DNA of 64,000 nt from an uncultured Maribacter sp. (GTDB lineage: Bacteria > Bacteroidota > Bacteroidia > Flavobacteriales > Flavobacteriaceae): positions 453 to 64,452 of the forward strand of contig CAYGUY010000012.1 in assembly GCA_964353165.1 (NCBI GenBank), read 5' to 3'. A model generated the notes under the pieces. The model was given only the letters and a program-made list of their open reading frames with translations, ran no database searches and had not been told where the DNA came from. How positions within the stretch are numbered: the stretch's first letter is position 1; each line of letters opens with the position of its first letter. This document shows positions 1 to 64,000 of the stretch, piece after piece. The translations under genes were made by a program, and so were the position numbers.

Positions 1-1
1 A

Positions 2-457
2 AATGTTTACGTACCTAATAGTGGCAGCGGATTAAAACGTCTGGATTACAGACAACAATGGGATAAGGATTTTACAGCCTATTTAAAAAAGCTCTCGGAA
101 AGCAAGCCTTTGATAATTACTGGGGATTTTAACGTGGCCCATACCGAAAACGATTTGGCCAACCCTAAATCTAACTACAACAAAACCTCCGGGTTTACAC
201 AGGTGGAAATCGATGGTCTGGATACTATGATAAAAGAGCTTGATCTGGTAGATAGTTTTAGGGCAAAATACCCTACCACTTTCGATAAGTATACCTTTTG
301 GAGCATGCGCGGCGGGGCACGCTCGCGAAACGTTGGTTGGCGTTTGGATTATTTTTTGGTCAGCAAATCGCTTTGGCCCAAAGTAACATCCGCCGAAATC
401 CATGATGAGGTCATGGGAAGCGACCATTGTCCTATAAGTATTGAACTTAAATTTTAG
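2..457 (+). CDS. xth: Exodeoxyribonuclease III (5' end outside the window)
   Basis: Open frame from base 2: NVYVPNS, GDFNVAH, YTFWS, GWRLDYFLVS and GSDHCPI motifs of ExoIII/AP endonucleases. Confidence 0.93.
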   Translation, partial: NVYVPNSGSGLKRLDYRQQWDKDFTAYLKKLSESKPLIITGDFNVAHTENDLANPKSNYNKTSGFTQVEIDGLDTMIKELDLVDSFRAKYPTTFDKYTFWSMRGGARSRNVGWRLDYFLVSKSLWPKVTSAEIHDEVMGSDHCPISIELKF

Positions 458-461
458 TCTT

Positions 462-923
462 ATGTCGTTACTCATGATAGTACAGGATGTTGCCGCCATT
501 GAAAAGAAGATGGATGAAGCTCCGGATAGCGGCTATGAGATTGGGGTGGCTATTGGCACCTATTTGCCATTAGTGGTTTTCCTACTAAAAATATTCCCCA
601 ATCCAAATACAATAAAAGCTGGTAAAACCCAACCCATACTATACGTACTTAAAGGAATAAATTCTTGTATGACTCCTAATTTTTCCGTTAATCCAACAGA
701 ACCCAAAAAGTCAGGGATACTAAAAATCATAGTGGTAAGTACAACTGCCTTGAAGACGCCAGCGGAACCGTATTTCTCAGGAACCACATTCAACAGAATT
801 AGGACAATAGTAATGGGATATATGAACATCAGTGCAGGTAAAGCTACAGCGATAATGTATCCAACATCAAACTGCCCCATAACTACGCCTAGTATACATC
901 CTACAACAGTTGTTAGCATATAA
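462..923 (+). CDS. Small membrane-protein-like N-terminus (MSLLMIVQDVAAIEKKMDEAPDSGYEIGVAIGTYLPLVVF) reading on antisense into brnQ
   Basis: ATG 4 nt after the xth stop. The first ~40 aa resemble small Flavobacteriaceae membrane proteins; from about 580 the frame is simply the reverse complement of brnQ. Confidence 0.45.
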   Translation: MSLLMIVQDVAAIEKKMDEAPDSGYEIGVAIGTYLPLVVFLLKIFPNPNTIKAGKTQPILYVLKGINSCMTPNFSVNPTEPKKSGILKIIVVSTTALKTPAEPYFSGTTFNRIRTIVMGYMNISAGKATAIMYPTSNCPITTPSIHPTTVVSI

Positions 924-1843
924 GCCATATTAGAGCCTTTACATTGAGCTCGTACAAAATCCGAAGTACCCGTTACAATACCCACTGCCGTCGTAAAACA
1001 AGCTAAACTTACCAAAATGCTCAGCCCTAGATTTCCAATGGTCCCTAAACTCATGATAGCCATTCCACTGAGCAATTCGGTTCTTGTCACCGCTGCATTA
1101 AATGAGTCGTGCATTATACTGCCGGAAAAAATCAATCCAGCATAAATAAGGAAAAGGCCTAATCCCGCGAACCAGCCCGCCTTGCGAATAAGCGCTTTCT
1201 TATCGGTATAGGAAGCTTCTGTATTTTCTATATTAATGGATATGATAATGACTCCACCTACAACCACGGCACCAATGGCATCAAATGTTTGGTAGCCCTC
1301 CAAAATACCATCTGTAAATGGACTTTGAATGTTCATTTCAGAAAAATCAAATGGGAAAGAAAATAATATATTACTAATTAATAGAAGCAGTATGATAATG
1401 ATAGCGGGAGTCAATAGCTTACCTACGATATTCAGGATCTTAGATCTATTAATTACAAAAACAAACACCAAGCTAAAATAGACAACACTTGTGAGCCAAG
1501 AGGGGCTATCAAAAAAAGGCTGTATGGCCATTTCATGTGTGACCGATGCCGTTCTAGGTGATGGTAAGCTAATGGAAACGGCATAAATGATAAATGAATA
1601 GATTAAACTAAAGGTTGGGGATACCTTTTTACCAAAGTCAAAAATAGTTCCCTGGAGCTTTGCATGGGCCAGAATTCCCAATATTGGAACAAGTACGGCA
1701 GAAACACAAAACCCTAAGGCAACTAACCACCAAACATTACCCGACTTAAACCCTAAGAGTGGTGGTAGTATAAGATTGCCGGCTCCAAAGAATAAAGAGA
1801 AAAGAGCAAAGGCCGTGACTAGTATTTTTTTGGTGGAAAACAT
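560..1843 (-). CDS. brnQ: Branched-chain amino acid:cation symporter (LIVCS/BrnQ family)
   Basis: FALFSLFFGAGNLILPP, LSLPSPRTASVTHE and GYQTFDAIGA motifs; about 12 hydrophobic segments. Confidence 0.9.
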   Translation of the reverse strand: MFSTKKILVTAFALFSLFFGAGNLILPPLLGFKSGNVWWLVALGFCVSAVLVPILGILAHAKLQGTIFDFGKKVSPTFSLIYSFIIYAVSISLPSPRTASVTHEMAIQPFFDSPSWLTSVVYFSLVFVFVINRSKILNIVGKLLTPAIIIILLLLISNILFSFPFDFSEMNIQSPFTDGILEGYQTFDAIGAVVVGGVIIISINIENTEASYTDKKALIRKAGWFAGLGLFLIYAGLIFSGSIMHDSFNAAVTRTELLSGMAIMSLGTIGNLGLSILVSLACFTTAVGIVTGTSDFVRAQCKGSNMAYMLTTVVGCILGVVMGQFDVGYIIAVALPALMFIYPITIVLILLNVVPEKYGSAGVFKAVVLTTMIFSIPDFLGSVGLTEKLGVIQEFIPLSTYSMGWVLPAFIVFGLGNIFSRKTTNGK

Positions 1844-2103
1844 ATTAATTAGCTAAGGCGAAAGATAATTTAAATATAGTAAAGAGTGCCTTGTAAAATA
1901 GCACACCTATAGATTTTGGAAGTTGACAACAGGAATAGCACACATCACAACAAATTATGGTTCAGATGATTAAAATAATATATCTTGAGCCAAAATATCA
2001 GATACTTACCAATTAACCATTGGGTTTATCCTAAAAACTAAATATTGATCAAAGCATAATAAAGATTCCCAAATCGTACCGATGCTATTTAAAATCCTAC
2101 CAA

Positions 2104-2322
2104 ATGAAAAAAATATTCTGTAATATTTTTGGCCATCACTACGCTATCTCTAAAAAAGTAACTTCCCACATCAAAGAATACAAATGTATTCACTGTCAAA
2201 AGCAAGTGACTACAGATGTAAGTGGTAACCTTTCTATCCTAACACCTGAACTTCAGGATATAAACAGGACTTTAGAACATATTTACCAGAGAAGACATCA
2301 TGCTGCACAACAAGTAGCGTAA
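2104..2322 (+). CDS. Small Cys/His-containing hypothetical protein (72 aa)
   Basis: Clean ORF with CxxFGHHY and YKCxxC motifs and an AT-rich upstream region. Confidence 0.7.
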   Translation: MKKIFCNIFGHHYAISKKVTSHIKEYKCIHCQKQVTTDVSGNLSILTPELQDINRTLEHIYQRRHHAAQQVA

Positions 2323-2479
2323 TATCCCTGACGTCTAATATACATAAACTCCGTTCCCATGGCCGGTGAAGGAGTTTAATGGTTATTCCCGCGAATTAAG
2401 GAAGCAGCTTTCATCTTAACTGTCGTAACGCCCCACAACGGATAAGTAGAGATTGCCCTTGTTTTCGGGAATTTTTTGT

Positions 2480-3529
2480 TTAGTCACTTTCAAACGAATT
2501 CCAGCCCTGTGCCGTTAGCGGAATCTTTGTTTCGGCTCTTGTAACCAAGTGAGTACCTTCCGATGCTTGGGTCATATGCCCAATGATAGTCAAACTTGGA
2601 TTTCCTTTAATTTTCGGAAAATCGGATTGATCCACAGTAAACAACAATTCATAATCCTCCCCACCGCTCAAAGCGATCATGGTGCTATCTACCTGAAATT
2701 CTTCACAACTAGAAATCACTGTGGGATCTAAGGGAATTTTATCCTCGAATAAATTACAACCAACCTTGCTGTTTTTACAAAGGTGTAATATCTCTGAGGA
2801 GAGACCGTCACTAATATCAATCATTGATGTAGGCTGCACGTCCAATTGTTCAAGCAAAGCAATAATATCCTTTCTTGCCTCCGGCTTTAGTTGGCGTTCT
2901 ACGATATAAGAGTACGGTTCAAGATCTGGTTGGCTGTTCGGATTAACTTTAAAAACTTCTTTTTCACGTTCTAACACTTGTAACCCCATATAGGCACCTC
3001 CTAAATCTCCGCTAACGACTAATAAGTCGTTTGGTTTTGCTCCCGAGCGATATGTGATTTTATCCTGATCTACTTGGCCAATCGCTGTAATGCTTATTAT
3101 TAATCCTGTCTTGGACGAAGTGGTATCGCCACCAACCAAATCTACCCCAAATGCTTTACAAGCCGTTGCAATACCAGCATATAATTCTTCCAAGGCTTCT
3201 AGTGGAAACCGATTGGAAACTGCAATGGATAAGGTAATTTGTGTAGCGGTAGCGTTCATTGCATATACGTCGCTCAAATTAACCATGACCGACTTATAAC
3301 CTAAATGTTTCAGGGGCATATAGCTAAGGTCAAAATGTACGCCTTCAATAAGTAAATCGGTGGTCATTACTGTTTTCTTATCAGTAAAGTCAAGTACTGC
3401 GGCATCATCCCCAATTCCTTTCAATGTTGATTTATGGGTAACCCCGAAATCTTTGGTCAAATGGTCTATAAGTCCAAATTCACCTAATTTCTCCAATGAG
3501 GTAAGTTCCTTATTCTTGTTTTCTAGCAT
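2480..3529 (-). CDS. thiL: Thiamine-monophosphate kinase
   Basis: LGEFGLI, GIGDDAAV, NLSDVYAM, GGDT, IDISDGL and GGEDYELLFT motifs. Confidence 0.95.
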   Translation of the reverse strand: MLENKNKELTSLEKLGEFGLIDHLTKDFGVTHKSTLKGIGDDAAVLDFTDKKTVMTTDLLIEGVHFDLSYMPLKHLGYKSVMVNLSDVYAMNATATQITLSIAVSNRFPLEALEELYAGIATACKAFGVDLVGGDTTSSKTGLIISITAIGQVDQDKITYRSGAKPNDLLVVSGDLGGAYMGLQVLEREKEVFKVNPNSQPDLEPYSYIVERQLKPEARKDIIALLEQLDVQPTSMIDISDGLSSEILHLCKNSKVGCNLFEDKIPLDPTVISSCEEFQVDSTMIALSGGEDYELLFTVDQSDFPKIKGNPSLTIIGHMTQASEGTHLVTRAETKIPLTAQGWNSFESD

Positions 3530-3567
3530 GCTACAAAAGTACGCAGTTACGGCAAATTGTCGGACAT

Positions 3568-3597
3568 AAAAAAACCGAAGTACGATACTTCGGTTTT
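3568..3597 (-). terminator. Intrinsic terminator after the Gfo/Idh/MocA gene (symmetric hairpin)
   Basis: AAAACCGAAGTA-cga-TACTTCGGTTTT with a longer A tract on the left. Confidence 0.8.
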
Positions 3598-3621
3598 AAT
3601 TAATTCTTGTTAAATGTATTA

Positions 3622-5079
3622 TTATCCTAGTGAGTAACCATTACTGTACGTACGTTTTACATATTTGTTAGCAGGCTCGAAATTTGTCACTTTCATGTTT
3701 TCCGCATCCCATTGTAAACGTTTTCTACCATGATACTGTTTTCCTCCACCCCAGAAACTTTGGTTCTCTACACTAGGGTCTACTTCAAAATACGCTTTTA
3801 GCGCCAAGTTTCCGATAAGGATACTTTCTGTAAATGGTCCAGCATAATCGAAAGAAGAACTGGTCTCTGCGTTTCCATATCCTGCCATACATGCGTTAAC
3901 CCATTGCAAGTAATGACCTTCTGGTACACGGGCGATAGTTTCTTCAACTTCAAACTGTTCGTTAAGGCTTAGTGGTAGTAGTCTAGGATTGGCGCCATAA
4001 CAATCTGCCAATAATTTTCCTTTATTTCCAATGAACAAAACTCCACCATCCCAGTTTCCTAATGCCTCATCATCTCCAAGTTCTTCAGGTCTTTCAGGTA
4101 ATAGTCCACCATCCATCCAAGTTACCTTTATTTTTCCGTTACCGTCAGTTCTCGGGTAGCTGAGATGTATCTTACTTGAACTCGGGAAACTTTTTGGGTA
4201 ATCCCTATATGCAAAGTTGCCACTAAACGAATCGGAAATACTGCATTCAAAGGTATCTGGGTATAAGATTGGTAATATTCGGTAAACTGGATCCATTATA
4301 TGGCAGGCCATATCGCCTAGGGCACCTGTTCCAAAATCCGACCATCCTCTCCAGTCGAAAGGAAGGTAGGCATTATTGTAATCTCTCTTTTCTGCAGTTC
4401 CCAACCAAAGGTCCCAATTGAGCCCTTTAGGAATTTTATCCTTTTTAGCCGGTGTTTGCAATGCCTGAGGCCATATAGCACGGTTGGTCCAACATTTTAC
4501 AGTATGTACATCCCCAATGATGCCAGTATCGTAAATCTCCTTCATTTTACGAACTCCATCACCTGATCCTCCTTGATTTCCCATTTGGGTAACCACTTTA
4601 AACTTTTTCGCTGCTTCTGTAAGCATACGGGCCTCCCAAATATCGTGGGTCAACGGCTTTTGCACATAAACATGTTTTCCCATGGACATTGCTTGGTAAG
4701 CGGCAACAGCATGGTTGTGGTCTGGGGTAGATACGGAAACGGCATCAATATTGTTTCCTTCCTTCTCCAACATTTCTCTAAAATCGTGATAATAGCTTGC
4801 TTTCGGATATGCCTTTCTAGAATCAATTGATTGGCGATCGTCTACATCACAAAGTGAGACAATGTTCACATTTGGACTTTCCGCAAAAGAGGACAAGTCA
4901 CTTTTTCCTTTGCCGCCCGCACCAATACCGGCGATGTTTAGTTTGTCACTCGGTGCTACATAGCCCTGTCCGCCCAGGACGTGTCTAGGTACGATCATAA
5001 ATCCAGCAGCAGCAATAGTCGATTTTTTCACGAACGATCTTCTTGATTCGTTCTTAAGAATTGAAGGTTTTTTTACCAT
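3622..5079 (-). CDS. Gfo/Idh/MocA family oxidoreductase with twin-arginine signal
   Basis: SRRSFVK Tat-like motif, GIGAGGKG Rossmann motif, STPDHNH, HVYVQKPL, GALGDMACH. Confidence 0.9.
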   Translation of the reverse strand: MVKKPSILKNESRRSFVKKSTIAAAGFMIVPRHVLGGQGYVAPSDKLNIAGIGAGGKGKSDLSSFAESPNVNIVSLCDVDDRQSIDSRKAYPKASYYHDFREMLEKEGNNIDAVSVSTPDHNHAVAAYQAMSMGKHVYVQKPLTHDIWEARMLTEAAKKFKVVTQMGNQGGSGDGVRKMKEIYDTGIIGDVHTVKCWTNRAIWPQALQTPAKKDKIPKGLNWDLWLGTAEKRDYNNAYLPFDWRGWSDFGTGALGDMACHIMDPVYRILPILYPDTFECSISDSFSGNFAYRDYPKSFPSSSKIHLSYPRTDGNGKIKVTWMDGGLLPERPEELGDDEALGNWDGGVLFIGNKGKLLADCYGANPRLLPLSLNEQFEVEETIARVPEGHYLQWVNACMAGYGNAETSSSFDYAGPFTESILIGNLALKAYFEVDPSVENQSFWGGGKQYHGRKRLQWDAENMKVTNFEPANKYVKRTYSNGYSLG

Positions 5080-5225
5080 AATTATATAGTGCTTGTTGTA
5101 GAAATTAAAAAGAAAGTTGAATATAATTAAATTATTTGTAATCTCGTAACGAAGTTATTGGATATTTGATACTTCTGTCGCTGTATTTCATATTTTTACA
5201 AGAAGCAGATGACAAATAAAATGAT

Positions 5226-6473
5226 ATGAAAAAAGTTATTCAAACTTATATTCTTATTTCTCTACTATTTTCTTGTTCTAACGGTGACGATGCATCTTCC
5301 GCTAACGATAGTGCATCCATCATAGATGAAGAAGGTATGGATTCATCTACTACCTTTTTGCCCTGTGAGAATGGTATGGCAGGGGAATACCCTTGTGATG
5401 GATACGATTTGCTCGGCAGGATTTCTTTACAGGAATTTGATAGCGATTCAGGAAACGATATTTGGGGATGGACCGATGCCATCACCGGAAAAGAATATGC
5501 CTTGATGGGTCTTGATGATGGTACCGCTTTTATCGATATATCCGATACAGAAAGTTTAACATACTTGGGAAAATTACCCACGGCTACAACTGCTAGTCCT
5601 TGGCGGGATATTAAGGTTTATCAGGATTTCGCTTACATTGTTGCCGAGGCAAATAACCATGGGGTTCAAGTGTTTGATCTAACCAAATTGCGTAATGTAA
5701 GCAATCCGCCAGCCGTATTTTCGTCCGATTTTAGGTACGATGCCATAGGAAATGCCCACAACATTGTCATCAACGAGGAAACGGGTTTTGCCTATCCGGT
5801 AGGTACGAATCGTAATGACGAATTTAACGGAGGGGTTCATTTTTTGGATTTAGGTAATCCAGCAGTACCCATAGCAGCAGGCGGTTGGGGAGTAAATGGT
5901 TATACGCATGATGCGCAGGTCGTAAGCTATACAGGTCCGGATGCCGATTACAGCGGCGCGGAAATCTTTATAGGCGCCAATGAAAATGAGGTGGCAATTG
6001 TAGATATTTCCCAGAAAAATACCCCAGTTACCATTGCTACACTACAATATCCTTTTATTGGGTATACGCACCAGGGTTGGTTTACAGAGGATCAGCGTTA
6101 TTTTATCCTTGGCGATGAACTGGATGAGATCAACTCCGGATTTAGCTCCCGAACCTTAATATTCGACATGACAGACTTGGACAATCCCGTTTTACACGAT
6201 ACGTATTTGGGACCAACAAGCGCTATTGACCACAACGGTTATGTGGTAGGCGATGCATTTTTTCTTGCCAATTACACGGCAGGAGTCCGTGTTTTGGATA
6301 TTTCTGGAATAGCGGACAGGTCTATTTCCGAAAGTGGTTTTTTTGACACTTTTCCAGCAAACGATAACACCCAGTTTGACGGTGTTTGGAGCGTATATCC
6401 CTTTTTTGAAAGCGGCAAAATTCTCATAAGCGATATCAATCGTGGATTATTTATAGTCAAAAAATCGGAGTAA
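5226..6473 (+). CDS. Choice-of-anchor B family lipoprotein (LVIVD-like repeats)
   Basis: Lipobox LFSC; PCENGMAGEYPC, NDIWGWTD, WRDIKVY, YTHDAQ, YTHQGW, HNGYV, GVWSVYPFF motifs. Confidence 0.8.
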   Translation: MKKVIQTYILISLLFSCSNGDDASSANDSASIIDEEGMDSSTTFLPCENGMAGEYPCDGYDLLGRISLQEFDSDSGNDIWGWTDAITGKEYALMGLDDGTAFIDISDTESLTYLGKLPTATTASPWRDIKVYQDFAYIVAEANNHGVQVFDLTKLRNVSNPPAVFSSDFRYDAIGNAHNIVINEETGFAYPVGTNRNDEFNGGVHFLDLGNPAVPIAAGGWGVNGYTHDAQVVSYTGPDADYSGAEIFIGANENEVAIVDISQKNTPVTIATLQYPFIGYTHQGWFTEDQRYFILGDELDEINSGFSSRTLIFDMTDLDNPVLHDTYLGPTSAIDHNGYVVGDAFFLANYTAGVRVLDISGIADRSISESGFFDTFPANDNTQFDGVWSVYPFFESGKILISDINRGLFIVKKSE

Positions 6474-6476
6474 GCT

Positions 6477-7820
6477 ATGCGATATATTTTACTTTTTATA
6501 ATCGGATTTTTCTTTTTTTCCTGTGAAAAGGAAGATGAGTTGGGCATGCCGGATCTTGGTCAAAATACATTTTTGGGGGAAGTGGCATGGATAAAAACAT
6601 TTGGCGGTACCGGGGAGGAAACTGCACAAGCGATTATAAGCACACTAGATGGCGGTTATGCGGTACTAGGATTTACGAATAGTACAGACGGAGATATTCA
6701 AAACAAATCGATTCCCGTAAACGATTACTGGTTGTTAAAGTTTGATGCCGAAGGAAATCTTCAATGGAACAAAACCTATGGCGGTAGCAAGGATGATCGA
6801 GGGCAAAGTTTGGTACAGACCCAAGATGGTGGTTTTGCCTTGACCGGTTATGCCATGAGCGATGACGGCGATGGTTCCGTAAATAATGGATTTCATGATA
6901 ATTGGGTCATAAAGGTCGATGCCCAAGGCGAATTGCAATGGGAAAAGAGTTTTGGATTTTCTGGGCATGACCATTCGTATGACATTATAGAGACACTAGA
7001 TAGTGGTTTGTTTTTTACTGGTTTTTTAGACATTACATCGGCGAGGGCGGACGGTCTTACTGAAAAGCATGGTTCATTGACCAGACATGGGGTCGGGGAA
7101 TTTTGGGGCACTAAAATCGATGCTACCGGAGCATTACAATGGCGAGGCTACTTTGGAGGTACCAACAATGACAGGGCACATGCCGTAGTGCAATCGGATG
7201 ACGGTGGTTTTGTAATGACAGGGTTTTCTGAGAGCAATGACTTTGATATCAGCAGTACCCAAGGTAGTTATGATTTTTGGATGGTAAAGATAGATAGTAA
7301 TGGAAACCTGCTGTGGGAGCGTTCCTTCGGTGGCTCCGGAATAGAGATTTCCTATGATATCTCTAAAACCTTGGACGGTGGCTATGTCATCACGGGAAAT
7401 ACCTTTAGCACGGATGGCGATATAGCCAAAACCAACGGAGAATCCGACATTTGGTTGGTAAAGGTCGATAAAGACGGGAAAATGATTTGGGAACATACCT
7501 ACGGCGGTTCTGGATTCGACGCTGCACAAGCAGTCATTGCAAGTAAAAATGGAGGCTATTTTATAGTCGGAAATTCCAAAAGTACCAACAAGGATACGAC
7601 TGCTAATTATGGCGAAAATGATATTTGGTTGATAAAAACGGATGCTAGTGGAAACCTTGTATGGCAAAAATCGTTTGGCGGTTCGGGGTTTGATTTTGGC
7701 TTTGATGTCGTAGATCATCCGGACGGCAGTATTGTTCTGGTAGGGAAAATGGCAAGCAGCGATGTAGAAGGTGTGGTATCCAAAGGAAAATCGGATATTG
7801 TGATGATTAAAGTGAGGTAA
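6477..7820 (+). CDS. Lipoprotein with repeated W.K.(F/Y)GG(S/T)..D units (probable beta-propeller)
   Basis: Lipobox FFSC; about 7 internal repeats of the form DxW(L/V)xKxDxxGxxxWxKxFGGSxxD. Confidence 0.8.
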   Translation: MRYILLFIIGFFFFSCEKEDELGMPDLGQNTFLGEVAWIKTFGGTGEETAQAIISTLDGGYAVLGFTNSTDGDIQNKSIPVNDYWLLKFDAEGNLQWNKTYGGSKDDRGQSLVQTQDGGFALTGYAMSDDGDGSVNNGFHDNWVIKVDAQGELQWEKSFGFSGHDHSYDIIETLDSGLFFTGFLDITSARADGLTEKHGSLTRHGVGEFWGTKIDATGALQWRGYFGGTNNDRAHAVVQSDDGGFVMTGFSESNDFDISSTQGSYDFWMVKIDSNGNLLWERSFGGSGIEISYDISKTLDGGYVITGNTFSTDGDIAKTNGESDIWLVKVDKDGKMIWEHTYGGSGFDAAQAVIASKNGGYFIVGNSKSTNKDTTANYGENDIWLIKTDASGNLVWQKSFGGSGFDFGFDVVDHPDGSIVLVGKMASSDVEGVVSKGKSDIVMIKVR

Positions 7821-7909
7821 GGGGACTGCCGATACCATCCATAAAAAAACCCTATGCAGTTATATGTTATAAAAATGTTAGGTTTTATGGAATAGCGGGA
7901 CTTATCACA

Positions 7910-7917
7910 TATATTTG
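7910..7917 (+). promoter_or_regulatory. Bacteroidota -7 promoter box of the suf operon
   Basis: TATATTTG matches TAnnTTTG, 30 nt upstream of the sufA ATG. Confidence 0.65.
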
Positions 7918-7922
7918 TAAAC

Positions 7923-7943
7923 TATTTAGACCAAATCCAATTA
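7923..7943. promoter_or_regulatory. Degenerate palindromic operator (TATTTAGA-N5-TCCAATTA)
   Basis: Two mismatches in the right arm relative to the perfect palindrome at 54369-54389; lies just downstream of the -7 box. Confidence 0.4.
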
Positions 7944-7947
7944 AGAG

Positions 7948-8277
7948 ATGATTCAAGTATCTGAAACGGCAAAAAAGAAAGTCATAGACCTCATGACAGA
8001 GGGTGGCTTTGATGCAGCCAAGGATTATGTTCGTGTAGGCGTAAAAAGCGGCGGATGCAGCGGCTTGTCCTACGAACTGGATTTTGACAACAAAGTCCAA
8101 GAGAGCGATAAACTTTTCGAAGACAACAATGTACGTATCGTAGTAGATAAAAAGAGTTTTTTATATTTAGTGGGTACAGTTTTGGAGTACTCGGGAGGCT
8201 TGAACGGCAAGGGATTTGTTTTTAACAATCCCAATGCCCAACGTACCTGCGGTTGCGGGGAGAGTTTTTCGTTGTAG
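7948..8277 (+). CDS. sufA: A-type Fe-S carrier (HesB/IscA/SufA family)
   Basis: GGCSGLSY and CGCGESF motifs; first gene of the suf operon. Confidence 0.92.
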   Translation: MIQVSETAKKKVIDLMTEGGFDAAKDYVRVGVKSGGCSGLSYELDFDNKVQESDKLFEDNNVRIVVDKKSFLYLVGTVLEYSGGLNGKGFVFNNPNAQRTCGCGESFSL

Positions 8278-8367
8278 ACCTTAATAGTGGTTAGATTGAG
8301 AGCTTTTAGGATTCTAAATAGATGAGATTTAAGATTGTGAAGTAATAAATTATAATAAGAACAAATT

Positions 8368-8393
8368 CTCCCTTTGGGGGATAAAAGGGGGCT
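8368..8393 (+). repeat. G/C-tract REP-like element, family 1, copy 1
   Basis: CTCCCTTTGGGGGATAAAAGGGGGCT; related copies at 9844-9867 (inverted) and 51369-51390. Confidence 0.6.
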
Positions 8394-8394
8394 T

Positions 8395-9840
8395 ATGGCA
8401 TATACGGAAGAGGAATTAAAGAAAGAGCTGGAAACAAAGGAGTATGAGTACGGGTTTTACACAGACCTAAAGTCGGAAACTTTTCCAAAGGGCTTGAACG
8501 AGGATATTGTGAGGGCTATTTCCAAAAAGAAAAACGAGCCGGAATGGATGACGGAGTGGCGCATAGATGCCTATCGTATTTGGGAGCAAATGGAAGAACC
8601 GGAATGGGCAAACGTCCGTTACGAAAAACCTGATTTCCAAGCGATCAGCTATTATTCCGCACCAAAACCCCCGGACCCGAACAAAAGCTTGGACGATGTA
8701 GACCCAGAACTGTTGGAGATGTACCGTAAGCTGGGTATATCCGTAGATGAGCAAAAAAAATTGCAGAACGTGGCGGTAGATATCGTAGTAGATTCTGTTT
8801 CTGTAGCCACTACATTTCAGAAAACACTCGCAGAAAAGGGAATTATTTTTATGCCTATCTCAGAAGCGATTCAAAAACACCCGGATTTGGTTCAAAAATA
8901 TATGGGTACGGTAATCCCTAAAAAGGACAACTTCTACGCAGCATTGAATTCCGCTGTTTTTACAGATGGTTCTTTTTGTTACATCCCAAAGGGAGTCCGT
9001 TGCCCAATGGAGCTTTCTACGTATTTTAGAATTAACGAGGGAGGTACGGGACAGTTTGAGCGTACCTTGGTTATAGCTGACGAGAGTAGCTACGTAAGTT
9101 ATTTAGAGGGTTGTACGGCGCCATCACGAGATGAAAATCAATTGCATGCCGCTGTTGTAGAGCTTATAGCCTTGGACGACGCTGAAATCAAATACTCGAC
9201 TGTACAGAACTGGTATCCTGGAAATAAGGAAGGTAAAGGCGGAGTTTACAATTTTGTTACGAAAAGAGGACTTTGTGAAAATCGTTCCAAAATCTCATGG
9301 ACTCAAGTAGAAACAGGTTCAGCAGTTACTTGGAAATATCCTTCTTGTGTGCTAAAAGGTGATAATTCCATTGGAGAGTTCTATTCGATTGCCGTAACCA
9401 ATAACTATCAGCAAGCGGATACGGGTACCAAAATGATTCACTTAGGAAAAAACACCAGGAGTACGATCATATCCAAGGGAATATCAGCCGGAAAATCACA
9501 AAACAGCTACAGGGGATTGGTGCACATCAGTTCCAGGGCAGAGAACGCTAGAAACTTTTCGCAATGTGATTCTTTATTAATGGGCAACGAATGCGGGGCA
9601 CATACATTTCCATATATCGAAGCAAAAAACAAAACGGCGCAGGTAGAACACGAGGCAACTACCAGTAAAATTGGCGAGGACCAAATTTTCTACTGTAACC
9701 AAAGGGGCATAGATACCGAAAAAGCCATTGCCTTGATCGTTAACGGTTTTAGTAAGGAAGTATTGAACAAGTTACCAATGGAATTTGCAGTGGAAGCGCA
9801 AAAATTATTGGAAATAAGTCTGGAAGGATCTGTAGGGTAA
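8395..9840 (+). CDS. sufB: Fe-S cluster assembly scaffold SufB
   Basis: [17 protein letters not shown]-like segment, [49 protein letters not shown]. Start taken at ATG 8395. Confidence 0.97.
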
Positions 9841-9843
9841 TAA

Positions 9844-9867
9844 AGACCCCTATCCCCCAAAGTGGGA
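9844..9867 (-). repeat. G/C-tract REP-like element, family 1, copy 2 (inverted)
   Basis: AGACCCCTATCCCCCAAAGTGGGA; its core TATCCCCCAAAG is the exact reverse complement of 8372-8383. Confidence 0.6.
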
Positions 9868-9873
9868 ATAAAT

Positions 9874-9931
9874 TGTCATTCTGAAAGGTGTTGAAGGTTG
9901 TTAATGTTTCGTCCTGAGCGAAGTCGAAGGA
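9874..9931 (+). repeat. REP-like element, family 2 (CTGAGCG.AGTCGAAG) with a degenerate upstream copy
   Basis: GTCCTGAGCGAAGTCGAAGGA at 9911-9931, GTCATTCTGAAAGGTGTTGAAGG at 9874-9896; related copies at 42795-42855. Confidence 0.6.
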
Positions 9932-9969
9932 CAAGTTAAGATGGTTTGCCAAACTAGTTTAAAACAAAA

Positions 9970-10857
9970 ATGAAAAAAGTACTATACATAGGATTGATTG
10001 CAGTAATGGCTTTCTCCTGCAAAGAAGCTAAAAAGGAAAATACAGACACAGCTGTTGAACCGGTTGCCGAGGCCGTTCTAAAACCCAAGATAAAACTCTA
10101 CACCTTTAGCGGGGGCACGGTTGGGGTAAACAACCTGGAGCTTTTTTCCCAAGACACCACATATCAAGGTCAGACCAAGGAATTTGCCGATCCCTTTTAC
10201 GTGATTATGCACCCAAAAGGAAATTTGATGTGGGATGCCGGTTTGCCGGAAATGTTAGTTGGTATGCCAGAACCATTTACGCCACCACCGGGAGCTTTTT
10301 CGGTATCGCGGCAAGATTCTGTCATAAGCCAATTGAAACAAATTGGAATGACGCCAAAGGATATAGATTTTATAGCGCTCTCCCACACCCATTTTGACCA
10401 TAGTGGCCATGCCAACGTTATGCATGAGTCCACCTGGTTGGTTCAAGAGGCGGAATATGGCATGATAACCAGCGATGAAATTAAAAATGGTGAAAATGCG
10501 GGTTTGTACGAAGCCATCAAAGAGCTTAAAAATGTAAAGCAGTTAAATGGGGATTACGATGTGTTCGGTGATGGAACGGTAATTATCAAATCCATGCCCG
10601 GACATACACCCGGACACCAAGTATTGTACTTGGACCTTGCCGATCACGGACCGCTTTTGCTTACGGGAGATTTGTATCATTTGTATGAAAACAGGGAATA
10701 CAAAAGAGTTCCTAGTTTTAATTATGACGTAGCCCAGACTCTAACCAGTATGGATGCTTTTGAAGCTTTTGCCAAAGAGAAAAATGCAAAAGTGTATTTA
10801 CAACATCAAAAAGAAGATTTTAACAAAATGCCTAAGGCACCTGAATATTTAAAGTAG
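9970..10857 (+). CDS. Metallo-beta-lactamase-fold N-acyl-homoserine lactonase family lipoprotein
   Basis: HTHFDH (HxHxDH), PGHTPGH, LLTGDLYH and terminal H motifs of the AiiA/MomL-type family; lipobox FSC at residue 17. Confidence 0.8.
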   Translation: MKKVLYIGLIAVMAFSCKEAKKENTDTAVEPVAEAVLKPKIKLYTFSGGTVGVNNLELFSQDTTYQGQTKEFADPFYVIMHPKGNLMWDAGLPEMLVGMPEPFTPPPGAFSVSRQDSVISQLKQIGMTPKDIDFIALSHTHFDHSGHANVMHESTWLVQEAEYGMITSDEIKNGENAGLYEAIKELKNVKQLNGDYDVFGDGTVIIKSMPGHTPGHQVLYLDLADHGPLLLTGDLYHLYENREYKRVPSFNYDVAQTLTSMDAFEAFAKEKNAKVYLQHQKEDFNKMPKAPEYLK

Positions 10858-10863
10858 AACATC

Positions 10864-11616
10864 ATGTTGATAATTAAGGATTTACACGCACAAGTAGAGG
10901 ATAAAGAAATTTTAAAAGGGATAAACTTAAAGGTAAATGCCGGTGAGGTTCATGCTATAATGGGTCCTAACGGTTCCGGTAAAAGTACCTTGGCATCCGT
11001 AATTGCCGGGAAAGAGGAATTTGAGGTGACCAAAGGTTCGGTTAGTTTGGAGGGAGAAGACCTTGAAGACGTATCACCGGAGGAAAGAGCGCACAAAGGG
11101 GTGTTTCTTTCGTTTCAATATCCGGTTGAAATCCCTGGGGTTTCCGTAACCAACTTCATGAAAACCGCAATCAATGAGACTAGAAAAGCAAAAGGGATGG
11201 AAGATATGCCCGCTAACGAGATGTTGAAGTTGATCCGTGAGAAATCGGAATTGTTGGAAATAGACCGTAAATTTTTGTCCCGTTCCTTAAATCAAGGATT
11301 TTCGGGGGGTGAAAAGAAGCGTAATGAAATATTCCAAATGGCTATGCTAGAACCCAAAGTGGCGATTTTGGATGAAACGGATTCTGGACTGGATATTGAT
11401 GCACTTCGTATTGTTGCCAATGGGGTAAATAAACTTAAGAACAAGGACAATGCGGTAATCGTAATTACCCACTACCAAAGATTGTTGGATTATATCGTAC
11501 CCGATTTTGTACACGTTATCCACAACGGAAAAATCGTAAAATCCGGCACCAAGGAATTGGCTTTGGAACTGGAAGAAAAAGGATACGATTGGTTGAAGGA
11601 AGAAGCTACTGTTTAG
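10864..11616 (+). CDS. sufC: Fe-S cluster assembly ATPase SufC
   Basis: Walker A GPNGSGKST, FSGGEKKRNE signature, ILDETDSGLDIDAL, ITHYQRLL. Confidence 0.97.
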   Translation: MLIIKDLHAQVEDKEILKGINLKVNAGEVHAIMGPNGSGKSTLASVIAGKEEFEVTKGSVSLEGEDLEDVSPEERAHKGVFLSFQYPVEIPGVSVTNFMKTAINETRKAKGMEDMPANEMLKLIREKSELLEIDRKFLSRSLNQGFSGGEKKRNEIFQMAMLEPKVAILDETDSGLDIDALRIVANGVNKLKNKDNAVIVITHYQRLLDYIVPDFVHVIHNGKIVKSGTKELALELEEKGYDWLKEEATV

Positions 11617-11780
11617 TCCGCAGTAAGCAGTTGCGTTATGCAGTTGAAAGCTGTTAACTGAAACTGACTTTCTAAGACTGGTTAGAGATATTGATAAGTA
11701 ATAACATGAATTATAGTAGGTTATAGTAGGAAGCGGTTAGAAACTGCCAACTGCTACTCCCAACTGCCAACTGAAACAGT
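11617..11780. repeat. Short-repeat-rich sufC-sufD spacer
   Basis: CAGT(A/T)-type units on the left (11620-11646), TTATAGTAGG x2 tandem (11711-11730), AACTGCCAACTG x2 (11742-11753 and 11762-11773) complementary to the left units. Confidence 0.6.
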
Positions 11781-13097
11781 ATGGATTTAAAAGACAAATT
11801 AATTTCTTCCTTTATGGCATTCGAGAACAACGTGGATGTGGAGCATCCGGTTCACGATGTTCGTATGGAGGCGATAAAGAATTTTGAGCACAAAGGTTTT
11901 CCTTCCAAGAAAGAGGAGGCTTGGAAATACACTTCGTTGAATAGCTTGCAAAAGATAGATTTCAGTATTTTTCCAAAACAGCATAATACGATTGAGTATA
12001 AGGACGTAAAAAAGTATTTTATCCACGAAATAGATACATATAAAGTGGTATTTATTGATGGCGTATACAGCTCCCATCTTTCGGAAACCACACACGATGG
12101 GGTAGATATCTGTCTCATGAGTTCGGCTTTGACCAAACCCATGTACAAGCAGATTGTGGACGTGTACTTTAATAAAGTGGCATCAAAAGAAGAATCCTTG
12201 ACCACATTAAATACGGCATTTAGTAGGGAAGGTGCATATATTTATATACCTAAGAACAAAATGCCCAAGAAACCGGTGGAAATCCTTCATTTTGCAACCG
12301 GTAACGAGGCATCCTTGATGTTACAGCCTAGGAACCTTATCATTGTTGAGGAGAATGCAGAGGTTCAGATTATAGAACGCCATCAAAGCTTAACCACCAA
12401 TAATGTTCTTACCAATTCTGTAACGGAAATATTTGCCGCTGAGAACGCGATAGTAGATTACTACAAAATTCAGAACGATACCGAAAATGCATCATTGATA
12501 GACAACACCTATGTAGATCAAAAAAGCAAGAGTCACGTAAAAGTCCATACCTTTTCTTTTGGAGGAAAGTTGACACGTAATAACCTTAACTTCTATCAGA
12601 ATGGGGAGTATATGGATTCTACTATGAAGGGAGTTACGATTTTGGGCGAAAAACAACACGTAGACCACCACACCTTGGTACATCATATTCAACCCAACTG
12701 TGAGAGCCATCAAGATTACAAGGGGATTTATGGCGACAGTTCAACTGGAGTTTTCAATGGGAAAATCATCGTAGATAAGATTGCCCAGAAAACCAATGCA
12801 TTTCAAAAGAACAACAATATTTTGATCAGCGATAAGGCCACCATCAATACCAAACCCCAATTGGAGATTTTTGCCGATGACGTAAAATGTTCCCACGGGT
12901 GTACTATTGGTCAATTGGATGAAGATGCCTTGTTTTATATGCAATCGAGAGGAATTCCTAAGAAAGAGGCGCGTGCCTTGTTAATGTACGCTTTTGCGAA
13001 TAATGTTCTAGAGAGTGTTAGCATTCCCGAAGTGAAGGCAAGAATCAATAAATTGATAGCCAACAAGTTGGGTGTTAGTTTAGGGTTTGATTTATAG
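11781..13097 (+). CDS. sufD: Fe-S cluster assembly protein SufD
   Basis: EAWKYT, PNCESHQDYKGI, FNGKIIV, KPQLEIFADDVKCSHG motifs. Confidence 0.96.
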   Translation: MDLKDKLISSFMAFENNVDVEHPVHDVRMEAIKNFEHKGFPSKKEEAWKYTSLNSLQKIDFSIFPKQHNTIEYKDVKKYFIHEIDTYKVVFIDGVYSSHLSETTHDGVDICLMSSALTKPMYKQIVDVYFNKVASKEESLTTLNTAFSREGAYIYIPKNKMPKKPVEILHFATGNEASLMLQPRNLIIVEENAEVQIIERHQSLTTNNVLTNSVTEIFAAENAIVDYYKIQNDTENASLIDNTYVDQKSKSHVKVHTFSFGGKLTRNNLNFYQNGEYMDSTMKGVTILGEKQHVDHHTLVHHIQPNCESHQDYKGIYGDSSTGVFNGKIIVDKIAQKTNAFQKNNNILISDKATINTKPQLEIFADDVKCSHGCTIGQLDEDALFYMQSRGIPKKEARALLMYAFANNVLESVSIPEVKARINKLIANKLGVSLGFDL

Positions 13098-13101
13098 AGA
13101 C

Positions 13102-13764
13102 ATGATTTACAATACCACTACATATAAAAGAGCCGTTTTAGTAACGGCTCTTTTTATGTTTTTATGTCAGGCGGTAAGCGCTCAGGAAACCCGATTTGGC
13201 GTGAAAGCTGGTGCAAATTATTCTTCTATAGTAGGTGACTTAACTCAAGGTTTAAAATTTCGGTTTTCCGCTCATGGCGGTATTTTTTTGGAAATCGATT
13301 TCTCCGATAAATTCAAGCTACAACCCGAGTTATTATATTCCTCCCAAGGCTTTCAGTTTAGTACAGATTTGGCGGAAATCCAAAATGGCGGAGTGGTCGC
13401 TGACGGTAACGACCTTAGGACTAACGTGCAATTGAATTTTATTACTGTTCCTATCTTGGGAAAATTTGCTTTAAATGACAAATTCGATGTAGAATTTGGT
13501 CCGCAGTTCGGGTTTTTGCTCAACCAGGTAACTAGAATCAAGGACTTGGATCAGTCAGGCAATACAAATGCTGATAGAAGATCTTCCATTTCCGGGGAGT
13601 TTCAGTTGGATTACGGTGCGGCTGTAGGTCTTGGCGTGAAACTGATCGACAACTTATCGGTCTCCCCAAGATTTTATATCGGACTAAGAAACCGGCTCAA
13701 TGCCTTGGCAGGCGCACAAAACTACAACGCTGCCATTCAGTTGTCCATGAATTATATGTTTTAG
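13102..13764 (+). CDS. Outer-membrane beta-barrel (porin family, OmpA/PorT-like)
   Basis: Signal peptide ending SAQ; FGVKAGANYS, LQPELLYSSQG, ITVPIL, FGPQFGFLL; C-terminal Phe. Confidence 0.82.
   Translation: MIYNTTTYKRAVLVTALFMFLCQAVSAQETRFGVKAGANYSSIVGDLTQGLKFRFSAHGGIFLEIDFSDKFKLQPELLYSSQGFQFSTDLAEIQNGGVVADGNDLRTNVQLNFITVPILGKFALNDKFDVEFGPQFGFLLNQVTRIKDLDQSGNTNADRRSSISGEFQLDYGAAVGLGVKLIDNLSVSPRFYIGLRNRLNALAGAQNYNAAIQLSMNYMF
13126..13155 (+). terminator. Intrinsic terminator-like hairpin after sufD, inside the porin ORF
   Basis: AAAAGAGCCGTT-ttagt-AACGGCTCTTTTT: perfect 12-bp stem followed by T-rich sequence. Confidence 0.7.
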
Positions 13765-13830
13765 TTAAGTATGCAGGAAGTAGGCTTTAAAATTCATGTA
13801 CTACTAAAACAGTTGTTTGTTTTTAGAGCG

Positions 13831-13865
13831 AGATCCCAAAGGGGTTTCATAAACCTTTGAGATCT
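13831..13865. repeat. REP-like hairpin, family 3
   Basis: AGATCCCAAAGGGGTTT-cat-AAACCTTTGAGATCT, an imperfect palindrome in an intergenic position. Confidence 0.5.
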
Positions 13866-13979
13866 TTCGAATCCATACCCGATAATCTTTGCCTGATTAC
13901 CCGTAATCCTAGCAGTATAATGAAAGGTTCAAATTTATAATCAATACCAAGAAAATACCGTAGTTAAACCTACAGTAAG

Positions 13980-13987
13980 TATCTTTG
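13980..13987 (+). promoter_or_regulatory. -7 promoter box upstream of the truncated sufS copy
   Basis: TATCTTTG within GTATCTTTGTA; the same 11-mer precedes intact sufS. Confidence 0.65.
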
Positions 13988-14005
13988 TAACCCAAAGGAA
14001 TTGCT

Positions 14006-14161
14006 ATGTTTGATGTAACTAAAATAAGACAGGATTTCCCCATTTTAAAACGAGAGGTAAACGGAAAACCCTTGGTGTATCTGGATAATGCTGCTACCTC
14101 ACAAACCCCACAACAGGTCATAGATGTTATCGTGGATTATTATTCCAATTATAATCGTTAG
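14006..14161 (+). pseudogene. Truncated duplicate of the sufS 5' end (51 aa)
   Basis: [51 protein letters not shown]; 48 of the first 50 aa equal those of sufS at 15795; 14036-14127 is identical to 15825-15916. Confidence 0.93.
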
Positions 14162-14217
14162 TACAATTACCTGAGGGTCGGCTATGACTTTAATGTTTAC
14201 TTTAAGCTACATTGTCC

Positions 14218-14250
14218 ATATCATATCATAATCTATTTATGATATGATAT
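14218..14250. repeat. Perfect 14-bp inverted repeat
   Basis: ATATCATATCATAA-tctat-TTATGATATGATAT. Confidence 0.85.
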
Positions 14251-14487
14251 ATTAAGAAAAGAAAACAATGTTGGCAAAAACTTTTCTAGAGAGTCGGTCG
14301 CAATTCTAAAAAGGTAATGTTAGTGATTTACCTTTGTTATACAATAACTTTTTTTTACTTCCATTTGAAAGAAGCAACTACAAAATTGATTTTTTTGAAC
14401 AACTTTAAATTCACTCACCAAATTTTTAAAACTAACGATATGGAGCTTACCCCTTACTGCGCAGCCAACCGAAGATTCACAACGAAA

Positions 14488-15681
14488 ATGACAAAATGCT
14501 GGTTATTTCTTTTTGCTTCACTCTTTGTTTTCTTTGCAAAGGCCCAGATTTCTTATGAGAAGGGCTATTTTGTTGATAATGAAGGCAACAGAACGAATTG
14601 TTTAATTCGCAATGTCGATTGGATGAAGAATCCTTCAAGGTTCAGTTATAAGCTAACTGAAGTGACGGACGTAAAAAGCGCCGATGTAACCACAGTTAGT
14701 GAATTCGGTGTTGGTGAGGTCTTAAAATATGTTAGGGCGACCGTAATGTTAGATAGGACTAGTGATGAAATAGACAGGCTTACTTTAGTCAGAAAGCTCA
14801 ACACTAAGGAAGAAACTTTGTTTTTAAAGGCATTGATAGAGGGTGAAGCAAGTTTATACGTATATGAAGAAGCTGGAAAGCGCAATTATTTTTTTGCCAC
14901 AAATACTTCTGATATTCAACTGTTGCGCTACAAACGTTATATAAAGGAAGGTGAAAAGATAGCGGAAAATAATCAGTACAAGCAACAACTGTTAAATGCT
15001 TTGACCAAGTTCGGAGTAAGTAAAGGAGAAATAGAAAAGTTGGACTACCAACAAGAAAAACTTATGATGCTGTTTGAAAAAACTTTTGCTTCAAATAGGT
15101 CAGGCGACAAGTATTTTTCCAGTAAGGAAAGAAAAGATTTTTTTAATTTCACTCTACGACCTGGCCTTAAAAATTCTTCATTGACATTTCAAAGCCCAGG
15201 TGGCAATGGTCAAAGTACGGAATACGATGCTCAGTGGAGTATTCGATTTGGAGTAGAGTTTGAGGTTCTCATGCCTTTTAATAAAAATAAGTGGGCTATT
15301 ATAGCAGAGCCATCATACCAATATTATACAATTAAGCAATCCATAAGAGCCGATGATAGAGTTATTGGAGATGTAAATTACCGAACTATAGAAATTTCTT
15401 TAGGAGCAAGACATTATATGTTCTTAAACGCCAGTTCTAAAATTTTCATGAACGCAACTTATGTAGCTGGGTTTAGTGGAAATTCACGAATAGACTATAC
15501 AGGTGGTTTCACCTATCCTTTGTTAAATAGTAGTAACATTGCATTAGGCGCAGGGTATAAATTTAAGGACAAATATAGTGTCGAATTAAATTATGGTCTA
15601 AATCGATTTTTGACAAAGGACGTTTTTAGGGAAGCTATTTACACTAATTTTTCAGTTATTTTAGGCTATACATTGTTTTAA
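14488..15681 (+). CDS. AT-rich outer-membrane protein (N-terminal domain plus C-terminal beta-barrel)
   Basis: Signal peptide MTKCWLFLFASLFVFFAKAQ; GYFVDNEG N-terminus; alternating beta-strands; ends VILGYTLF. The ORF is open from 14317, so the start is uncertain (14440 or 14488). Confidence 0.75.
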   Translation: MTKCWLFLFASLFVFFAKAQISYEKGYFVDNEGNRTNCLIRNVDWMKNPSRFSYKLTEVTDVKSADVTTVSEFGVGEVLKYVRATVMLDRTSDEIDRLTLVRKLNTKEETLFLKALIEGEASLYVYEEAGKRNYFFATNTSDIQLLRYKRYIKEGEKIAENNQYKQQLLNALTKFGVSKGEIEKLDYQQEKLMMLFEKTFASNRSGDKYFSSKERKDFFNFTLRPGLKNSSLTFQSPGGNGQSTEYDAQWSIRFGVEFEVLMPFNKNKWAIIAEPSYQYYTIKQSIRADDRVIGDVNYRTIEISLGARHYMFLNASSKIFMNATYVAGFSGNSRIDYTGGFTYPLLNSSNIALGAGYKFKDKYSVELNYGLNRFLTKDVFREAIYTNFSVILGYTLF

Positions 15682-15768
15682 ATAATAGTTTTAGGTTTTG
15701 TTTTCCATTTCTAACTAATACCAACATCAATTCTGAGCTAATACTTCCTATTTGTAAGCCATACTCGG

Positions 15769-15776
15769 TATCTTTG
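15769..15776 (+). promoter_or_regulatory. -7 promoter box upstream of intact sufS
   Basis: TATCTTTG, 18 nt before the ATG at 15795 (same spacing as at the truncated copy). Confidence 0.65.
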
Positions 15777-15794
15777 TACAACAATATATTTGTT

Positions 15795-17009
15795 ATGTTC
15801 GACGTACAAAAAATCCGAAAAGACTTCCCCATTTTAAAACGAGAGGTAAACGGAAAACCCTTGGTGTATCTGGATAATGCTGCTACCTCACAAACCCCAC
15901 AACAGGTCATAGATGTGATTGTGGATTATTACTCCAATTACAATGCGAATATCCATAGAGGGGTGCATGCACTTTCCCAAGAGGCAACGGATAAGTATGA
16001 GCAGGCACGTCAGAAAATCCAGAAGCATTTTAATGCGAAGCATGTTTATGAGATTATCTATACCTCGGGCACTACGCACAGTATAAATATCGTGGCCAAT
16101 GGTTTTTCTTCCTTTATTAAAAAAGGAGACGAGGTCTTGGTTTCCGCCATGGAGCACCATTCCAACATTGTGCCATGGCAAATGCTTTGCAACCGCACCG
16201 GAGCAACTTTAAAGGTCATCCCTATGAACCAAGAAGGAGAATTGTTGATGGATGTGTACGATACTTTGCTTTCTAATAAAACAAAGTTGGTCTTCTGCAA
16301 CCATATTTCCAATGCTTTGGGAACCATTAACCCCGTTGCGGAAATCATTGAGAAAGCGCATAAAGTAGGTGCAGCCGTGTTGATAGATGGCGCCCAGGCC
16401 GCTCCCCATTTAATTGCAGATGTTCAAGCCTTGGATGTTGACTTTTATACCGTTTCTGCCCATAAGATATGTGGTCCTACAGGAGTAGGAATGCTCTATG
16501 GAAAAGAGGATTGGTTGAACAAACTACCGCCCTATCAAGGTGGTGGTGAAATGATTGCCGAGGTAACTTTTGAAAAGACGACCTATGCAGGCTTACCACA
16601 TAAATTCGAGGCAGGAACGCCTAACATTTGCGGCGGCATCGCTTTTGGTGCAGCTTTGGATTATATGAATACGATCGGTTTTGAGGCGATTGCTGCCTAT
16701 GAGCACGAACTATTGGAATATGCCACAGAGGAACTGTTGAAAATAGACGGACTCAAAATTTATGGTACCGCACAGCAGAAAACCTCGGTCATTTCCTTTA
16801 ATATCAAAGGAGTGCATCCTTATGATATCGGTACGATTTTGGATAAATTGGGTATTGCGGTACGCACAGGGCATCATTGTGCACAACCGATAATGGATTT
16901 CTATAAAATACCGGGTACGGTGCGCGCCAGTTTTAGTTTTTACAATACCAAGGAAGAAGTTGATGTACTAGTTTCAGGGGTGAAACGTGCCGCCGCTATG
17001 TTGGTATAA
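15795..17009 (+). CDS. sufS: Cysteine desulfurase SufS
   Basis: [30 protein letters not shown] (PLP lysine), FEAGTP, RTGHHCA (catalytic Cys). Confidence 0.97.
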   Translation: MFDVQKIRKDFPILKREVNGKPLVYLDNAATSQTPQQVIDVIVDYYSNYNANIHRGVHALSQEATDKYEQARQKIQKHFNAKHVYEIIYTSGTTHSINIVANGFSSFIKKGDEVLVSAMEHHSNIVPWQMLCNRTGATLKVIPMNQEGELLMDVYDTLLSNKTKLVFCNHISNALGTINPVAEIIEKAHKVGAAVLIDGAQAAPHLIADVQALDVDFYTVSAHKICGPTGVGMLYGKEDWLNKLPPYQGGGEMIAEVTFEKTTYAGLPHKFEAGTPNICGGIAFGAALDYMNTIGFEAIAAYEHELLEYATEELLKIDGLKIYGTAQQKTSVISFNIKGVHPYDIGTILDKLGIAVRTGHHCAQPIMDFYKIPGTVRASFSFYNTKEEVDVLVSGVKRAAAMLV

Positions 17010-17075
17010 GCTTCCCGTTATCATTCTCTTAAAGTGTTGAAATCCATCGTTTCTTATCGTACTTTTGTATAAACT

Positions 17076-17510
17076 ATGAAGATGAACATTAAAGAGATAC
17101 AGGAAGATATCGTAGCGGAGTTTGCCATGTTCGAGGATTGGATGCAGCGCTATGAATATATGATAGACTTGGGAAAATCCCTCCCGCTGATTGCCGAGGA
17201 ATATAAAACCGATGATAATATCATAAAAGGTTGCCAAAGCAAGGTATGGGTACATGCCGATTTAGAAGCCGATAAGTTAGTTTTTACCGCAGATAGCGAT
17301 GCGATAATTACCAAAGGAATCATAGCCATTTTAATACGCGCATTCAGCAATCAAAAACCACTGGATATTATTGAGGCAGACACCCAATTTATTGACGAAA
17401 TAGGATTAAAGGAACATTTGTCCGCAACCCGGGCCAACGGTTTGGTAAGCATGATCAAACAAATCAAGTTATATGCCGTAGCCTATCAAACACAATTAAG
17501 CAAAACATGA
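17076..17510 (+). CDS. sufE: Sulfur acceptor SufE
   Basis: RYEYMIDLGK, IKGCQSKVW, ADSDAIITKG, LSATRANGL; -7 box TACTTTTG at 17060-17067. Confidence 0.93.
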   Translation: MKMNIKEIQEDIVAEFAMFEDWMQRYEYMIDLGKSLPLIAEEYKTDDNIIKGCQSKVWVHADLEADKLVFTADSDAIITKGIIAILIRAFSNQKPLDIIEADTQFIDEIGLKEHLSATRANGLVSMIKQIKLYAVAYQTQLSKT

Positions 17511-17839
17511 GCGATATAAACACAGCAGCCGATAGCGAGGAGCTAGGAGAGAAAATAGTAAAGGTTTTAAAAACGATTTATGACCCGGAAATTCCGGTAG
17601 ATATCTACGAATTGGGACTGATATATGATGTATTGGTAAACGAGGATAATGAGGTAAAGATTCTCATGACCTTGACATCACCCAATTGCCCCGTAGCAGA
17701 AACTCTGCCCGTTGAAGTAGAGGAAAAGGTAAAATCCTTGAACGCGATCAAGGATGCAGAAGTAGAAATTACCTTTGATCCCCCTTGGACCCAGGATTTA
17801 ATGAGTGATGAGGCTAAATTGGAACTAGGAATGCTATAA
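17507..17839 (+). CDS. sufT: DUF59/SufT (PaaD-like) Fe-S assembly protein
   Basis: YDPEIPVDIYELGLIY, MTLTSPNCP, FDPPW motifs. Confidence 0.88.
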   Translation: MSDINTAADSEELGEKIVKVLKTIYDPEIPVDIYELGLIYDVLVNEDNEVKILMTLTSPNCPVAETLPVEVEEKVKSLNAIKDAEVEITFDPPWTQDLMSDEAKLELGML

Positions 17840-17897
17840 TGCGCCGTACATTTCATTTCCGAGAAGACGGATATCTTTATATTCAAACGCTATAACT

Positions 17898-18404
17898 ATG
17901 ACAGACGAAATCATAAACAAAGTAGCCCAGAGTAAACTGGTTACGTTTAATCTGGAAGACTACTATCCCAAAGGAGAGCGAAAAGTAATCGATTTAAAAG
18001 ATTGGTTATACGAAGGTTTTATTCTAAGGGAAAAGGAATTCAGAAACTTCCTTGCTGAATATAACTGGGAGCAGTATTCCAATGCATTCGTAGCTCTTAC
18101 TTGCAGTACGGATGCTATTGTACCCGGCTGGGCGTACATGTTGGTTACGACAAAACTGCAGCCTTATGCGAAAAAGATAGTACAGGGTAGTTTAGAAGAT
18201 TTGGAGACGAATTTATATCAAAATATAATAGCCAATTTAGACTTGTCTCCATATGTGGACAGCCCTGTAATTATTAAAGGTTGTAGTCATAAACCGGTAC
18301 CTCCAAACGCTTATTTACAGCTTACGGAGAGGTTAATGCCCGTTGCCAAATCCATTATGTACGGGGAGGCTTGCTCTTCGGTGCCTTTGTATAAAAGAAA
18401 ATAA
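17898..18404 (+). CDS. Conserved Bacteroidota protein (DUF2480-like)
   Basis: EIINKVAQS, LKDWLYEG, CSTDAIVPGWAY, IKGCS, MYGEACSSVP motifs. Confidence 0.75.
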   Translation: MTDEIINKVAQSKLVTFNLEDYYPKGERKVIDLKDWLYEGFILREKEFRNFLAEYNWEQYSNAFVALTCSTDAIVPGWAYMLVTTKLQPYAKKIVQGSLEDLETNLYQNIIANLDLSPYVDSPVIIKGCSHKPVPPNAYLQLTERLMPVAKSIMYGEACSSVPLYKRK

Positions 18405-18474
18405 AACCTATTTATTTGTTCCATAAAAGTGACTATTTGTACTTTTGCGTTTCTAAAAAAATAAACACTACATC

Positions 18475-19395
18475 ATGAAAAACATTTTTTTGATTATTGC
18501 GCTTGTATTTACCTGTGCTTATGGGTTCGCTCAAACAGAAGAGGAACTTAAATCACAACTAGGGACAAAGAAAGATTCCATTGCAGCTATCCAAGGTAGG
18601 GCAGATGCCATCCAAGGACAAATTGATGCACTTCCTGGATGGAAAAAAGGTGCCTTTGGTACTATTGGGGCTAACCTGAGTAGCTTCAATAATTGGTACG
18701 CCCAAGGAACACCAAATGTATCCTCAGGTAATATAGGTGTAACCGTAAACGCTTTTGCTAATTTGAACCAAGAAAAATTTTTCTGGAGAAATTCAGGAAA
18801 TATAAACCTAGGATGGGTAAAATTTGATGATACCGATATTGATACAGATGACGATAGTTTTAGACAAGCGGCAGATGTATTTACCATTTCATCTTTATAT
18901 GGGCGTAAAATCAGCGAAAAGTTCGCTTTCTCCGGTTTAGGAGAGTACAGAACTACCATTTTGGATAATTTCAACGATCCAGGTTACCTAGATTTAGGTG
19001 TGGGTGCTACTTGGACACCTATTGCTGACTTAGTGGTAGTTATCCATCCTTTAAACTACAACTTTGTATTTAGTAGTAACGACGCTGTTTTCCAATCTTC
19101 TTTGGGTGCTAAAATCCTTGCGGATTACACCAGACAAATTGGTAAAGTAAACTTTAAGACAAATTTTTCTATGTTCCAGAGCTATGAGAACGGGGATTTA
19201 TCCAACTATACTTGGATCAATTCTCTTGGTTATACCTTATGGAACGGTATAGGTCTTGGATTGGAGTTTGGTTTAAGAAATAACAAACAAGAGGCGTTAA
19301 ATTTTGCACAAGCTACTGACCCGGCAACTACGTTTGATAACGTAGATAATGCATTACAGACCTATTTCCTATTTGGTCTTAACTATGCCTTCTAA
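18475..19395 (+). CDS. Outer-membrane protein (DUF3078-like)
   Basis: Signal peptide, GWKKG, SFNNWYAQG, beta-strand pattern, C-terminal Phe; -7 box TACTTTTG at 18440-18447. Confidence 0.75.
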   Translation: MKNIFLIIALVFTCAYGFAQTEEELKSQLGTKKDSIAAIQGRADAIQGQIDALPGWKKGAFGTIGANLSSFNNWYAQGTPNVSSGNIGVTVNAFANLNQEKFFWRNSGNINLGWVKFDDTDIDTDDDSFRQAADVFTISSLYGRKISEKFAFSGLGEYRTTILDNFNDPGYLDLGVGATWTPIADLVVVIHPLNYNFVFSSNDAVFQSSLGAKILADYTRQIGKVNFKTNFSMFQSYENGDLSNYTWINSLGYTLWNGIGLGLEFGLRNNKQEALNFAQATDPATTFDNVDNALQTYFLFGLNYAF

Positions 19396-19423
19396 ATTAA
19401 TAGCATACTAAACCTTCTAAAAC

Positions 19424-19456
19424 AAAAAACCCTGCTCAAAAGAGCAGGGTTTTTTT
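19424..19456 (+). terminator. Intrinsic terminator (bidirectional)
   Basis: AAAAAACCCTGCTC-aaaa-GAGCAGGGTTTTTTT. Confidence 0.88.
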
Positions 19457-19875
19457 GGTTAAGTCATTATCGTAAAATTTGGGTTTTACTTTGGTTAAAG
19501 TTTTTATTGATTTGGGGTCAACACTATTACTTAAACACATGTCAAAGGTATGTCATCACTTCATTTTTTGAACAATTTATGTTGTGAAGGCATTCTATAA
19601 TGTTGTGAAAAATAGCAACGGTTTAAATTGATCGATGAACTACACAAATCGGTTTACAATAATTTGAAACGGACACTTTAATTCTGAGCGGGAAAGCAAA
19701 AATCAGACCTTAAAACTAGTGGTAAACGAAAATCGCTCTGTCCTTAGTGGCTTAGATTTAAAAATAGCCTATGCATTACTCTCTTAAAAGGAAAAAGCCT
19801 AGGCTAGTTTATGTTAAACTTAAAGTTTGCGTTATAAACGCTTTTACTCAACTTGTTTCAGTAAAAGGGCAAAAC

Positions 19876-21087
19876 TTAATACTCGTCCAAATGCTCGGGA
19901 TAGAGAAAATTGTTATAAGGAAACCGGGTTATGTGAATGTCCCGCACTTCGTCATATACCCGTTTTCTAAATTCGTCCAAATTTTCCTTGTTCAAGGCAC
20001 TGATGAACAAAGCACGGTCACCCACTTTTTCCATCCAGGTGCGTTTCCATTCTTCAATCGTAAAATGGCGCGAAGTACGCTCGGTAATCAAATCGTCATC
20101 TTCGATAGTTTCATGCTCGTACCTATCAATTTTGTTGAAAACCATGATGGTCTTTTTGTCCGAACTTTTTATTTCGTCCAAAATCTTGTGCACCGATGCT
20201 ATGTGCTCTTCAAACTGTGGGTGGGAAATATCTACCACATGTAACAACAAATCTGCTTCACGCACCTCGTCTAAGGTACTTTTAAAGCTTTCTACCAATT
20301 GGGTCGGTAATTTTCTAATAAATCCTACGGTATCGCTCAAAAGAAAGGGCAGGTTGCCTATGACCACTTTACGTACCGTAGTATCTAGGGTTGCAAACAG
20401 CTTATTCTCAGCGAACACATCACTCTTACTAATTACGTTCATCAGGGTAGACTTGCCCACGTTCGTATAACCGACTAGGGCAACACGTACTAAAGCACCG
20501 CGATTGCCGCGCTGAGTTTCCATCTGGCGATCTATCTTAAGCAGCTTTTTCTTTAAAAGGGTAATTCGATCACGGACGATACGTCTATCCGTTTCAATTT
20601 CTGTTTCTCCAGGTCCGCGCATTCCAATTCCCCCTTTTTGGCGCTCCAAGTGCGTCCATAGTCCGGTTAGTCTTGGGAGCAAGTATTCGTACTGCGCCAG
20701 TTCTACCTGTGTACGCGCATAGCTGGTTTGTGCCCGTTGTGCAAAAATATCGAGTATGAGGCTGGTACGGTCAATGATTTTACAACGGAGCTGCTTTTCT
20801 ATGTTCCGCTGCTGGGTAGGGCTTAGTTCATCGTCAAAGATTACGGAACCAATGTCATTCTCGTGTACGTAGGCCTCTACCTCCAAAAGCTTTCCGCTAC
20901 CAATAAGGGTTTTTGGGTTGGGTAAATCCATTCGCTGCACGAATCGTTTTATAACCTCGCCACCAGCAGTATAGGTAAGGAATTCTAGCTCGTCCAGGTA
21001 TTCTGTGACCTTATCTTCGCTCTGCTCCCTATTAATAATGCCAATAAGGACCGCTCTTTCGTAATCGACTGTTTTCTTTTCTATCAT
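19876..21087 (-). CDS. hflX: Ribosome-associated GTPase HflX
   Basis: IFAQRA, QVELAQY, GPGETEIETDRR, G1 GYTNVGKST, LFATLD, DTVG, NKID. Start taken at MIEKK (21087). Confidence 0.96.
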   Translation of the reverse strand: MIEKKTVDYERAVLIGIINREQSEDKVTEYLDELEFLTYTAGGEVIKRFVQRMDLPNPKTLIGSGKLLEVEAYVHENDIGSVIFDDELSPTQQRNIEKQLRCKIIDRTSLILDIFAQRAQTSYARTQVELAQYEYLLPRLTGLWTHLERQKGGIGMRGPGETEIETDRRIVRDRITLLKKKLLKIDRQMETQRGNRGALVRVALVGYTNVGKSTLMNVISKSDVFAENKLFATLDTTVRKVVIGNLPFLLSDTVGFIRKLPTQLVESFKSTLDEVREADLLLHVVDISHPQFEEHIASVHKILDEIKSSDKKTIMVFNKIDRYEHETIEDDDLITERTSRHFTIEEWKRTWMEKVGDRALFISALNKENLDEFRKRVYDEVRDIHITRFPYNNFLYPEHLDEY

Positions 21088-21163
21088 ATATATGTAAAGT
21101 GCAAAATTAAGCAAAAGCACCCAGCCTAATTTTAGTATTTTTATCAGCTCAACAAAACCACCT

Positions 21164-22144
21164 ATGCGTTTCACTTTTTTTAAAAGAAAATCCAAAGATC
21201 ATTTATATACCATTGCCTTTTATAATCTGGAAAATCTTTTTGATGCCGAGAATAATAAATACACTTTGGACGATGATTTTACGCCCACGGGATTTAAGCA
21301 GTGGACTGTAGAGCGTTACGAGAGTAAGCGCAAGAAATTGGCACGTACCATTTTGGATATTGGCAAAGAGGAAAATAAATATCCTCCTGTATTGGTTGGA
21401 ATTTCGGAAGTTGAAAACCAAACCGTGATTGAGGATTTGATAGGAACGGCACCCTTGGATAAAGTACATTATAAATATGTTCATTATGAATCCCCGGATG
21501 AAAGGGGTATAGATACGGCGTTGCTGTACAACCCAAAATATTTTAAGGTCATTTCTTCGGAGGCCTTACCATTAATGGTAGACAACTTAAATGGAGATCG
21601 GGATACCACTAGGGATATCCTATATGTAAAAGGAACCTTGAATAAGAATAGCGTACACGTTTTTGTAAACCACTGGCCATCCAGAAGGGATGGGGGAGAT
21701 GTAACCGAGTATAAAAGGCTTAATGCAGCAACGGTTATAAAAGAAAAAATGAAGGAGATAGCAAAGACTGACCAGGATCCTAATTATATGGTTATGGGCG
21801 ATTTTAATGACGACCCAACCTCAAAGAGCATTCAAAGCTTACTTGAAGATACGACGCTGTACAATCCTATGGAGCAATTACATTTTCCCAAACAACGAGG
21901 TAGCGCCAATTATAAAAATACCTGGAGCCTTTTTGATCAGATTCTTATCTCCCATAATTTTCTCAATTATGAAAAGGGTACCCATAGTTTTTCAAAAGCT
22001 AATATTTTTGACGAATCTTTTTTGAAGGAGAAGATTGGTAAATATAAGGGCAACCCGCACCGCACCTATGCAGGTAGTAAATATTTAGGTGGGTATAGCG
22101 ATCACTTTCCTGTATATATAGTGATGAAATTCAATCCTAGTTGA
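21164..22144 (+). CDS. Endonuclease/exonuclease/phosphatase family protein
   Basis: FYNLENLFD, SEVEN, SPDERGID, NHWPSR, MGDFND, FDQI, YSDHFPV motifs. Confidence 0.88.
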   Translation: MRFTFFKRKSKDHLYTIAFYNLENLFDAENNKYTLDDDFTPTGFKQWTVERYESKRKKLARTILDIGKEENKYPPVLVGISEVENQTVIEDLIGTAPLDKVHYKYVHYESPDERGIDTALLYNPKYFKVISSEALPLMVDNLNGDRDTTRDILYVKGTLNKNSVHVFVNHWPSRRDGGDVTEYKRLNAATVIKEKMKEIAKTDQDPNYMVMGDFNDDPTSKSIQSLLEDTTLYNPMEQLHFPKQRGSANYKNTWSLFDQILISHNFLNYEKGTHSFSKANIFDESFLKEKIGKYKGNPHRTYAGSKYLGGYSDHFPVYIVMKFNPS

Positions 22145-22324
22145 TAGTTTTTAAAGCACTCAAAAAATAAGAAAAAACCTACAAACATCAAAAAACAGCA
22201 CTTTCACAACAAGAAGTGTTTGTAGGCTATGTAATTCATCGAATAAATTGAATTTTTAGGTTCCGAGATTCGTTTAGTTTATATAATTGTAGTCCAAATC
22301 TTACAATTATTAACCTACTGAGCT

Positions 22325-24535
22325 ATGGAATATCAGCCACCAAAGAATCTCCTGCCTATTATTTTGTGTGCTATGCTATTGCTTTTATGTGCTACATGGA
22401 GCGTTTCCGCACAGTCGGATACTCTGAAGAAAAGTATAAAAAAGGATTACGATTTTTCCAAAATTGGGGCTATGCATGTTGACCTCGAATTTGATTTTGA
22501 GGAAAACCGAAAGAAAACTATGGCCCTTGCGAGGGTGAATCATTGGAAACTTACGGAGGTAAAAAAGGACGGTACAAAAGTTGCCTTGCAAGAAATAGGA
22601 ACCGATGGTAGTCCCCTGTATTACGAAACCTATGCCGATAATGCAAGCCAGGCTTCACGGGCTAATACCCTGCACACTAACGGTTTGCTAGATTTGAATC
22701 TGGACGGTTCCGGAATGCAGGTTGGGGTATGGGATTCCGGGGTGGCACTGACCACACATCAAGAATATGATATAAGGGCCATAATAGGGGATGGTAGCCA
22801 AGAAACAGATAACCACGCGACTATGGTTACTGGAAGTTTAATTTCCGCTGGAATCAAAAAAGAGGCACAAGGGGTTGCGTACCAAGCCAAGGTACTAAGC
22901 AATGACTGGTCCAGGGATAAAATTGAAGTTGCCGAGGCTGCTGCGAACGGATTATTACTTTCCAACCACTCGTATGGGATAAAAACCGATCGGGTACCGG
23001 ATTGGTATTTTGGTGCCTATATAAAAGTGAGTCAGGACTGGGATAAAATAATGTACAACGCACCATATTATTTAATGGTCAATGCTGCCGGGAATGCACA
23101 AAAACGCAATGACAACGAGTATCCGATAGCAGGAAGTCCTGCGGATGGTTTTGATTTGATGTTAGGCTTTACCCTCTCAAAAAATAGTCTGACCGTCGCA
23201 GCTGCCGATACCCAAATAGCTCGGAACGGGGATTTGAAAAAAGCATCGGTCTCTGCTTATAGTAGTTTTGGGCCTGTAGATGATGGAAGGATCAAACCGG
23301 ATGTTGCAGGAGATGGTTCTGCTATTTTTTCAACAGCCTCCCAGACAAATAAAAGCTATGGCACTTCCTCGGGTACCTCTATGGCAACACCTGGGGTTAC
23401 AGGCGCACTTTTACTATGGCAACAATACCACGAACAATTGTACGGCACGTATATGCGGGCGGCTACCCTAAAAGGGTTAGCCTTGCATACGGCAGATGAT
23501 GTTGCTGATTTAGGTCCCGATTATCAAATGGGTTGGGGTCTTATAAATTCCAAAAAGGCTGCGGAACTTTTATTGAGCAAGGACTATAGCTCGGTACTAA
23601 AAGAAACGAGTTTGGATGAGGGAGAAACCTTTTCGATGACCGTTAACGCCAACGGTCTGGAAAACCTAATTGCCTCGATTTCTTGGACAGACCCAGAATC
23701 GGATGATACTAATAGGGGAGAACTGAACGATACCACTGCCGCTTTGGTCAATGATTTGGATATTCGTATCAGTCAGAATGAGGTAGACTTTTATCCATGG
23801 AAATTGAAAGCGGCCAATCCCTATGCCCCTGCTACAAAAGGCGATAATAGGGTAGATCCTTTTGAACGCATAGAAATACCCAAGGCCGAAGGCAATTATA
23901 CCATCACAGTAACACACAAGGGCATCCTTACATACGGAAAACAGGATTTTTCCCTTTTGGTTTCTGGAGCTGCGCTTACGGATTGTACTCTTGATGCGCC
24001 CGAAACCATAGCTTTGGAGAGTGCTACGGAAAATGCTATCGGGCTACAATGGAATACGATTACTGATGCCCTGTACGAAGTACAATATAAAAAACCACAG
24101 GAAGAAACATGGCAAACGGATTATGTTACTGAGCCCAGCATCAGGTTGAGCGGCTTGGAGGTTAATTCAGAGTATGAAGTTCGCATACGCACCTTTTGTT
24201 CTCAGAACATCGCATCGGACTATAGTCTCAAGTATAGATTTCCCTTCCTTGGAGAAACCACAGAAGTAGGTGTTTTAGATGCTTTTGAAACCCTAAGTTT
24301 GGAGCCTGAAATCAATTTTTCTATCTATCCAAATCCAGCTGTGGAGTATATCAACCTACATGACGAAACTAATGATAGGGCGCGCTATGCAATTACTGGT
24401 ATATCAGGAGTTACGGTAAAGAGCGGTGCCGCCAAGAATGCAAGAATCAATGTTGCCGATTTGGCCGGTGGACTTTATATCCTTCAGATACAAGACGACC
24501 AAGGAAAGCGAAGTGCTAAATTTTATAAGCAGTAA
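22325..24535 (+). CDS. S8 (subtilisin-like) serine peptidase with FN3 domain and T9SS-type C-terminal domain
   Basis: Catalytic triad motifs GVWDSG, NHATMVTG and GTSMATP; FN3-like segment; IYPNPA...LAGGLYIL...KFYK tail. Confidence 0.9.
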   Translation: MEYQPPKNLLPIILCAMLLLLCATWSVSAQSDTLKKSIKKDYDFSKIGAMHVDLEFDFEENRKKTMALARVNHWKLTEVKKDGTKVALQEIGTDGSPLYYETYADNASQASRANTLHTNGLLDLNLDGSGMQVGVWDSGVALTTHQEYDIRAIIGDGSQETDNHATMVTGSLISAGIKKEAQGVAYQAKVLSNDWSRDKIEVAEAAANGLLLSNHSYGIKTDRVPDWYFGAYIKVSQDWDKIMYNAPYYLMVNAAGNAQKRNDNEYPIAGSPADGFDLMLGFTLSKNSLTVAAADTQIARNGDLKKASVSAYSSFGPVDDGRIKPDVAGDGSAIFSTASQTNKSYGTSSGTSMATPGVTGALLLWQQYHEQLYGTYMRAATLKGLALHTADDVADLGPDYQMGWGLINSKKAAELLLSKDYSSVLKETSLDEGETFSMTVNANGLENLIASISWTDPESDDTNRGELNDTTAALVNDLDIRISQNEVDFYPWKLKAANPYAPATKGDNRVDPFERIEIPKAEGNYTITVTHKGILTYGKQDFSLLVSGAALTDCTLDAPETIALESATENAIGLQWNTITDALYEVQYKKPQEETWQTDYVTEPSIRLSGLEVNSEYEVRIRTFCSQNIASDYSLKYRFPFLGETTEVGVLDAFETLSLEPEINFSIYPNPAVEYINLHDETNDRARYAITGISGVTVKSGAAKNARINVADLAGGLYILQIQDDQGKRSAKFYKQ

Positions 24536-24587
24536 GCATTACTAAAATTTAATAGCTCCCCCGAATTTTTAACTCCCTATTTTTATG

Positions 24588-24620
24588 ACCTGTTGCATAC
24601 CATTTGCAGCAGGTTTTTTT
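24588..24620 (+). terminator. Intrinsic terminator after the S8 peptidase gene
   Basis: ACCTGTTGCA-taccatt-TGCAGCAGGT followed by a T tract. Confidence 0.75.
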
Positions 24621-24667
24621 GTTAAATCAATTTTTATTATACAAGATAATTCCATACATAAGTTCTA

Positions 24668-24707
24668 TCGATAGTAAAATAGGACAAAACAAGCGTTTTA
24701 CTATCGA
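24668..24707. promoter_or_regulatory. Perfect 12-bp inverted repeat upstream of katG (candidate operator)
   Basis: TCGATAGTAAAA-N16-TTTTACTATCGA, containing ATAG/CTAT boxes. Confidence 0.5.
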
Positions 24708-24728
24708 AGAAGGCTAACAATTGTATAA

Positions 24729-27008
<2,280 letters not shown>

Positions 27009-27035
27009 GCGAATGTAATGAAGAAGTAGTATATT

Positions 27036-27064
27036 AAAGTGGCCTTTTTCGGGCCACTTTTTTT
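27036..27064 (+). terminator. katG intrinsic terminator
   Basis: AAAGTGGCC-tttttcg-GGCCACTTT followed by a T tract. Confidence 0.88.
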
Positions 27065-27342
27065 AATTTAATTAAATCGCATATAATTAGTTTCTTGTGA
27101 TTTTATCTTGCTTTCTTGTTATGTGACGATACGCAGCCCCTAAAAAGTTAATACAAAGATGGAATCTATATTTAAATTTATATAACATTAACTTATGACA
27201 AATCTCATAGTTATTAAATGAGAAAAATCTTACATTTAAAAAGATTTGTATAAAATCTCATGTAATTTATCAGTTACTTATGATGATTTAAAAGATTTTA
27301 AGTAATTGGCTACTAAAATTCAGTAAAGATTTAAAGTTACGT

Positions 27343-28695
27343 ATGATGGACAGTTCAGAAATACTAAAGCTTCGAAAGCAATTAAAACTTATCAATGAGA
27401 CGGTTTCAAATGAAATATATAATCTGGGAGATTCTCTTTTGGAAAATATTGTGATGAAACTAAATGATGCTTTAGAAGCCGACTATACTTTTATTGGAGA
27501 ATTAAATGAATCTAGAACTAAGATTACCACCATCTCTTTAGTGGGTAAAGGTGGTCTTATGGATAATTTTTCATATGAAGTAAAAGATACGCCGTGTGAA
27601 CTTGTAATTGGTCAAAAACCGTGTTCATTTCCAAAGAATGTGGCATCATTGTTCCCAAACGACCAGTTGCTTATTGATATGGGAATCGAGGCATATACGG
27701 GGATTCCTTTGTTCAGCTCTAGAACCGAACCAACGGGAATTTTGGTATGTATGTTTGAAAATCCGATTAACGATATTTTTAACTATGAATCCATACTACT
27801 CATTTTTGCGTCAAGGGCTGGTGCAGAGATGGAACACATGAAGCTTTATGAAAGCCTAGATGAACATAAGAAAGAATTAGAAAACAAAGTTCTGGAAAGA
27901 ACAAAGGAACTAAATGCAAAAAACAAAGAACTAGAGAAAACCAATAAAGAATTGGCACTCGCGGTAGGTAAATTATCTGAGGCTCAAAATCAGATTATCC
28001 ATTCAGAGAAAATGGCCTCATTAGGAATTCTCACAGCTGGTGTGGCGCATGAAATAAATAACCCCTTGAATTTTATTCTTGGCGGGCACACGGGTCTAAA
28101 AAACTATTTTGAAGTAGGCGATACGACATCAAAGGACGAGATAAATTTCTTTTTGACTAGTATCCGGACAGGCGTGGAAAGAGCTTCAAAAATTATTGAT
28201 GGTTTAAGTCAATTCAGTAGATCTACAGATAGTTTTGATGAAAATTGTGATATTCATAAGATTTTGGATGCTTGCTTAATTATGCTCGATATTAATATTG
28301 AGGACAGAATCTATGTAAAGAAAAATTATACCAGAAAAAGGGTTGATATAGCCGGGAACCTAGGGAAACTACATCAAGTTTTTCTGAATATTCTAAATAA
28401 TTCAATACAAGCTATAAACGGTAAGGGTGAGATAGTCGTTCAAACCAAACGTATTGAAACCGATGTAGAAATACGGATAACCGATACGGGATCTGGTATT
28501 AGTCAAACCAACCTGTCTAAAATATTAAATCCGTTTTATACAACAAAACAACCAGGAGAAGGGACAGGACTTGGCTTATCAATTTCATTCTCTATAATAA
28601 AAGATCATAAGGGTACACTAGAATTTGAATCTAAAGAAGGTATATATACCACCGTTATCATTAAATTACCATTAAACAAGGCAATACATGAGTGA
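27343..28695 (+). CDS. Soluble GAF-domain sensor histidine kinase
   Basis: GAF-like region (TPCELV, AYTGIPL), coiled coil, SEKMASLG..TAGVAHEINNPL H-box, QVFLNILNN N-box, DTGSG, FYTTK, GTGLGL. Confidence 0.92.
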   Translation: MMDSSEILKLRKQLKLINETVSNEIYNLGDSLLENIVMKLNDALEADYTFIGELNESRTKITTISLVGKGGLMDNFSYEVKDTPCELVIGQKPCSFPKNVASLFPNDQLLIDMGIEAYTGIPLFSSRTEPTGILVCMFENPINDIFNYESILLIFASRAGAEMEHMKLYESLDEHKKELENKVLERTKELNAKNKELEKTNKELALAVGKLSEAQNQIIHSEKMASLGILTAGVAHEINNPLNFILGGHTGLKNYFEVGDTTSKDEINFFLTSIRTGVERASKIIDGLSQFSRSTDSFDENCDIHKILDACLIMLDINIEDRIYVKKNYTRKRVDIAGNLGKLHQVFLNILNNSIQAINGKGEIVVQTKRIETDVEIRITDTGSGISQTNLSKILNPFYTTKQPGEGTGLGLSISFSIIKDHKGTLEFESKEGIYTTVIIKLPLNKAIHE

Positions 28696-29056
28696 AAAAC
28701 CTATTATTTTGTATGTTGAAGATGAAGATATTAATCAACAGCTTTTTCAAATTAATTTCAAACATCTTTATACTGTAATTATTGCTGGAAATGGTTTCCA
28801 AGGGCTTGAAATTTTAAAACAACACCAAGAAATTAGAATCGTGGTCAGTGACATGAAAATGCCAGTTATGAGCGGTCTGGAGTTTATTCAAAGGGCAAAA
28901 GAAATGCGCCCCGACCTCCCCTTCTTTTTGCTTACGGGTTATGATATAACCTCAGAGATTAATGACGCTCTAAGCTCTAAGCTCATTATTGCTCATCTAA
29001 AAAAACCATTCGATATTGTTGAAATGCAAGCTGTTTTTTCCAAAGCATTAATGTAG
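28688..29056 (+). CDS. Single-domain response regulator (receiver only)
   Basis: YVEDE, VSDMKMP (phospho-Asp), LLTG, KKP; overlaps the kinase stop by 8 nt. Confidence 0.9.
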   Translation: MSEKPIILYVEDEDINQQLFQINFKHLYTVIIAGNGFQGLEILKQHQEIRIVVSDMKMPVMSGLEFIQRAKEMRPDLPFFLLTGYDITSEINDALSSKLIIAHLKKPFDIVEMQAVFSKALM

Positions 29057-29100
29057 AACTAAATGGCTATCAATAAAATTATATAAAGGTTTTTGGGTTG

Positions 29101-29377
29101 TGCCGCTACAAAAAAGGATGTATGCAATGGAGTCCTGTCAAGGAAGCAGCCAAGTATTTTGAACCTTCTATAAATGACTTCATTATGAGTCATAGAGCGA
29201 TTAAATTGGGCAAACTTTTAGAAAAGTTGAGAACTATTAGCGTACTATTATTGCTAGTATTACCGCCGGTAATATGGGAAAGTTACATATATAATGGAAA
29301 ATGAATAGAATAAGATTGAATTTTGGGAACCAAACGATGTTGAATATAAAAAATTAATTGAAGGAAGAATAACGTAA
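29101..29377 (+). pseudogene. Degraded VOC/glyoxalase family gene remnant
   Basis: KKGCMQWSP..KYFEPS..DFIMSHR in one frame, then YGKVTYIMENE*NKIEFWEPNDVEY in another: frameshift plus internal TAG; 5' end missing. Confidence 0.7.
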
Positions 29378-29477
29378 AAAAATAGCAAACAAAGCACTTA
29401 GAAGTATATTACTTAAATTACAACATCATTTGTCGAGAACTTCGAATTCCTAATCCAATTTATTTACGTAACGTAAT

Positions 29478-30014
29478 TTACCAAGTATATTCAGGGGGTT
29501 GTATATTATTTATCCGGAGATATAAATTAGCCTTGGCCCTATGGTTGGCCATATGATCCTGAACATAAAAAAGGGCAAATGCCCTGCTTACGGTATTCCC
29601 GCTATGATACATCACGCAAGGCTCATCTAATTGTTCCTGCTCAATAGTATTAATCACATTTGTAGTATAGGCAAAACCGGTTTCTAATAGGTTTATGATT
29701 TCAGTTTTTGTCATTTTGGAAGCGTCGGGTACACTCGGCGTTACTTCCATGCCCTGTACATATCGTTTTGTAAGTAGTGGTATCGTATATCCAATATGCA
29801 CCATTTGTTCGCCAAAAGACTTGCTTACAGGTGTTGGTCTGTAAGAATATAGCTCTTCGGGCATTGTTTTGGCTATATCTAAACAATGGTCTCTGGCCGT
29901 AAGCCAAACGGCTAAATAATCTTTGGTAAAAGGAGTTTTTGGACTAATTTCGGTTTGCCCAAACGTTACAAAGGCACAAAAGATACTTAGGAATATTACA
30001 ACTAAATTTTTCAT
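29478..30014 (-). CDS. DinB/YfiT-like four-helix protein with signal peptide
   Basis: YSYRPT, SFGEQMVHI, DHMANHRAK..YLRINNIQPP motifs. Confidence 0.85.
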   Translation of the reverse strand: MKNLVVIFLSIFCAFVTFGQTEISPKTPFTKDYLAVWLTARDHCLDIAKTMPEELYSYRPTPVSKSFGEQMVHIGYTIPLLTKRYVQGMEVTPSVPDASKMTKTEIINLLETGFAYTTNVINTIEQEQLDEPCVMYHSGNTVSRAFALFYVQDHMANHRAKANLYLRINNIQPPEYTW

Positions 30015-30086
30015 GTGTAAAAGGAATTAAATGGTGTTACAAGTTATGTATTTTAGCTAGTACATGTTTTTTAAAAGTATCCTTAA

Positions 30087-30368
30087 AACATCTTTCTTAT
30101 ATCGTTTAAAACCACTCCTAAATTAAATTGGGGACGGACTTGCTTTTCAGAAAATTATGATACTCCATATATCACTTTTGGTGTAAACGGCACAAAGCAT
30201 TAGCATGACGTACTTAGCAAAATGGATGTTGTCGCGCATAGAAACGGCGAACAGTGGAAGGTATTCATCCATACATATTCGGATTACAAAACCGGAGGAT
30301 TTAAAGCGGACTATGGAAATAGTCAAACAATAGAGCTAGCCCGATCAAAAACATTAAAAAGAAAATAG
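30087..30368 (+). pseudogene. Possible gene remnant (93-codon frame with one internal TAG)
   Basis: Frame reads ..LNWGRTCFSENYDTPYITFGVNGTKH*HDVLSKMDVVAHRNGEQWKVF..; single stop at 30201-30203; no start codon; family not recognised. Confidence 0.3.
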
Positions 30369-30545
30369 GCCCTGCTTTAATTGCAATTCGGACATACACG
30401 TAATTTTTAAATACGACTTAGGTTGGTTTGCCTGTTATATCAACTCGATTTTTCCTATATTTCGTACGAACAGCAGGTAAGGCTTTTAGCAACTAAATAT
30501 TTCAAGCCCTTTTATCCTGCAGACTAGGAACCTAAATAAAATTTT

Positions 30546-32270
30546 ATGTCAAGTAAAAAATCGGTCTTATGGACTATAGCCCTTGGGGTTTTGGTCTTTT
30601 CTTCTTGTGGAAAAAATCAAAAGGAAGCGGCTACCCTACTTATCCATGGTGGAACTATCTATACGGTTGATAGTGTGCAGACCACGGTAGAAGCAGTGGC
30701 TACTAAGGACAATAAAATTCTTTTTGCAGGAAGCCTTTCTGAAGCTGAAGCCTATAAAACGGACCAAACGAAAGTAATAGACCTTAAAGGCAAGACAATG
30801 ACGCCTGGCCTCATTGAAGGTCATGGGCATTTTATGGGATTAGGGTACAACGAGCTCAATTTAGACCTGATGAATACAACGAGTTATCAAGAAATTGTTG
30901 ATGCAGTCGCCTTAGCTGTCGAAAAAGCAAAGCCGGGAGAATGGATTACCGGGCGTGGTTGGCATCAAAGCAAATGGACGGAAATGCCCGAAGAAACAGT
31001 AGATGGTTTTCAGACCCACGATTTGTTGAGTTCCGTTTCTCCCGATAATCCGGTCTACCTAAGACATGCCAGTGGGCATGCTGGTTTTGCCAATGCAAAA
31101 GCGATGGAAATTGCAGGATTACAGGTGATGGCTAAAGAAGGTATAGACGGACTAGAGGTAACCGGTGGCGAAGTGATGCGAAACGACTTGGGGCAGCCTA
31201 CGGGAATTTTCAACGAACGTGCCATGACCTTGATCACAAAACATATTCCGGAGACCACCCCGGAGAAAGATGCCAAGGCTTTTGAGCTGGCAGTTGCGGC
31301 CTGTCATAGAAATGGTATTACGGGTTTTCACGATGCCGGTATTGGCCAGGAAACCATTGCATTGTACGAAAAAATGAAATCGGAGGGTAAGATGGGGATA
31401 CGTATGTATGCGATGCTTACTGGCTGGGATAATGAACTGCTTATAAAATGGTATGCACAAGGCCCTATGGTAGATGCGGACAATTTGTTTACGATACGAT
31501 CCGTGAAATTAAACTGTGATGGGGCTTTAGGTTCACGAGGGGCTTGGTTGTTGGAAGAATATACGGATAGGCCCGGTCATTTTGGCCATGAGACCTTACC
31601 TATGGAATTTGTAAAGGAAACGGCACTTAATGGATTGCAACATGGTTTTCAAGTGTGCGCCCACGCCATTGGTGATCGCGCCAATAAAGAAATATTGGAC
31701 CGCTACGAAGCGGCTTTTACAGCACTGCCAGATTTAACGAACGATAATAGGTACCGAATTGAACATGCGCAGCACCTGCACCCAGATGATATTCCGCGTT
31801 TTGCCCAATTGGGTGTTATTCCCGCAATGCAGGCCGTGCATATGTCCTCTGACAGGGAATGGGCCATTGATAGGCTTGGCGAAAAACGAATCAAAGAAGG
31901 TGCTTACATGTGGCAGGCTTTATTGCAGAGTGGCATCCCAATTGTTAACGGTACCGATGTACCCGTAGAACCTTTGAATCCTATTGCAAGTTTTTATGCC
32001 AGTGTGAGTCGTAAAACCTTAAAGGGAATGCCCGAAGGTGGATATGAACCAGAACAGAAAATGACTCGGGAACAAGCTTTACGGTCCTATACCTTGGATG
32101 CTGCCTACGGAGCTTTTGAAGAAGATATCAAAGGATCTATAACGGTAGGTAAATTGGCGGATTTTACTGTATATGAGCAAGACTTGATGACGGTACCTGA
32201 AGATAAGATTTTGGATACAGAGATTGCAATGACCATTTTCAACGGAGCGGTTGTTTATGAGAATAAGTAA
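30546..32270 (+). CDS. Amidohydrolase family 3 (YtcJ-like) lipoprotein
   Basis: Lipobox FSSC; PGLIEGHGH, DGALGSRGA, HAIGDRA, RIEHAQ, GTDVPVE, GKLADF. Confidence 0.9.
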   Translation: MSSKKSVLWTIALGVLVFSSCGKNQKEAATLLIHGGTIYTVDSVQTTVEAVATKDNKILFAGSLSEAEAYKTDQTKVIDLKGKTMTPGLIEGHGHFMGLGYNELNLDLMNTTSYQEIVDAVALAVEKAKPGEWITGRGWHQSKWTEMPEETVDGFQTHDLLSSVSPDNPVYLRHASGHAGFANAKAMEIAGLQVMAKEGIDGLEVTGGEVMRNDLGQPTGIFNERAMTLITKHIPETTPEKDAKAFELAVAACHRNGITGFHDAGIGQETIALYEKMKSEGKMGIRMYAMLTGWDNELLIKWYAQGPMVDADNLFTIRSVKLNCDGALGSRGAWLLEEYTDRPGHFGHETLPMEFVKETALNGLQHGFQVCAHAIGDRANKEILDRYEAAFTALPDLTNDNRYRIEHAQHLHPDDIPRFAQLGVIPAMQAVHMSSDREWAIDRLGEKRIKEGAYMWQALLQSGIPIVNGTDVPVEPLNPIASFYASVSRKTLKGMPEGGYEPEQKMTREQALRSYTLDAAYGAFEEDIKGSITVGKLADFTVYEQDLMTVPEDKILDTEIAMTIFNGAVVYENK

Positions 32271-32278
32271 TCTGTTTA

Positions 32279-32908
32279 CTAACCCAATACAGGTCCAATT
32301 GCCGCCGGTTGATACAACAACCAACCTGTTACACTATAACGATCGTTAAAGGATGTTAGAACGGCATGCGGTACTTCCGCACTTTTAAAAAGCACGCAAC
32401 GCTTGGCCAACGGATTTACTAGCTGTATTTGCCGGTTAGTATCCAAAATTTCCAGCTGACCACCATCTTGGGGCTGCCAGTTTTCGTTCAAATAAACAAC
32501 CATGGAAATCATACGGTTGTTCCGACTTTCAAATTGGTCCAAATGGCGCGCATAGTGTCCTCCAGATGGATAATGCGCCAAATGAAACTCTGCTCCCGAA
32601 AGGCTTAAGTAACAATATCTATTGAGGATGAACTTGGTCTCTTCCAATATATTCCAAAAGGTGCCGAGTTCGGTATCCCGTGTCTTATTTAACCAGTAGG
32701 TGCGATCTCCCCGGATATTACGTTTAATCACATGTTGATTCAAGGTACCGATTCCCGCTTGGTCAAAAGCATCGATCTTTTCAAATAGAAAGTTTCGAAG
32801 TTCCCCATAGCAGGCATCGTCCAAAAAATCATCTATGACTACATAATCGTGTTCGGAAAGGGCATCCATCCAGGACAACCAATTCTCTAGGGGATGAATT
32901 GTTTTCAA
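32279..32908 (-). CDS. 2OG-Fe(II) oxygenase (prolyl-hydroxylase-like)
   Basis: IRGDRTYW, YARHLD (HxD), YLNENW, GGQL, PHAV, RYSVTGW. Confidence 0.9.
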   Translation of the reverse strand: MKTIHPLENWLSWMDALSEHDYVVIDDFLDDACYGELRNFLFEKIDAFDQAGIGTLNQHVIKRNIRGDRTYWLNKTRDTELGTFWNILEETKFILNRYCYLSLSGAEFHLAHYPSGGHYARHLDQFESRNNRMISMVVYLNENWQPQDGGQLEILDTNRQIQLVNPLAKRCVLFKSAEVPHAVLTSFNDRYSVTGWLLYQPAAIGPVLG

Positions 32909-32954
32909 TCAGCATTACCAAATACTGTGGAAAGTAGTTAAAAAAAAGGCAGCA

Positions 32955-34505
32955 TTACTTAAAACCTACTTGAACCAACTGTTTTTTATTTCCACGTTTG
33001 GCATAGAACAACATTTCATCCGTTGTGTTATCAACTAAGGGCCTTGATACCATTAAGGGTAGGCGGACTTCCTTACTATCTATGGCTTTTTCAAAACTCA
33101 TATGTCCATTTACATCGAGTTTGATCAAAAAGATATTTCTATTTCTGCTCAGACCTTGCTTGAACATGATACGTTCCGCACTTATTTGTTGCGGATTCTC
33201 GGAGGCCGTACTAATAAAAAAGTAAGTATTGTTTCCCTTAGTGTAGGAACTATAAGACGTGTAAGCCCCATCTCCTTGGGTTACTTCTGTTTTATTAATA
33301 TTACGGGCCCATATGACATCTCCGTCATTGTTTAGCTTGGCACTTACAATATCGTTATGATGGTAACGGGTAATCATTACGCGACCTCCACTTGTATTGG
33401 ATTGCATACTGTTCGTAGTAAAATATTCCTCTGCGTTAAAAAGTATATGTCCATCTGCGGTAATATCCATTGCCTTGAAAACAAGATTGGTAATTTCCCT
33501 TTCATCCCCGGTTCCAAATTTATCTTGCATAAACTGTGACGAAAACGGATTAAATTTTTCCGATTGGATATTCAAGGAACGAGAATCCAATTTGTAATAG
33601 GCGATCCCATTGTATCTATTGTCCCTTCTATCGGCATAAAAGCCAACACACAACAACTCATTACCTTTAAAAATAGGTTTTAATGCTTCTGGATACTTAC
33701 CCGGAGTGTCAAAAGCCTGAATGCTTTTGCCGGTATCGGATAACCGTATCAGTTCATATTGAAATTTTCGTTCTTTGGCGGCAAACCGTTTTTTCTTAAA
33801 ATACGCTTTGCCCAATAAGTAGACATCCTTTAAATTTTCTGAGAATTCGATGTTTTCAAAGGCATAGTTCTTTTCTTCTACCTCGCCTGAGAAATCATGT
33901 TCCATAAGTTTACGCAAACTGGCGTCAAAAACATGGATGTAATGTTTATTTTCCTTTCGCTTTTTAAAATGCGTGGTAATGGCAAAAGCGGTTTTTTTAT
34001 CATTGAACAGTACGGAAGTCGTAAAGCCGGAAGAAAAATTTCGATTATAATAATTCCTGTCCAACGGCTGTTCTACGGGGTCTGATGAGATGGATAATAG
34101 TACTTCTGTTGTAAAATTAAAGGTTGTAAACGGACTCCTATGAACTATATACTCATAAGCCAGTTTGTTGTAGTCATATTCTAAAAATAGAAGGTATACC
34201 TGTCCGTTTTTCACGTAGGCCTCAACAAAATTAGCATCTTTAAGCTTATAATTGAACTCTGAGATGAGTTCCAAATCCGAATTATAGTGTTCTACCAAAT
34301 ACCCTTTTGGTTTTAAAACAATCCCGCTGTAATACGCTCTAATTATGATGGTGCCACCATTGCCATCTTCCGCAATGGATAAAAGGTTTGAATATTTGTG
34401 TTTATCACTAAAGGTTTCTCCGATATTATAGGAGATATCATTCTGCTGTGCAAATGCTCCTATTCCAATTATAAAAACTAGAAGTACCGTTATTTTTTTC
34501 AACAT
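32955..34505 (-). CDS. Conserved hypothetical exported protein
   Basis: 516-aa ORF with signal peptide (..GAFAQ); beta-rich; no catalytic motif recognised. Confidence 0.8.
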   Translation of the reverse strand: MLKKITVLLVFIIGIGAFAQQNDISYNIGETFSDKHKYSNLLSIAEDGNGGTIIIRAYYSGIVLKPKGYLVEHYNSDLELISEFNYKLKDANFVEAYVKNGQVYLLFLEYDYNKLAYEYIVHRSPFTTFNFTTEVLLSISSDPVEQPLDRNYYNRNFSSGFTTSVLFNDKKTAFAITTHFKKRKENKHYIHVFDASLRKLMEHDFSGEVEEKNYAFENIEFSENLKDVYLLGKAYFKKKRFAAKERKFQYELIRLSDTGKSIQAFDTPGKYPEALKPIFKGNELLCVGFYADRRDNRYNGIAYYKLDSRSLNIQSEKFNPFSSQFMQDKFGTGDEREITNLVFKAMDITADGHILFNAEEYFTTNSMQSNTSGGRVMITRYHHNDIVSAKLNNDGDVIWARNINKTEVTQGDGAYTSYSSYTKGNNTYFFISTASENPQQISAERIMFKQGLSRNRNIFLIKLDVNGHMSFEKAIDSKEVRLPLMVSRPLVDNTTDEMLFYAKRGNKKQLVQVGFK

Positions 34506-34522
34506 ACTAAGTTCGTTAAGTG

Positions 34523-35305
34523 TTACGAACCTGGGAAATTTGCTTTACGTTTTTCTAAAAATGCCGATGTACCTTCGGTAAAATCGTCCGTTCCAAAACA
34601 AGCGCCAAATGCTTTAATTTCCTGCTCGTAACCGTTTACAGTATTCTTAAAACCAGCATTTACAGCTTTTATTGCATAAGAAACCGCTACGGGCGAATTA
34701 TTGGAAATCTTAAGGGCTATTCTAGTACACGCAGATAACAATTCTTCCTGTGGCACTACATGGTTTACTAGACCATAGGATAATGCCTGTTCGGCAGAAA
34801 TCATACCCGCGGTCATGATCATTTCCATGGCCCTTCCCTTCCCTACTAATTGAGGTAAACGCTGGGTGCCTCCGTACCCGGGAATTACGCCTAACGAAAC
34901 TTCGGGCAGTCCCATTTGTGCATTATCGCTAGCCACTCTAAAGTGACAGGCCATAGCCAATTCCAATCCACCGCCCAATGCATAACCGTTCAAAGCGGCA
35001 ATAACCGGAGTAGATAGGTTTTCAATGAAATCGAAGACTTTTTTTTGACCTTTTGCGGCTAATTTTTCACCTTCTTTCTCAGAAAATTGAGCAAATTCCG
35101 ATATATCTGCCCCTGCAACAAAGGCCTTTTCCCCGCTACCTGTAAGAATAATTACTTTAATCTGTTCATCTTTTTCAAAATCGCTAAGAATAGCATGTAA
35201 TTCACCGAGTGTTTCTTTATTTAAGGCATTTAACTTATTGGGTCGGTTAATCGTTATGGTTGCTATCGAATCTATATTATTGCTTAATAGGGTAGTGTAG
35301 GACAT
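34523..35305 (-). CDS. Enoyl-CoA hydratase/isomerase family protein
   Basis: INRPNKLNAL, FVAGADI, ALGGGLEL, PEVSLGVIPGYGGTQRL. Confidence 0.93.
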   Translation of the reverse strand: MSYTTLLSNNIDSIATITINRPNKLNALNKETLGELHAILSDFEKDEQIKVIILTGSGEKAFVAGADISEFAQFSEKEGEKLAAKGQKKVFDFIENLSTPVIAALNGYALGGGLELAMACHFRVASDNAQMGLPEVSLGVIPGYGGTQRLPQLVGKGRAMEMIMTAGMISAEQALSYGLVNHVVPQEELLSACTRIALKISNNSPVAVSYAIKAVNAGFKNTVNGYEQEIKAFGACFGTDDFTEGTSAFLEKRKANFPGS

Positions 35306-35325
35306 AGTTAAGGTGCTGTTTTAAA

Positions 35326-36783
35326 TTAGGTTTTCTTCTCTTTAGGGAATTTTACATAAAATACGGTGCCTTTGTCCGGTTCTGAAGTAAAATGGATATT
35401 CCCTTTGTAGGTTTCTACGATGTTTTTTACCATTCCCAAGCCTAAGCCCATACCACTGTTCTTTGTAGTAAATTTAGGTTCGAATATTTTTTCCCTATTT
35501 TGTTCTCGTATACCAATTCCATTATCTGCAACGGAAATTTCTACATAATCACCCACACTGGCAACTGAAACCAATATTTTAGGCGAAGATACCTCCGGTA
35601 AGGCTTGAATAGCATTTTTCACTAAATTGGTCACTACGCGTATCAACTGGGTACGATCTAACTTTGCAATTATTTCATCTTCATCGGCACTAAAATGAAT
35701 GTAATGTTCATTAAAGATATCCAAGGCTAGTTTTACGATTTTCACCACATTTAAGGTTTCGTTCTGTTGCGCAGGCATTTCGGCAAAATTCGAAAATGCG
35801 GAAGCTATGCTACTCATGGTATCTATTTGCTGTATCAGCGTATTGGAGTATTCCTTTACTTTTTCCTTTATATTTGGGTCATTGGGGTCGAACTTACGTT
35901 CAAAACTCTGCACGGTCAAACGCATTGGAGTTAGCGGATTCTTAATTTCATGGGCCACTTGTTTTGCCATTTCTCGCCAAGCTTGCTCTCTTTCGCTCCT
36001 GGCCAGTTTTACGGCACTCTGTCCTAACTCGTCTATCATACGGTTGTAAGAAGATATTAGCTTTTCTATTTCCTCGCCCGGACTATCTATCTGTATTTTT
36101 TCGTTGTTGCGATTTAAATTAGTGCTTTCCATCATGTTGGATATGGTCTCCAAGGATCTTGTTATGTATTTGGAGATGACAAAAGCAAGGGCAATGGCTA
36201 TAATGAGCATTAATAGGTAAACACCTCCTAAACGCATTAAAAACTCACGTAATTCTTTGTCGTTAAAGGAATTGTCTTCAAAATAAGGTAGATTTAAAAT
36301 TCCAATAGGTTTAAATTTTCGATCGTGGACATACGTATATGAAGATTGATATCTGTCTCCCGCAGCTGCATTCTCTTCAACGTAACGCTTATCCACGCTA
36401 GCCTCCAACTTATTGAGAATTTCAGGTTCTATACATATGGATATGGAATCGTTTTCGAATTTTGGCCTAGAACTTTTTATTAAATCCCCGTCCAAATTAT
36501 ATAGGTTAAAGTTCATATTCTGAACGACGGCAATTTCATAGATATCGTTCATGAATATAAGACCTAGGTTTTCTTCTGAAACTGGATAGGTGGTCTTGGC
36601 TATGGAAAGGTCTATACTTTGTCTAATTTGTTCCTCCTTGCGCTCCATTCTATTTTGATGGTAGTCCGCATTTATTTCGCGAAATTGATAGATGGTAATC
36701 CCTAATATCAATACAGAGGCAATCAATACCAATAAAATCATTGAAATGAAAATCCGGGACCGTAAGGATAATTTCTTGAACAA
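35326..36783 (-). CDS. Membrane sensor histidine kinase
   Basis: Two TM segments, HAMP-like region, VAHEIKNPLTP, NLVKNA, DNGIG, FTTK, GMGLGL; -7 box TAACTTTG on the minus strand at 36801-36808. Confidence 0.92.
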   Translation of the reverse strand: MFKKLSLRSRIFISMILLVLIASVLILGITIYQFREINADYHQNRMERKEEQIRQSIDLSIAKTTYPVSEENLGLIFMNDIYEIAVVQNMNFNLYNLDGDLIKSSRPKFENDSISICIEPEILNKLEASVDKRYVEENAAAGDRYQSSYTYVHDRKFKPIGILNLPYFEDNSFNDKELREFLMRLGGVYLLMLIIAIALAFVISKYITRSLETISNMMESTNLNRNNEKIQIDSPGEEIEKLISSYNRMIDELGQSAVKLARSEREQAWREMAKQVAHEIKNPLTPMRLTVQSFERKFDPNDPNIKEKVKEYSNTLIQQIDTMSSIASAFSNFAEMPAQQNETLNVVKIVKLALDIFNEHYIHFSADEDEIIAKLDRTQLIRVVTNLVKNAIQALPEVSSPKILVSVASVGDYVEISVADNGIGIREQNREKIFEPKFTTKNSGMGLGLGMVKNIVETYKGNIHFTSEPDKGTVFYVKFPKEKKT

Positions 36784-37080
36784 GGCTATGGTATTTCGTT
36801 CAAAGTTAGCAAATATCGAACCAAAATAGTTTCTGTTTACGAATGGATAAGGATATGGAGTCCAAAGGCTCTTAATGATGTGATTATATCTACACAGAAC
36901 CTAAACTCAACTTTTTAAAGCCATACTATCCACAAACCCAATAAATATTGCAGTAGATTCGATTTTGGGTTTTATTTCCATTTCACCTGTACTGTTGCTG
37001 TCTATTGCAAATTTAGCTTCTTGAAAGAGTATTCTAATACAATATTTTGTAGCAAGGTCTGGGTCGTTGCTTAAAATTTA

Positions 37081-38070
37081 TTATCCCATCAACTTAACGG
37101 CATCTTTTGCAAAATAACTAGCAATGATATTGGCACCGGCGCGTTTAATTGAGATCAATTGTTCCATCATTACGGCATCGTGATCTAGCCAGCCTCTTTC
37201 GGCTGCCGCTTTCAGCATGGCGTATTCCCCAGAAACTTGATACACAGCGACAGGTACATCCACTTCGTTCTTAATTTCCCGCACAATGTCCAGATAGCAA
37301 AGACCTGGTTTTATCATAACAATATCCGCCCCTTCATCTATGTCCTGTTGGGTTTCACGAATGGCCTCGAATCGATTGGCCGAATCCATTTGGTATGTCT
37401 TTTTATCCTTAGGAACATTTTTCAAGTCTACGGGTGCGGAATCCAACGCGTCCCTAAACGGACCATAAAAGGCGCTGGCATATTTGGCACTGTAGCTCAT
37501 GATACCGGTGTTGGTATAGCCTTCGTCTTCCAAAGCCTCTCTTATGTTAAGGATGCGACCGTCCATCATATCGCTGGGGGCTACAAAATCGGCTCCTGCT
37601 TTAGCGTGTGATACGCTCATTTCCGCCAGAACTTCCACGGTCTCATCGTTCAATATTTGTCCGACTGCGACAATACCATCATGTCCGTAGGAAGAGTAGG
37701 GGTCCATAGCAACATCGGTCATGACCAGCATATCCGGACAAGCATTTTTGACCGTTTTGATGGCCATTTGCATGAGGCCGTTGTCATTTAGCGCCTCGGA
37801 ACCTGCGTTATCCTTTAAGTTATCCGGCACCTTTACAAAGAGCAGCACAGCGCAAAGCCCCATATTCCATAATTCTTTTACCTCTTTCTCCAAGTTGTCC
37901 AAACTTAATCGGTAGTAGTTGGGCATGGAGGGAATTTCATCCTTTACGCCTTTTCCTTCTACCACAAAAAGTGGCACCAGAAAATCACTAGGTGTTAGAA
38001 TAGTTTCGCGAACCAAATGTCTTATTGCATCAGAATTTCGTAATCTACGGTTTCGTATAAGTGGGTACAT
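37081..38070 (-). CDS. hemB: Porphobilinogen synthase
   Basis: RNRRLR, DVAMDPYSSYGHDG (Asp-rich, no Zn-Cys triad), SYSAKYASAFYGPFRDA, MIKPG, YQVSGEY; -7 box at 38120-38127 (minus strand). Confidence 0.97.
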   Translation of the reverse strand: MYPLIRNRRLRNSDAIRHLVRETILTPSDFLVPLFVVEGKGVKDEIPSMPNYYRLSLDNLEKEVKELWNMGLCAVLLFVKVPDNLKDNAGSEALNDNGLMQMAIKTVKNACPDMLVMTDVAMDPYSSYGHDGIVAVGQILNDETVEVLAEMSVSHAKAGADFVAPSDMMDGRILNIREALEDEGYTNTGIMSYSAKYASAFYGPFRDALDSAPVDLKNVPKDKKTYQMDSANRFEAIRETQQDIDEGADIVMIKPGLCYLDIVREIKNEVDVPVAVYQVSGEYAMLKAAAERGWLDHDAVMMEQLISIKRAGANIIASYFAKDAVKLMG

Positions 38071-38264
38071 GATGAGGGTGTGTTAAATATAGAATGAATA
38101 GTTTTTGAACACGGCTATACAAATATAGTGGTAAGCTTCACAATTCTTTTTGATTGAAACCCATTTATTGCAACAGCACACGATTTTTCTAATCAATTTT
38201 CGTAACAAATTCGATATCTTACTTACCAATAGGAAAATAAATACATCAACTAAACACAAACTAT

Positions 38265-39140
38265 ATGTTATCCATTACAGAATTAAACAAGACCTATCCC
38301 AACGGTACCCAAGCGCTGAACAACGTAACTCTTGAAATCGGCAAAGGCATGTTCGGGTTACTGGGGCCTAACGGCGCGGGGAAATCTACCTTAATGCGAA
38401 CCATTGCCACTTTGCAAAATGCGGATAGTGGTTCTGTGGTATTTGATGGGATAGATGTTTTTGACGCTCCGGACGAACTTCGTAAGGTATTAGGGTATTT
38501 GCCACAGGATTTTGGAGTTTACCCAAAAGTATCGGCGGAAATGATGTTGAACCATATTGCAAAGATAAAGGGGATTCAAAGTAAGAACGACCGCGCTTCC
38601 TATGTCTCGGATTTACTTAATAAAGTGAATCTTTTTAAGTTTAGAAAACGGAACCTGGGCGATTACTCTGGCGGTATGCGCCAGCGTTTTGGAATAGCAC
38701 AAGCCTTGATCGGTAATCCAAAATTAATAATCGTAGATGAGCCTACTGCTGGTTTGGATCCCTTGGAACGAAATCGCTTTCATAATCTATTAAGTGAATT
38801 GGGCGAGGACGCTGTAGTAATTTTGTCTACCCATATTGTGGACGATGTTGTGAATTTATGTACGAATATGGCTGTTTTTAATGAGGGTAGTGTTGTTGTA
38901 CAAGGGCATCCACAAGAGCTATCCAATACCTTGAACGGCAAGGTATACCGAAAAAATATAAGTAAGGAAGAAACAGAAAAATACCAATCGGAATACACAG
39001 TGTTGTCAACCTATTTACGTAGTGGTAATTTCAATATAAATGTATACAGCGACTCCCATCCAGGAGACGGTTTTGAGCCGGTAAACAACGATTTGGAAGA
39101 TTTCTACTTCTATAGTATCAACCAACCTCAAACCGTATAA
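38265..39140 (+). CDS. ABC transporter ATP-binding protein
   Basis: GPNGAGKST, YSGGMRQR, IVDEPTAGLD, LSTH. Confidence 0.95.
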   Translation: MLSITELNKTYPNGTQALNNVTLEIGKGMFGLLGPNGAGKSTLMRTIATLQNADSGSVVFDGIDVFDAPDELRKVLGYLPQDFGVYPKVSAEMMLNHIAKIKGIQSKNDRASYVSDLLNKVNLFKFRKRNLGDYSGGMRQRFGIAQALIGNPKLIIVDEPTAGLDPLERNRFHNLLSELGEDAVVILSTHIVDDVVNLCTNMAVFNEGSVVVQGHPQELSNTLNGKVYRKNISKEETEKYQSEYTVLSTYLRSGNFNINVYSDSHPGDGFEPVNNDLEDFYFYSINQPQTV

Positions 39141-39142
39141 TT

Positions 39143-42100
39143 ATGAAAGAGATACTGTTGTTTGAGTTAAAATATAGGTTACGCAGGCCTGCTACCTATA
39201 TCTATATTTTTCTAATGTTTTTGATGCCGTTGTTATTAGCGGTTTTTGATAAGTCGGTTACAGCACAGTTTACCAACAGTCCAAATGCCATTGTTGGCGT
39301 ATTAGGTGGCATGAGCATTTTATCCCTGTTCTTTTATGCTGCGGTCATGGGTGTTCCGGTATTCCGAGATCAAGAACATGGCACTGCACAAACCTATTTT
39401 ACCTTTCCGGTCTCCGAAAAGAATTATATCCTTGGTCGGTTTTGGGGAAGTTTTACCTTAGTTACTATCATGAACCTAGGTGCTGTTTTGGGTGCTATTA
39501 TTGGGTATCAGTTCGGTGGATTTTTAGATAGGCCCGACTACGGAACTTATACCGATTTTAATTTTTGGTCCTATTTTCTGCCATTTGTATACTTGCTCAC
39601 TTTTAATGCATTCTTTATCGGAAGTCTGTTTTTTGGTTTGATGACTTTTTTTAAGCGCATGCCTATCCTATACTTGGGCGGTATTGTTATTTTAATAGCT
39701 ACGATTGTTTCTGGTCAGCTGGTATCCAAATTGGATACCGAATGGCTGAGTATTTACGTAGACCCTTTTGGTGAAAGTGCACATGGATACTTAACAAAGT
39801 ATTCCAGTATCAACGAATTGAACACTATTCAATTATCGCTTACAGGAAAGTTCTTGATCAATAGAATATTGTGGTTAGGTATTGGCGTGGCAATCTTCTT
39901 TTTTACCCTGTTTAAGTTCTCGTATAAAGGGTTTTTAGCATCTAAAAAGAAAAAGACCAATAAGGAGGACAACGAAGTGTTTAAAGCGAGCGGGTTAACC
40001 AACATTGTACAGTCCTTTTCAAAAAGGGCACAGCGCGAGAACCTTTGGTCCTTAAGTAAGATAGAGTTTCTATCCATAGTAAAGGAATCGGTATTCTTGG
40101 TCTTGATCGTAATTGGCATTTTAATTGCCGGTTTTGTAGCCTATCAATCCAATCAAATTTATGGGACACCTTCACTGCCATTGACCCGGTATATGGTGGT
40201 GCAGATTGCTGGCGGTATTTCACTGTTTTCTGTTATTATCCTTATCATTTATGCGGGTGAGGCCGTACATAGAACGCGTAAAAACAAGACCTTTGAATTC
40301 TATGATGCTCTACCGGTAAGCAATAGTACGTTATACCTTTCCAAGATACTTGCCCTTACAGGAGTGGCGGCGGTACTAACCTTACTAGGAATACTAGTAG
40401 GTATATTATACCAAACGTTTAACGGCTATTTTAACTATGAGTTGGGTATGTATTTTACCTATAACTTCGCTAAAATATTCCCTGGGTACATTACCACACT
40501 ATTACTAGCTTTCTTTATACATGTGCTGGTCAATAATAAGTTTTTAGGTCATTTTATTGTGGTAGCTATTTATATTGGTCTCCCGTTATTGATAAACCTG
40601 GCATTCAAATCCAGTAATCCCCTAATTGTTTTCGGCGGAGTACCCGGTAGTTTTTTAAGTGATTTAAACGGATTTGGTCATTACCTGTACGGGGAGTTTT
40701 GGTTAAATCTTTATTGGATTCTGTTCACTTGTATTCTGGCCGCAATAGGTAAAATATTTTGGAACAGGGGATTCTTTTTTTCTGCCAAGGAGCGTTTGAA
40801 ATTGGCCGGACAACGATTAAATGGAAAAACCATAGCATACACCTTGTTTTTCATTTTTGCCTTTGTATCTGTTGGAGCCTATAGCTTTTATAATTTGAAG
40901 GTGCTGAATCAATTAGAAGACGGGGATTTTAGTGAAAAGTTAAATGCGGATTCCGAAAAGGCCTATGGAAAGTATATTGATAAACCGCACATACAGGTAA
41001 TCGACCTAAAAGCGAATATTGATATCTATCCCGATGAGCGAAAAGTGGATGCTCAAGGTATTTTTAAGGTAGTAAACCCCGCAGAGGTACCTATCGATAC
41101 CTTACTAATGGAAATCAAGTTTCCTATATCCGATACTAAAATCTCCAAGGTAGTCTATAACGGAACCGAAATCCACCCCTTTTTAAGCGACAGTTTATAC
41201 CGTTTGTTTATTTATAAGTTGCCCAAAGCCTTACAACCCAAAGACACGGCAAATTTGGTCATAGAAACGAAGGTGCGTACCCATGGATTCGCTATGGATA
41301 CGGAAACGGCCGTTCTAGGAAATGGCAGCTTTTTTAGGGATGCCATATTTCCATCTTTTCATTACGATAGGGCGTTGTCGGATAATGGAGTTCGTAAAAA
41401 ATATGGTTTAGAGGAATTGGATTTCTTATTTCCGCCTCGTACCGATACTATGGCGCTTAAGAAAAATCTGTTCAACGAGGATGCCAACTATATGAACTTT
41501 GAGGCAACGGTTAGTACGGTAAAAGGTCAAGTAGCCATTGCTCCGGGAGTTTTGACCAAAAAATGGGAAAAAGGCGATCGTAGTTATTTCAATTATAGAT
41601 TGGAGGAGAAGTCCGATTATTTTTTCAATTTTGTCTCTGCGGCGTATGATATAGAAACAGATGAGTGGATTGCACCTAGTGGCAAGAAAGTGAAGATTGA
41701 AATTTATCATTCACCAAAACATAAGGAAAACCTATCGTATTTCATAAAAGGGATAAAGATATCCTTAGATTATAATTCTAAAAATTATTTAGAATATCCG
41801 TATTCCGTTATTCGTGTTATTGAGTTCCCTGCACATTCCAATTTTGCACAATCCTTTGCCACTACTATTCCTTATTCGGAAGATTTTGGCTTTGTGGCCG
41901 ATTTCACCAAAGCGGATGATTTCAACTATGCGTTTAGGGTGACGTCGCACGAAGTAGCACATCAATGGTGGGGACATATTGTAACACCGAGCAAGACTTC
42001 CGGAGCGAATATTATTTCCGAAACTTTGGCAGAATACGTATCGTTAATGACCATGAAGCAAGAATATGGCGAGAATGGCATCAAGTCCTTTTTAAAGGAG

Positions 42101-42745
42101 TCTTTGGATAGTTACCTCTCCAGCAGGCAATTTAGTTTTAAACCCGAGCGCTCCCTAATGGATGTTGAAACCGGTCAGTATATTTGGTATGAGAAGGGTT
42201 CCATGGTTATGTATGACTTACAGGATGTAATGGGCGAAGACGTTGTAAATAAAGGGCTTAGGAATTTCATGGAGGAATTTAAGTATTTTGAAAAGGGCCG
42301 TTACGCCAGTTCGGAAGATTTGTACAACGCACTCTATGCCGTGACACCGGATTCATTGAAGTACAAAGTTGATGACGGATTTAAGGAAATTGTGCTTTAT
42401 GAGAATAGGGTGATGGACGCCAAGACCAAGGAACTTGACAATGGGAAGTGGGAAACCACGTTTACGGTAAATTCTAAGAAGATATATTACGATGATACCG
42501 GAAAAGAAAAGCTGGTAGACGAAAAAAAGAACTTGGTAGACGTAGGGCTTTTTGGAGAAGATGAAACAAATGCAGATGGTGTTACGGTCAAGAACCCATT
42601 TTACTTTGAATTAAAGTGGTTAGCTCCAGGGGATAATACGTTTACGATTACAACAGATGAAAAGCCCTTAAAAGCAGGAATAGACCCCTACAATAAGCTA
42701 ATAGATCGTAATTCTGATGATAACTTAAAGTCGGTGGAGGAGTAA
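39143..42745 (+). CDS. ABC-2-type permease fused to an M1-family aminopeptidase domain
   Basis: N-terminal ~600 aa with two multi-TM blocks; C-terminal HEVAHQWWG (HExxH) plus downstream SETLAEY Glu and YEKG Tyr. Confidence 0.88.
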   Translation: MKEILLFELKYRLRRPATYIYIFLMFLMPLLLAVFDKSVTAQFTNSPNAIVGVLGGMSILSLFFYAAVMGVPVFRDQEHGTAQTYFTFPVSEKNYILGRFWGSFTLVTIMNLGAVLGAIIGYQFGGFLDRPDYGTYTDFNFWSYFLPFVYLLTFNAFFIGSLFFGLMTFFKRMPILYLGGIVILIATIVSGQLVSKLDTEWLSIYVDPFGESAHGYLTKYSSINELNTIQLSLTGKFLINRILWLGIGVAIFFFTLFKFSYKGFLASKKKKTNKEDNEVFKASGLTNIVQSFSKRAQRENLWSLSKIEFLSIVKESVFLVLIVIGILIAGFVAYQSNQIYGTPSLPLTRYMVVQIAGGISLFSVIILIIYAGEAVHRTRKNKTFEFYDALPVSNSTLYLSKILALTGVAAVLTLLGILVGILYQTFNGYFNYELGMYFTYNFAKIFPGYITTLLLAFFIHVLVNNKFLGHFIVVAIYIGLPLLINLAFKSSNPLIVFGGVPGSFLSDLNGFGHYLYGEFWLNLYWILFTCILAAIGKIFWNRGFFFSAKERLKLAGQRLNGKTIAYTLFFIFAFVSVGAYSFYNLKVLNQLEDGDFSEKLNADSEKAYGKYIDKPHIQVIDLKANIDIYPDERKVDAQGIFKVVNPAEVPIDTLLMEIKFPISDTKISKVVYNGTEIHPFLSDSLYRLFIYKLPKALQPKDTANLVIETKVRTHGFAMDTETAVLGNGSFFRDAIFPSFHYDRALSDNGVRKKYGLEELDFLFPPRTDTMALKKNLFNEDANYMNFEATVSTVKGQVAIAPGVLTKKWEKGDRSYFNYRLEEKSDYFFNFVSAAYDIETDEWIAPSGKKVKIEIYHSPKHKENLSYFIKGIKISLDYNSKNYLEYPYSVIRVIEFPAHSNFAQSFATTIPYSEDFGFVADFTKADDFNYAFRVTSHEVAHQWWGHIVTPSKTSGANIISETLAEYVSLMTMKQEYGENGIKSFLKESLDSYLSSRQFSFKPERSLMDVETGQYIWYEKGSMVMYDLQDVMGEDVVNKGLRNFMEEFKYFEKGRYASSEDLYNALYAVTPDSLKYKVDDGFKEIVLYENRVMDAKTKELDNGKWETTFTVNSKKIYYDDTGKEKLVDEKKNLVDVGLFGEDETNADGVTVKNPFYFELKWLAPGDNTFTITTDEKPLKAGIDPYNKLIDRNSDDNLKSVEE

Positions 42746-42794
42746 GAATTCATGTTTTTTTTAAAAAATAACAAAAAGTGTTGTTGGTTATAGT

Positions 42795-42855
42795 GTCACA
42801 CTGAGCGCAGTCGAAGTGCTTTACTTTATTACAAAATATTCGACTGCGGTCAGAC
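42795..42855. repeat. REP-like inverted doublet, family 2
   Basis: CTGAGCGCAGTCGAA (42801-42815) and TTCGACTGCGGTCAG (42839-42853), inverted with one mismatch; related to 9911-9931. Confidence 0.7.
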
Positions 42856-43196
42856 TTACATAGGACTTATGATTTGTTATTATCATCGTTATATCTAAGC
42901 TCACTTAAATTATTGCACCTGTAGAAAATCATGGATAATTGCTGGCAAATCAGAGTGCGTTTAAAAGAGAATTGGATTTCTGTAATTACTATGTGTTACC
43001 AAAACAGTTCGCAAAGAGAAAGGAAAATGCTCTAGCTTTTAAAATATTGAAACAAACATGTAGATAGGTCTAAATTCTTTTTCACTCCTAATTTGGATGG
43101 CTGAAAACACGTACAAAAAGTACGATTTACCATATGCGCTATCAGTTTGAGGAAGTTTCGGAGAAGAGGGATACTTGGAAATGGCGAAGTATCTTT

Positions 43197-43688
43197 CTAT
43201 TCATAGAACTTCTCTAATTCTATACCTGTCATAGGCCCAACATGACGTTTTATTTCAATTCCATTCTTTATGAGCAAAAACTGAGGTACTCCTCTAATGT
43301 TATATTTTTTTGTAAGGCCACTAATTGTGTCAATATTTATTTTCCCAATAACTACACGATTTTTTGATAGTGCAAAGTTTTCAAGAATATCTGACATCAA
43401 TAAACATGGGCCGCACCAATGAGCTGTAAAATTTAATATTAGGGTATCGTTAGCCGATACTATTTTATTTATGTTATTGGAGCTTATATTTATAATTTCT
43501 TGCCGTTTATTTGGACTTATTTTTTTTAACGCATATCTAAGTGGCCAACTAAAACTTGCAACCAACGTAGACGAAATGAAAACGATTAGTGCAACTAAGT
43601 ATACAAGGATAGTTTTTAAAGATTTTTTCTTTACATAATTTTGCTCTGCTTGGTTTTGAAATTGAACTAGTTTTTTTCTTAAAGTCAT
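43197..43688 (-). CDS. Thioredoxin with N-terminal membrane anchor
   Basis: WCGPC active site, cis-Pro VP motif, hydrophobic segment at aa 27-46; very AT-rich. Confidence 0.82.
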   Translation of the reverse strand: MTLRKKLVQFQNQAEQNYVKKKSLKTILVYLVALIVFISSTLVASFSWPLRYALKKISPNKRQEIINISSNNINKIVSANDTLILNFTAHWCGPCLLMSDILENFALSKNRVVIGKINIDTISGLTKKYNIRGVPQFLLIKNGIEIKRHVGPMTGIELEKFYE

Positions 43689-43721
43689 ACAGCTAAAATT
43701 TGCTCTGATTATAAAAATAAA

Positions 43722-44510
43722 TTAAACCTCGATTTCCCCAACCAGGTAACAAACCGCCTTTCCAGATATTTTTACCCTCTCCCCTAGGTATTCACAGCGT
43801 AAATCGCCACCACGTTCGGAAAGCTGTTTTGCTATCATTTTTGTTTTTCCTAATTGCGCGGACCAATAGGGTGCAAGTGTTGTATGTGCAGATCCGGTTA
43901 CCGGATCTTCGGGAATACCGCATTGGGGTGCAAAAAAGCGAGAGACAAAATCAACATCGTTTCCTTTTGCAGTTACAATCACACCGCGGCAATTCAGTTG
44001 GTCTAGCAGATGAAAATTGGGGTTTATGCCTTCAATTTCTTCTTGAGTTTCGTAGACTAGCATATAATCGGTCTTTCCTTTAACAGTATGAATAGGGTTT
44101 AAGCCAATAGCTTTGTTAAGCGCTCTAATTGTCTCAACAACAATAGTTTCATCTGTTGGAAAATCCATGGTCATGCTCCCGTCAGCATTTTTGACAACGA
44201 GGAGTTCCCCGCTTCTAGGCGAAATAAACCGAATAGTATTTTGTTTATGATCATAATAGTTGAAGAGCGTAAATGCAGTAGCCAAAGTTGCATGTCCGCA
44301 AAGATCTACTTCCAATTCCGGTGTAAACCAGCGCAATTCGTAGGAGTCTTCTTTTGGAACTGCAAAGGCCGTTTCTGCAAGATTGTTTTCCGCCGCTATG
44401 CTTTGCATTAATTTATCCGATAGCCATGCTTTTAAGATACATACCGCTGCAGGATTTCCACCAAAAAGGGTATCTGTAAACGTATCTATTTGGTATATTT
44501 TCTGTTTCAT
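43722..44510 (-). CDS. PhzF family (phenazine biosynthesis-like) isomerase
   Basis: FGGNPAAV, NLAETAF, EVDLCGHATLA, EDPVTGSAH. Confidence 0.92.
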   Translation of the reverse strand: MKQKIYQIDTFTDTLFGGNPAAVCILKAWLSDKLMQSIAAENNLAETAFAVPKEDSYELRWFTPELEVDLCGHATLATAFTLFNYYDHKQNTIRFISPRSGELLVVKNADGSMTMDFPTDETIVVETIRALNKAIGLNPIHTVKGKTDYMLVYETQEEIEGINPNFHLLDQLNCRGVIVTAKGNDVDFVSRFFAPQCGIPEDPVTGSAHTTLAPYWSAQLGKTKMIAKQLSERGGDLRCEYLGERVKISGKAVCYLVGEIEV

Positions 44511-44527
44511 CTATAATTGGTTTTCCA

Positions 44528-44676
44528 CTATTCTTTTTCCTTGGATTTATCGAGAATTGCTTTTAAACGTTCTTTACGCAGCGCTGCTTCTTTTTTGAGC
44601 TTATTTTTTTTCGGTCCCTAAGCTTGGTGTGTTTTGCTTTGTTGACCGTATTTTTTGCTTTTCCCTTTTTTGCCAT
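44528..44676 (-). pseudogene. Small basic protein with an apparent -1 frameshift in an A8 run
   Basis: MAKKGKAKNTVNKAKHTKLRDRKK; adding one A at 44604-44611 gives NKLKKEAALRKERLKAILDKSKEKE* (49 aa). Confidence 0.55.
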
Positions 44677-44688
44677 GGCTACACTAGT

Positions 44689-45594
44689 TTATAGCCAAGC
44701 TTTAGGCTGTTTTAATACGTTTAAAAGTCGCTCTTCTTCGCTTCCTGCAACTGGTTGATGGTCATAATGCCACTGCACATGTGGCGGCAAACTCATTAAA
44801 ATACTTTCTATCCTACCGTTCGTCTTCAAACCGAATAAGGTACCCTTATCATGCACTAGATTGAACTCCACATAACGTCCTCGCCTAATTTCCTGCCAGT
44901 TGCGTTGTGCCTTGCTATACGGTAGATTCTTTCTTTTTTCTAAGATAGGCACATAGCTGTTCAGGAAACTATTTCCTACTTCGGTAACAAAATTATACCA
45001 GTCGGTCATATTCATTTCCTCAGTGACTTTACAGTAGTCAAAAAAGAGTCCGCCTATGCCTCTAGCTTCATCTCTATGGGCGTTCCAGAAATATTCGTCG
45101 CATCGTGCCTTATACGTTTTGTAAAAGTCCGGATGGTGTTTGTCACAAGCTTCCTTGCATACGGTATGGAAATGTAACGCATCTTCATCGAACAAATAGT
45201 AAGGTGTAAGATCTTGTCCTCCACCAAACCATTGGTCTACAATATTACCTTTCTTGTCGTACATTTCAAAATAGCGCCAATTCGCATGTACAGTTGGCAC
45301 CATGGGATTCTTTGGATGCAGCACTAAACTTAATCCGCAGGCAAAAAAATCGGCATCGTCAACACCAAAATAGACTTGCATGCTTTTAGGCAGTTTTCCG
45401 TGAACTCCGGAGATATTTACACCACCTTTTTCGAATACATTTCCGTTTTCTATCACCCGTGTTCTTCCGCCACCGCCTTCTGGTCGGTTCCAAATATCCT
45501 CTTTAAAGATTGCCTTACCATCTACTTCTTCCAGTTTTGAGGTAATGGTATCCTGTAGTTGTTGTATATAAGTAAAAAATGTGTCCTTCATCAT
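44689..45594 (-). CDS. hemF: Oxygen-dependent coproporphyrinogen III oxidase
   Basis: GGGRTRV, FEKGGVN, PTVHANWRYF, RGIGGLFFD, RRGRYVEFNL. Confidence 0.97.
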   Translation of the reverse strand: MMKDTFFTYIQQLQDTITSKLEEVDGKAIFKEDIWNRPEGGGGRTRVIENGNVFEKGGVNISGVHGKLPKSMQVYFGVDDADFFACGLSLVLHPKNPMVPTVHANWRYFEMYDKKGNIVDQWFGGGQDLTPYYLFDEDALHFHTVCKEACDKHHPDFYKTYKARCDEYFWNAHRDEARGIGGLFFDYCKVTEEMNMTDWYNFVTEVGNSFLNSYVPILEKRKNLPYSKAQRNWQEIRRGRYVEFNLVHDKGTLFGLKTNGRIESILMSLPPHVQWHYDHQPVAGSEEERLLNVLKQPKAWL

Positions 45595-45658
45595 GCTGAC
45601 TTTGAGTACTTCACAAAATTAAGCTTTTAAATAGAGTTGGCTAGGTTTCGCATCTAGC

Positions 45659-45690
45659 AAAAAAAAGCAGTATCCTGTTGGATACTGCTT
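45659..45690 (-). terminator. Intrinsic terminator after the M16 protease gene
   Basis: AAGCAGTATCC-tgtt-GGATACTGCTT with an A tract on the left (U tract on the minus strand). Confidence 0.8.
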
Positions 45691-45713
45691 GGATTTCGAT
45701 ATGATATGGACTG

Positions 45714-48425
45714 TTATTTAAAATCTCCTGCGTTAACCACAGACCATTGGTTAAAAGGTCGTATATATTGTTTAATGGCTGCATTTACTTCCGCCACAGT
45801 AAGTTTAGCCACTTTTGCTTCTAACTCTTTTTGAAAGCTCATGTCTCTTTCGTAAAAGATGTTATTGTTAATAAGGCTAGAAAGTTCGTTGTCCTTTGCT
45901 CTAGAAACGTTCTGTCCTTGTGTCCAGCCATTTACGGCGTTCTCTAGCTCCTCCTGTGTGATTCCATCGCTGATAAATCTTGCGATTTCCTCCTTAAAGC
46001 CCAGTTGTACTTTATCAAAGTTTGTAGGGGCATAAATAGCGTAGAGAAACAGCTGTGAGTTTTGGTCAACTGAATCACTATCTGATTGGAACCCAGCTCC
46101 CGCGCCATAGCTTACGCCGTCATTTTGTCTAAGTCTAACCGTAATCCTGGAGTTTAATACTCCGCCTCCCAATATAGTCGAAGCTATATTTAACGCTGGG
46201 TAGTCTTTGTGGTCTTCACTTATTTTTACATCCATAAAGCCCAAGGTCATTGCATTTTGTTTGTCTGGAGTAATCACATTTTCGTTAATGGCTTTAACCG
46301 CTTTATGTGGGTCGCTAATCTTGGTATATGGCTGTTTGCTTTTAAAATCGGCAAATTCGGTTTCAATGAACTTAGATACTTTTTCCGTATCCATATTGCC
46401 AATACTCACCAATATAGATTTACCTAACCCGTAAAATTCTTTGTAAAAGGTTTTTAGGTCTTCCACGGTCAAATTCTTAATTGCATCTTCCTGTTCGGCT
46501 ATACTCATAGTATACAAAGGATGACCTTTTGGGTAGGAATTATTAATTTCTCCAAGACGTTGCGATGCCAAGAACTGAGGCTCCGTTTTGTTGCTTTCTA
46601 GATATGCCAATTCCTCGGTTTTTAGCTTTTCTAACTCTGCAGCATCAAAAGAAGGATTTTTAAGTATTTCGGCCATAAGTTCAAGTGCAGGCATCAAATA
46701 TTCTTCTGTTGATGAAATATTAGCATAAATATTGCCATTGGCACCTCTAAACCCTATAGATGTCTTAATTCTACTCAATTCATCTTCTATTTGTTGGCGG
46801 GTTTTGGTGGTAGTGCCCTTGTTTAGCATTTGTGCTGTAAACCTGGGAATAACTCCTTTATTCATTAGGGAGTTTACGTCGCCGTTTCTTCCGCTAAAGC
46901 TTAGCGTAACGGTGTTGCCACGGTTGTTTTTTTCAATGTAACCATACTGTACACCATTGGCTAAGGTTCCTTTTTTAGTTCTGTTTTCAATAGCATCATA
47001 AGAAACATCAAACGCCTCTCCAGTGCTCATTGCCTCTCTACCTTTATAGTCTTTTACAAGCGCATAAATATCTTCTGTATGGGAAATAGAAACCCGAACT
47101 GGCTCTTTGGTAGGATAAAAACGACCTGTAGTTCTGTTGGTAGGAATCAGGTATTTGTTCATGACCGTATTTACTTGTTCCAAGGTCATAGCTTCAATAC
47201 GATCCCTATGAAGAAAGGATAGCCTCCAGTCACCGGCCGCTATAAATTCGCTCATATAGGTGCCTAGGTACCCCGAATTTCTATTGATTTGATCAATTCT
47301 TTTGAGTAGGTTCGATTTCGCACGGTCCAATTCTTCTTGGGTAATAGGATTATCCTTTAGATTGTCAAGGCTGTTTTTTAAAATATCTTGTACTTCGTCG
47401 GCATTTTTATCCGAAGGTACATCTACATTTATATAGAAAAAGCCAGGTTCTTTTAAAAAGGGAGCATAGGACCATAACGACGCTGCCTTTTGCGATTCTA
47501 CCAAGTCTTTGTATAAACGTCCAGAAGGTTCATTACTAAGTACGTCTTCAATTACCGATATGGCAGGGTAATCCAGACTAGAACCAGCAGGTGTATGGTA
47601 AAGCGTGCTGACTATTTGTAAATCGCCTACGCGACTAACGGTCACTGTTTTTTCACCATCTTGGGCGGGTTCTTCTGTATGTGAGTCCCGTAATGGTATT
47701 GTTGGTTTTGGTATTGCACCAAACTTTTTTCCAATCAATGCAAGGGCCGGTTCTTCTTCAAATTTTCCGGTAACCATCAGCACCGCATTGTCTGGACGGT
47801 AGAATTTTTTGTAAAATGCTTTTAGGTTTTCAATGGGTACCCGCTCAATATCCGATCGGTTTCCAATGGTAGAGTTGCCGTAGTTATGCCACAGGTAGGC
47901 ACTATTGATTACTTTTTCCATTAAGACACCGGTAGGATCGTTTTCTCCGCTTTCAAATTCGTTTCTTACCACTGAGAACTCCGATTCTAAGTCTTTTTTG
48001 GCAATGTAGGAATTGATCATACGATCTGCCTCTAAATCCAGGGCCCATTCCAGATTATCTTCCGTAGCATTAAAGGTTTCGTAGTAATTGGTGCGGTCAT
48101 AATAGGTAGTACCATTGGGTCTGGCACCACGCGAGCTCAGTTCTTTTGGAATATCAGGGTGGTTAGGAGTACCCTTAAAAACCATATGTTCCAATAGGTG
48201 TGCCATACCTTTTTCACCGTAGCCTTCATGACGAGAGCCTACTAAATAGGTGATGTTAACGGTAATGGTCTGGGCAGAATTGTCGGGGAACAATAATACT
48301 TTTAGACCGTTGTCCATTTGGTATTCCGTGATACCTTCAACGGAGGCAACTTTTGTCATTTGGGCAGAAGCAATTCCCATGCAAGCGATAAAGAGCAGGC
48401 TTGTCAAATAGTGTCTTGTTTTCAT
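45714..48425 (-). CDS. M16 family zinc protease (PqqL-like)
   Basis: Signal peptide; GSRHE, inverted zinc motif HLLEH, NGTTYYDRTNY, VVRNE. Confidence 0.93.
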   Translation of the reverse strand: MKTRHYLTSLLFIACMGIASAQMTKVASVEGITEYQMDNGLKVLLFPDNSAQTITVNITYLVGSRHEGYGEKGMAHLLEHMVFKGTPNHPDIPKELSSRGARPNGTTYYDRTNYYETFNATEDNLEWALDLEADRMINSYIAKKDLESEFSVVRNEFESGENDPTGVLMEKVINSAYLWHNYGNSTIGNRSDIERVPIENLKAFYKKFYRPDNAVLMVTGKFEEEPALALIGKKFGAIPKPTIPLRDSHTEEPAQDGEKTVTVSRVGDLQIVSTLYHTPAGSSLDYPAISVIEDVLSNEPSGRLYKDLVESQKAASLWSYAPFLKEPGFFYINVDVPSDKNADEVQDILKNSLDNLKDNPITQEELDRAKSNLLKRIDQINRNSGYLGTYMSEFIAAGDWRLSFLHRDRIEAMTLEQVNTVMNKYLIPTNRTTGRFYPTKEPVRVSISHTEDIYALVKDYKGREAMSTGEAFDVSYDAIENRTKKGTLANGVQYGYIEKNNRGNTVTLSFSGRNGDVNSLMNKGVIPRFTAQMLNKGTTTKTRQQIEDELSRIKTSIGFRGANGNIYANISSTEEYLMPALELMAEILKNPSFDAAELEKLKTEELAYLESNKTEPQFLASQRLGEINNSYPKGHPLYTMSIAEQEDAIKNLTVEDLKTFYKEFYGLGKSILVSIGNMDTEKVSKFIETEFADFKSKQPYTKISDPHKAVKAINENVITPDKQNAMTLGFMDVKISEDHKDYPALNIASTILGGGVLNSRITVRLRQNDGVSYGAGAGFQSDSDSVDQNSQLFLYAIYAPTNFDKVQLGFKEEIARFISDGITQEELENAVNGWTQGQNVSRAKDNELSSLINNNIFYERDMSFQKELEAKVAKLTVAEVNAAIKQYIRPFNQWSVVNAGDFK

Positions 48426-48496
48426 AATGATATTTTAGTGTGCCTCAATATATAAAATAATGGTTATAAGATTATCTTAAAATTTTAAGATAGGGT

Positions 48497-49003
48497 CTAT
48501 GTAGTGACTTTTGTAGGAGGGTAGAGGTAGACTAGATTACCCGAAGCCGAAGAAATAGCCTCTAGCGTTTTAACCTGTATGGCATTCCGAGTCTTGATCA
48601 TTAAGCCTTGGATAACGGCTTCTACGTTGCTGGCAGTATTTTGAAGATATACAGTTCTTCCTACATCGTTATTGTGAAAGTCCATTAATCGGGGTAGTTT
48701 TTTATTAACAAAGGCGTTCTCATGCCAGTCGGTAATCGCTTTGGTCCATCTAAGAAGTTTCGATTTATCAGTGCTCCATTTGGCACAATAATAAGCAATT
48801 AGATAATTCCATAATGCGTGCCTAAAAGCATTTGCTGGCGTATTTCTAAAGTGTTCCCTGCCAAAGTGCAGTGTTGAAACCCGCATACACTCCTTCGTGG
48901 CAAGAAAAGTGGGATATAGAAAGTGTGGGTATTGAATACTCAACACTAGGAGCTTCCGACTGCTTTTGATATTTATACGTTTTAGGGTATTCCAAATCTT
49001 CAT
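48497..49003 (-). CDS. DUF6973-like hypothetical protein
   Basis: ANAFRHALWN, TDWHE and MDFHNNDVGR motifs. Confidence 0.7.
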   Translation of the reverse strand: MKIWNTLKRINIKSSRKLLVLSIQYPHFLYPTFLATKECMRVSTLHFGREHFRNTPANAFRHALWNYLIAYYCAKWSTDKSKLLRWTKAITDWHENAFVNKKLPRLMDFHNNDVGRTVYLQNTASNVEAVIQGLMIKTRNAIQVKTLEAISSASGNLVYLYPPTKVTT

Positions 49004-49569
49004 TGTGCTGAACGGTATTTTTCATAAAGCTCCATGGCTACGATGCTACCGTCGAATCTCGTGTGCGCATTGGGCAGAGTCGATTTCCATGTAAAACCAA
49101 GTTTCTCGGCAATTCGCGAACTACCCTTGTTGTCTTTGTGAGCAATGATTTGCAGCGTATCCAATCCTATAAGCTCAAAGGCCCAAGGAATAATTTGATT
49201 TAAAAAAAGAGTTGTCAGCCCCTTGCCCTCGTATTCGTAACCAATACAATAGGCCAGTTCCCCTTGTCCTTGTTTCTTTTGTAGTTCTTTCAAGTAGATA
49301 AGGCCGATAATGGTTCTGTGTTCTTCTTCCTTTATGCTAAACAAATATTCTTCTCCAGTGTTGAATTCCCTTGTTTTTTCCTGAACAAATAGGGTTGATA
49401 AGGTAGGGTTGAGGTTTTGTTTTAGCGTTCCCGGGAAATCGTTCTTAAATCGTTCGCTATTGGCCACCATAAAATCACAAAGGCGCCAGGCATCTTTCTC
49501 TTGGATGGGCGCAATTTCGAAACCGTTTAGGTGGAAGTTCATTTGTGTTGTTTGATGCCGTTTAGACAT
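49000..49569 (-). CDS. GNAT (RimJ/RimL-like) acetyltransferase
   Basis: GELAYCIG, GKGLTT, NKGSSRIAEKLGF. Confidence 0.88.
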   Translation of the reverse strand: MSKRHQTTQMNFHLNGFEIAPIQEKDAWRLCDFMVANSERFKNDFPGTLKQNLNPTLSTLFVQEKTREFNTGEEYLFSIKEEEHRTIIGLIYLKELQKKQGQGELAYCIGYEYEGKGLTTLFLNQIIPWAFELIGLDTLQIIAHKDNKGSSRIAEKLGFTWKSTLPNAHTRFDGSIVAMELYEKYRSAQ

Positions 49570-49604
49570 ATCTATTGGAAATCGCGTTAATGTAAAGATG
49601 AGCT

Positions 49605-49853
49605 TTACTGCAATTTTCGCTTTTTTAGTTCTTCTTGCAAAGCCTTTTTGTTTTTGCCTTTTTTAAGAAATATGTATATTAAATATAAAGGAAGTAAGGT
49701 GACCAAGCCCCACGTATTCTTTACAACGCTGAATAGGATTATTCCACCTAAAAAACCAATCAGTACCGCATCGGTGATAGGACTTGGTTTAATTTTTTTG
49801 TCCGCATCTAAAAGTTCTTGATTAGTTAATTCCGAAGGTTCTTTTTTGCTCAT
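49605..49853 (-). CDS. Small two-TM membrane protein
   Basis: 82 aa; SELTNQELL, AVLIGFLGGII, two hydrophobic segments, ALQEELKKR tail. Confidence 0.7.
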   Translation of the reverse strand: MSKKEPSELTNQELLDADKKIKPSPITDAVLIGFLGGIILFSVVKNTWGLVTLLPLYLIYIFLKKGKNKKALQEELKKRKLQ

Positions 49854-50102
49854 TTGTGGTAGCTATATTTGGATGTTTTAGTATTAGATTTAATGCTATG
49901 TTAGGAGGCCATTCCACTAAAGATAGAACTAGCTTCATGATTATGGTCTGAATCTGGAACGGCATGAGGCTGGCACTACAAGGGGGCTGCAACAACTACT
50001 CAAAAGTAAAAGAAACCTCTAAAATTTGTAGGTACAACCTAGACCATAGTAATTTTACCAATACATTTTCAACAGGCTTTGGTCTAATAACCCATATCTG
50101 TT

Positions 50103-51131
50103 CTACAACGGTTCATACTCTTTCACTGCATCCACAAAAGCCTTTGCATTTTCCAAAGGGATATTGGGTAAAATACCATGGCCAAGATTAGCCACAAACT
50201 GGTCCTTGCCAAATTCATGGATCATTTGTGTAACCATTTTTTTGATGTCCGCTGGAGGTGAAAGCAAACGGGAAGGGTCAAAATTCCCCTGTAGGGTTAT
50301 TTTCCCACCGGACAGGTAACGTGCATTTCGTGCCGAACAGGTCCAGTCTACCCCTAAGGCACTGGCACCGGATTTGGCCATATCGCCCAAGGCGAACCAA
50401 CAACCCTTTCCAAAAACGATGACGGGAGCATCCTCCTTAAGCGCATCTATAATCTGCTGTATGTATTGAAAAGAAAATTCTTTATAATCCGTTGGGGAGA
50501 GCATACCGCCCCAAGAATCGAATACCTGTACCGCATTCACTCCTGCTTTTACTTTGGCCTTTAGGTAAGCAATGGTAGTATCTGTTATTTTTTGTAAAAG
50601 GGCATGCGCTACCACGGGTTGTGTAAAGCAGAGTTCCTTGGCCTTATCAAAATTCTTACTGCCTTGTCCTTGCACGCAATAACAAAGAATGGTCCATGGC
50701 GAACCGGCAAAACCGATCAGTGGAATCTCGTCGTTCAGTTTTTCCTTGGTCGCTTTTATGGCATCCATTACATAGCCTAAGGCATCGTTTACATCCGGTA
50801 CGATAACAGAATCCAAGTCTTTTTGGGAACGAATGGGATGGGGTAGGTACGGACCAAAATTCGGTTTCATTTCTACCTCAATATTCATGGCCTGGGGTAT
50901 CACTAAAATATCTGAAAACAGAATAGCGGCATCCATACCGTAGCGTCTTATGGGCTGTACCGTAATCTCAGATGCCAACTCGGGTGTTTGACAACGGGTG
51001 AAGAAATCGTACTTCGCCTTTATTTCCATAAATTCCGGCAAATAACGCCCTGCTTGGCGCATCATCCAAACTGGAGGTCTTTCAACGGTTTCTCCTTTTA
51101 AGGCTCTAAGAAATAGGTCGTTCTTAATCAT
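50103..51131 (-). CDS. hemE: Uroporphyrinogen decarboxylase
   Basis: [40 protein letters not shown]. Start taken at MIKND (51131). Confidence 0.97.
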
Positions 51132-51368
51132 ATTCTTTATAGTTGTTTGTCTTTGCAAGGCGCAAAGCTGCGATTTAGCTGCTTTGTAACGTGGCAACCT
51201 GACGAGGATTGTTAGATGATTTTAACAGTTTGCCGCATCATCTGGTTCCGCTGTAGCATAACTAAACGTCTCGCAAACACGTAGGTTCTTGTTTATTTCA
51301 AAATGCATCAATTACAATTAATTCATACAATCAATTATTTATTTTCTTCCACAACAATATTAATGTTA

Positions 51369-51390
51369 CCCCTTTGGGGGCTAGGGGGCT
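51369..51390 (+). repeat. G/C-tract REP-like element, family 1, copy 3 (contains the hemC-hemD stop codon)
   Basis: CCCCTTTGGGGGCTAGGGGGCT; shares CCCTTTGGGGG and AGGGGGCT with 8368-8393. Confidence 0.55.
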
Positions 51391-52967
51391 TTTGTGTAAT
51401 CTTCATTCACCAAGTCAATAACACTTTCTACATCAGGAATTTTAGCAACCTTAACATCGTTAAAATGTTTCCTAGCTGCCGTTGCCGTAGTTTCCCCTAT
51501 GCAGTAGGCTATTTTATTAGGTCTATTGTTGTTTAAATAGCTTTCTACCCCAGACGGACTAAAAAATAACACGCCTTCCACGGCATCATCCATTTTTTGG
51601 CCGGACAGTTTGGTTTTATAGGTTTCCACGCTGTTAACCGTGATATGAGCCTCACCCAAGATGTTCGGAATATCGTCAATGCTCAGGTTTCCACAGAAGT
51701 GGGTGGCCTCCGTACCTTCAATGAACTCCACCAAATGATTGGCTAGGTCCGTAGCATTATTTTCAAAGTGCGCTACTTTCCCAATTTTTTTCTGAATAAT
51801 TCGCCTTGTTTTACGACCTACACAATAGATATTCTCAAAATCGAGTTCATCGGTACTTATATTGGTCAGTAATCCCTCTACCGCATTCTTACTGGTAAAT
51901 ATGGCGTTTTTGACCTTCTTTTTAAGCACTATGGGCGATACCCGGTTCGGGCTAATTTTGATAAAATCCTCGGAATCTACCCTGATCCTAGCATCAAAGC
52001 GTTGTAACTGGGCAGTGGTTAATTTTTTGGTGGAAAACACCTGGGTTTTTAATTCGTTATGGGATAATTCGTTCATCAAACGTTTCCCGCCCCTGCTTAA
52101 AATACTCTTGGCACAATCAATACCTAAGTTCTGGTGCTTGCCTAAGGGAGCGGTTAGCGCCGCTTCCAGTTTTTTAGAACCGTCTAAGGTCAATAAAACA
52201 CCCTTTAGGTTTACTATATTTTCCTTATCAATGTAGGCTAAGGCACCAATTGGCGCCGAGCAGCCGCCTTCCAATTCCCTCAGGAACTCACGCTCTAATT
52301 TCGTACAGATATCGGTTTCTTCATGGTTCAATTGTGCACAGATATCTCTTAACTCTGGATCATTTTCCATGGCCACGACCATAATGGCTCCCTGTGCGGG
52401 AGCGGGTAGCATCCAAGTAAGCCCTAGGGTATTTTCTGGTTCCAGGCCAATACGTTCCAGACCTGCAGCAGCAAAAATGGCCGCATTCCAATCATTATTG
52501 TTCAATTTCTCGAGTCTACTGTTTACATTTCCCCTTAAATCAACCAACGTATGGGTCGGGTAGCGGTTAAGCCATTGAGCTTTTCTTCTTAGGCTACCGG
52601 TGGCAATAACGCCTTCGCGCTGACCTAGAAATTCTTCGTTCCCTTTATATGCTAAAATATCCAAGTAATTGGCACGTTTTAGCACTGCTGCTTGCACGAT
52701 ACCTTTGGGTAAGGCCGTGGGAACGTCTTTCATGGAATGCACCGCGATATCCACATCGCCGTTAAGCATGGCAACATCCAATGTTTTGGTAAAAATACCG
52801 CTGATACCCAATTCATACAGCGGTTTGTCAAGGATAATATCGCCCGTAGATTTTACTTTTACGAGTTGTACTTTGTGGCCCAGTGCCTTTAATTGATCTT
52901 TAACCTCATTAGCTTGCCATAGCGCCAATTCGCTTTCTCTGGTGCCTATTCGTATAGTTCTGCTCAT
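51381..52967 (-). CDS. hemC: Fused hydroxymethylbilane synthase / uroporphyrinogen-III synthase (HemC-HemD)
   Basis: N-terminal IGTRESELALWQA, AVHSMKD, TGSLRR, LRGNV, GGCSAPIG; C-terminal ~225 aa with FTSKNAV, YCVGRKT, LFFSPSGVESY, CIGETTA; single 528-aa frame. Confidence 0.92.
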   Translation of the reverse strand: MSRTIRIGTRESELALWQANEVKDQLKALGHKVQLVKVKSTGDIILDKPLYELGISGIFTKTLDVAMLNGDVDIAVHSMKDVPTALPKGIVQAAVLKRANYLDILAYKGNEEFLGQREGVIATGSLRRKAQWLNRYPTHTLVDLRGNVNSRLEKLNNNDWNAAIFAAAGLERIGLEPENTLGLTWMLPAPAQGAIMVVAMENDPELRDICAQLNHEETDICTKLEREFLRELEGGCSAPIGALAYIDKENIVNLKGVLLTLDGSKKLEAALTAPLGKHQNLGIDCAKSILSRGGKRLMNELSHNELKTQVFSTKKLTTAQLQRFDARIRVDSEDFIKISPNRVSPIVLKKKVKNAIFTSKNAVEGLLTNISTDELDFENIYCVGRKTRRIIQKKIGKVAHFENNATDLANHLVEFIEGTEATHFCGNLSIDDIPNILGEAHITVNSVETYKTKLSGQKMDDAVEGVLFFSPSGVESYLNNNRPNKIAYCIGETTATAARKHFNDVKVAKIPDVESVIDLVNEDYTKAP

Positions 52968-54220
52968 TTATGGTCCAATTGTATTTGGAATACCTTCTGA
53001 ATAAATTCTAAGCTGGAGTCGGAATCTACCGTGTCGTCCTTAAGGTGATTGGCAAACTGTTTCGTTATTTTTTGGATGATTCGGTCGGAGATGATTTCTG
53101 CATGTTCGGAATCGAAACCTGTGATTTTTTTAGATTGATAATCGAGTTCTTCCGCCTTCATTGTATTAAGCTTCATTTTCAATGCTTTTATAACCGGCGC
53201 AAATTTTCGAGTTTCAAGCCATTGCGTAAAATCTACCCGGGCTTCTTCTATAATAGTTTCTGCTTGGGGTATAAATTGTTTTCTTCGTTCTAGAGTATCA
53301 TCTGTCATTTGTGAAAGTTGGTCTAGATACACTACGGTAACATGTTCTAGGTCGGATACCATTGTGTGAACGTTTTTTGGTACTGATAGATCTAGAATAA
53401 GAAGTGGTTTTTTTGTATGTATCAGTTCTTTTGTTACCGTTGGTTTCAGTGCCCCGGTAGCAACGACCAAAATATCTGATTTCCTAATTTCTGCCTGTAA
53501 ATCTCCGTAATCCTTTACGGTAAGATTAAACTTTCCACCAACTTGTTCTGCCTTCTCCTTGGTGCGATTTATCAGGGTAATATGTGGATTTTTGGTATGT
53601 TTTATAAGATTTTCACACGTGTTTCTTCCAATTTTTCCAGTACCGAACAATAATATGTTCTTTTCAGCAATGTCTGTTACGTTCTTTAAAATATACTGCA
53701 CCGATGCAAAAGCTACCGAAGTGGCGCCAGAAGAAATTTCCGTCTCGTTCTTTATGCGTTTACTTGCCTGTATAATTGCGTTGCACAAGCGTTCTAAAAA
53801 TGGGTTGGCAATTCCTAATTTTTTAGAGCGGTTAAAACTTTGTTTTAGCTGACTAATGATTTCAAAATCCCCTAATATTTGACTGTCCAAACCGGTGCCT
53901 ACGCGGAATAGGTGTCCTATCGCTTCATTATTTTTATACACATAGGCAACTTCTTGAAACTCCTCTACACTGCCATTGGAATGTTCACATAGCAATTTGA
54001 TAAGTTGGTAGGGATGTTGGGCAAAGCCGTGAAGTTCTGTTCTGTTACAAGTAGAGGTTACTAAAAGACCATCAACTCCTAATTCTTTTGCTTTTTTCAG
54101 TAAAGCATCTATCGAGGAATCATCCAAGCTAAATTTACCACGTACAACCTCATCTGCCTTTTTGTAGTTAAGACCAATGGTGTAAAAGGAGTTGTGTTTG
54201 GAAATATTATAGTCCTTCAT
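52964..54220 (-). CDS. hemA: Glutamyl-tRNA reductase
   Basis: STCNRTE, GLDSQILGDFEI, GTGKIG, NRT, DLSVP. Start taken at MKDY (54220). Confidence 0.96.
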   Translation of the reverse strand: MKDYNISKHNSFYTIGLNYKKADEVVRGKFSLDDSSIDALLKKAKELGVDGLLVTSTCNRTELHGFAQHPYQLIKLLCEHSNGSVEEFQEVAYVYKNNEAIGHLFRVGTGLDSQILGDFEIISQLKQSFNRSKKLGIANPFLERLCNAIIQASKRIKNETEISSGATSVAFASVQYILKNVTDIAEKNILLFGTGKIGRNTCENLIKHTKNPHITLINRTKEKAEQVGGKFNLTVKDYGDLQAEIRKSDILVVATGALKPTVTKELIHTKKPLLILDLSVPKNVHTMVSDLEHVTVVYLDQLSQMTDDTLERRKQFIPQAETIIEEARVDFTQWLETRKFAPVIKALKMKLNTMKAEELDYQSKKITGFDSEHAEIISDRIIQKITKQFANHLKDDTVDSDSSLEFIQKVFQIQLDHK

Positions 54221-54368
54221 AAAGTTCGACAAAAATAGGGGCAAGGATTTTATAAAAATAACGCTAGAGGAACAATTAATATCGATTGAAGTATTTTTAG
54301 ATGTAATTCATTAGTTTTAGGATGAAATGCCCTATTTTTATACCTCTTAATGCGGTTTTATCGTATAC

Positions 54369-54389
54369 TATTTAGAAATAATCTAAATA
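54369..54389. promoter_or_regulatory. Perfect palindromic operator candidate in the hemA/araC divergent region
   Basis: TATTTAGA-aataa-TCTAAATA, 23 nt upstream of the likely araC ATG (54413). Confidence 0.6.
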
Positions 54390-54412
54390 AAATTCATTCT
54401 AAAGGTTTGTCT

Positions 54413-55300
54413 ATGAAAGTTAAAAATGTCGCTATAGGTTCATTTGAGGAAATTTTAATCGATGATGGGTTTTATGTGCTTAAAATTCAGAACGATACAA
54501 TAACAGATACCCGGACAAAAAGAGAAATCAATAAACGTTATATTCAATTTCATTTTTGTTTGAAAGGCAGAGGAACATTTTTATTCAACAATGGCAATTA
54601 TGCGCTGGATGTTTCTGAAGAGAATTCGCTGTTACTTTATAATACAAAGCAAGATTTACCCTTAGATCTTTCTCTTACTCCAGGATCTTGGATGGTTTCC
54701 GTAGTGATGACCATACGTAAGTTTCACTCGTTATTTTCTGATGAAGCCAGTTATATCCCTTTTTTAAATGCAGATAACAAGGAAAAAAAGTATTATGCGC
54801 AAGAAGCAGTTTCTCCTGCTATTGCTGTGGTTTTAAGTCAACTAATTAATTATAACCTTCACCCAACGGTTAAGAAACTGTATAGTAAGGGAAAGGTATA
54901 TGAACTTATTTCGCTATATTTTAATAAAAGTACGGATGCGGATTTGGAGCAGTGTCCGTTTTTGGTTGATGAGGACAATGTAAAACGTATCCGCAGAGCA
55001 AAGGAGCTTGTCATTGCCAATATGGCCGAGCCCCCGAGTCTGAACGAATTGGCAAAGGAGGTAGGTTTAAGCTTAAAGCGTTTAAAAGAAGGGTTTAAGC
55101 AGATTTATGGGGATTCGGTATATAGCTTTTTATTTGATTATAAAATGGAATACGCCCGTAGGTTGTTAGATTCGGGACAATACAATGTTAACGAAATAGG
55201 TTTACGCATAGGCTATAGCACATCAAGCCATTTTATTGCTGCTTTTAAAAAGAAATATGGGACAACGCCAAAGAAATACATGCAAGAGTTGACACAGTGA
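54413..55300 (+). CDS. AraC family transcriptional regulator
   Basis: C-terminal HTH pair: PPSLNELAKEVG, LKEGFKQIYG, EIGLRIGYSTSSHF..AFKKKYG. ORF is open from 54350. Confidence 0.93.
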   Translation: MKVKNVAIGSFEEILIDDGFYVLKIQNDTITDTRTKREINKRYIQFHFCLKGRGTFLFNNGNYALDVSEENSLLLYNTKQDLPLDLSLTPGSWMVSVVMTIRKFHSLFSDEASYIPFLNADNKEKKYYAQEAVSPAIAVVLSQLINYNLHPTVKKLYSKGKVYELISLYFNKSTDADLEQCPFLVDEDNVKRIRRAKELVIANMAEPPSLNELAKEVGLSLKRLKEGFKQIYGDSVYSFLFDYKMEYARRLLDSGQYNVNEIGLRIGYSTSSHFIAAFKKKYGTTPKKYMQELTQ

Positions 55301-55330
55301 TACCTTACAATAATACATGGAGAATTTTGA

Positions 55331-56197
55331 CTAGGGGTTTACTGGCCGCGCTACCAAAATCCCAATATTCTTCTTTACACCTTTTAAATACTCTACCAGT
55401 GGCTTTTTAGTGACTTCAACCGCCATAGAGCCTGTGGAAGCATGTAGTAAATGAATACGCCCGTTTGCTTCACGGGTAGCAATGCCAGTGTGTGTAACAT
55501 CCAAACCGTTTATTGAAGTTGCTAAAGCAATAATGTCCCCGGTTTGTATCAAGTGTTCGTTGGCCGCTATTTGGTCTTGGGGCAAATGGCAAAAGGGTTC
55601 TTGGGCAAGGGCTTTCTCGGTAGCCAGTATTTTTTCAAAATTTTCATCATCGCTCAGAAAAGGATATAAATTCCGGTGCGTACCCATAAAGTTAATGTCC
55701 TTCTCCATCACGACTCCGCCAATATCACCTGTAATATCGGTCAGCATTCCTTTCTTTTCGTTGTTATGGATCCATTCCGTGAAATAGTGCAAGCGGGAAC
55801 CATAGCCATCTAGTTCACCATCTTTATACCGAATGGTTTTCAACTTCTCGGTAAAGCTTTCAAAGTCAGACTTGCCCTCATGTAACAGATAACTAAAAGC
55901 AAGCACGTTCTCTATATACGTAGTACAATCCAGTCCTTGTAGATTAATGACTAGGCTCTCTGTTTCCCCTATTTCCAAGGTTTTGGCAACGTAGGGTGTT
56001 CCTATAAACGTTTTGCCTACTGCAACTACAGTAGTTCCAAAATCGGATTCCAATAAACCGTCTATTTCAATGGTTTTATCTTCAAAAGCCTGTTTGTCTT
56101 TTGGGGAGCAGGTAATCTTTTGTGCCGTTACCCGCAAAATGCTCAGAAATGTTATAAGTACTAATGTAAAAAAGTTGGCATTAGGCATTCTACTCAT
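55331..56197 (-). CDS. DUF1460 / N-acetylmuramoyl-L-alanine amidase-like protein
   Basis: GTPYVAKTLE, LDCTTYIENVLA, RLHYFTEWI, GLDVTHTG, LLHAS. Confidence 0.85.
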   Translation of the reverse strand: MSRMPNANFFTLVLITFLSILRVTAQKITCSPKDKQAFEDKTIEIDGLLESDFGTTVVAVGKTFIGTPYVAKTLEIGETESLVINLQGLDCTTYIENVLAFSYLLHEGKSDFESFTEKLKTIRYKDGELDGYGSRLHYFTEWIHNNEKKGMLTDITGDIGGVVMEKDINFMGTHRNLYPFLSDDENFEKILATEKALAQEPFCHLPQDQIAANEHLIQTGDIIALATSINGLDVTHTGIATREANGRIHLLHASTGSMAVEVTKKPLVEYLKGVKKNIGILVARPVNP

Positions 56198-57257
56198 TAA
56201 AAATGGCTTTAGTATCGGAAATGATCACTCTATTGTGCACAATACTTTCCGGATAATTTTCTTGGAGAAAGGTAATCAACTTTTCCCTAACATGCACTCG
56301 TAAGTCCCAAGCCGTGGGCGAGTCCTTAGCACTCATAAGAGCTCTTATTTCTACATGGCCGGCCTTGCTATCAGTTACTTGTAGGACGTTTACTTCTTTG
56401 TTCCAAAGCGTTGTTCCTTCCAAAATCCGTGTCAGTTCATCTCGAATGGCGTCAAAAGGCACTCTGTAATCTACATACAAAAACACTGTTCCTAAAAGGT
56501 CTGACGAGGACTTGGTCCAGTTTTGGAACGGTTTTTCTATGAAATAGGGCGTAGGTACGATCAATCTTCGTTTATCCCAAATGGCTACGACCACGTAGGT
56601 AAGGGTAATTTCTTCGATGCGCCCCCATTCGCCCTCAACAATAACCACATCGTCGAGCTTAATCGGCTGTGCAATGGCAATCTGTATCCCTGCTAAAACG
56701 GTACCTATTAGTTTTTGTGCCGAAAAACCAATGATAATACCGGCAACACCAGCGGAGGCGAATACACTAATGCCAATTTCCCTAATTTCATCAAATGTCA
56801 TTAACGCCACACCAATCGCCAGGATTACCACCATAAATATGACGATGCGCTCCAGAATATTAAATTGGGTATAAATTTTTCGCGCTTTTAAGTTATCCGC
56901 TTCGTTTACGTTATACTGGTTGATTACAATGCCCTTTACTACCTTTAGGACAACAAGGATAAGCCAAGTCAAAGAAAATATGAACAATAGTGTGCTCACC
57001 TTTTTAAACAGGTATGCTTCATTTTCCATTCCTATGATGTTTCGTAAGGATTCGATACGTAAAATAATGGAGGCAAAAATGGCGAATATAGGTACTGCCA
57101 ATCTTTTCATTACACCTTTAGGTAGCAAATATTTAGGGTCTTTGCCCAATTTTCTTAGTATTACCAACACTAACCAATAAAGAAGTAAAAAAGAAATGAA
57201 AGCAATAAGCAAGGTAATGATAGATTCATTTGAAAAATGGTCAAACAAAGTATCCAT
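56190..57257 (-). CDS. Small-conductance mechanosensitive channel (MscS family)
   Basis: ASAGVAGIIIGFSAQ, LDDVVIVEGEWGRIEEI, FQNWT. Confidence 0.92.
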   Translation of the reverse strand: MDTLFDHFSNESIITLLIAFISFLLLYWLVLVILRKLGKDPKYLLPKGVMKRLAVPIFAIFASIILRIESLRNIIGMENEAYLFKKVSTLLFIFSLTWLILVVLKVVKGIVINQYNVNEADNLKARKIYTQFNILERIVIFMVVILAIGVALMTFDEIREIGISVFASAGVAGIIIGFSAQKLIGTVLAGIQIAIAQPIKLDDVVIVEGEWGRIEEITLTYVVVAIWDKRRLIVPTPYFIEKPFQNWTKSSSDLLGTVFLYVDYRVPFDAIRDELTRILEGTTLWNKEVNVLQVTDSKAGHVEIRALMSAKDSPTAWDLRVHVREKLITFLQENYPESIVHNRVIISDTKAIFNE

Positions 57258-57404
57258 AGGTATTTGTTTTGCGGAATTGTACTAAAAACAAACCACTTTT
57301 GCGAGATATATCGATGATTCTTATGTCGCAATCAAAAAACTTAGGGATTACGCACTGGTATAAATAGCTTACTTAGCTTATTTTTGCACTAAAATACAAA
57401 CGCT

Positions 57405-58448
57405 ATGAAGGGAGTATTATTGGTTAATCTGGGTTCTCCGGACAGCCCCACGGCAAAAGATGTTAAGCCTTATTTAGATGAGTTTTTAATGGACGAAAGG
57501 GTTATTGATGCGCCCAAATGGTTACGTACCATTTTGGTGCGCGGCATTATTTTACAAACCCGACCCAAAAAATCTGCCAAGGCCTATGCCAAAATATGGT
57601 GGGACGAAGGTTCTCCCCTCATTATTCTTTCCGAGAAATTTACGGACAAACTTAGGAAGCATACTAAAATGCCGGTAGCCCTTGGAATGCGTTATGGTAG
57701 TATGTCCATAAAATCGGCACTAAAGGAACTGGAAGACCAAGGCGTAGATGACGTACTTTTGGTACCCTTGTATCCACATTATGCCATGTCTTCCTATGAA
57801 ACCGTGGTGGTAAAGACCTTGGAAGATCAGCAAAAGCATTTTCCTGGTATGAAAGTGACCACGATGCCTGCCTTTTACAAGCATCCAGATTATATAAAAG
57901 CACTTTCAGAAAGTATTAAGGACGGACTTAAAGAATTTGAGTACGATCACATTCTATTCTCTTATCACGGGATTCCGGAGCGTCACATAAGAAAAAGCGA
58001 TCCCACTCGGTTCCATTGTAAAATGGATGGGACTTGTTGTAAAATCAATTCTGTAGCCCACAACACCTGTTACCGGCACCAAGTATACGACACTACCGAG
58101 ATGGTAAAGGCGTATTTAGGCCTTCCAGAGGAGCAAGTAAGTACTTCTTTCCAGTCCAGATTGGCGGGCGACCCATGGTTAAAACCCTATACCGATTATG
58201 AATTTGAGCGTTTGGCAAAAGAAGGTGTTAAAAAACTAGCGGTCATCACACCCGCATTTGTAAGCGATTGCTTGGAGACTTTGGAAGAAATCGCTATGGA
58301 AGGCAAGGAAGAATTTGAAGAGGCCGGCGGTGAACATTATAAGCATATTCCTTGTTTAAATGATAATGATGCTTGGGTGGCCACGATGGCAAGTTGGGCG
58401 AATGACTGGGAACGAACTGGAAAACTGGACGCGGTAGTTTGTGATTAA
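57405..58448 (+). CDS. hemH: Ferrochelatase
   Basis: LVNLGSPDSP, MRYG, PLYPHY, FSYHGIP, FQSR, SDCLETLEE; -7 box TATTTTTG at 57379-57386. Confidence 0.97.
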   Translation: MKGVLLVNLGSPDSPTAKDVKPYLDEFLMDERVIDAPKWLRTILVRGIILQTRPKKSAKAYAKIWWDEGSPLIILSEKFTDKLRKHTKMPVALGMRYGSMSIKSALKELEDQGVDDVLLVPLYPHYAMSSYETVVVKTLEDQQKHFPGMKVTTMPAFYKHPDYIKALSESIKDGLKEFEYDHILFSYHGIPERHIRKSDPTRFHCKMDGTCCKINSVAHNTCYRHQVYDTTEMVKAYLGLPEEQVSTSFQSRLAGDPWLKPYTDYEFERLAKEGVKKLAVITPAFVSDCLETLEEIAMEGKEEFEEAGGEHYKHIPCLNDNDAWVATMASWANDWERTGKLDAVVCD

Positions 58449-58812
58449 AGTACATATTCTCCCAGACTGGAGTTTCTACAAAATCGTATTTTGATTGTTT
58501 GCACTATTATGGTACCTACCAGGCATTAGGCGTTAGGGGTGTTTTTGGTTCAAACATTAAGTTGGCTTATTGTTCATGCTGTCAAATTCAGTTTCGTATC
58601 TTAAATTGAAAAGGATATAAAAAGGGCTTGTCATTTACAAGCTTTTTTGGAAGAAGACAAGTCTATATGAATAGTCATCTTCCCTACTTTGGAGAGATCA
58701 AGCAGACCTTATTAGAATTACTCCTGTTTTACCGAGAACCAAGCTAAATCTGTCTTTATGAAACAGCCTAGGTTCGTAACGCATTAGTGAATAAACAGCC
58801 TTAAATAGTAAC

Positions 58813-60192
58813 ATGGCCACGCTTTCATCGGAACAATTGGGTACAGAGCCCGTAGGGAAATTATTGATAAAGCAGGCTGTGCCTGCGAGTATCGGTATTT
58901 TGGTGATGTCGCTGAACGTTTTGGTGGATTCTATTTTTGTGGGTAATTGGATCGGTTCCGTAGCCATCGCCGCTATTAATGTAGTACTTCCTGTCTCCTT
59001 TTTTATTGGAGCATTAGGAATGGCCATAGGCATCGGTGGCGCAAGTATATTGTCCAGGGCATTAGGCGCAGATAATAGGGGTAAAGCCCTTAAAACCTTT
59101 GGCAACCAGATTACTCTGACAGTGTTGGTGACCGTTTCTATGGTGGTTTTAGGACTCTACTTTGTAGATAGTCTTATTCCTGCGTTTGGCGGTAAGGGCG
59201 CTATTTTTGACTATGCCAAGATTTACTATATCGTTGTTCTGTACGGTGTCCCGTTTTTGGCGCTGAGTATGATGGGGAATGCGGTTATACGTGCTGAAGG
59301 AAAACCTAAGTTCGCTATGGTGGCCATGATTGTTCCATCGGTGGCAAATCTTACCATGGATTATGTTTTTATCTACATATTCGATTGGGGTATGCAAGGT
59401 GCGGCATGGGCTACAACGTTGGCTTATACATTCTCCTTCAGTTATATTCTTTATTTCTTTTTATCCAAAAATTCGGAGCTCAAAATTAGCTGGGAGCATT
59501 TTGCTTTGGATAAGGGTATTATAAAAGAAATTAGTTCATTAGGTTTTGTAACCTTATCGCGCCAAGCGGTGGTTAGCATCATCTATTTATTATTGAATAA
59601 TATCCTGTTTAGCTTGGGAGGGGAAGCCTCTGTAACCGTATATGCCATAATTGGGCGTATGCTTATGTTCGCCTTGTTTCCTGTATTTGGGGTTACCCAA
59701 GGCTTCTTGCCCATTGCTGGTTATAATTATGGGGCACAAAATTATGATAGGGTTAGGGAATCTATCAATATCGCTATTAAATATGCAGCGCTATTGGCTA
59801 CCATCGTATTCGTAGGGTTGTTTCTTTTCCCAGCTGAAATCGCCTTTCTTTTTTTAGGAAACGCAGAAGGTGCTACCGCAGAAGAATTGGCCATAAATGC
59901 CTACGTGATGGAGCAAACCCCAACTGCGCTGCGCTGGGTGTTTGCCGCCACGCCTATCATTGCCATACAGCTTATTGGCGCTGCCTATTTTCAGGCCATA
60001 GGAAAAGCGGTGCCGGCCCTATTGTTGACCTTGACTAGACAAGGCTTCTTTTTTATTCCTTTGGTACTCCTTTTACCCCAGTTTTTTGGTGAATTAGGCG
60101 TATGGATTTCTTTTACTATTTCTGATGTTTTGGCCACTTTGGTAACTGGGCTCTTTTTGAGGAAAGAGGTTAAGAAACATCTCAGTGTATAA
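58813..60192 (+). CDS. MATE family efflux transporter
   Basis: About 12 TM segments; VDSIFVG, IRAEGKPK, WGMQGAAWAT, PIAGYNYGA. Confidence 0.93.
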   Translation: MATLSSEQLGTEPVGKLLIKQAVPASIGILVMSLNVLVDSIFVGNWIGSVAIAAINVVLPVSFFIGALGMAIGIGGASILSRALGADNRGKALKTFGNQITLTVLVTVSMVVLGLYFVDSLIPAFGGKGAIFDYAKIYYIVVLYGVPFLALSMMGNAVIRAEGKPKFAMVAMIVPSVANLTMDYVFIYIFDWGMQGAAWATTLAYTFSFSYILYFFLSKNSELKISWEHFALDKGIIKEISSLGFVTLSRQAVVSIIYLLLNNILFSLGGEASVTVYAIIGRMLMFALFPVFGVTQGFLPIAGYNYGAQNYDRVRESINIAIKYAALLATIVFVGLFLFPAEIAFLFLGNAEGATAEELAINAYVMEQTPTALRWVFAATPIIAIQLIGAAYFQAIGKAVPALLLTLTRQGFFFIPLVLLLPQFFGELGVWISFTISDVLATLVTGLFLRKEVKKHLSV

Positions 60193-60307
60193 ATGGGTGC
60201 TTGCAACTAAGGTGCTTATTCACCATAGCTTTAATTTACCGATTAAATTGGTGAAGTGACTTTTTAGAAAAGTTGGTGTCTTATTTTAAACTAACCTATA
60301 CCTAAAA

Positions 60308-60439
60308 ATGGAAACATTAATTTTAATCCTTCTTTTTGTAACGTTCGCACTGTTATTATACAGTATCAAGGAGTATGTTAAGACCAAAAGGAAATACAAT
60401 GCCTTTATGAAGGAAAAAGATGAACGAGAGACTTCCTAA
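60308..60439 (+). CDS. Putative 43-aa single-pass membrane microprotein
   Basis: METLILILLFVTFALLLYSIKEYVKTKRKYNAFMKEKDERETS*: A-rich leader, hydrophobic N-terminus, basic tail. Below the length cut-off of the ORF track. Confidence 0.5.
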   Translation: METLILILLFVTFALLLYSIKEYVKTKRKYNAFMKEKDERETS

Positions 60440-60505
60440 AATTCATTGTTATTAAATCTCGTGATTTTCCTTACTTTTAGGGGGACTAATTAATCCACTT
60501 AAAAA

Positions 60506-63500
60506 ATGAAGAAAATCTACACCCAACTAGGTCTGGTTATCTTGGCCTTATTGTTTGTTCCTATTACGGCAAACTCGCAAAGAAGAAAAAAAGTAACTCC
60601 GGTAAAAACAGCATTTCCCGAAGAACTCTATTCCAGCATGGAGTACCGTTCTATTGGGCCGCATCGTGGTGGTAGATCTGCTGCTGTAACCGGCGTTCCT
60701 GGCGAACCCAATCTGTTTTATTTTGGTGCCGCAGGTGGTGGTGTTTGGAAAACATTGGATGGTGGCCGTACTTGGGAAAATATTTCCGATGGTTACTTTG
60801 GCGGCAGTATTGGTGCTGTTGAGGTGGCGAAAAGTGATCCTAACGTAATTTATGTTGGAGGTGGCGAAAAGACACTTCGTGGTAATGTGTCTTCAGGATA
60901 TGGTATCTGGAAAACGGAGAATGGAGGAAAAACATGGTCATCAGCAGGACTAAAAAATAGTCGTCATGTACCACGAATTCGCATTCACCCTACCAATGCC
61001 GATATTGTATATGCTGCCGTACTCGGTAATATATACAAACCTACCGAAGACCGTGGTATCTATAAAAGTACTGATGGCGGTAAAACATGGGAAAAGAAAT
61101 TGTTCGTCAATGACCAATCTGGTTTTGTAGACCTTACATTAGACCCTAATAATCCACGTATTTTATACGCTTCTTCATGGCGTGCACAACGTACGCCATA
61201 TAGCTTGAGCAGTGGTGGCGATGGTTCCGGGCTATGGAAGAGTACGGATAGTGGCGAAACGTGGACGGAGATTTCTAAGAATAAAGGGTTTCCTACGGAT
61301 ACCTTAGGTATAATAGGCGTCACGGTTTCTCCAAAAAATTCCGAACGTGTTTGGGCTTTGGTAGAAAACAAAGAAAAAGGCGGATTGTACCGTTCTGAAA
61401 ATGGAGGTAAGGAATGGACACAGGTCAACAGCGAGCGGAAATTACGCCAAAGGGCTTGGTATTATACGAGATTGTATGCAGATACTGAAGATGAGAACAC
61501 GGTGTATGTAATGAACGTACGCTACCACCGTTCTACCGATGGTGGAAAGACGTTTAATACCTTCAATGCACCACATGGCGACCACCACGATTTGTGGATT
61601 GCACCTGAGGATTCCAAACGTATGATTATTGGCGACGATGGTGGCGCCCAGATTTCCTATGACGCTGGAGAGACTTGGAGTACGTATCACAATCAACCTA
61701 CCGCTCAATATTATCGGGTTACCACGGATAATTCCCACCCCTACCGTATTTATGTAGCGCAACAAGACAATTCAACCTTGCGTGTAAACCACAGAAGCGA
61801 CGGAAGCAGCATTAGTGAGGACGATTGGGAGGAAACTGCAGGTGGTGAATCAGCTCATATTGCAGTAGATCCCTTAAACAATGATATCGTTTATGGGGGT
61901 TCTTATGGTGGGTTTCTTACGCGTGTAAATCACGAAACAGGAACTGTTAGAGGTGTAAACGTTTGGCCGGATAACCCTATGGGATATGGTGCAGAGGGAA
62001 TGAAATATCGTTTTCAATGGAACTTCCCAATCATGTTCAGCAAGCACGACCCAAAGAAATTGTACACGTTTTCTCAGCATGTGCATATGAGTACCAACGA
62101 AGGACAAAGTTGGGATTTGCTTTCTGACGATTTAACACGCAACGATCCTACTAAATTAGTTTCTAGTGGTGGCCCTATAACTCAAGACAATACTGGTGTA
62201 GAGTATTACTGTACCATATTTGCAGCCAACGAGAGTCCTTTAAAAGAAGGCTTGTTATGGGTAGGAAGTGATGACGGATTGATTCATGTGTCCAAAGACG
62301 GAGGTGCCAATTGGGAAAATGTTACTCCTTCCGGGATGCCGGAATGGAACATGATCAACAGTATAGAACCCTCCGCTTTCGATGAAGGAACGTGTTACGT
62401 AGCAGCAACCAAATATAAGTTGGGAGATTTTGCTCCCTACTTATATAAAACCACCGATTATGGAAAGACATGGTCAAAAATAACGAACGGTATTCCTGAA
62501 GAGCACTTTACAAGGGTAGTGCGCGAAGACCCAAAAAGAAAGGGTCTGCTATACGCGGGTACGGAAACCGGAATGTATATTTCATTTGATGATGGTGCTA
62601 ATTGGAGTCCGTTTCAAATGAACCTTCCCATTGTTCCAATTACCGACTTGGCAATCAAGGACAACAACCTTATTGTGGCTACCCAAGGAAGGAGCTTATG
62701 GATTCTAGATGACCTTACCGTCCTTCATCAATTAGATGAAGCAAAGAAAAATATGGCGTCTATTTTGTACCAGCCAAAGGATAGCTATCGTACGCAAGGC
62801 CGTGCAAGTAGTGAACCTTCAAAAACAGAAGGTATGAATCATCCAAACGGGGTTATCTCTAATTTCTATCTAAAGGACCTATCAGACAAGGATACTATTG
62901 CGATTACCTATACCACTATGGCTGGAGATACCTTGGCATCTTTTAGCAATACAGCCAAAGAAAAAGATAAAAAACTAAAAGTTGAAAAAGGAGGAAACAC
63001 ACACGTATGGAATACACGTGGTGAAAAAGCCGAAACCTTAGATGGTATGATTTTTTGGGCAGCGGGCTTCAACGGACCAAAAGCCGTACCTGGAAAGTAT
63101 AAAGTACACTTGAACGTAAACGGGGAGAATCAATCTCAGGAGTTCAACATCATCCCAGATCCTAGGGCTGAGGTGTCCATAGCCGATATGCAGAAGCAGC
63201 ATGATTTTATTTCAAGTATCAATGCCACAATTAATAAGGCACACGGATCCATCAAGAAAATAAGAGGCGTAAATGCACAATTAGAGGCTTTTGCAAAGCA
63301 ATACAAGGGCAAGGAACAAACAAAAGCTTTGGTAGAAAAGGCCAATGCAATGAAAGAAGAGTTCAGCAAAATTGAGAAAGCCTTGTACCAAACGCAAAAT
63401 AGAAGCGGTCAAGACCCTTTGAATTTCCCTATTCGGTTGACGAATAAATTGGCGCACTTAAATCGTTTGGTGGGTATAGGCGATTTTCCGCCAACAGATC

Positions 63501-63640
63501 AAGATATAGCGGTTCAAAAAGAACTTACCGGTAAAATCGAAACACAGTTAACAGCATTCGATGCAATGCTGGATAATGAGTTGAAAGAGTTCAATGCTGC
63601 TTTTAACGATATGAAATTGAACTATTTGTTTGTGGAGTAG
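60506..63640 (+). CDS. VPS10/sortilin-like BNR-repeat protein (often annotated as glycosyl hydrolase)
   Basis: Signal peptide; many S/TxDGGxTW Asp-box repeats; HGDHHDLWI; C-terminal helical region. Confidence 0.85.
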   Translation: MKKIYTQLGLVILALLFVPITANSQRRKKVTPVKTAFPEELYSSMEYRSIGPHRGGRSAAVTGVPGEPNLFYFGAAGGGVWKTLDGGRTWENISDGYFGGSIGAVEVAKSDPNVIYVGGGEKTLRGNVSSGYGIWKTENGGKTWSSAGLKNSRHVPRIRIHPTNADIVYAAVLGNIYKPTEDRGIYKSTDGGKTWEKKLFVNDQSGFVDLTLDPNNPRILYASSWRAQRTPYSLSSGGDGSGLWKSTDSGETWTEISKNKGFPTDTLGIIGVTVSPKNSERVWALVENKEKGGLYRSENGGKEWTQVNSERKLRQRAWYYTRLYADTEDENTVYVMNVRYHRSTDGGKTFNTFNAPHGDHHDLWIAPEDSKRMIIGDDGGAQISYDAGETWSTYHNQPTAQYYRVTTDNSHPYRIYVAQQDNSTLRVNHRSDGSSISEDDWEETAGGESAHIAVDPLNNDIVYGGSYGGFLTRVNHETGTVRGVNVWPDNPMGYGAEGMKYRFQWNFPIMFSKHDPKKLYTFSQHVHMSTNEGQSWDLLSDDLTRNDPTKLVSSGGPITQDNTGVEYYCTIFAANESPLKEGLLWVGSDDGLIHVSKDGGANWENVTPSGMPEWNMINSIEPSAFDEGTCYVAATKYKLGDFAPYLYKTTDYGKTWSKITNGIPEEHFTRVVREDPKRKGLLYAGTETGMYISFDDGANWSPFQMNLPIVPITDLAIKDNNLIVATQGRSLWILDDLTVLHQLDEAKKNMASILYQPKDSYRTQGRASSEPSKTEGMNHPNGVISNFYLKDLSDKDTIAITYTTMAGDTLASFSNTAKEKDKKLKVEKGGNTHVWNTRGEKAETLDGMIFWAAGFNGPKAVPGKYKVHLNVNGENQSQEFNIIPDPRAEVSIADMQKQHDFISSINATINKAHGSIKKIRGVNAQLEAFAKQYKGKEQTKALVEKANAMKEEFSKIEKALYQTQNRSGQDPLNFPIRLTNKLAHLNRLVGIGDFPPTDQDIAVQKELTGKIETQLTAFDAMLDNELKEFNAAFNDMKLNYLFVE

Positions 63641-63663
63641 TTCTGCAATGTACATGCTAATTC

Positions 63664-63711
63664 ATAATACCTCCCTCTTTATAAGGAGACAACGAGGGAG
63701 GTGTTATTTTT
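63664..63711 (+). terminator. Probable terminator after the VPS10-like gene
   Basis: ATAATACCTCCCTC...GAGGGAGGTGTTAT followed by a T tract; long loop. Confidence 0.55.
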
Positions 63712-63832
63712 AATTGAAAATTATTTCAATCGCATTTTTGGTTGAAAACTTCAAATCGAGATGACTGGTTTTAATAACCAAGGCTATTTAATTTGAAAAT
63801 AACACAAAACAAACCGACCAAACAGCAACAAA

Positions 63833-64000
63833 ATGAAAGATTGGGATTTTAAGAAAATTATCACGTTTGCGCTTGCAGTGACTTCTGGGTTTATTATCTA
63901 CGATTTACTTTTTAGGGCAGACGTTGAATGGGGTAGGGCAATTTTTGCGGGCGTTTTTGCGGGACTTGCGTTGTGGTTGTATAGCAAATATTCAGTAAAT
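63833..64000 (+). CDS. Small membrane protein (runs off the window end)
   Basis: MKDWDFKKIITFALAVTSGFIIYDLLFRADVEWGRAIFAGVFAGLALWLYSKYSVN..; two hydrophobic segments. Confidence 0.65.
   Translation, partial: MKDWDFKKIITFALAVTSGFIIYDLLFRADVEWGRAIFAGVFAGLALWLYSKYSVN

Follow-up and report, generated by a model that had tools for sequence, protein, structure and literature searches.

Slot-specific envelope genes among the Fe-S assembly genes of the Maribacter suf operon, an integrase-free recombination hotspot

The suf locus of Maribacter is an integrase-free recombination hotspot inside an operon. We analysed it in a window of 64,000 nucleotides from an uncultured Maribacter sp. (GCA_964353165.1) and compared it with related loci. 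It is likely that conserved Fe-S genes in Maribacter suf alternate with slot-specific cargo genes for exported or envelope proteins, which are exchanged by homologous recombination, and that an outer-membrane protein gene (OMP454) was in addition imported together with part of sufS.

Gene identities were assigned from Pfam and NCBIfam profile matches (Table 1). They bear out the interleaved order of suf and cargo genes that had been read from the sequence alone: sufA, sufB, a MomL-like lactonase lipoprotein gene, sufC, sufD, a 225-aa outer-membrane protein (OMP) barrel, a 177-nt remnant of the sufS 5′ end, OMP454 and sufS-sufE-sufT. The true start of sufB is probably the internal ATG, because relatives align from residue 6-8. 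OMP225 starts 5 nt past the sufD stop codon. No integrase, transposase or recombinase gene was found, in agreement with the earlier claim; the ORFs of at least 50 aa between 6500 and 20000 are all suf genes, cargo or shadow ORFs. A motif scan placed a TAnnTTTG -7-like box at 7910, 38 nt upstream of sufA. Two transcription units, sufA-to-OMP225 and sufS-sufE-sufT, are predicted from this one 8-mer motif only, and the sufD-sufS junction may tolerate cargo since it is placed between them.

Table 1. Features of the suf locus and its surroundings (positions in the window).
Feature	Position	Strand	Evidence or remark
sufA (A-type Fe-S carrier)	7948-8277	+	PF01521, TIGR00049
Weak family-1 element, reverse, abutting probable sufB ATG (8395)	8358-8400	-	nhmmer E = 0.006
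sufB	8374-9840; probable true start 8395 (ATG)	+	NF008773, 906 bits
Family-1 element (GCCCCCTAGCCCCCAAAGGGGGAA type), directly after sufB stop codon	9826-9896	+	nhmmer E = 1.4e-8
Family-2 degenerate half-site (CTGAGCGCAGTCGAAG core), two mismatches to core	about 9903-9936	+	core comparison
MomL-like MBL-fold N-acyl-homoserine lactonase-like lipoprotein	9970-10857	+	PF00753
sufC (ATPase)	10864-11616	+	TIGR01978, 366 bits
sufC-sufD spacer, inverted CAGTnnn / nnnACTG arrays	11617-11780	+	TRF units
sufD	11781-13097	+	TIGR01981, 294 bits
OMP225, small outer-membrane beta-barrel with signal peptide	13102-13764 (ORF from 13087)	+	PF13568, PF13505, translation
Displaced native sufS 5′ end (remnant)	13979-14155	+	88% identity to 15768-15944
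Core identical to 15825-15915 (91 nt)	14036-14126	+	0/91 differences
Perfect 14-bp inverted repeat, 5-nt loop	14218-14231 / 14237-14250	.	upstream of OMP454
OMP454, PorT/OMP_b-brl-type outer-membrane protein (likely start)	14485-15681	+	weak PF13505 match, signal peptide at M57
Foreign promoter-proximal segment and first 10 codons of intact sufS	15768-15824	+	comparison with relatives
Intact sufS (cysteine desulfurase)	15795-17009 (ORF from 15774)	+	TIGR01979, 592 bits
sufE	17076-17510	+	Pfam/NCBIfam
sufT-like gene	17507-17839	+	Pfam/NCBIfam
DUF2480	17898-18404		downstream of sufE/sufT
DUF3078	18475-19395		downstream of sufE/sufT

Cargo was tabulated per junction in 60 Maribacter species (61 loci) and 60 other Flavobacteriaceae genera. 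The suf backbone is constant throughout, and DUF2480 and DUF3078 are present in 56/60 and about 54/60, respectively, of the family-level loci that reach that far. Among the genera, 92 of 353 suf junctions (26%) are occupied versus 4 of 200 (2%) in the single control operon, atp, taken from 40 of the same genera (Fisher p = 1.6e-15). At sufB-sufC the resident is either a MomL-like lactonase or a 139-aa lipoprotein, and at sufS-sufE it is a META-like lipoprotein, sometimes joined by an M43 peptidase. The sufD-sufS slot holds small OMP barrels; its states are none, O205, O225, and O225 with O205 or O454, and other genes are found there in other genera. The cargo clusters comprise OMPs, lipoproteins, a peptidase, PspC, an ABC protein and a four-helix-bundle (4HB) protein of the 23S-IVS family (PF05635, Avd-like), with no transposase or integrase among them at the surveyed loci. 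The exported or envelope nature ascribed to the cargo of the suf operon extends to nearly all families surveyed.

Part of this distribution could be explained by pure vertical inheritance, in which the cargo genes are ancestral members of a Flavobacteriaceae suf/iron-stress operon and patchiness arose by differential loss only. The cargo is slot-specific and widespread (META-like in 35/60, the 139-aa lipoprotein in 24/60, M43 in 19/60 and the MBL lactonase in 14/60 genera), and the distances of the M43, META-like and MBL genes track those of the core genes (Spearman 0.65-0.88). By parsimony, one gain or loss suffices for the lactonase slot on the Maribacter tree. This single change does not support the proposal of a recurrent, integrase-free insertion site; the excess of occupied suf junctions and the patchy slots do. 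Loss alone is nevertheless improbable. The contents of sufD-sufS, sufS-sufE and sufA-sufB are nearly random on the Maribacter species tree, which was itself built from suf-locus genes that recombine: O205 requires 16 changes (shuffled mean 17), OMP225 (O225; 29/61 loci) 10 changes, 4HB 8 changes for 8 presences and M43 5 changes for 7 presences. Recombination tracts, the xenologous sufS 5′ end of the window and the empty 4HB sites, all described below, also contradict this explanation.

One tract is shared by two Maribacter loci, L068 and L054, whose core distance is 0.22 and whose distances in O205 and O225 are 0.010 and 0.031. Identity is 99-100% across the sufD-sufS cassette and about 80% in the flanks, and the tract reaches about 80 nt into the 3′ end of sufD and about 30-50 nt into the 5′ end of sufS. 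In the sister species (L065), the site is empty. Similar tracts were found in three further pairs (L052/L034, L058/L056 and L045/L042). These comparisons show that slots lose, regain and swap their contents between species through ordinary homologous recombination, with crossovers in the conserved ends of the neighbouring suf genes.

The sequence-only reading had instead viewed the operon as a landing pad, in which unrelated cargo is captured at junctions via short repeats, much as in a cassette array, and the repeats are insertion footprints. Many junctions are indeed occupied with no mobility gene, and the span contains two family-1 copies versus 0.11-0.16 expected (P about 0.005-0.01, post hoc). 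However, this mild enrichment is not linked to cargo. The family-1 copies flank sufB, a core gene, and family 1 recurs at cargo-free sufA-sufB sites and is absent from 4HB-occupied ones. The copy behind sufB is also present in two other Maribacter loci (L016 and L017), and the position in front of sufB is occupied in distant Maribacter species too. Genome-wide, nhmmer gave 43 hits to family 1, of which 18 lie right after a co-oriented stop codon, including inside operons; family 2 is a dispersed palindromic element of roughly 20-30 copies, with a full one at, for example, 42776-42879 of the window. Both families are hairpin elements of intergenic regions across the genome; they are neither cassette boundaries nor tied to cargo, and no link between them and gene insertion was found. 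In being short, dispersed, hairpin-forming and intergenic, with family 1 just after stop codons, they resemble REP extragenic palindromes. Unlike in REP/RAYT systems, the sole clear RAYT-like gene (PF01797 match, C114:990-1334) lies on a contig free of family-1 and family-2 copies, so the suggested search for a RAYT flanked by the same repeats gave a negative answer.

Among the other proposed footprints, the 14-bp inverted repeat and the CAGT/ACTG repeats are present, as are families 1 and 2, but the "family-3 hairpin" (at about 13830-13866) has no other copy in the genome and folds unexceptionally (z = -1.0). The 14-bp palindrome is also unique, folds with z = -4.5 and belongs to the imported segment, where it may act as an operator. 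Cargo boundaries in the span have no repeat in common, transferred tracts stop inside sufD and sufS and not at repeats, and apart from 4HB no recurrent cargo family leaves its one junction in any of the 60 genera. Capture marked by repeats, as in a cassette array, is thus very unlikely.

The 4HB cassette, which counts in favour of this capture model, is the only cargo that changes junction. In relatives, 4HB genes are located at sufA-sufB, sufC-sufD (as in L025), sufB-sufC and sufT-DUF2480, and in the genome studied here one is at atpA-atpG. The cassettes are bracketed by inverted arrays of short repeats (heptamers). Occupied and empty alleles have the same boundaries, and their comparison revealed no target-site duplication or shared recombination site. 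The empty sites have a common 35-nt spacer, which could not arise from the occupied allele by deletion. The window suf operon has no 4HB ORF, but its sufC-sufD spacer carries comparable short tandem units in inverted arrays, exceeds that of the closest relatives by about 90 nt and is predicted to form a long hairpin (-39.5 kcal/mol). The same array motif brackets a 4HB gene on another contig of this genome (C133), the only place where strict array pairs with the CAGT/ACTG motif occur. The spacer is therefore somewhat more plausibly an ORF-less remnant of a 4HB cassette than not, and while families 1 and 2 fail as cargo footprints, this one may be a true footprint.

The sufB-sufC slot has a precedent. 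In Muricauda olearia Th120, momL, a gene for a secreted MBL-fold AHL-lactonase, lies between sufB and sufC; it reportedly shares a transcript with suf and is induced under iron limitation and by H2O2, a regulation that would suit an ancestral operon member, and the authors took the arrangement to be peculiar to a single strain (Wang et al., Sci Rep 2017; PMC5484670). The arrangement itself is thus already published and not new. The window gene occupies the same slot, 129 nt from sufB and 6 nt from sufC, and its translation has a lipobox (AFSC; MAFSC in sequence) as an export signal and an HTHFDH motif, which fits HxHxDH. AHL-lactonase NCBIfam models match it below their cut-offs, and AHL lactonases in the PDB match it at E = 5e-24. 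The product is MomL-like, and AHL-lactonase activity is predicted for it. Unlike the single-strain view, an MBL lactonase was found in this slot in 40/61 Maribacter loci as well as in the 14 genera, and the slot is just one among several suf cargo slots.

OMP454 is read from a 454-aa ORF (14317-15681) with a C-terminal barrel. Its likely start is 14485 (alternatively 14440, gene call P0004), because the signal peptide begins at M57; the mature protein has about 380 aa. A TACCTTTG box is located upstream, at 14329. The family is widespread in Bacteroidota but adjacent to suf at 1/80 loci only. No paralogue was found in the same assembly, and no donor was found, the nearest protein being 49% identical. 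Upstream of OMP454, the sufS remnant consists of a -7 box (TATCTTTG) and codons 1-50, and its reading frame closes with a stop at codon 52 (14159-14161). Its translation is identical to that of intact sufS at 48/50 residues, with 9 synonymous differences versus 2 replacement codons. The first 57 nt of the remnant have the clade consensus at 12 of 18 differing sites, versus 2 of 18 for the intact copy. The corresponding segment of the intact copy (15768-15824) is 72% identical to close relatives, to which the remnant is 86-88% identical, and its best match is in another subclade (L027, 82%). The remnant is thus the native 5′ end and the intact gene starts with a foreign one. The four differing sites 3′ of the 91-nt core fail to show which copy is native there.

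From this mosaic sufS 5′ end alone, we infer that OMP454 was imported. OMP454, the foreign promoter-proximal segment and the foreign sufS 5′ end would have entered together and imprecisely, by Campbell-type or homology-facilitated illegitimate recombination, leaving the displaced native 5′ end behind as the remnant. The latter route was reportedly described by de Vries and Wackernagel in 2002. Foreign DNA with one homologous anchor (the sufS 5′ end), a duplicated anchor segment and a displaced, truncated native copy are features of both routes, and the sequence is compatible with either without discriminating between them. The 91-nt identical core would mark the crossover or a later gene conversion. 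Unlike plain integration of either type, it needs a later gene conversion or an unusually similar donor, because close relatives differ at about 10% of the core positions and 91 identical nucleotides between foreign and native alleles are unexpected at such divergence.

An assembly artefact could mimic this structure if two strains had been collapsed at the 91-nt core, or if an insert-free chromosome had been joined to a separate 1.79-kb circle. The genome is a draft or metagenome-derived one (179 contigs, 3% contamination). The Logan unitig with OMP454 ends exactly 30 nt inside each core copy, the graph signature of a loop, so that the path is not fixed, and the contig data do not separate a chromosome plus circle from a tandem arrangement. 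However, a simple chimeric join would leave one core copy and not two, whereas the contig runs through both and the assembly has no second OMP454. The sequence of 14098-15854 is recovered in an independent Logan contig. Moreover, unique sequence containing a stop codon follows the truncated sufS, and relatives of OMP454 stand directly upstream of sufS in other Maribacter species. A 1.79-kb circle would lack a replication gene and would probably be no more than a product excised from the tandem arrangement itself. An artefact is therefore highly improbable.

Comparable integrase-free exchange sites between conserved flanking genes are the minimal mobile elements of Neisseria. Integrase-free hotspots of horizontal transfer flanked by core genes are also known (Oliveira et al., Nat Commun 2017; PMC5635113). 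The suf locus shares with both the variable, unrelated genes between conserved flanks, the lack of mobility genes in the variable regions and turnover by double homologous recombination in the flanks. Unlike in those hotspots, a single essential operon, largely co-oriented, contains several slots with adjacent suf genes as flanks, the crossovers lie within the last or first 30-80 nt of these genes, and the cargo is strongly envelope-biased and slot-specific over the whole family. As in integron cassette arrays, co-oriented, promoter-poor genes stand in series downstream of a promoter, and their content varies between relatives. However, the suf locus lacks IntI, attI and attC, the ends of its cargo have no recombination site in common, and the cargo itself is interleaved with essential genes and mostly ancient in place. 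The junction specificity of the cargo families holds across 60 genera, which marks the accessory genes as long-established occupants of particular slots in the family's suf operon rather than random captures.

The gene order that had been read from the sequence alone was borne out by open reading frame (ORF) listing and profile searches (table), and neither method found an integrase or a transposase gene across the suf span. Two mechanical ORF starts probably lie too far upstream. The start of sufB is most likely the ATG at 8395 rather than 8374, and that of OMP454, an outer-membrane protein named by its length, is most likely 14485 or 14440 rather than 14317. In the OMP454 ORF, the signal peptide starts at residue 57, which makes 14485 the probable start, while an independent gene call gave 14440. 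A palindrome with perfect 14-bp arms (14218-14250) folds far better than its shuffles. The genes for DUF2480 and DUF3078 (17898-19395) follow sufT in 60 Flavobacteriaceae genera wherever the locus reaches (DUF2480 in 56 of 60), and they behave like fixed members of the suf locus.

Genes and family-1 repeat copies in the window. Genes were assigned by ORF listing and profile searches; two starts separated by a slash are alternatives.
Feature	Position	Remark
sufA	7948-8277	
Family-1 weak copy	8358-8400	inverted; abuts sufB start
sufB	8374/8395-9840	
Family-1 strong copy	9826-9896	directly after sufB stop
Lactonase-like lipoprotein	9970-10857	MBL fold
sufC	10864-11616	
sufD	11781-13097	
OMP225	13087/13102-13764	PF13568 outer-membrane barrel
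OMP454	14317-15681 (ORF)	second outer-membrane protein
sufS	15774/15795-17009	
sufE	17076-17510	
sufT-like gene	17507-17839	
Family-1 further copy	51338-51409	one of 43 genome-wide profile matches

The lactonase-like protein has an HTHFDH motif and a lipobox, and it resembles solved AHL lactonases. In Muricauda olearia Th120, momL is located between sufB and sufC. It is reported to be co-transcribed with suf and to be induced both under iron limitation and by H2O2; the authors thought this arrangement unique (PMC5484670). The window gene occupies the same slot as momL; the likeness of its protein was judged against solved AHL lactonases. A lactonase between sufB and sufC is therefore an arrangement that was already published.

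The frequency of extra genes was determined in one genome from each of 60 other Flavobacteriaceae genera, in which the six junctions from sufA to sufT were scored. The suf backbone was again the same, and 92 of 353 junctions were occupied. The control was the atpB-E-F-H-A-G operon, scored in 40 of these genomes and chosen instead of nuo because the genome of the window lacks NuoD. Four of 200 atp junctions were occupied, three of them by a gene for a four-helix-bundle protein (4HB) between atpA and atpG. Given this difference (Fisher p = 1.6e-15), the suf locus really is unusually laden with extra genes. The 4HB family was the only one found at several suf junctions in the 60 genera. At atpA-atpG, it was observed in the window's own genome (contig C20, ~46.6-47.0 kb, outside the window) and in 3 of the 40 other genera (L231, L235, and L245), and it repeatedly lodges in essential operons. 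A 3.2-kb insertion at atpH-atpA in another genus (L233) is the only large interruption among the 200 atp junctions. A ~611-aa ABC-type exporter with a fused ATPase was observed between sufT and DUF2480 in L187, L189, L194, L204, L206, and L212, representing five or six genera.

Extra genes at suf junctions in Maribacter (61 loci including the window) and in 60 other Flavobacteriaceae genera.
Gene family	Junction	Maribacter loci	Other genera
4HB (PF05635, 23S-rRNA-IVS family)	sufA-sufB	8	
4HB	sufC-sufD	1	
4HB	sufT-DUF2480	2	
Lactonase	sufB-sufC	40	14
139-aa lipoprotein	sufB-sufC		24
O205 (205-aa barrel)	sufD-sufS	33	
OMP225	sufD-sufS	29	
OMP454 relatives	sufD-sufS	4	
Barrels and assorted other genes	sufD-sufS		present; some on opposite strand
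M43 metallopeptidase + 144-aa lipoprotein	sufS-sufE	7	
M43	sufS-sufE		19
META-domain-type lipoprotein	sufS-sufE		35
PspC-domain protein	sufT-DUF2480	2	
ABC protein, 611 aa	sufT-DUF2480		5

The suf loci of 60 other Maribacter species were fetched, and the window proteins were mapped onto them. The backbone sufA-B-C-D-S-E-T-DUF2480-DUF3078 is invariant, and the additional ORFs all lie on the operon strand and belong to few families. By parsimony on a tree of eight flanking and core genes (53 loci), the lactonase requires one change and is missing solely from one 20-species clade with a fixed 62-nt spacer. OMP225 requires 10 changes and O205 requires 16, compared with a mean of 17 in label shuffles, and the counts are 8 for the 8 presences of 4HB, 5 for the 7 presences of M43, and 3 for the 3 presences of OMP454. 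By these counts, vertical inheritance has kept a single slot stable, and three slots are highly dynamic. Fixed, vertically inherited cargo, which would speak against recurrent insertion, thus describes the lactonase but not the contents of sufD-sufS, sufS-sufE, and sufA-sufB. The sequence-only reading had proposed a landing pad that works much like a cassette array. What is retained from that proposal is a hotspot with several slots that lies within an essential operon and works without an integrase, but most of the cargo is ancient in its slot: these genes are old slot residents, not random captures. The analogy with a cassette array was abandoned because the cargo is slot-specific across the 60 genera and the swaps are anchored in suf gene ends.

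Transfers are revealed by comparing cargo distances with core distances. Between the loci L068 and L054, core genes have diverged by 22%, O205 by only 1.0%, and the OMP225-type gene beside it by 3.1%. In a sliding comparison, their identity is ~80% across sufC and sufD, rises to 91-100% at ~80 nt ahead of the sufD stop, stays there over the entire cassette until ~30-50 nt into sufS, and is again ~80% beyond that point. In the sister species L065, the junction is empty (42 nt), with 90-98% identity on both sides of it. Similar tracts were found in three more pairs (L052/L034, L058/L056, and L045/L042), and in two of them the tract stops within the first 50-80 nt of sufS. At sufA-sufB, 4HB-occupied alleles of different clades have identical boundaries and no target duplication, and the empty alleles share a common 35-nt spacer that simple deletion cannot recreate; therefore, this slot fits allele replacement via flanking homology. 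In the dynamic slots, cassettes are swapped by homologous recombination anchored in suf gene ends. The minimal mobile elements of Neisseria are exchanged by the same integrase-free mechanism. Such a mechanism is of a known kind, and the suf slots resemble described hotspots in their integrase-free exchange and core-gene flanks (PMC5635113).

The truncated sufS copy upstream of OMP454 is real: 13979-14155 and the 5' end of the working gene (15768-15944) are 88% identical. The remnant keeps 50 sufS codons, 48 of them for the same amino acid, with a stop two codons on. Of the differences between the two copies, 18 fall in the first 57 nt, with 8 of them in the 27 nt that precede the ATG and 10 in codons 1-10; the next 91 nt show none, and the last 29 nt show 4. 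At the 18 differing sites, the base common to the six closest species is found 12 times in the truncated copy and twice in the intact copy. Over this first segment, five of the six closest relatives match the truncated copy at 82-88% identity and the sixth (L019) at 79%. The intact copy shows at most 72% identity with any of them and has its best match in another subclade (L027, 82%). The remnant is therefore the native sufS 5' end, and the working sufS starts with a foreign promoter-proximal segment that was probably brought in along with OMP454.

The OMP454 family is widespread in Bacteroidota but is suf-adjacent in only 1 of 80 fetched loci, and the window's own genome contains no paralogue. 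A donor search of 80 genome loci and a 5.8-billion-protein collection gave a nearest relative of 49% identity and no suf-linked close relative. The donor therefore appears to be unsampled. No homologues of the spacers 13765-13978, 14156-14484, and 15682-15767 were found in any fetched locus. Close relatives differ at ~10% of positions in the 91-nt core, so its identity in the two copies was not expected; it is best read as the crossover region, homogenised by gene conversion. Two routes would produce this layout equally well: Campbell-type integration of a circularised fragment by a single crossover, and homology-facilitated illegitimate recombination. Positions 14098-15854 are covered, with two mismatches, by an independent Logan contig from run ERR3534969, each end of which lies 30 nt inside one of the core copies. 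This contig confirms the loop and is also compatible with a chromosome plus an excised circle; Logan unitigs cannot resolve the 91-nt repeat.

Repeats in the suf spacers had been taken for insertion footprints. In a blastn-short search against the whole genome (3.9 Mb in 179 contigs), the spacers gave only self-matches at E < 0.01, and families 1 and 2 were recovered by motif and profile searches only. Family 1 (consensus GCCCCCTAGCCCCCAAAGGGGGAA plus flanks, element ~45 nt) has 43 nhmmer matches in the genome. In 18 of the 43, the element begins no more than 14 nt from the stop codon of an ORF in the same orientation, which marks it as a 3'-end hairpin element and not an insertion scar; it may form an mRNA 3'-end or intercistronic hairpin. 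A few copies are inverted and lie immediately before a start codon. The proposed tabulation of suf loci showed cargo turnover at three slots, but family 1 did not accompany it: in other Maribacter species, this element is again present at cargo-free junctions, behind the sufA stop and ahead of the sufB start, while it was detected at none of the 8 gene-holding sufA-sufB junctions. Its density in the suf span is nevertheless above the genome background, with 2 copies per 10 kb versus ~0.11-0.16 expected (P ~0.005-0.01, post hoc). An Rfam scan of the window at the gathering threshold gave no match, family-1 copies included.

Family 2 (ATGTCAnnCTGAGCGCAGTCGAAGnn) is dispersed in ~20-30 genome copies and is frequently paired with its own inverse ~25 nt away; 2-3 bp of the stem beside the core covary between copies. 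Its copy in the suf span is a degenerate half-site only, which the profile did not recover. A palindromic family-2 element was observed at 42776-42879, and contig C90 carries a cluster of four copies. The "family-3 hairpin" is no repeat family: it occurs once in the genome, and its fold is unremarkable (z = -1.0). A search for a repeat-carrying enzyme revealed a RAYT/IS200-like Y1 transposase gene on contig C114 (978-1445), followed by GC-rich hairpins (GTCGCCCCTATGGGGC and TCGCTCCTAAGGAGC) unlike families 1 and 2. Neither family flanks this gene, and the link was rejected.

All of the inspected 4HB genes are bracketed by inverted arrays of ~7-nt repeats, and the repeat sequence varies from cassette to cassette. 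They comprise three in the window's own genome and six at Maribacter suf junctions: sufA-sufB in L023, L039, and L072, both genes of L025 (sufA-sufB and sufC-sufD), and sufT-DUF2480 in L027, where the arrays are least clear. Array-bracketed 4HB genes were observed on contigs C133 (1769-2202) and C4 (87.7-88.0 kb), and array-like sequence is still present in the "empty" sufA-sufB allele of L040 and L036. The C133 gene has CAGTnnn / nnnACTG arrays. The sufC-sufD spacer of the window (11617-11780) consists of this motif, likewise arranged as inverted arrays, and has no ORF. It exceeds the spacer of the closest relatives by ~90 nt, and its right arm can be aligned with the array at C133. The spacer is predicted to fold into a long hairpin, and another Maribacter (L025) holds a 4HB gene at the same junction. 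We slightly favor the view that the spacer is an ORF-less remnant of a 4HB cassette; the preference is only slight because strict array pairs of this motif occur solely at C133. This spacer is the one probable footprint among the repeats, whereas families 1 and 2 are not footprints.

A scan for sigma-70 promoters and intrinsic terminators was dropped, as its results were at or below shuffled expectation. Because it was uninformative for a Bacteroidota genome, the Bacteroidota -7 motif TAnnTTTG was used instead. On the operon strand, the motif was found upstream of sufA, both sufS starts, OMP454, sufE, and DUF3078, but not before sufB, the lactonase, sufC, sufD, or OMP225. The candidate box of sufS is TATCTTTG. 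If these boxes are promoters, sufD-sufS would be a boundary between two transcription units, which would explain why this junction takes the most varied cargo.

The claim that the cargo consists of exported or envelope proteins was supported: 9 of 11 recurrent families have a signal peptide, lipobox, or membrane segments, in excess of a 30-50% background (P 0.0006-0.03, post hoc). Based on this bias, we tentatively suggest, as a possibility that is rather less than even, that selection maintains the suf operon of Flavobacteriaceae as a platform for stress-inducible expression whose several slots are exchangeable; exported and envelope genes would be preferentially kept there, and suf gene ends would double as homology arms. 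The lactonase, the barrels, META-like and other lipoproteins, and the M43 peptidase would be kept because iron limitation and oxidative stress raise the transcription of suf.

The intra-operon, slot-specific, envelope-biased, and family-wide form of this exchange appears to be undescribed beyond the single momL-suf report, which is here extended from one strain to a family-wide pattern. The slots provide the genetics of marine Flavobacteriaceae with defined sites for neutral or expressed insertions, and they are a testable case of how accessory envelope functions could be wired to a stress regulon without mobile-element machinery. An essential operon tolerates and keeps foreign genes in several internal slots, and these genes are traded between species via its own genes. 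If the platform view is true, the cargo would aid competition or envelope remodelling under iron limitation or oxidative stress, and the conserved suf gene ends would be the homology arms that let species swap modules.

Follow-up and report, generated by a model that had tools for sequence, protein, structure and literature searches.

The window, a 64-kb stretch of DNA from an uncultured Maribacter sp., carries a 1.8-kb unit that was most probably added before sufS by one ordinary homologous crossover with circular DNA. The insertion is a clean natural case of a known process, and no new mechanism is implied. The preliminary description had proposed an undescribed mode of gene capture at this site, a claim that we withdraw in favor of an ordinary single crossover, for which duplications of the homology have been documented experimentally. 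Of 60 E. coli clones that looked like products of homology-facilitated illegitimate recombination (HFIR), 56 had in fact arisen by single crossover of a truncated plasmid that had closed again into a circle, with 109-950 bp of the homology duplicated (PMC3240628). All features described below lie on the forward strand.

Two copies of the sufS start

A 177-nt direct repeat (13979-14155 and 15768-15944; 88% identity, spacing 1789 nt) contains the sufS promoter and 5' end in both copies, with a gene for an outer-membrane protein (OMP2) between them. In this the insert resembles a Campbell-type insertion, in which the segment common to chromosome and incoming DNA is repeated directly on either side. 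GTATCTTTGTA is found at 13979 and 15768, at equal distance from each sufS ATG, and TATCTTTG has no further occurrence in the 64-kb window. Codons 1-10, read directly, differ between the copies at 10 of 30 nt (gene nt 6, 9, 13-15, 21, 22, 25, 27 and 30), which amounts to five synonymous codon changes plus T5Q and Q9K. The core that follows (14036-14127 and 15825-15916) is 92 nt long and shows no differences. Codons 41-50 differ at 4 sites (nt 123, 126, 138 and 147), synonymous throughout, after which copy 1 breaks at CGT TAG (14156-14161) into DNA of 31% G+C. The distribution of differences, 0 in the 92-nt core versus 14 in 58 flanking nt, is highly uneven (Fisher p = 5.7e-7). We rejected the idea that the core is a genus-wide frozen sequence such as a regulatory RNA, because relatives differ from it at 10-25 of 92 sites, chiefly in third positions. 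The two sufS starts, the core, the codon differences and the break, as well as the 14-bp repeat and the outer-membrane protein gene discussed below, are present in the sequence as the preliminary description had them.

The left part of copy 1 (13979-14035) is native. It holds the promoter -7 box TATCTTTG (13980-13987; consensus TAnnTTTG, PMC7641319), the leader and codons 1-10, and is identical to L137, a contig from another sample that lacks the unit; the closest upstream difference from L137 is at 13969. Codons 1-10 and the upstream region of copy 1 agree with the clade of the nearest species at 7-8 of the 10 diagnostic sites, and its core (14036-14127), somewhere within which the exchange occurred, is identical to L137 (92/92) and native-like at 6 of 7 clade-diagnostic sites. 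The last part of copy 1 (14128-14155, codons 41-50 of a donor sufS) is foreign, and differs from both L137 and copy 2 at 14128, 14131, 14143 and 14152, all synonymous. Together these segments form a sufS' stub of 51 codons ending in TAG (14006-14161) that matches PF00266 over residues 1-27 only and still has the native promoter in front of it; the genome search returned it as a 56-aa open frame.

Copy 2 is the mirror image of copy 1. A foreign promoter region, leader and codons 1-10 (15682-15824; -7 box at 15769-15776) now drive and start sufS, with 18 differences from L137 across -15 to +30. The first ten codons of copy 2 agree with genome G021 (L034) and contig L125 at 9 of the 10 diagnostic sites, and the two copies do come from different sufS lineages, as the preliminary description proposed. 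The core of copy 2 (15825-15916) is identical to that of copy 1. Functional sufS (15795-17009; TIGR01979, 592 bits) is therefore a chimera, foreign in nt 1-30 and native from nt 31 onward: from nt 31 to the stop it has a single difference from L137, and its body is closest to the native clade throughout.

The empty site

L137 is a conspecific Logan contig (run SRR26630443) from a separate sample in a different study. It was found through an exact-protein look-up with SufE; similar look-ups with SufS and OMP1 gave no match. L137 corresponds to the window minus 14128-15916 (1,789 nt), with 9 differences in 4,667 nt, none of them within ~150 nt of the joint, and no bases gained or lost. Its flanks are 99.8% identical to those of the window and its core is the same (92/92). 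The copies can be told apart at 14 sites: at the 10 that precede the core L137 carries the copy-1 base throughout, and at the 4 that follow it, the copy-2 base. The single sufS start of L137 is therefore like copy 1 before the core and like copy 2 after it, and both copies in the window combine a native half with a foreign half. Relative to this empty allele the repeats are reciprocal chimeras, resident-left/incoming-right and incoming-left/resident-right, with incoming halves for which we found no donor match. This is the outcome predicted by the preliminary description for a module of cargo, foreign promoter and foreign sufS 5' end that entered by an exchange inside the core. Insertion in the window is favored over excision in L137 since all of the nearest species are without OMP2.

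L137 could also be a revertant rather than the ancestor, which would alter the direction of change only and not the structure.

The unit and its flanking genes

The variable spacer is bounded on the left by the conserved sufD (11781-13097; PF01458, PF19295), which is 99.8% identical to that of L137, and on the right by sufE and sufT (17076-17839; PF02657, PF01883, TIGR02945). The SufE protein is identical in L137 and L138. Next to sufD lies OMP1 (13105-13764; PF13568, PF13505), a resident gene for a small beta-barrel outer-membrane protein. Its frame is open from a TTG at 13087, and the ATG at 13105 is the likelier start. OMP1 occupies the same position in L137 and in the nearest Maribacter species, with 77-87% amino acid identity.

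The unit begins with the junction and an AT-rich cargo leader (14156-14478; 31% G+C) that shows no similarity to the relatives' loci: neither blastn nor tblastx against all relatives' loci fetched gave a match for its origin. Within the leader are a 14-bp perfect inverted repeat (14218-14231 and 14237-14250), a hairpin fold (z = -3.4) and the cargo's own -7 box, TACCTTTG, at 14329-14336. The cargo gene, OMP2 (14479-15681), encodes a secreted two-domain outer-membrane protein of 400 aa (413 aa from an alternative start at 14440), with a signal peptide and full-length homologues at 35-49% identity. The N-terminus, MTKCWLFLFASLFVFFAKAQ, was read directly as a signal peptide, and the C-terminus is ...GYTLF. 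In the AlphaFold model (pLDDT 84.5) the C-terminal barrel resembles Ail, OmpX and OmpA; residues 222-398 gave target TM-scores of 0.57-0.66 to 3qrc, 9fzc, 1p4t and 1qj9, while the match to PF13505 was weak and under the cut-off. With its signal peptide, modelled C-terminal barrel and aromatic last residue, OMP2 fits the OmpX/Ail/OmpA-TM class of small beta-barrel outer-membrane proteins.

Proposed mechanism

The footprint is the signature of a single reciprocal crossover, either Campbell-type or by ends-in gap repair, in which the chromosome took up a 1,789-bp circle. An ancestral chromosome with the order sufD-OMP1-sufS, the state still seen in L137, would have recombined once with this circle. 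The circle would have carried ~320 nt of AT-rich leader, a gene of the OMP2 family, a foreign sufS promoter and ~150 nt of sufS 5' coding sequence, and was presumably closed by an illegitimate join of sufS codon 50/51 to a point upstream of OMP2. It would also have had to enter the cell, and the exchange, which fell between sufS nt 31 and 122, would presumably have depended on host RecA. The left repeat consists of the native promoter and codons 1-10, the core and the foreign codons 41-50, which end in the 51-codon stub, and the right repeat of the foreign promoter and codons 1-10, the core and the native rest of sufS. Because the right repeat is a chimera of this kind, sufS remains intact and promoter-driven. 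Native sequence in both cores could result from ends-in gap repair or from co-repair of a heteroduplex during the exchange; possibly the donor core was already identical. The 92-nt identical repeats should permit RecA-dependent loss of the 1,789-bp unit. This agrees with the ~1.79-kb excision suggested earlier, and loss of the unit between the repeats would yield exactly the L137 allele.

Assembly support

The order native-left, loop, native-right on one molecule is taken from the assemblies and depends on the assembler. The genome is a metagenome-type assembly of 179 contigs, with contamination put at 3%. The whole loop (14098-15854), with both foreign/native transitions, is also covered by Logan contig L124 (run ERR3534969), which has 2 SNPs and at either end stops exactly 30 nt (k-1) into the core. 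The filled arrangement might be a product of assembly, in which the true chromosome is empty and a loop from another strain, or from a circular or tandem molecule, was threaded in via the 92-nt core common to both. The type of assembly and its contamination would allow this, as would the independent k=31 assembly, which ends at the core on both sides and whose graph permits either path; moreover, the empty allele does occur in nature, in L137. We nevertheless think it unlikely. The stub-leader joint (14155/14156) and the joint of foreign promoter and core both lie within the loop contig and are real in two assemblies; therefore a truncated sufS fused to the cargo exists in some genome. A 1.8-kb circle with no replication gene is implausible as a stable molecule, the 92-nt repeat does not reach the length of normal Illumina reads and inserts and would usually be resolved correctly by assemblers, and the empty allele comes from a different study's run on another sample.

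Searches for a recombinase and for further copies

Quite unlikely as well is that the 1,789-bp unit is a non-autonomous site-specific element, with a recombinase encoded elsewhere and an attachment site within the 92-nt core, that supplies a replacement promoter and 5' end as SXT/R391 does at prfC. An identical block amid diverged gene-derived flanks does resemble the attL and attR of islands that carry the end of their target gene, the exchange point is resolved no finer than 92 nt, and the genome has six tyrosine recombinase genes elsewhere (a count that covers the tyrosine family). However, no tyrosine recombinase (PF00589) was found in the unit or on the 65.8-kb contig C12, and the larger ORFs that were scanned out to ~13 kb on both sides contained no recombinase domain. 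That scan did not exhaust the recombinase and transposase families: ORFs 5226-6473 and 6477-7820 matched no Pfam family, and the smaller ORFs were covered only in part. The earlier observation that no recombinase is nearby holds to this extent, for the tyrosine family on the contig and for the larger ORFs around the unit. An integrase in or adjoining the unit, the mark of a site-specific integrative element, was absent from the scanned ORFs, and the same attachment site was not reused in the genomes searched (69 Maribacter, 401 Flavobacteriaceae), none of which has a second truncated sufS 5' copy. Four Flavobacteriaceae genomes with two hits (G086, G441, G266 and G327) were rejected as carriers of relics, the extra hits being contig-end fragments or paralogues of 38-39% identity. 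The arrangement is therefore a one-off, the very finding that the preliminary description had named as counting against its proposal; nor is the sufS start a dedicated attachment site. The footprint is that of an ordinary single homologous crossover of circular DNA.

The junction, leader, inverted repeat and cargo have no second copy in their own genome. The sole inverted repeat of the unit is internal (14218-14250) and the unit is single-copy, unlike a transposable element or MITE. Its left end is an arbitrary break in sufS codon 50/51, unlike the end of an element. Finally, the 92-nt identity far exceeds what a recombinase core needs and equals the host allele, and gap repair or conversion fits better for this reason. 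SXT/R391 elements at the 5' end of prfC (Hochhut & Waldor 1999; PMC2791158) share with the present unit insertion into the 5' end of a housekeeping gene and near-identity of element and chromosome at the site of exchange. They are ~100 kb and self-transmissible, are defined by their tyrosine integrase and are found again and again at prfC across many hosts, whereas the unit described here is 1.8 kb with one cargo gene, no integrase and a single occurrence.

We give a similarly low probability to the idea that the unit is a recombinase-free 'homing-arm' cassette that circulates among Maribacter strains by looping out and re-entering at the sufS start. If this were true, host recombination between the 92-nt repeats would loop the unit out as a circle, each re-entry would supply a promoter and initial codons along with the cargo and thereby spare the essential gene from being silenced, and the OMP genes stacked between sufD and sufS across the genus would have accumulated through repeated cycles of this kind, each followed by loss of the stub.

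Comparison with other recombination events

HFIR was reportedly described by de Vries and Wackernagel in 2002, by Prudhomme et al. in 2002 and by Meier and Wackernagel in 2003. Applied to this locus, HFIR of a linear donor would combine a homologous right-end crossover in sufS with an illegitimate left join at native nt 153; copy 1 would be wholly native and the cores would have been made identical by later gene conversion. HFIR is the usual model for foreign DNA gained beside a conserved anchor, and has been invoked for effector-immunity arrays of the V. cholerae T6SS (PMC5361080). As in HFIR, the locus is variable and the foreign DNA lies next to a conserved anchor gene, part of the former arrangement persists as a relic, and there is one illegitimate joint (sufS codon 50/51 to AT-rich DNA). 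Copy 1 is also native-like at two clade-diagnostic sites, nt 139 and 140. However, L137, elsewhere only 0.2% different from the window, has the copy-2 and not the copy-1 base at 4 of 4 sites in nt 123-147, so the final 28 nt of copy 1 are of foreign origin. Under HFIR, resident sequence continues without interruption to the illegitimate joint, usually with a loss of resident DNA, whereas here the 28 nt ahead of the joint are foreign and nothing is deleted, which means that the illegitimate joint was formed in the donor molecule and not in the recipient chromosome. HFIR is thus a very improbable origin. There is next to no chance of a local tandem duplication of the sufS 5' region with later divergence of its ends and independent insertion of the cargo, since despite the tandem orientation of the direct repeats, 10/30 and 4/28 differences beside 0/92 are not attainable by drift, the first ten codons of copy 2 agree with another lineage at 9 of 10 sites and the nearly identical L137 flanks leave no time for divergence; the preliminary description was correct in setting a simple tandem duplication aside.

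A Campbell-type crossover fits the structure best. Campbell-type insertion-duplication, known from the integration of suicide plasmids and from the re-circularised truncated plasmids of Amarir-Bouhram et al. (2011, PMC3240628), leaves the homology duplicated around foreign DNA as seen here, over 150-177 nt in the window and 109-950 bp in that study. In both cases the repeats are reciprocal chimeras of resident and incoming DNA, removal of one repeat plus the insert restores the exact empty site, and neither an element-encoded recombinase nor a short target-site duplication is involved. The present case differs in that it arose in nature, between alleles that had diverged in separate lineages, with a circle whose presence and origin would have to be read back from its product. 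It also differs in that the incoming 5' fragment brings a promoter and start codon with it, which keeps the essential gene expressed, and in that the middle 92 nt of both repeats are resident sequence, which implies gap repair or conversion. Transformation-induced merodiploidy in S. pneumoniae (Johnston et al. 2013, PMC3784515) is reported to arise likewise by homologous recombination of the host with incoming DNA and to give a collapsible, repeat-flanked duplication; it duplicates resident segments between existing repeats and adds no foreign gene accompanied by a foreign gene start.

If the crossover is correctly read, the locus is an unusually complete natural record of a gene added inside an essential operon through host recombination and ~150 nt of homology only. 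Both the filled and the empty allele still exist, 99.8% identical to each other, the reciprocal chimerism of the two repeats is plainly visible, and the core bears the marks of repair toward the resident sequence. It may serve as a template for reading footprints in which a 5'-end duplication surrounds cargo, which are easily mistaken for new mobile elements.

Donor lineage and the sufD-sufS interval

The donor was probably another Maribacter lineage. No protein above 49% identity to OMP2 was found (one genome per GTDB species; 5.8 billion proteins), an exact 33-mer of the foreign codons 1-11 was absent from the genome contigs searched, and a 24-mer occurred in three metagenome contigs, which proved to carry sufS genes of other taxa at just 76-77% identity. 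Because the donor is absent from the collections searched, the foreign halves are unmatched to a real allele and any microhomology at the closing joint is unreadable. In the lineages that come closest to the foreign 5' end, the core departs from the native one at 15-26 of 92 sites. RecA exchange over ~150 nt of such divergence would be very inefficient, unless the donor core was much closer or already identical.

A second promoter box in M. litopenaei (L051:3381) proved to be a chance match within a coding region, with no sufS-like sequence downstream. The closest OMP2 homologues (43-49% identity) all lie between sufD and sufS, and in 5 of 6 loci (M. litopenaei, MAG HyVt-319, L125, L127 and L128) the homologue is directly upstream of sufS; L126 has a further small OMP gene downstream of it. 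Throughout the genus this interval is variable and holds 0-4 small outer-membrane protein genes of three families, a variable spot that the present locus brings to light. That the OMP2 family is tied to the sufD-sufS locus and yet only 43-49% identical between lineages suggests a fast turnover of a surface protein.

Organization of the suf operon and the duplicated sufS start

The assembly that contains the window is of the metagenome type, has 179 contigs and represents a Maribacter species. The gene order across its suf operon is sufB (8374-9840), a metallo-beta-lactamase (MBL)-fold lactonase-like gene (9970-10857), sufC (10864-11616), sufD (11781-13097), OMP1, which encodes a small beta-barrel protein (13105-13764), a truncated sufS or sufS' stub (14006-14161), OMP2 (14479-15681), sufS (15795-17009), sufE (17076-17510) and sufT (17507-17839). 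The sufS promoter and 5' end are present twice, as direct repeats of 177 nt (13979-14155 and 15768-15944) that are 88% identical and lie 1,789 nt apart. A block of 92 nt (14036-14127 and 15825-15916), referred to hereafter as the core, is identical in both. The first 30 coding nucleotides of the two copies differ at 10 positions (five synonymous codon changes plus T5Q and Q9K) and codons 41-50 differ at four, all synonymous, while copy 1 ends at CGT TAG and is followed by DNA of 31% G+C. The structural features listed in the preliminary description were all confirmed. The absence of differences in the core (0/92 nt), compared with 14/58 nt in the flanking parts of the repeats, is highly significant (Fisher p = 5.7e-7). 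The core is not frozen in the genus, since relatives differ from it at 10-25 of the 92 sites.

Both copies share GTATCTTTGTA, which includes TATCTTTG, a fit to the -7 promoter box TAnnTTTG of Flavobacterium and Bacteroides (PMC7641319). Because of this match and because the distance from the box to sufS is constant in nearly all Maribacter genomes examined, GTATCTTTGTA, with TATCTTTG, is predicted to be the resident internal promoter of sufS-sufE-sufT.

Two other features of the region were recorded. The MBL-fold gene, which is AHL-lactonase-like, lies between sufB and sufC and ends 6 nt before sufC; its best NCBIfam matches are AttM/AiiA-type lactonases, with scores far under the cut-offs. 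In two other suf operons (loci L128 and L139) sufB and sufC are adjacent, and the gene is therefore taken to be a second insertion into the operon of the window. Upstream of the operon, two adjacent ORFs (5226-6473 and 6477-7820; 415 and 447 aa) had no Pfam match at E <= 1e-5.

An empty allele and the reciprocal structure of the copies

An exact-protein look-up with SufE retrieved L137, a Logan contig of 4,667 nt from the unrelated run SRR26630443 with the gene content sufD-OMP1-sufS-sufE-sufT. When one repeat unit and the insert were removed from the window in silico, the product differed from L137 at 9 of 4,667 positions (99.81% identity), none of them within ~150 nt of the joint. To judge by this comparison, L137 represents an empty-site allele of the species in the window. 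Of the 14 positions where the copies disagree, the ten to the left of the core have the copy-1 base in L137 and the four to its right have the copy-2 base; the L137 core matches that of the window at 92/92 positions. The native allele thus joins a promoter and codons 1-10 of the copy-1 type, through the core, to codons 41-50 onward of the copy-2 type. From this base pattern the copies in the window are reciprocal chimeras: copy 1 has a native promoter and codons 1-10, the core, and foreign sequence from codons 41-50 onward, and copy 2 has a foreign promoter and codons 1-10, the core, and native sequence from codons 41-50 onward. We read this pattern as the trace of a single reciprocal exchange within the core, in which the chromosome recombined with a circularly permuted molecule of 1,789 bp. 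The structural model proposed earlier, an excisable module of cargo, promoter and sufS 5' end that exchanged in the core, was right and is now backed by the empty allele.

The filled arrangement rests on assemblies and might have been mis-threaded. An independent Logan contig, L124 (ERR3534969), corresponds to 14098-15854 with two SNPs (14308 and 14311). At each end it breaks off in the core after exactly 30 nt, because a k=31 graph must halt at the repeat. Both foreign/native transitions, as well as the joint between stub and leader, are thereby proven to be present in reads; their linkage to the native flanks on one molecule is assembly-based. We consider mis-threading very unlikely, and even if it had occurred, some genome must carry the truncated sufS joined to the cargo. 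The two SNPs, 18-21 nt upstream of the cargo's -7 box, indicate that the population includes another version of the filled allele.

Lineage of each half

The upstream region and first ten codons of copy 1 were matched by the nearest species clade (SufS 93-95% identical in amino acids) at 7-8 of 10 diagnostic sites. For the first ten codons of copy 2, a relative's genome (G021) and a contig with an OMP2 homologue (L125) matched at 9/10. Between nt 31 and the stop codon a single site separates copy 2 from L137, and the sufS body falls with the native clade. Of the clade-diagnostic sites in the core, 6/7 are native-like. The donor's own core probably differed and was replaced by resident sequence, since the lineages nearest the foreign 5' end differ at 15-26 of the 92 core sites and the core equals that of L137. 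Replacement would have taken place by gap repair of an ends-in intermediate or by co-repair of heteroduplex. Alternatively, the donor core may already have been identical, which would have channelled the exchange there.

The OMP2 cargo and its source

No close relative of OMP2 was found: identity peaked at 49% in a search of 5.8 billion proteins and at 47% in a set with one genome per species. The closest homologues (43-49% identity) all lie between sufD and sufS in Maribacter-like genomes, immediately before sufS in M. litopenaei, MAG HyVt-319 and loci L125, L127 and L128, and followed by another small OMP gene in locus L126. Family members at 35-42% identity occupy other places in other genera. 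Because homologues are found directly upstream of sufS, the order OMP2-promoter-sufS that a donor would need is a documented one. A donor fragment that began ~320 nt before OMP2, reached sufS codon 50/51 and was circularised by illegitimate joining of its ends would yield precisely this unit. None of the collections searched contained the real donor.

The predicted model of OMP2 (pLDDT 84.5) comprises a beta-rich domain at the N-terminus, which also has three helices, then a linker of poor model quality and a C-terminal barrel that resembles Ail, OmpX, NspA and the OmpA transmembrane domain (target TM-scores 0.57-0.66). SufS proteins encoded beside OMP2 homologues (loci L051, L097 and L125-L128) are 82-88% identical, compared with only 43-49% for OMP2 itself. 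On these identities OMP2 appears to be a locus-bound yet very fast-diverging surface protein, a pattern that suggests diversifying turnover. Certain database entries for the family carry the label 'PorT family protein' or, apparently wrongly, 'tRNA modification GTPase'.

A 14-bp perfect inverted repeat with a 5-nt loop (ATATCATATCATAA / TTATGATATGATAT, 14218-14250) lies 57 nt past the stub stop codon. It forms a strong predicted hairpin (z = -3.4), is unique in the genome and is not followed by a run of T; its candidate roles are those of an operator or of a terminator for the gene upstream in the donor.

The sufD-sufS spacer across Maribacter

Among 31 Maribacter loci surveyed, the spacer was empty in six, held OMP3 (a barrel protein of ~190 aa) in eight, OMP1 in two (with an OMP3 relic kept in one further locus) and OMP1 plus OMP3 in ten. 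One locus (genome G012) held OMP3 and an OMP2-like gene, and that of M. litopenaei held OMP1, OMP3, an OMP1-like and an OMP2-like gene. In the nearest clade the spacer is mostly OMP1 plus OMP3, and in the window species loss of OMP3 preceded the gain of OMP2.

The spacer is a hypervariable islet of 0-4 small outer-membrane beta-barrel genes (loci L010-L011, L022-L050 and L125-L128) from the families OMP1 (~220 aa, PF13568), OMP3 (~190 aa) and OMP2 (~400 aa). Relics are present, such as a 32-aa OMP3 remnant in L028. In the single-contig genome of M. litopenaei (CP104205, ~3,852,906-3,862,072; L051/L010), the alignments of sufS, OMP1 and an OMP1-like gene are each split over two or three frames and sufS has one in-frame TAA, a sign of either frameshift errors in sequencing or pseudogenisation within an essential operon.

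Mechanism and generality of the insertion

There was no tyrosine recombinase on the 65.8-kb contig and no recombinase domain among the larger ORFs scanned over ~13 kb on each side, two of which lacked a Pfam match (a few smaller ORFs fell outside the scan). Every part of the unit is single-copy in the genome, and its sole inverted repeat (14218-14250) is internal, not terminal. Host homologous recombination would suffice for the insertion. The same product was described in E. coli conjugation, where 56 of 60 clones that were candidates for homology-facilitated illegitimate recombination (HFIR) proved to be single crossovers of a re-circularised plasmid lacking part of the homology, with 109-950 bp of the homologous locus duplicated (PMC3240628).

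A 70-aa SufS N-terminus, read through stops, was used as the survey query. Among 69 Maribacter genomes a short-frame second match was present in the window genome only. Four others among 401 Flavobacteriaceae genomes (302 genera) had two matches, but these were rejected as stubs, two being contig-end 5' fragments and two 38-39%-identical paralogues. With no other short-frame stub in either set, the sufS stub is a one-off. A lone occurrence was among the outcomes that the preliminary description had itself listed as refuting its proposal of a general mechanism. The earlier proposal of an undescribed gene-capture mechanism is not supported: the stub does not recur, and the product is that of a known single crossover (PMC3240628). 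The sufS insertion instead adds a well-documented example from nature to a type of event that is already known. The boldest reading, that a recombinase-free cassette, shuttling by host recombination, built the OMP stack, is highly improbable. Since copy 1 closes with 28 nt of non-resident sequence, HFIR proper, the process put forward for T6SS arrays of V. cholerae (PMC5361080), is ruled out. SXT/R391 elements insert at the 5' end of prfC, likewise a housekeeping gene, but their insertion is integrase-defined and recurrent there (PMC2791158), and neither property was seen for the sufS insertion in the ORFs scanned and the genomes surveyed.

Two other Flavobacteriaceae assemblies, G086 (C4:5-121 with C48:11266-11409) and G441 (C365:3-131), break within the first ~40 codons of sufS, and the contig ends in G086 overlap by ~50 nt. 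These are probably ordinary assembly breaks, the alternative being a repeat at the same spot.
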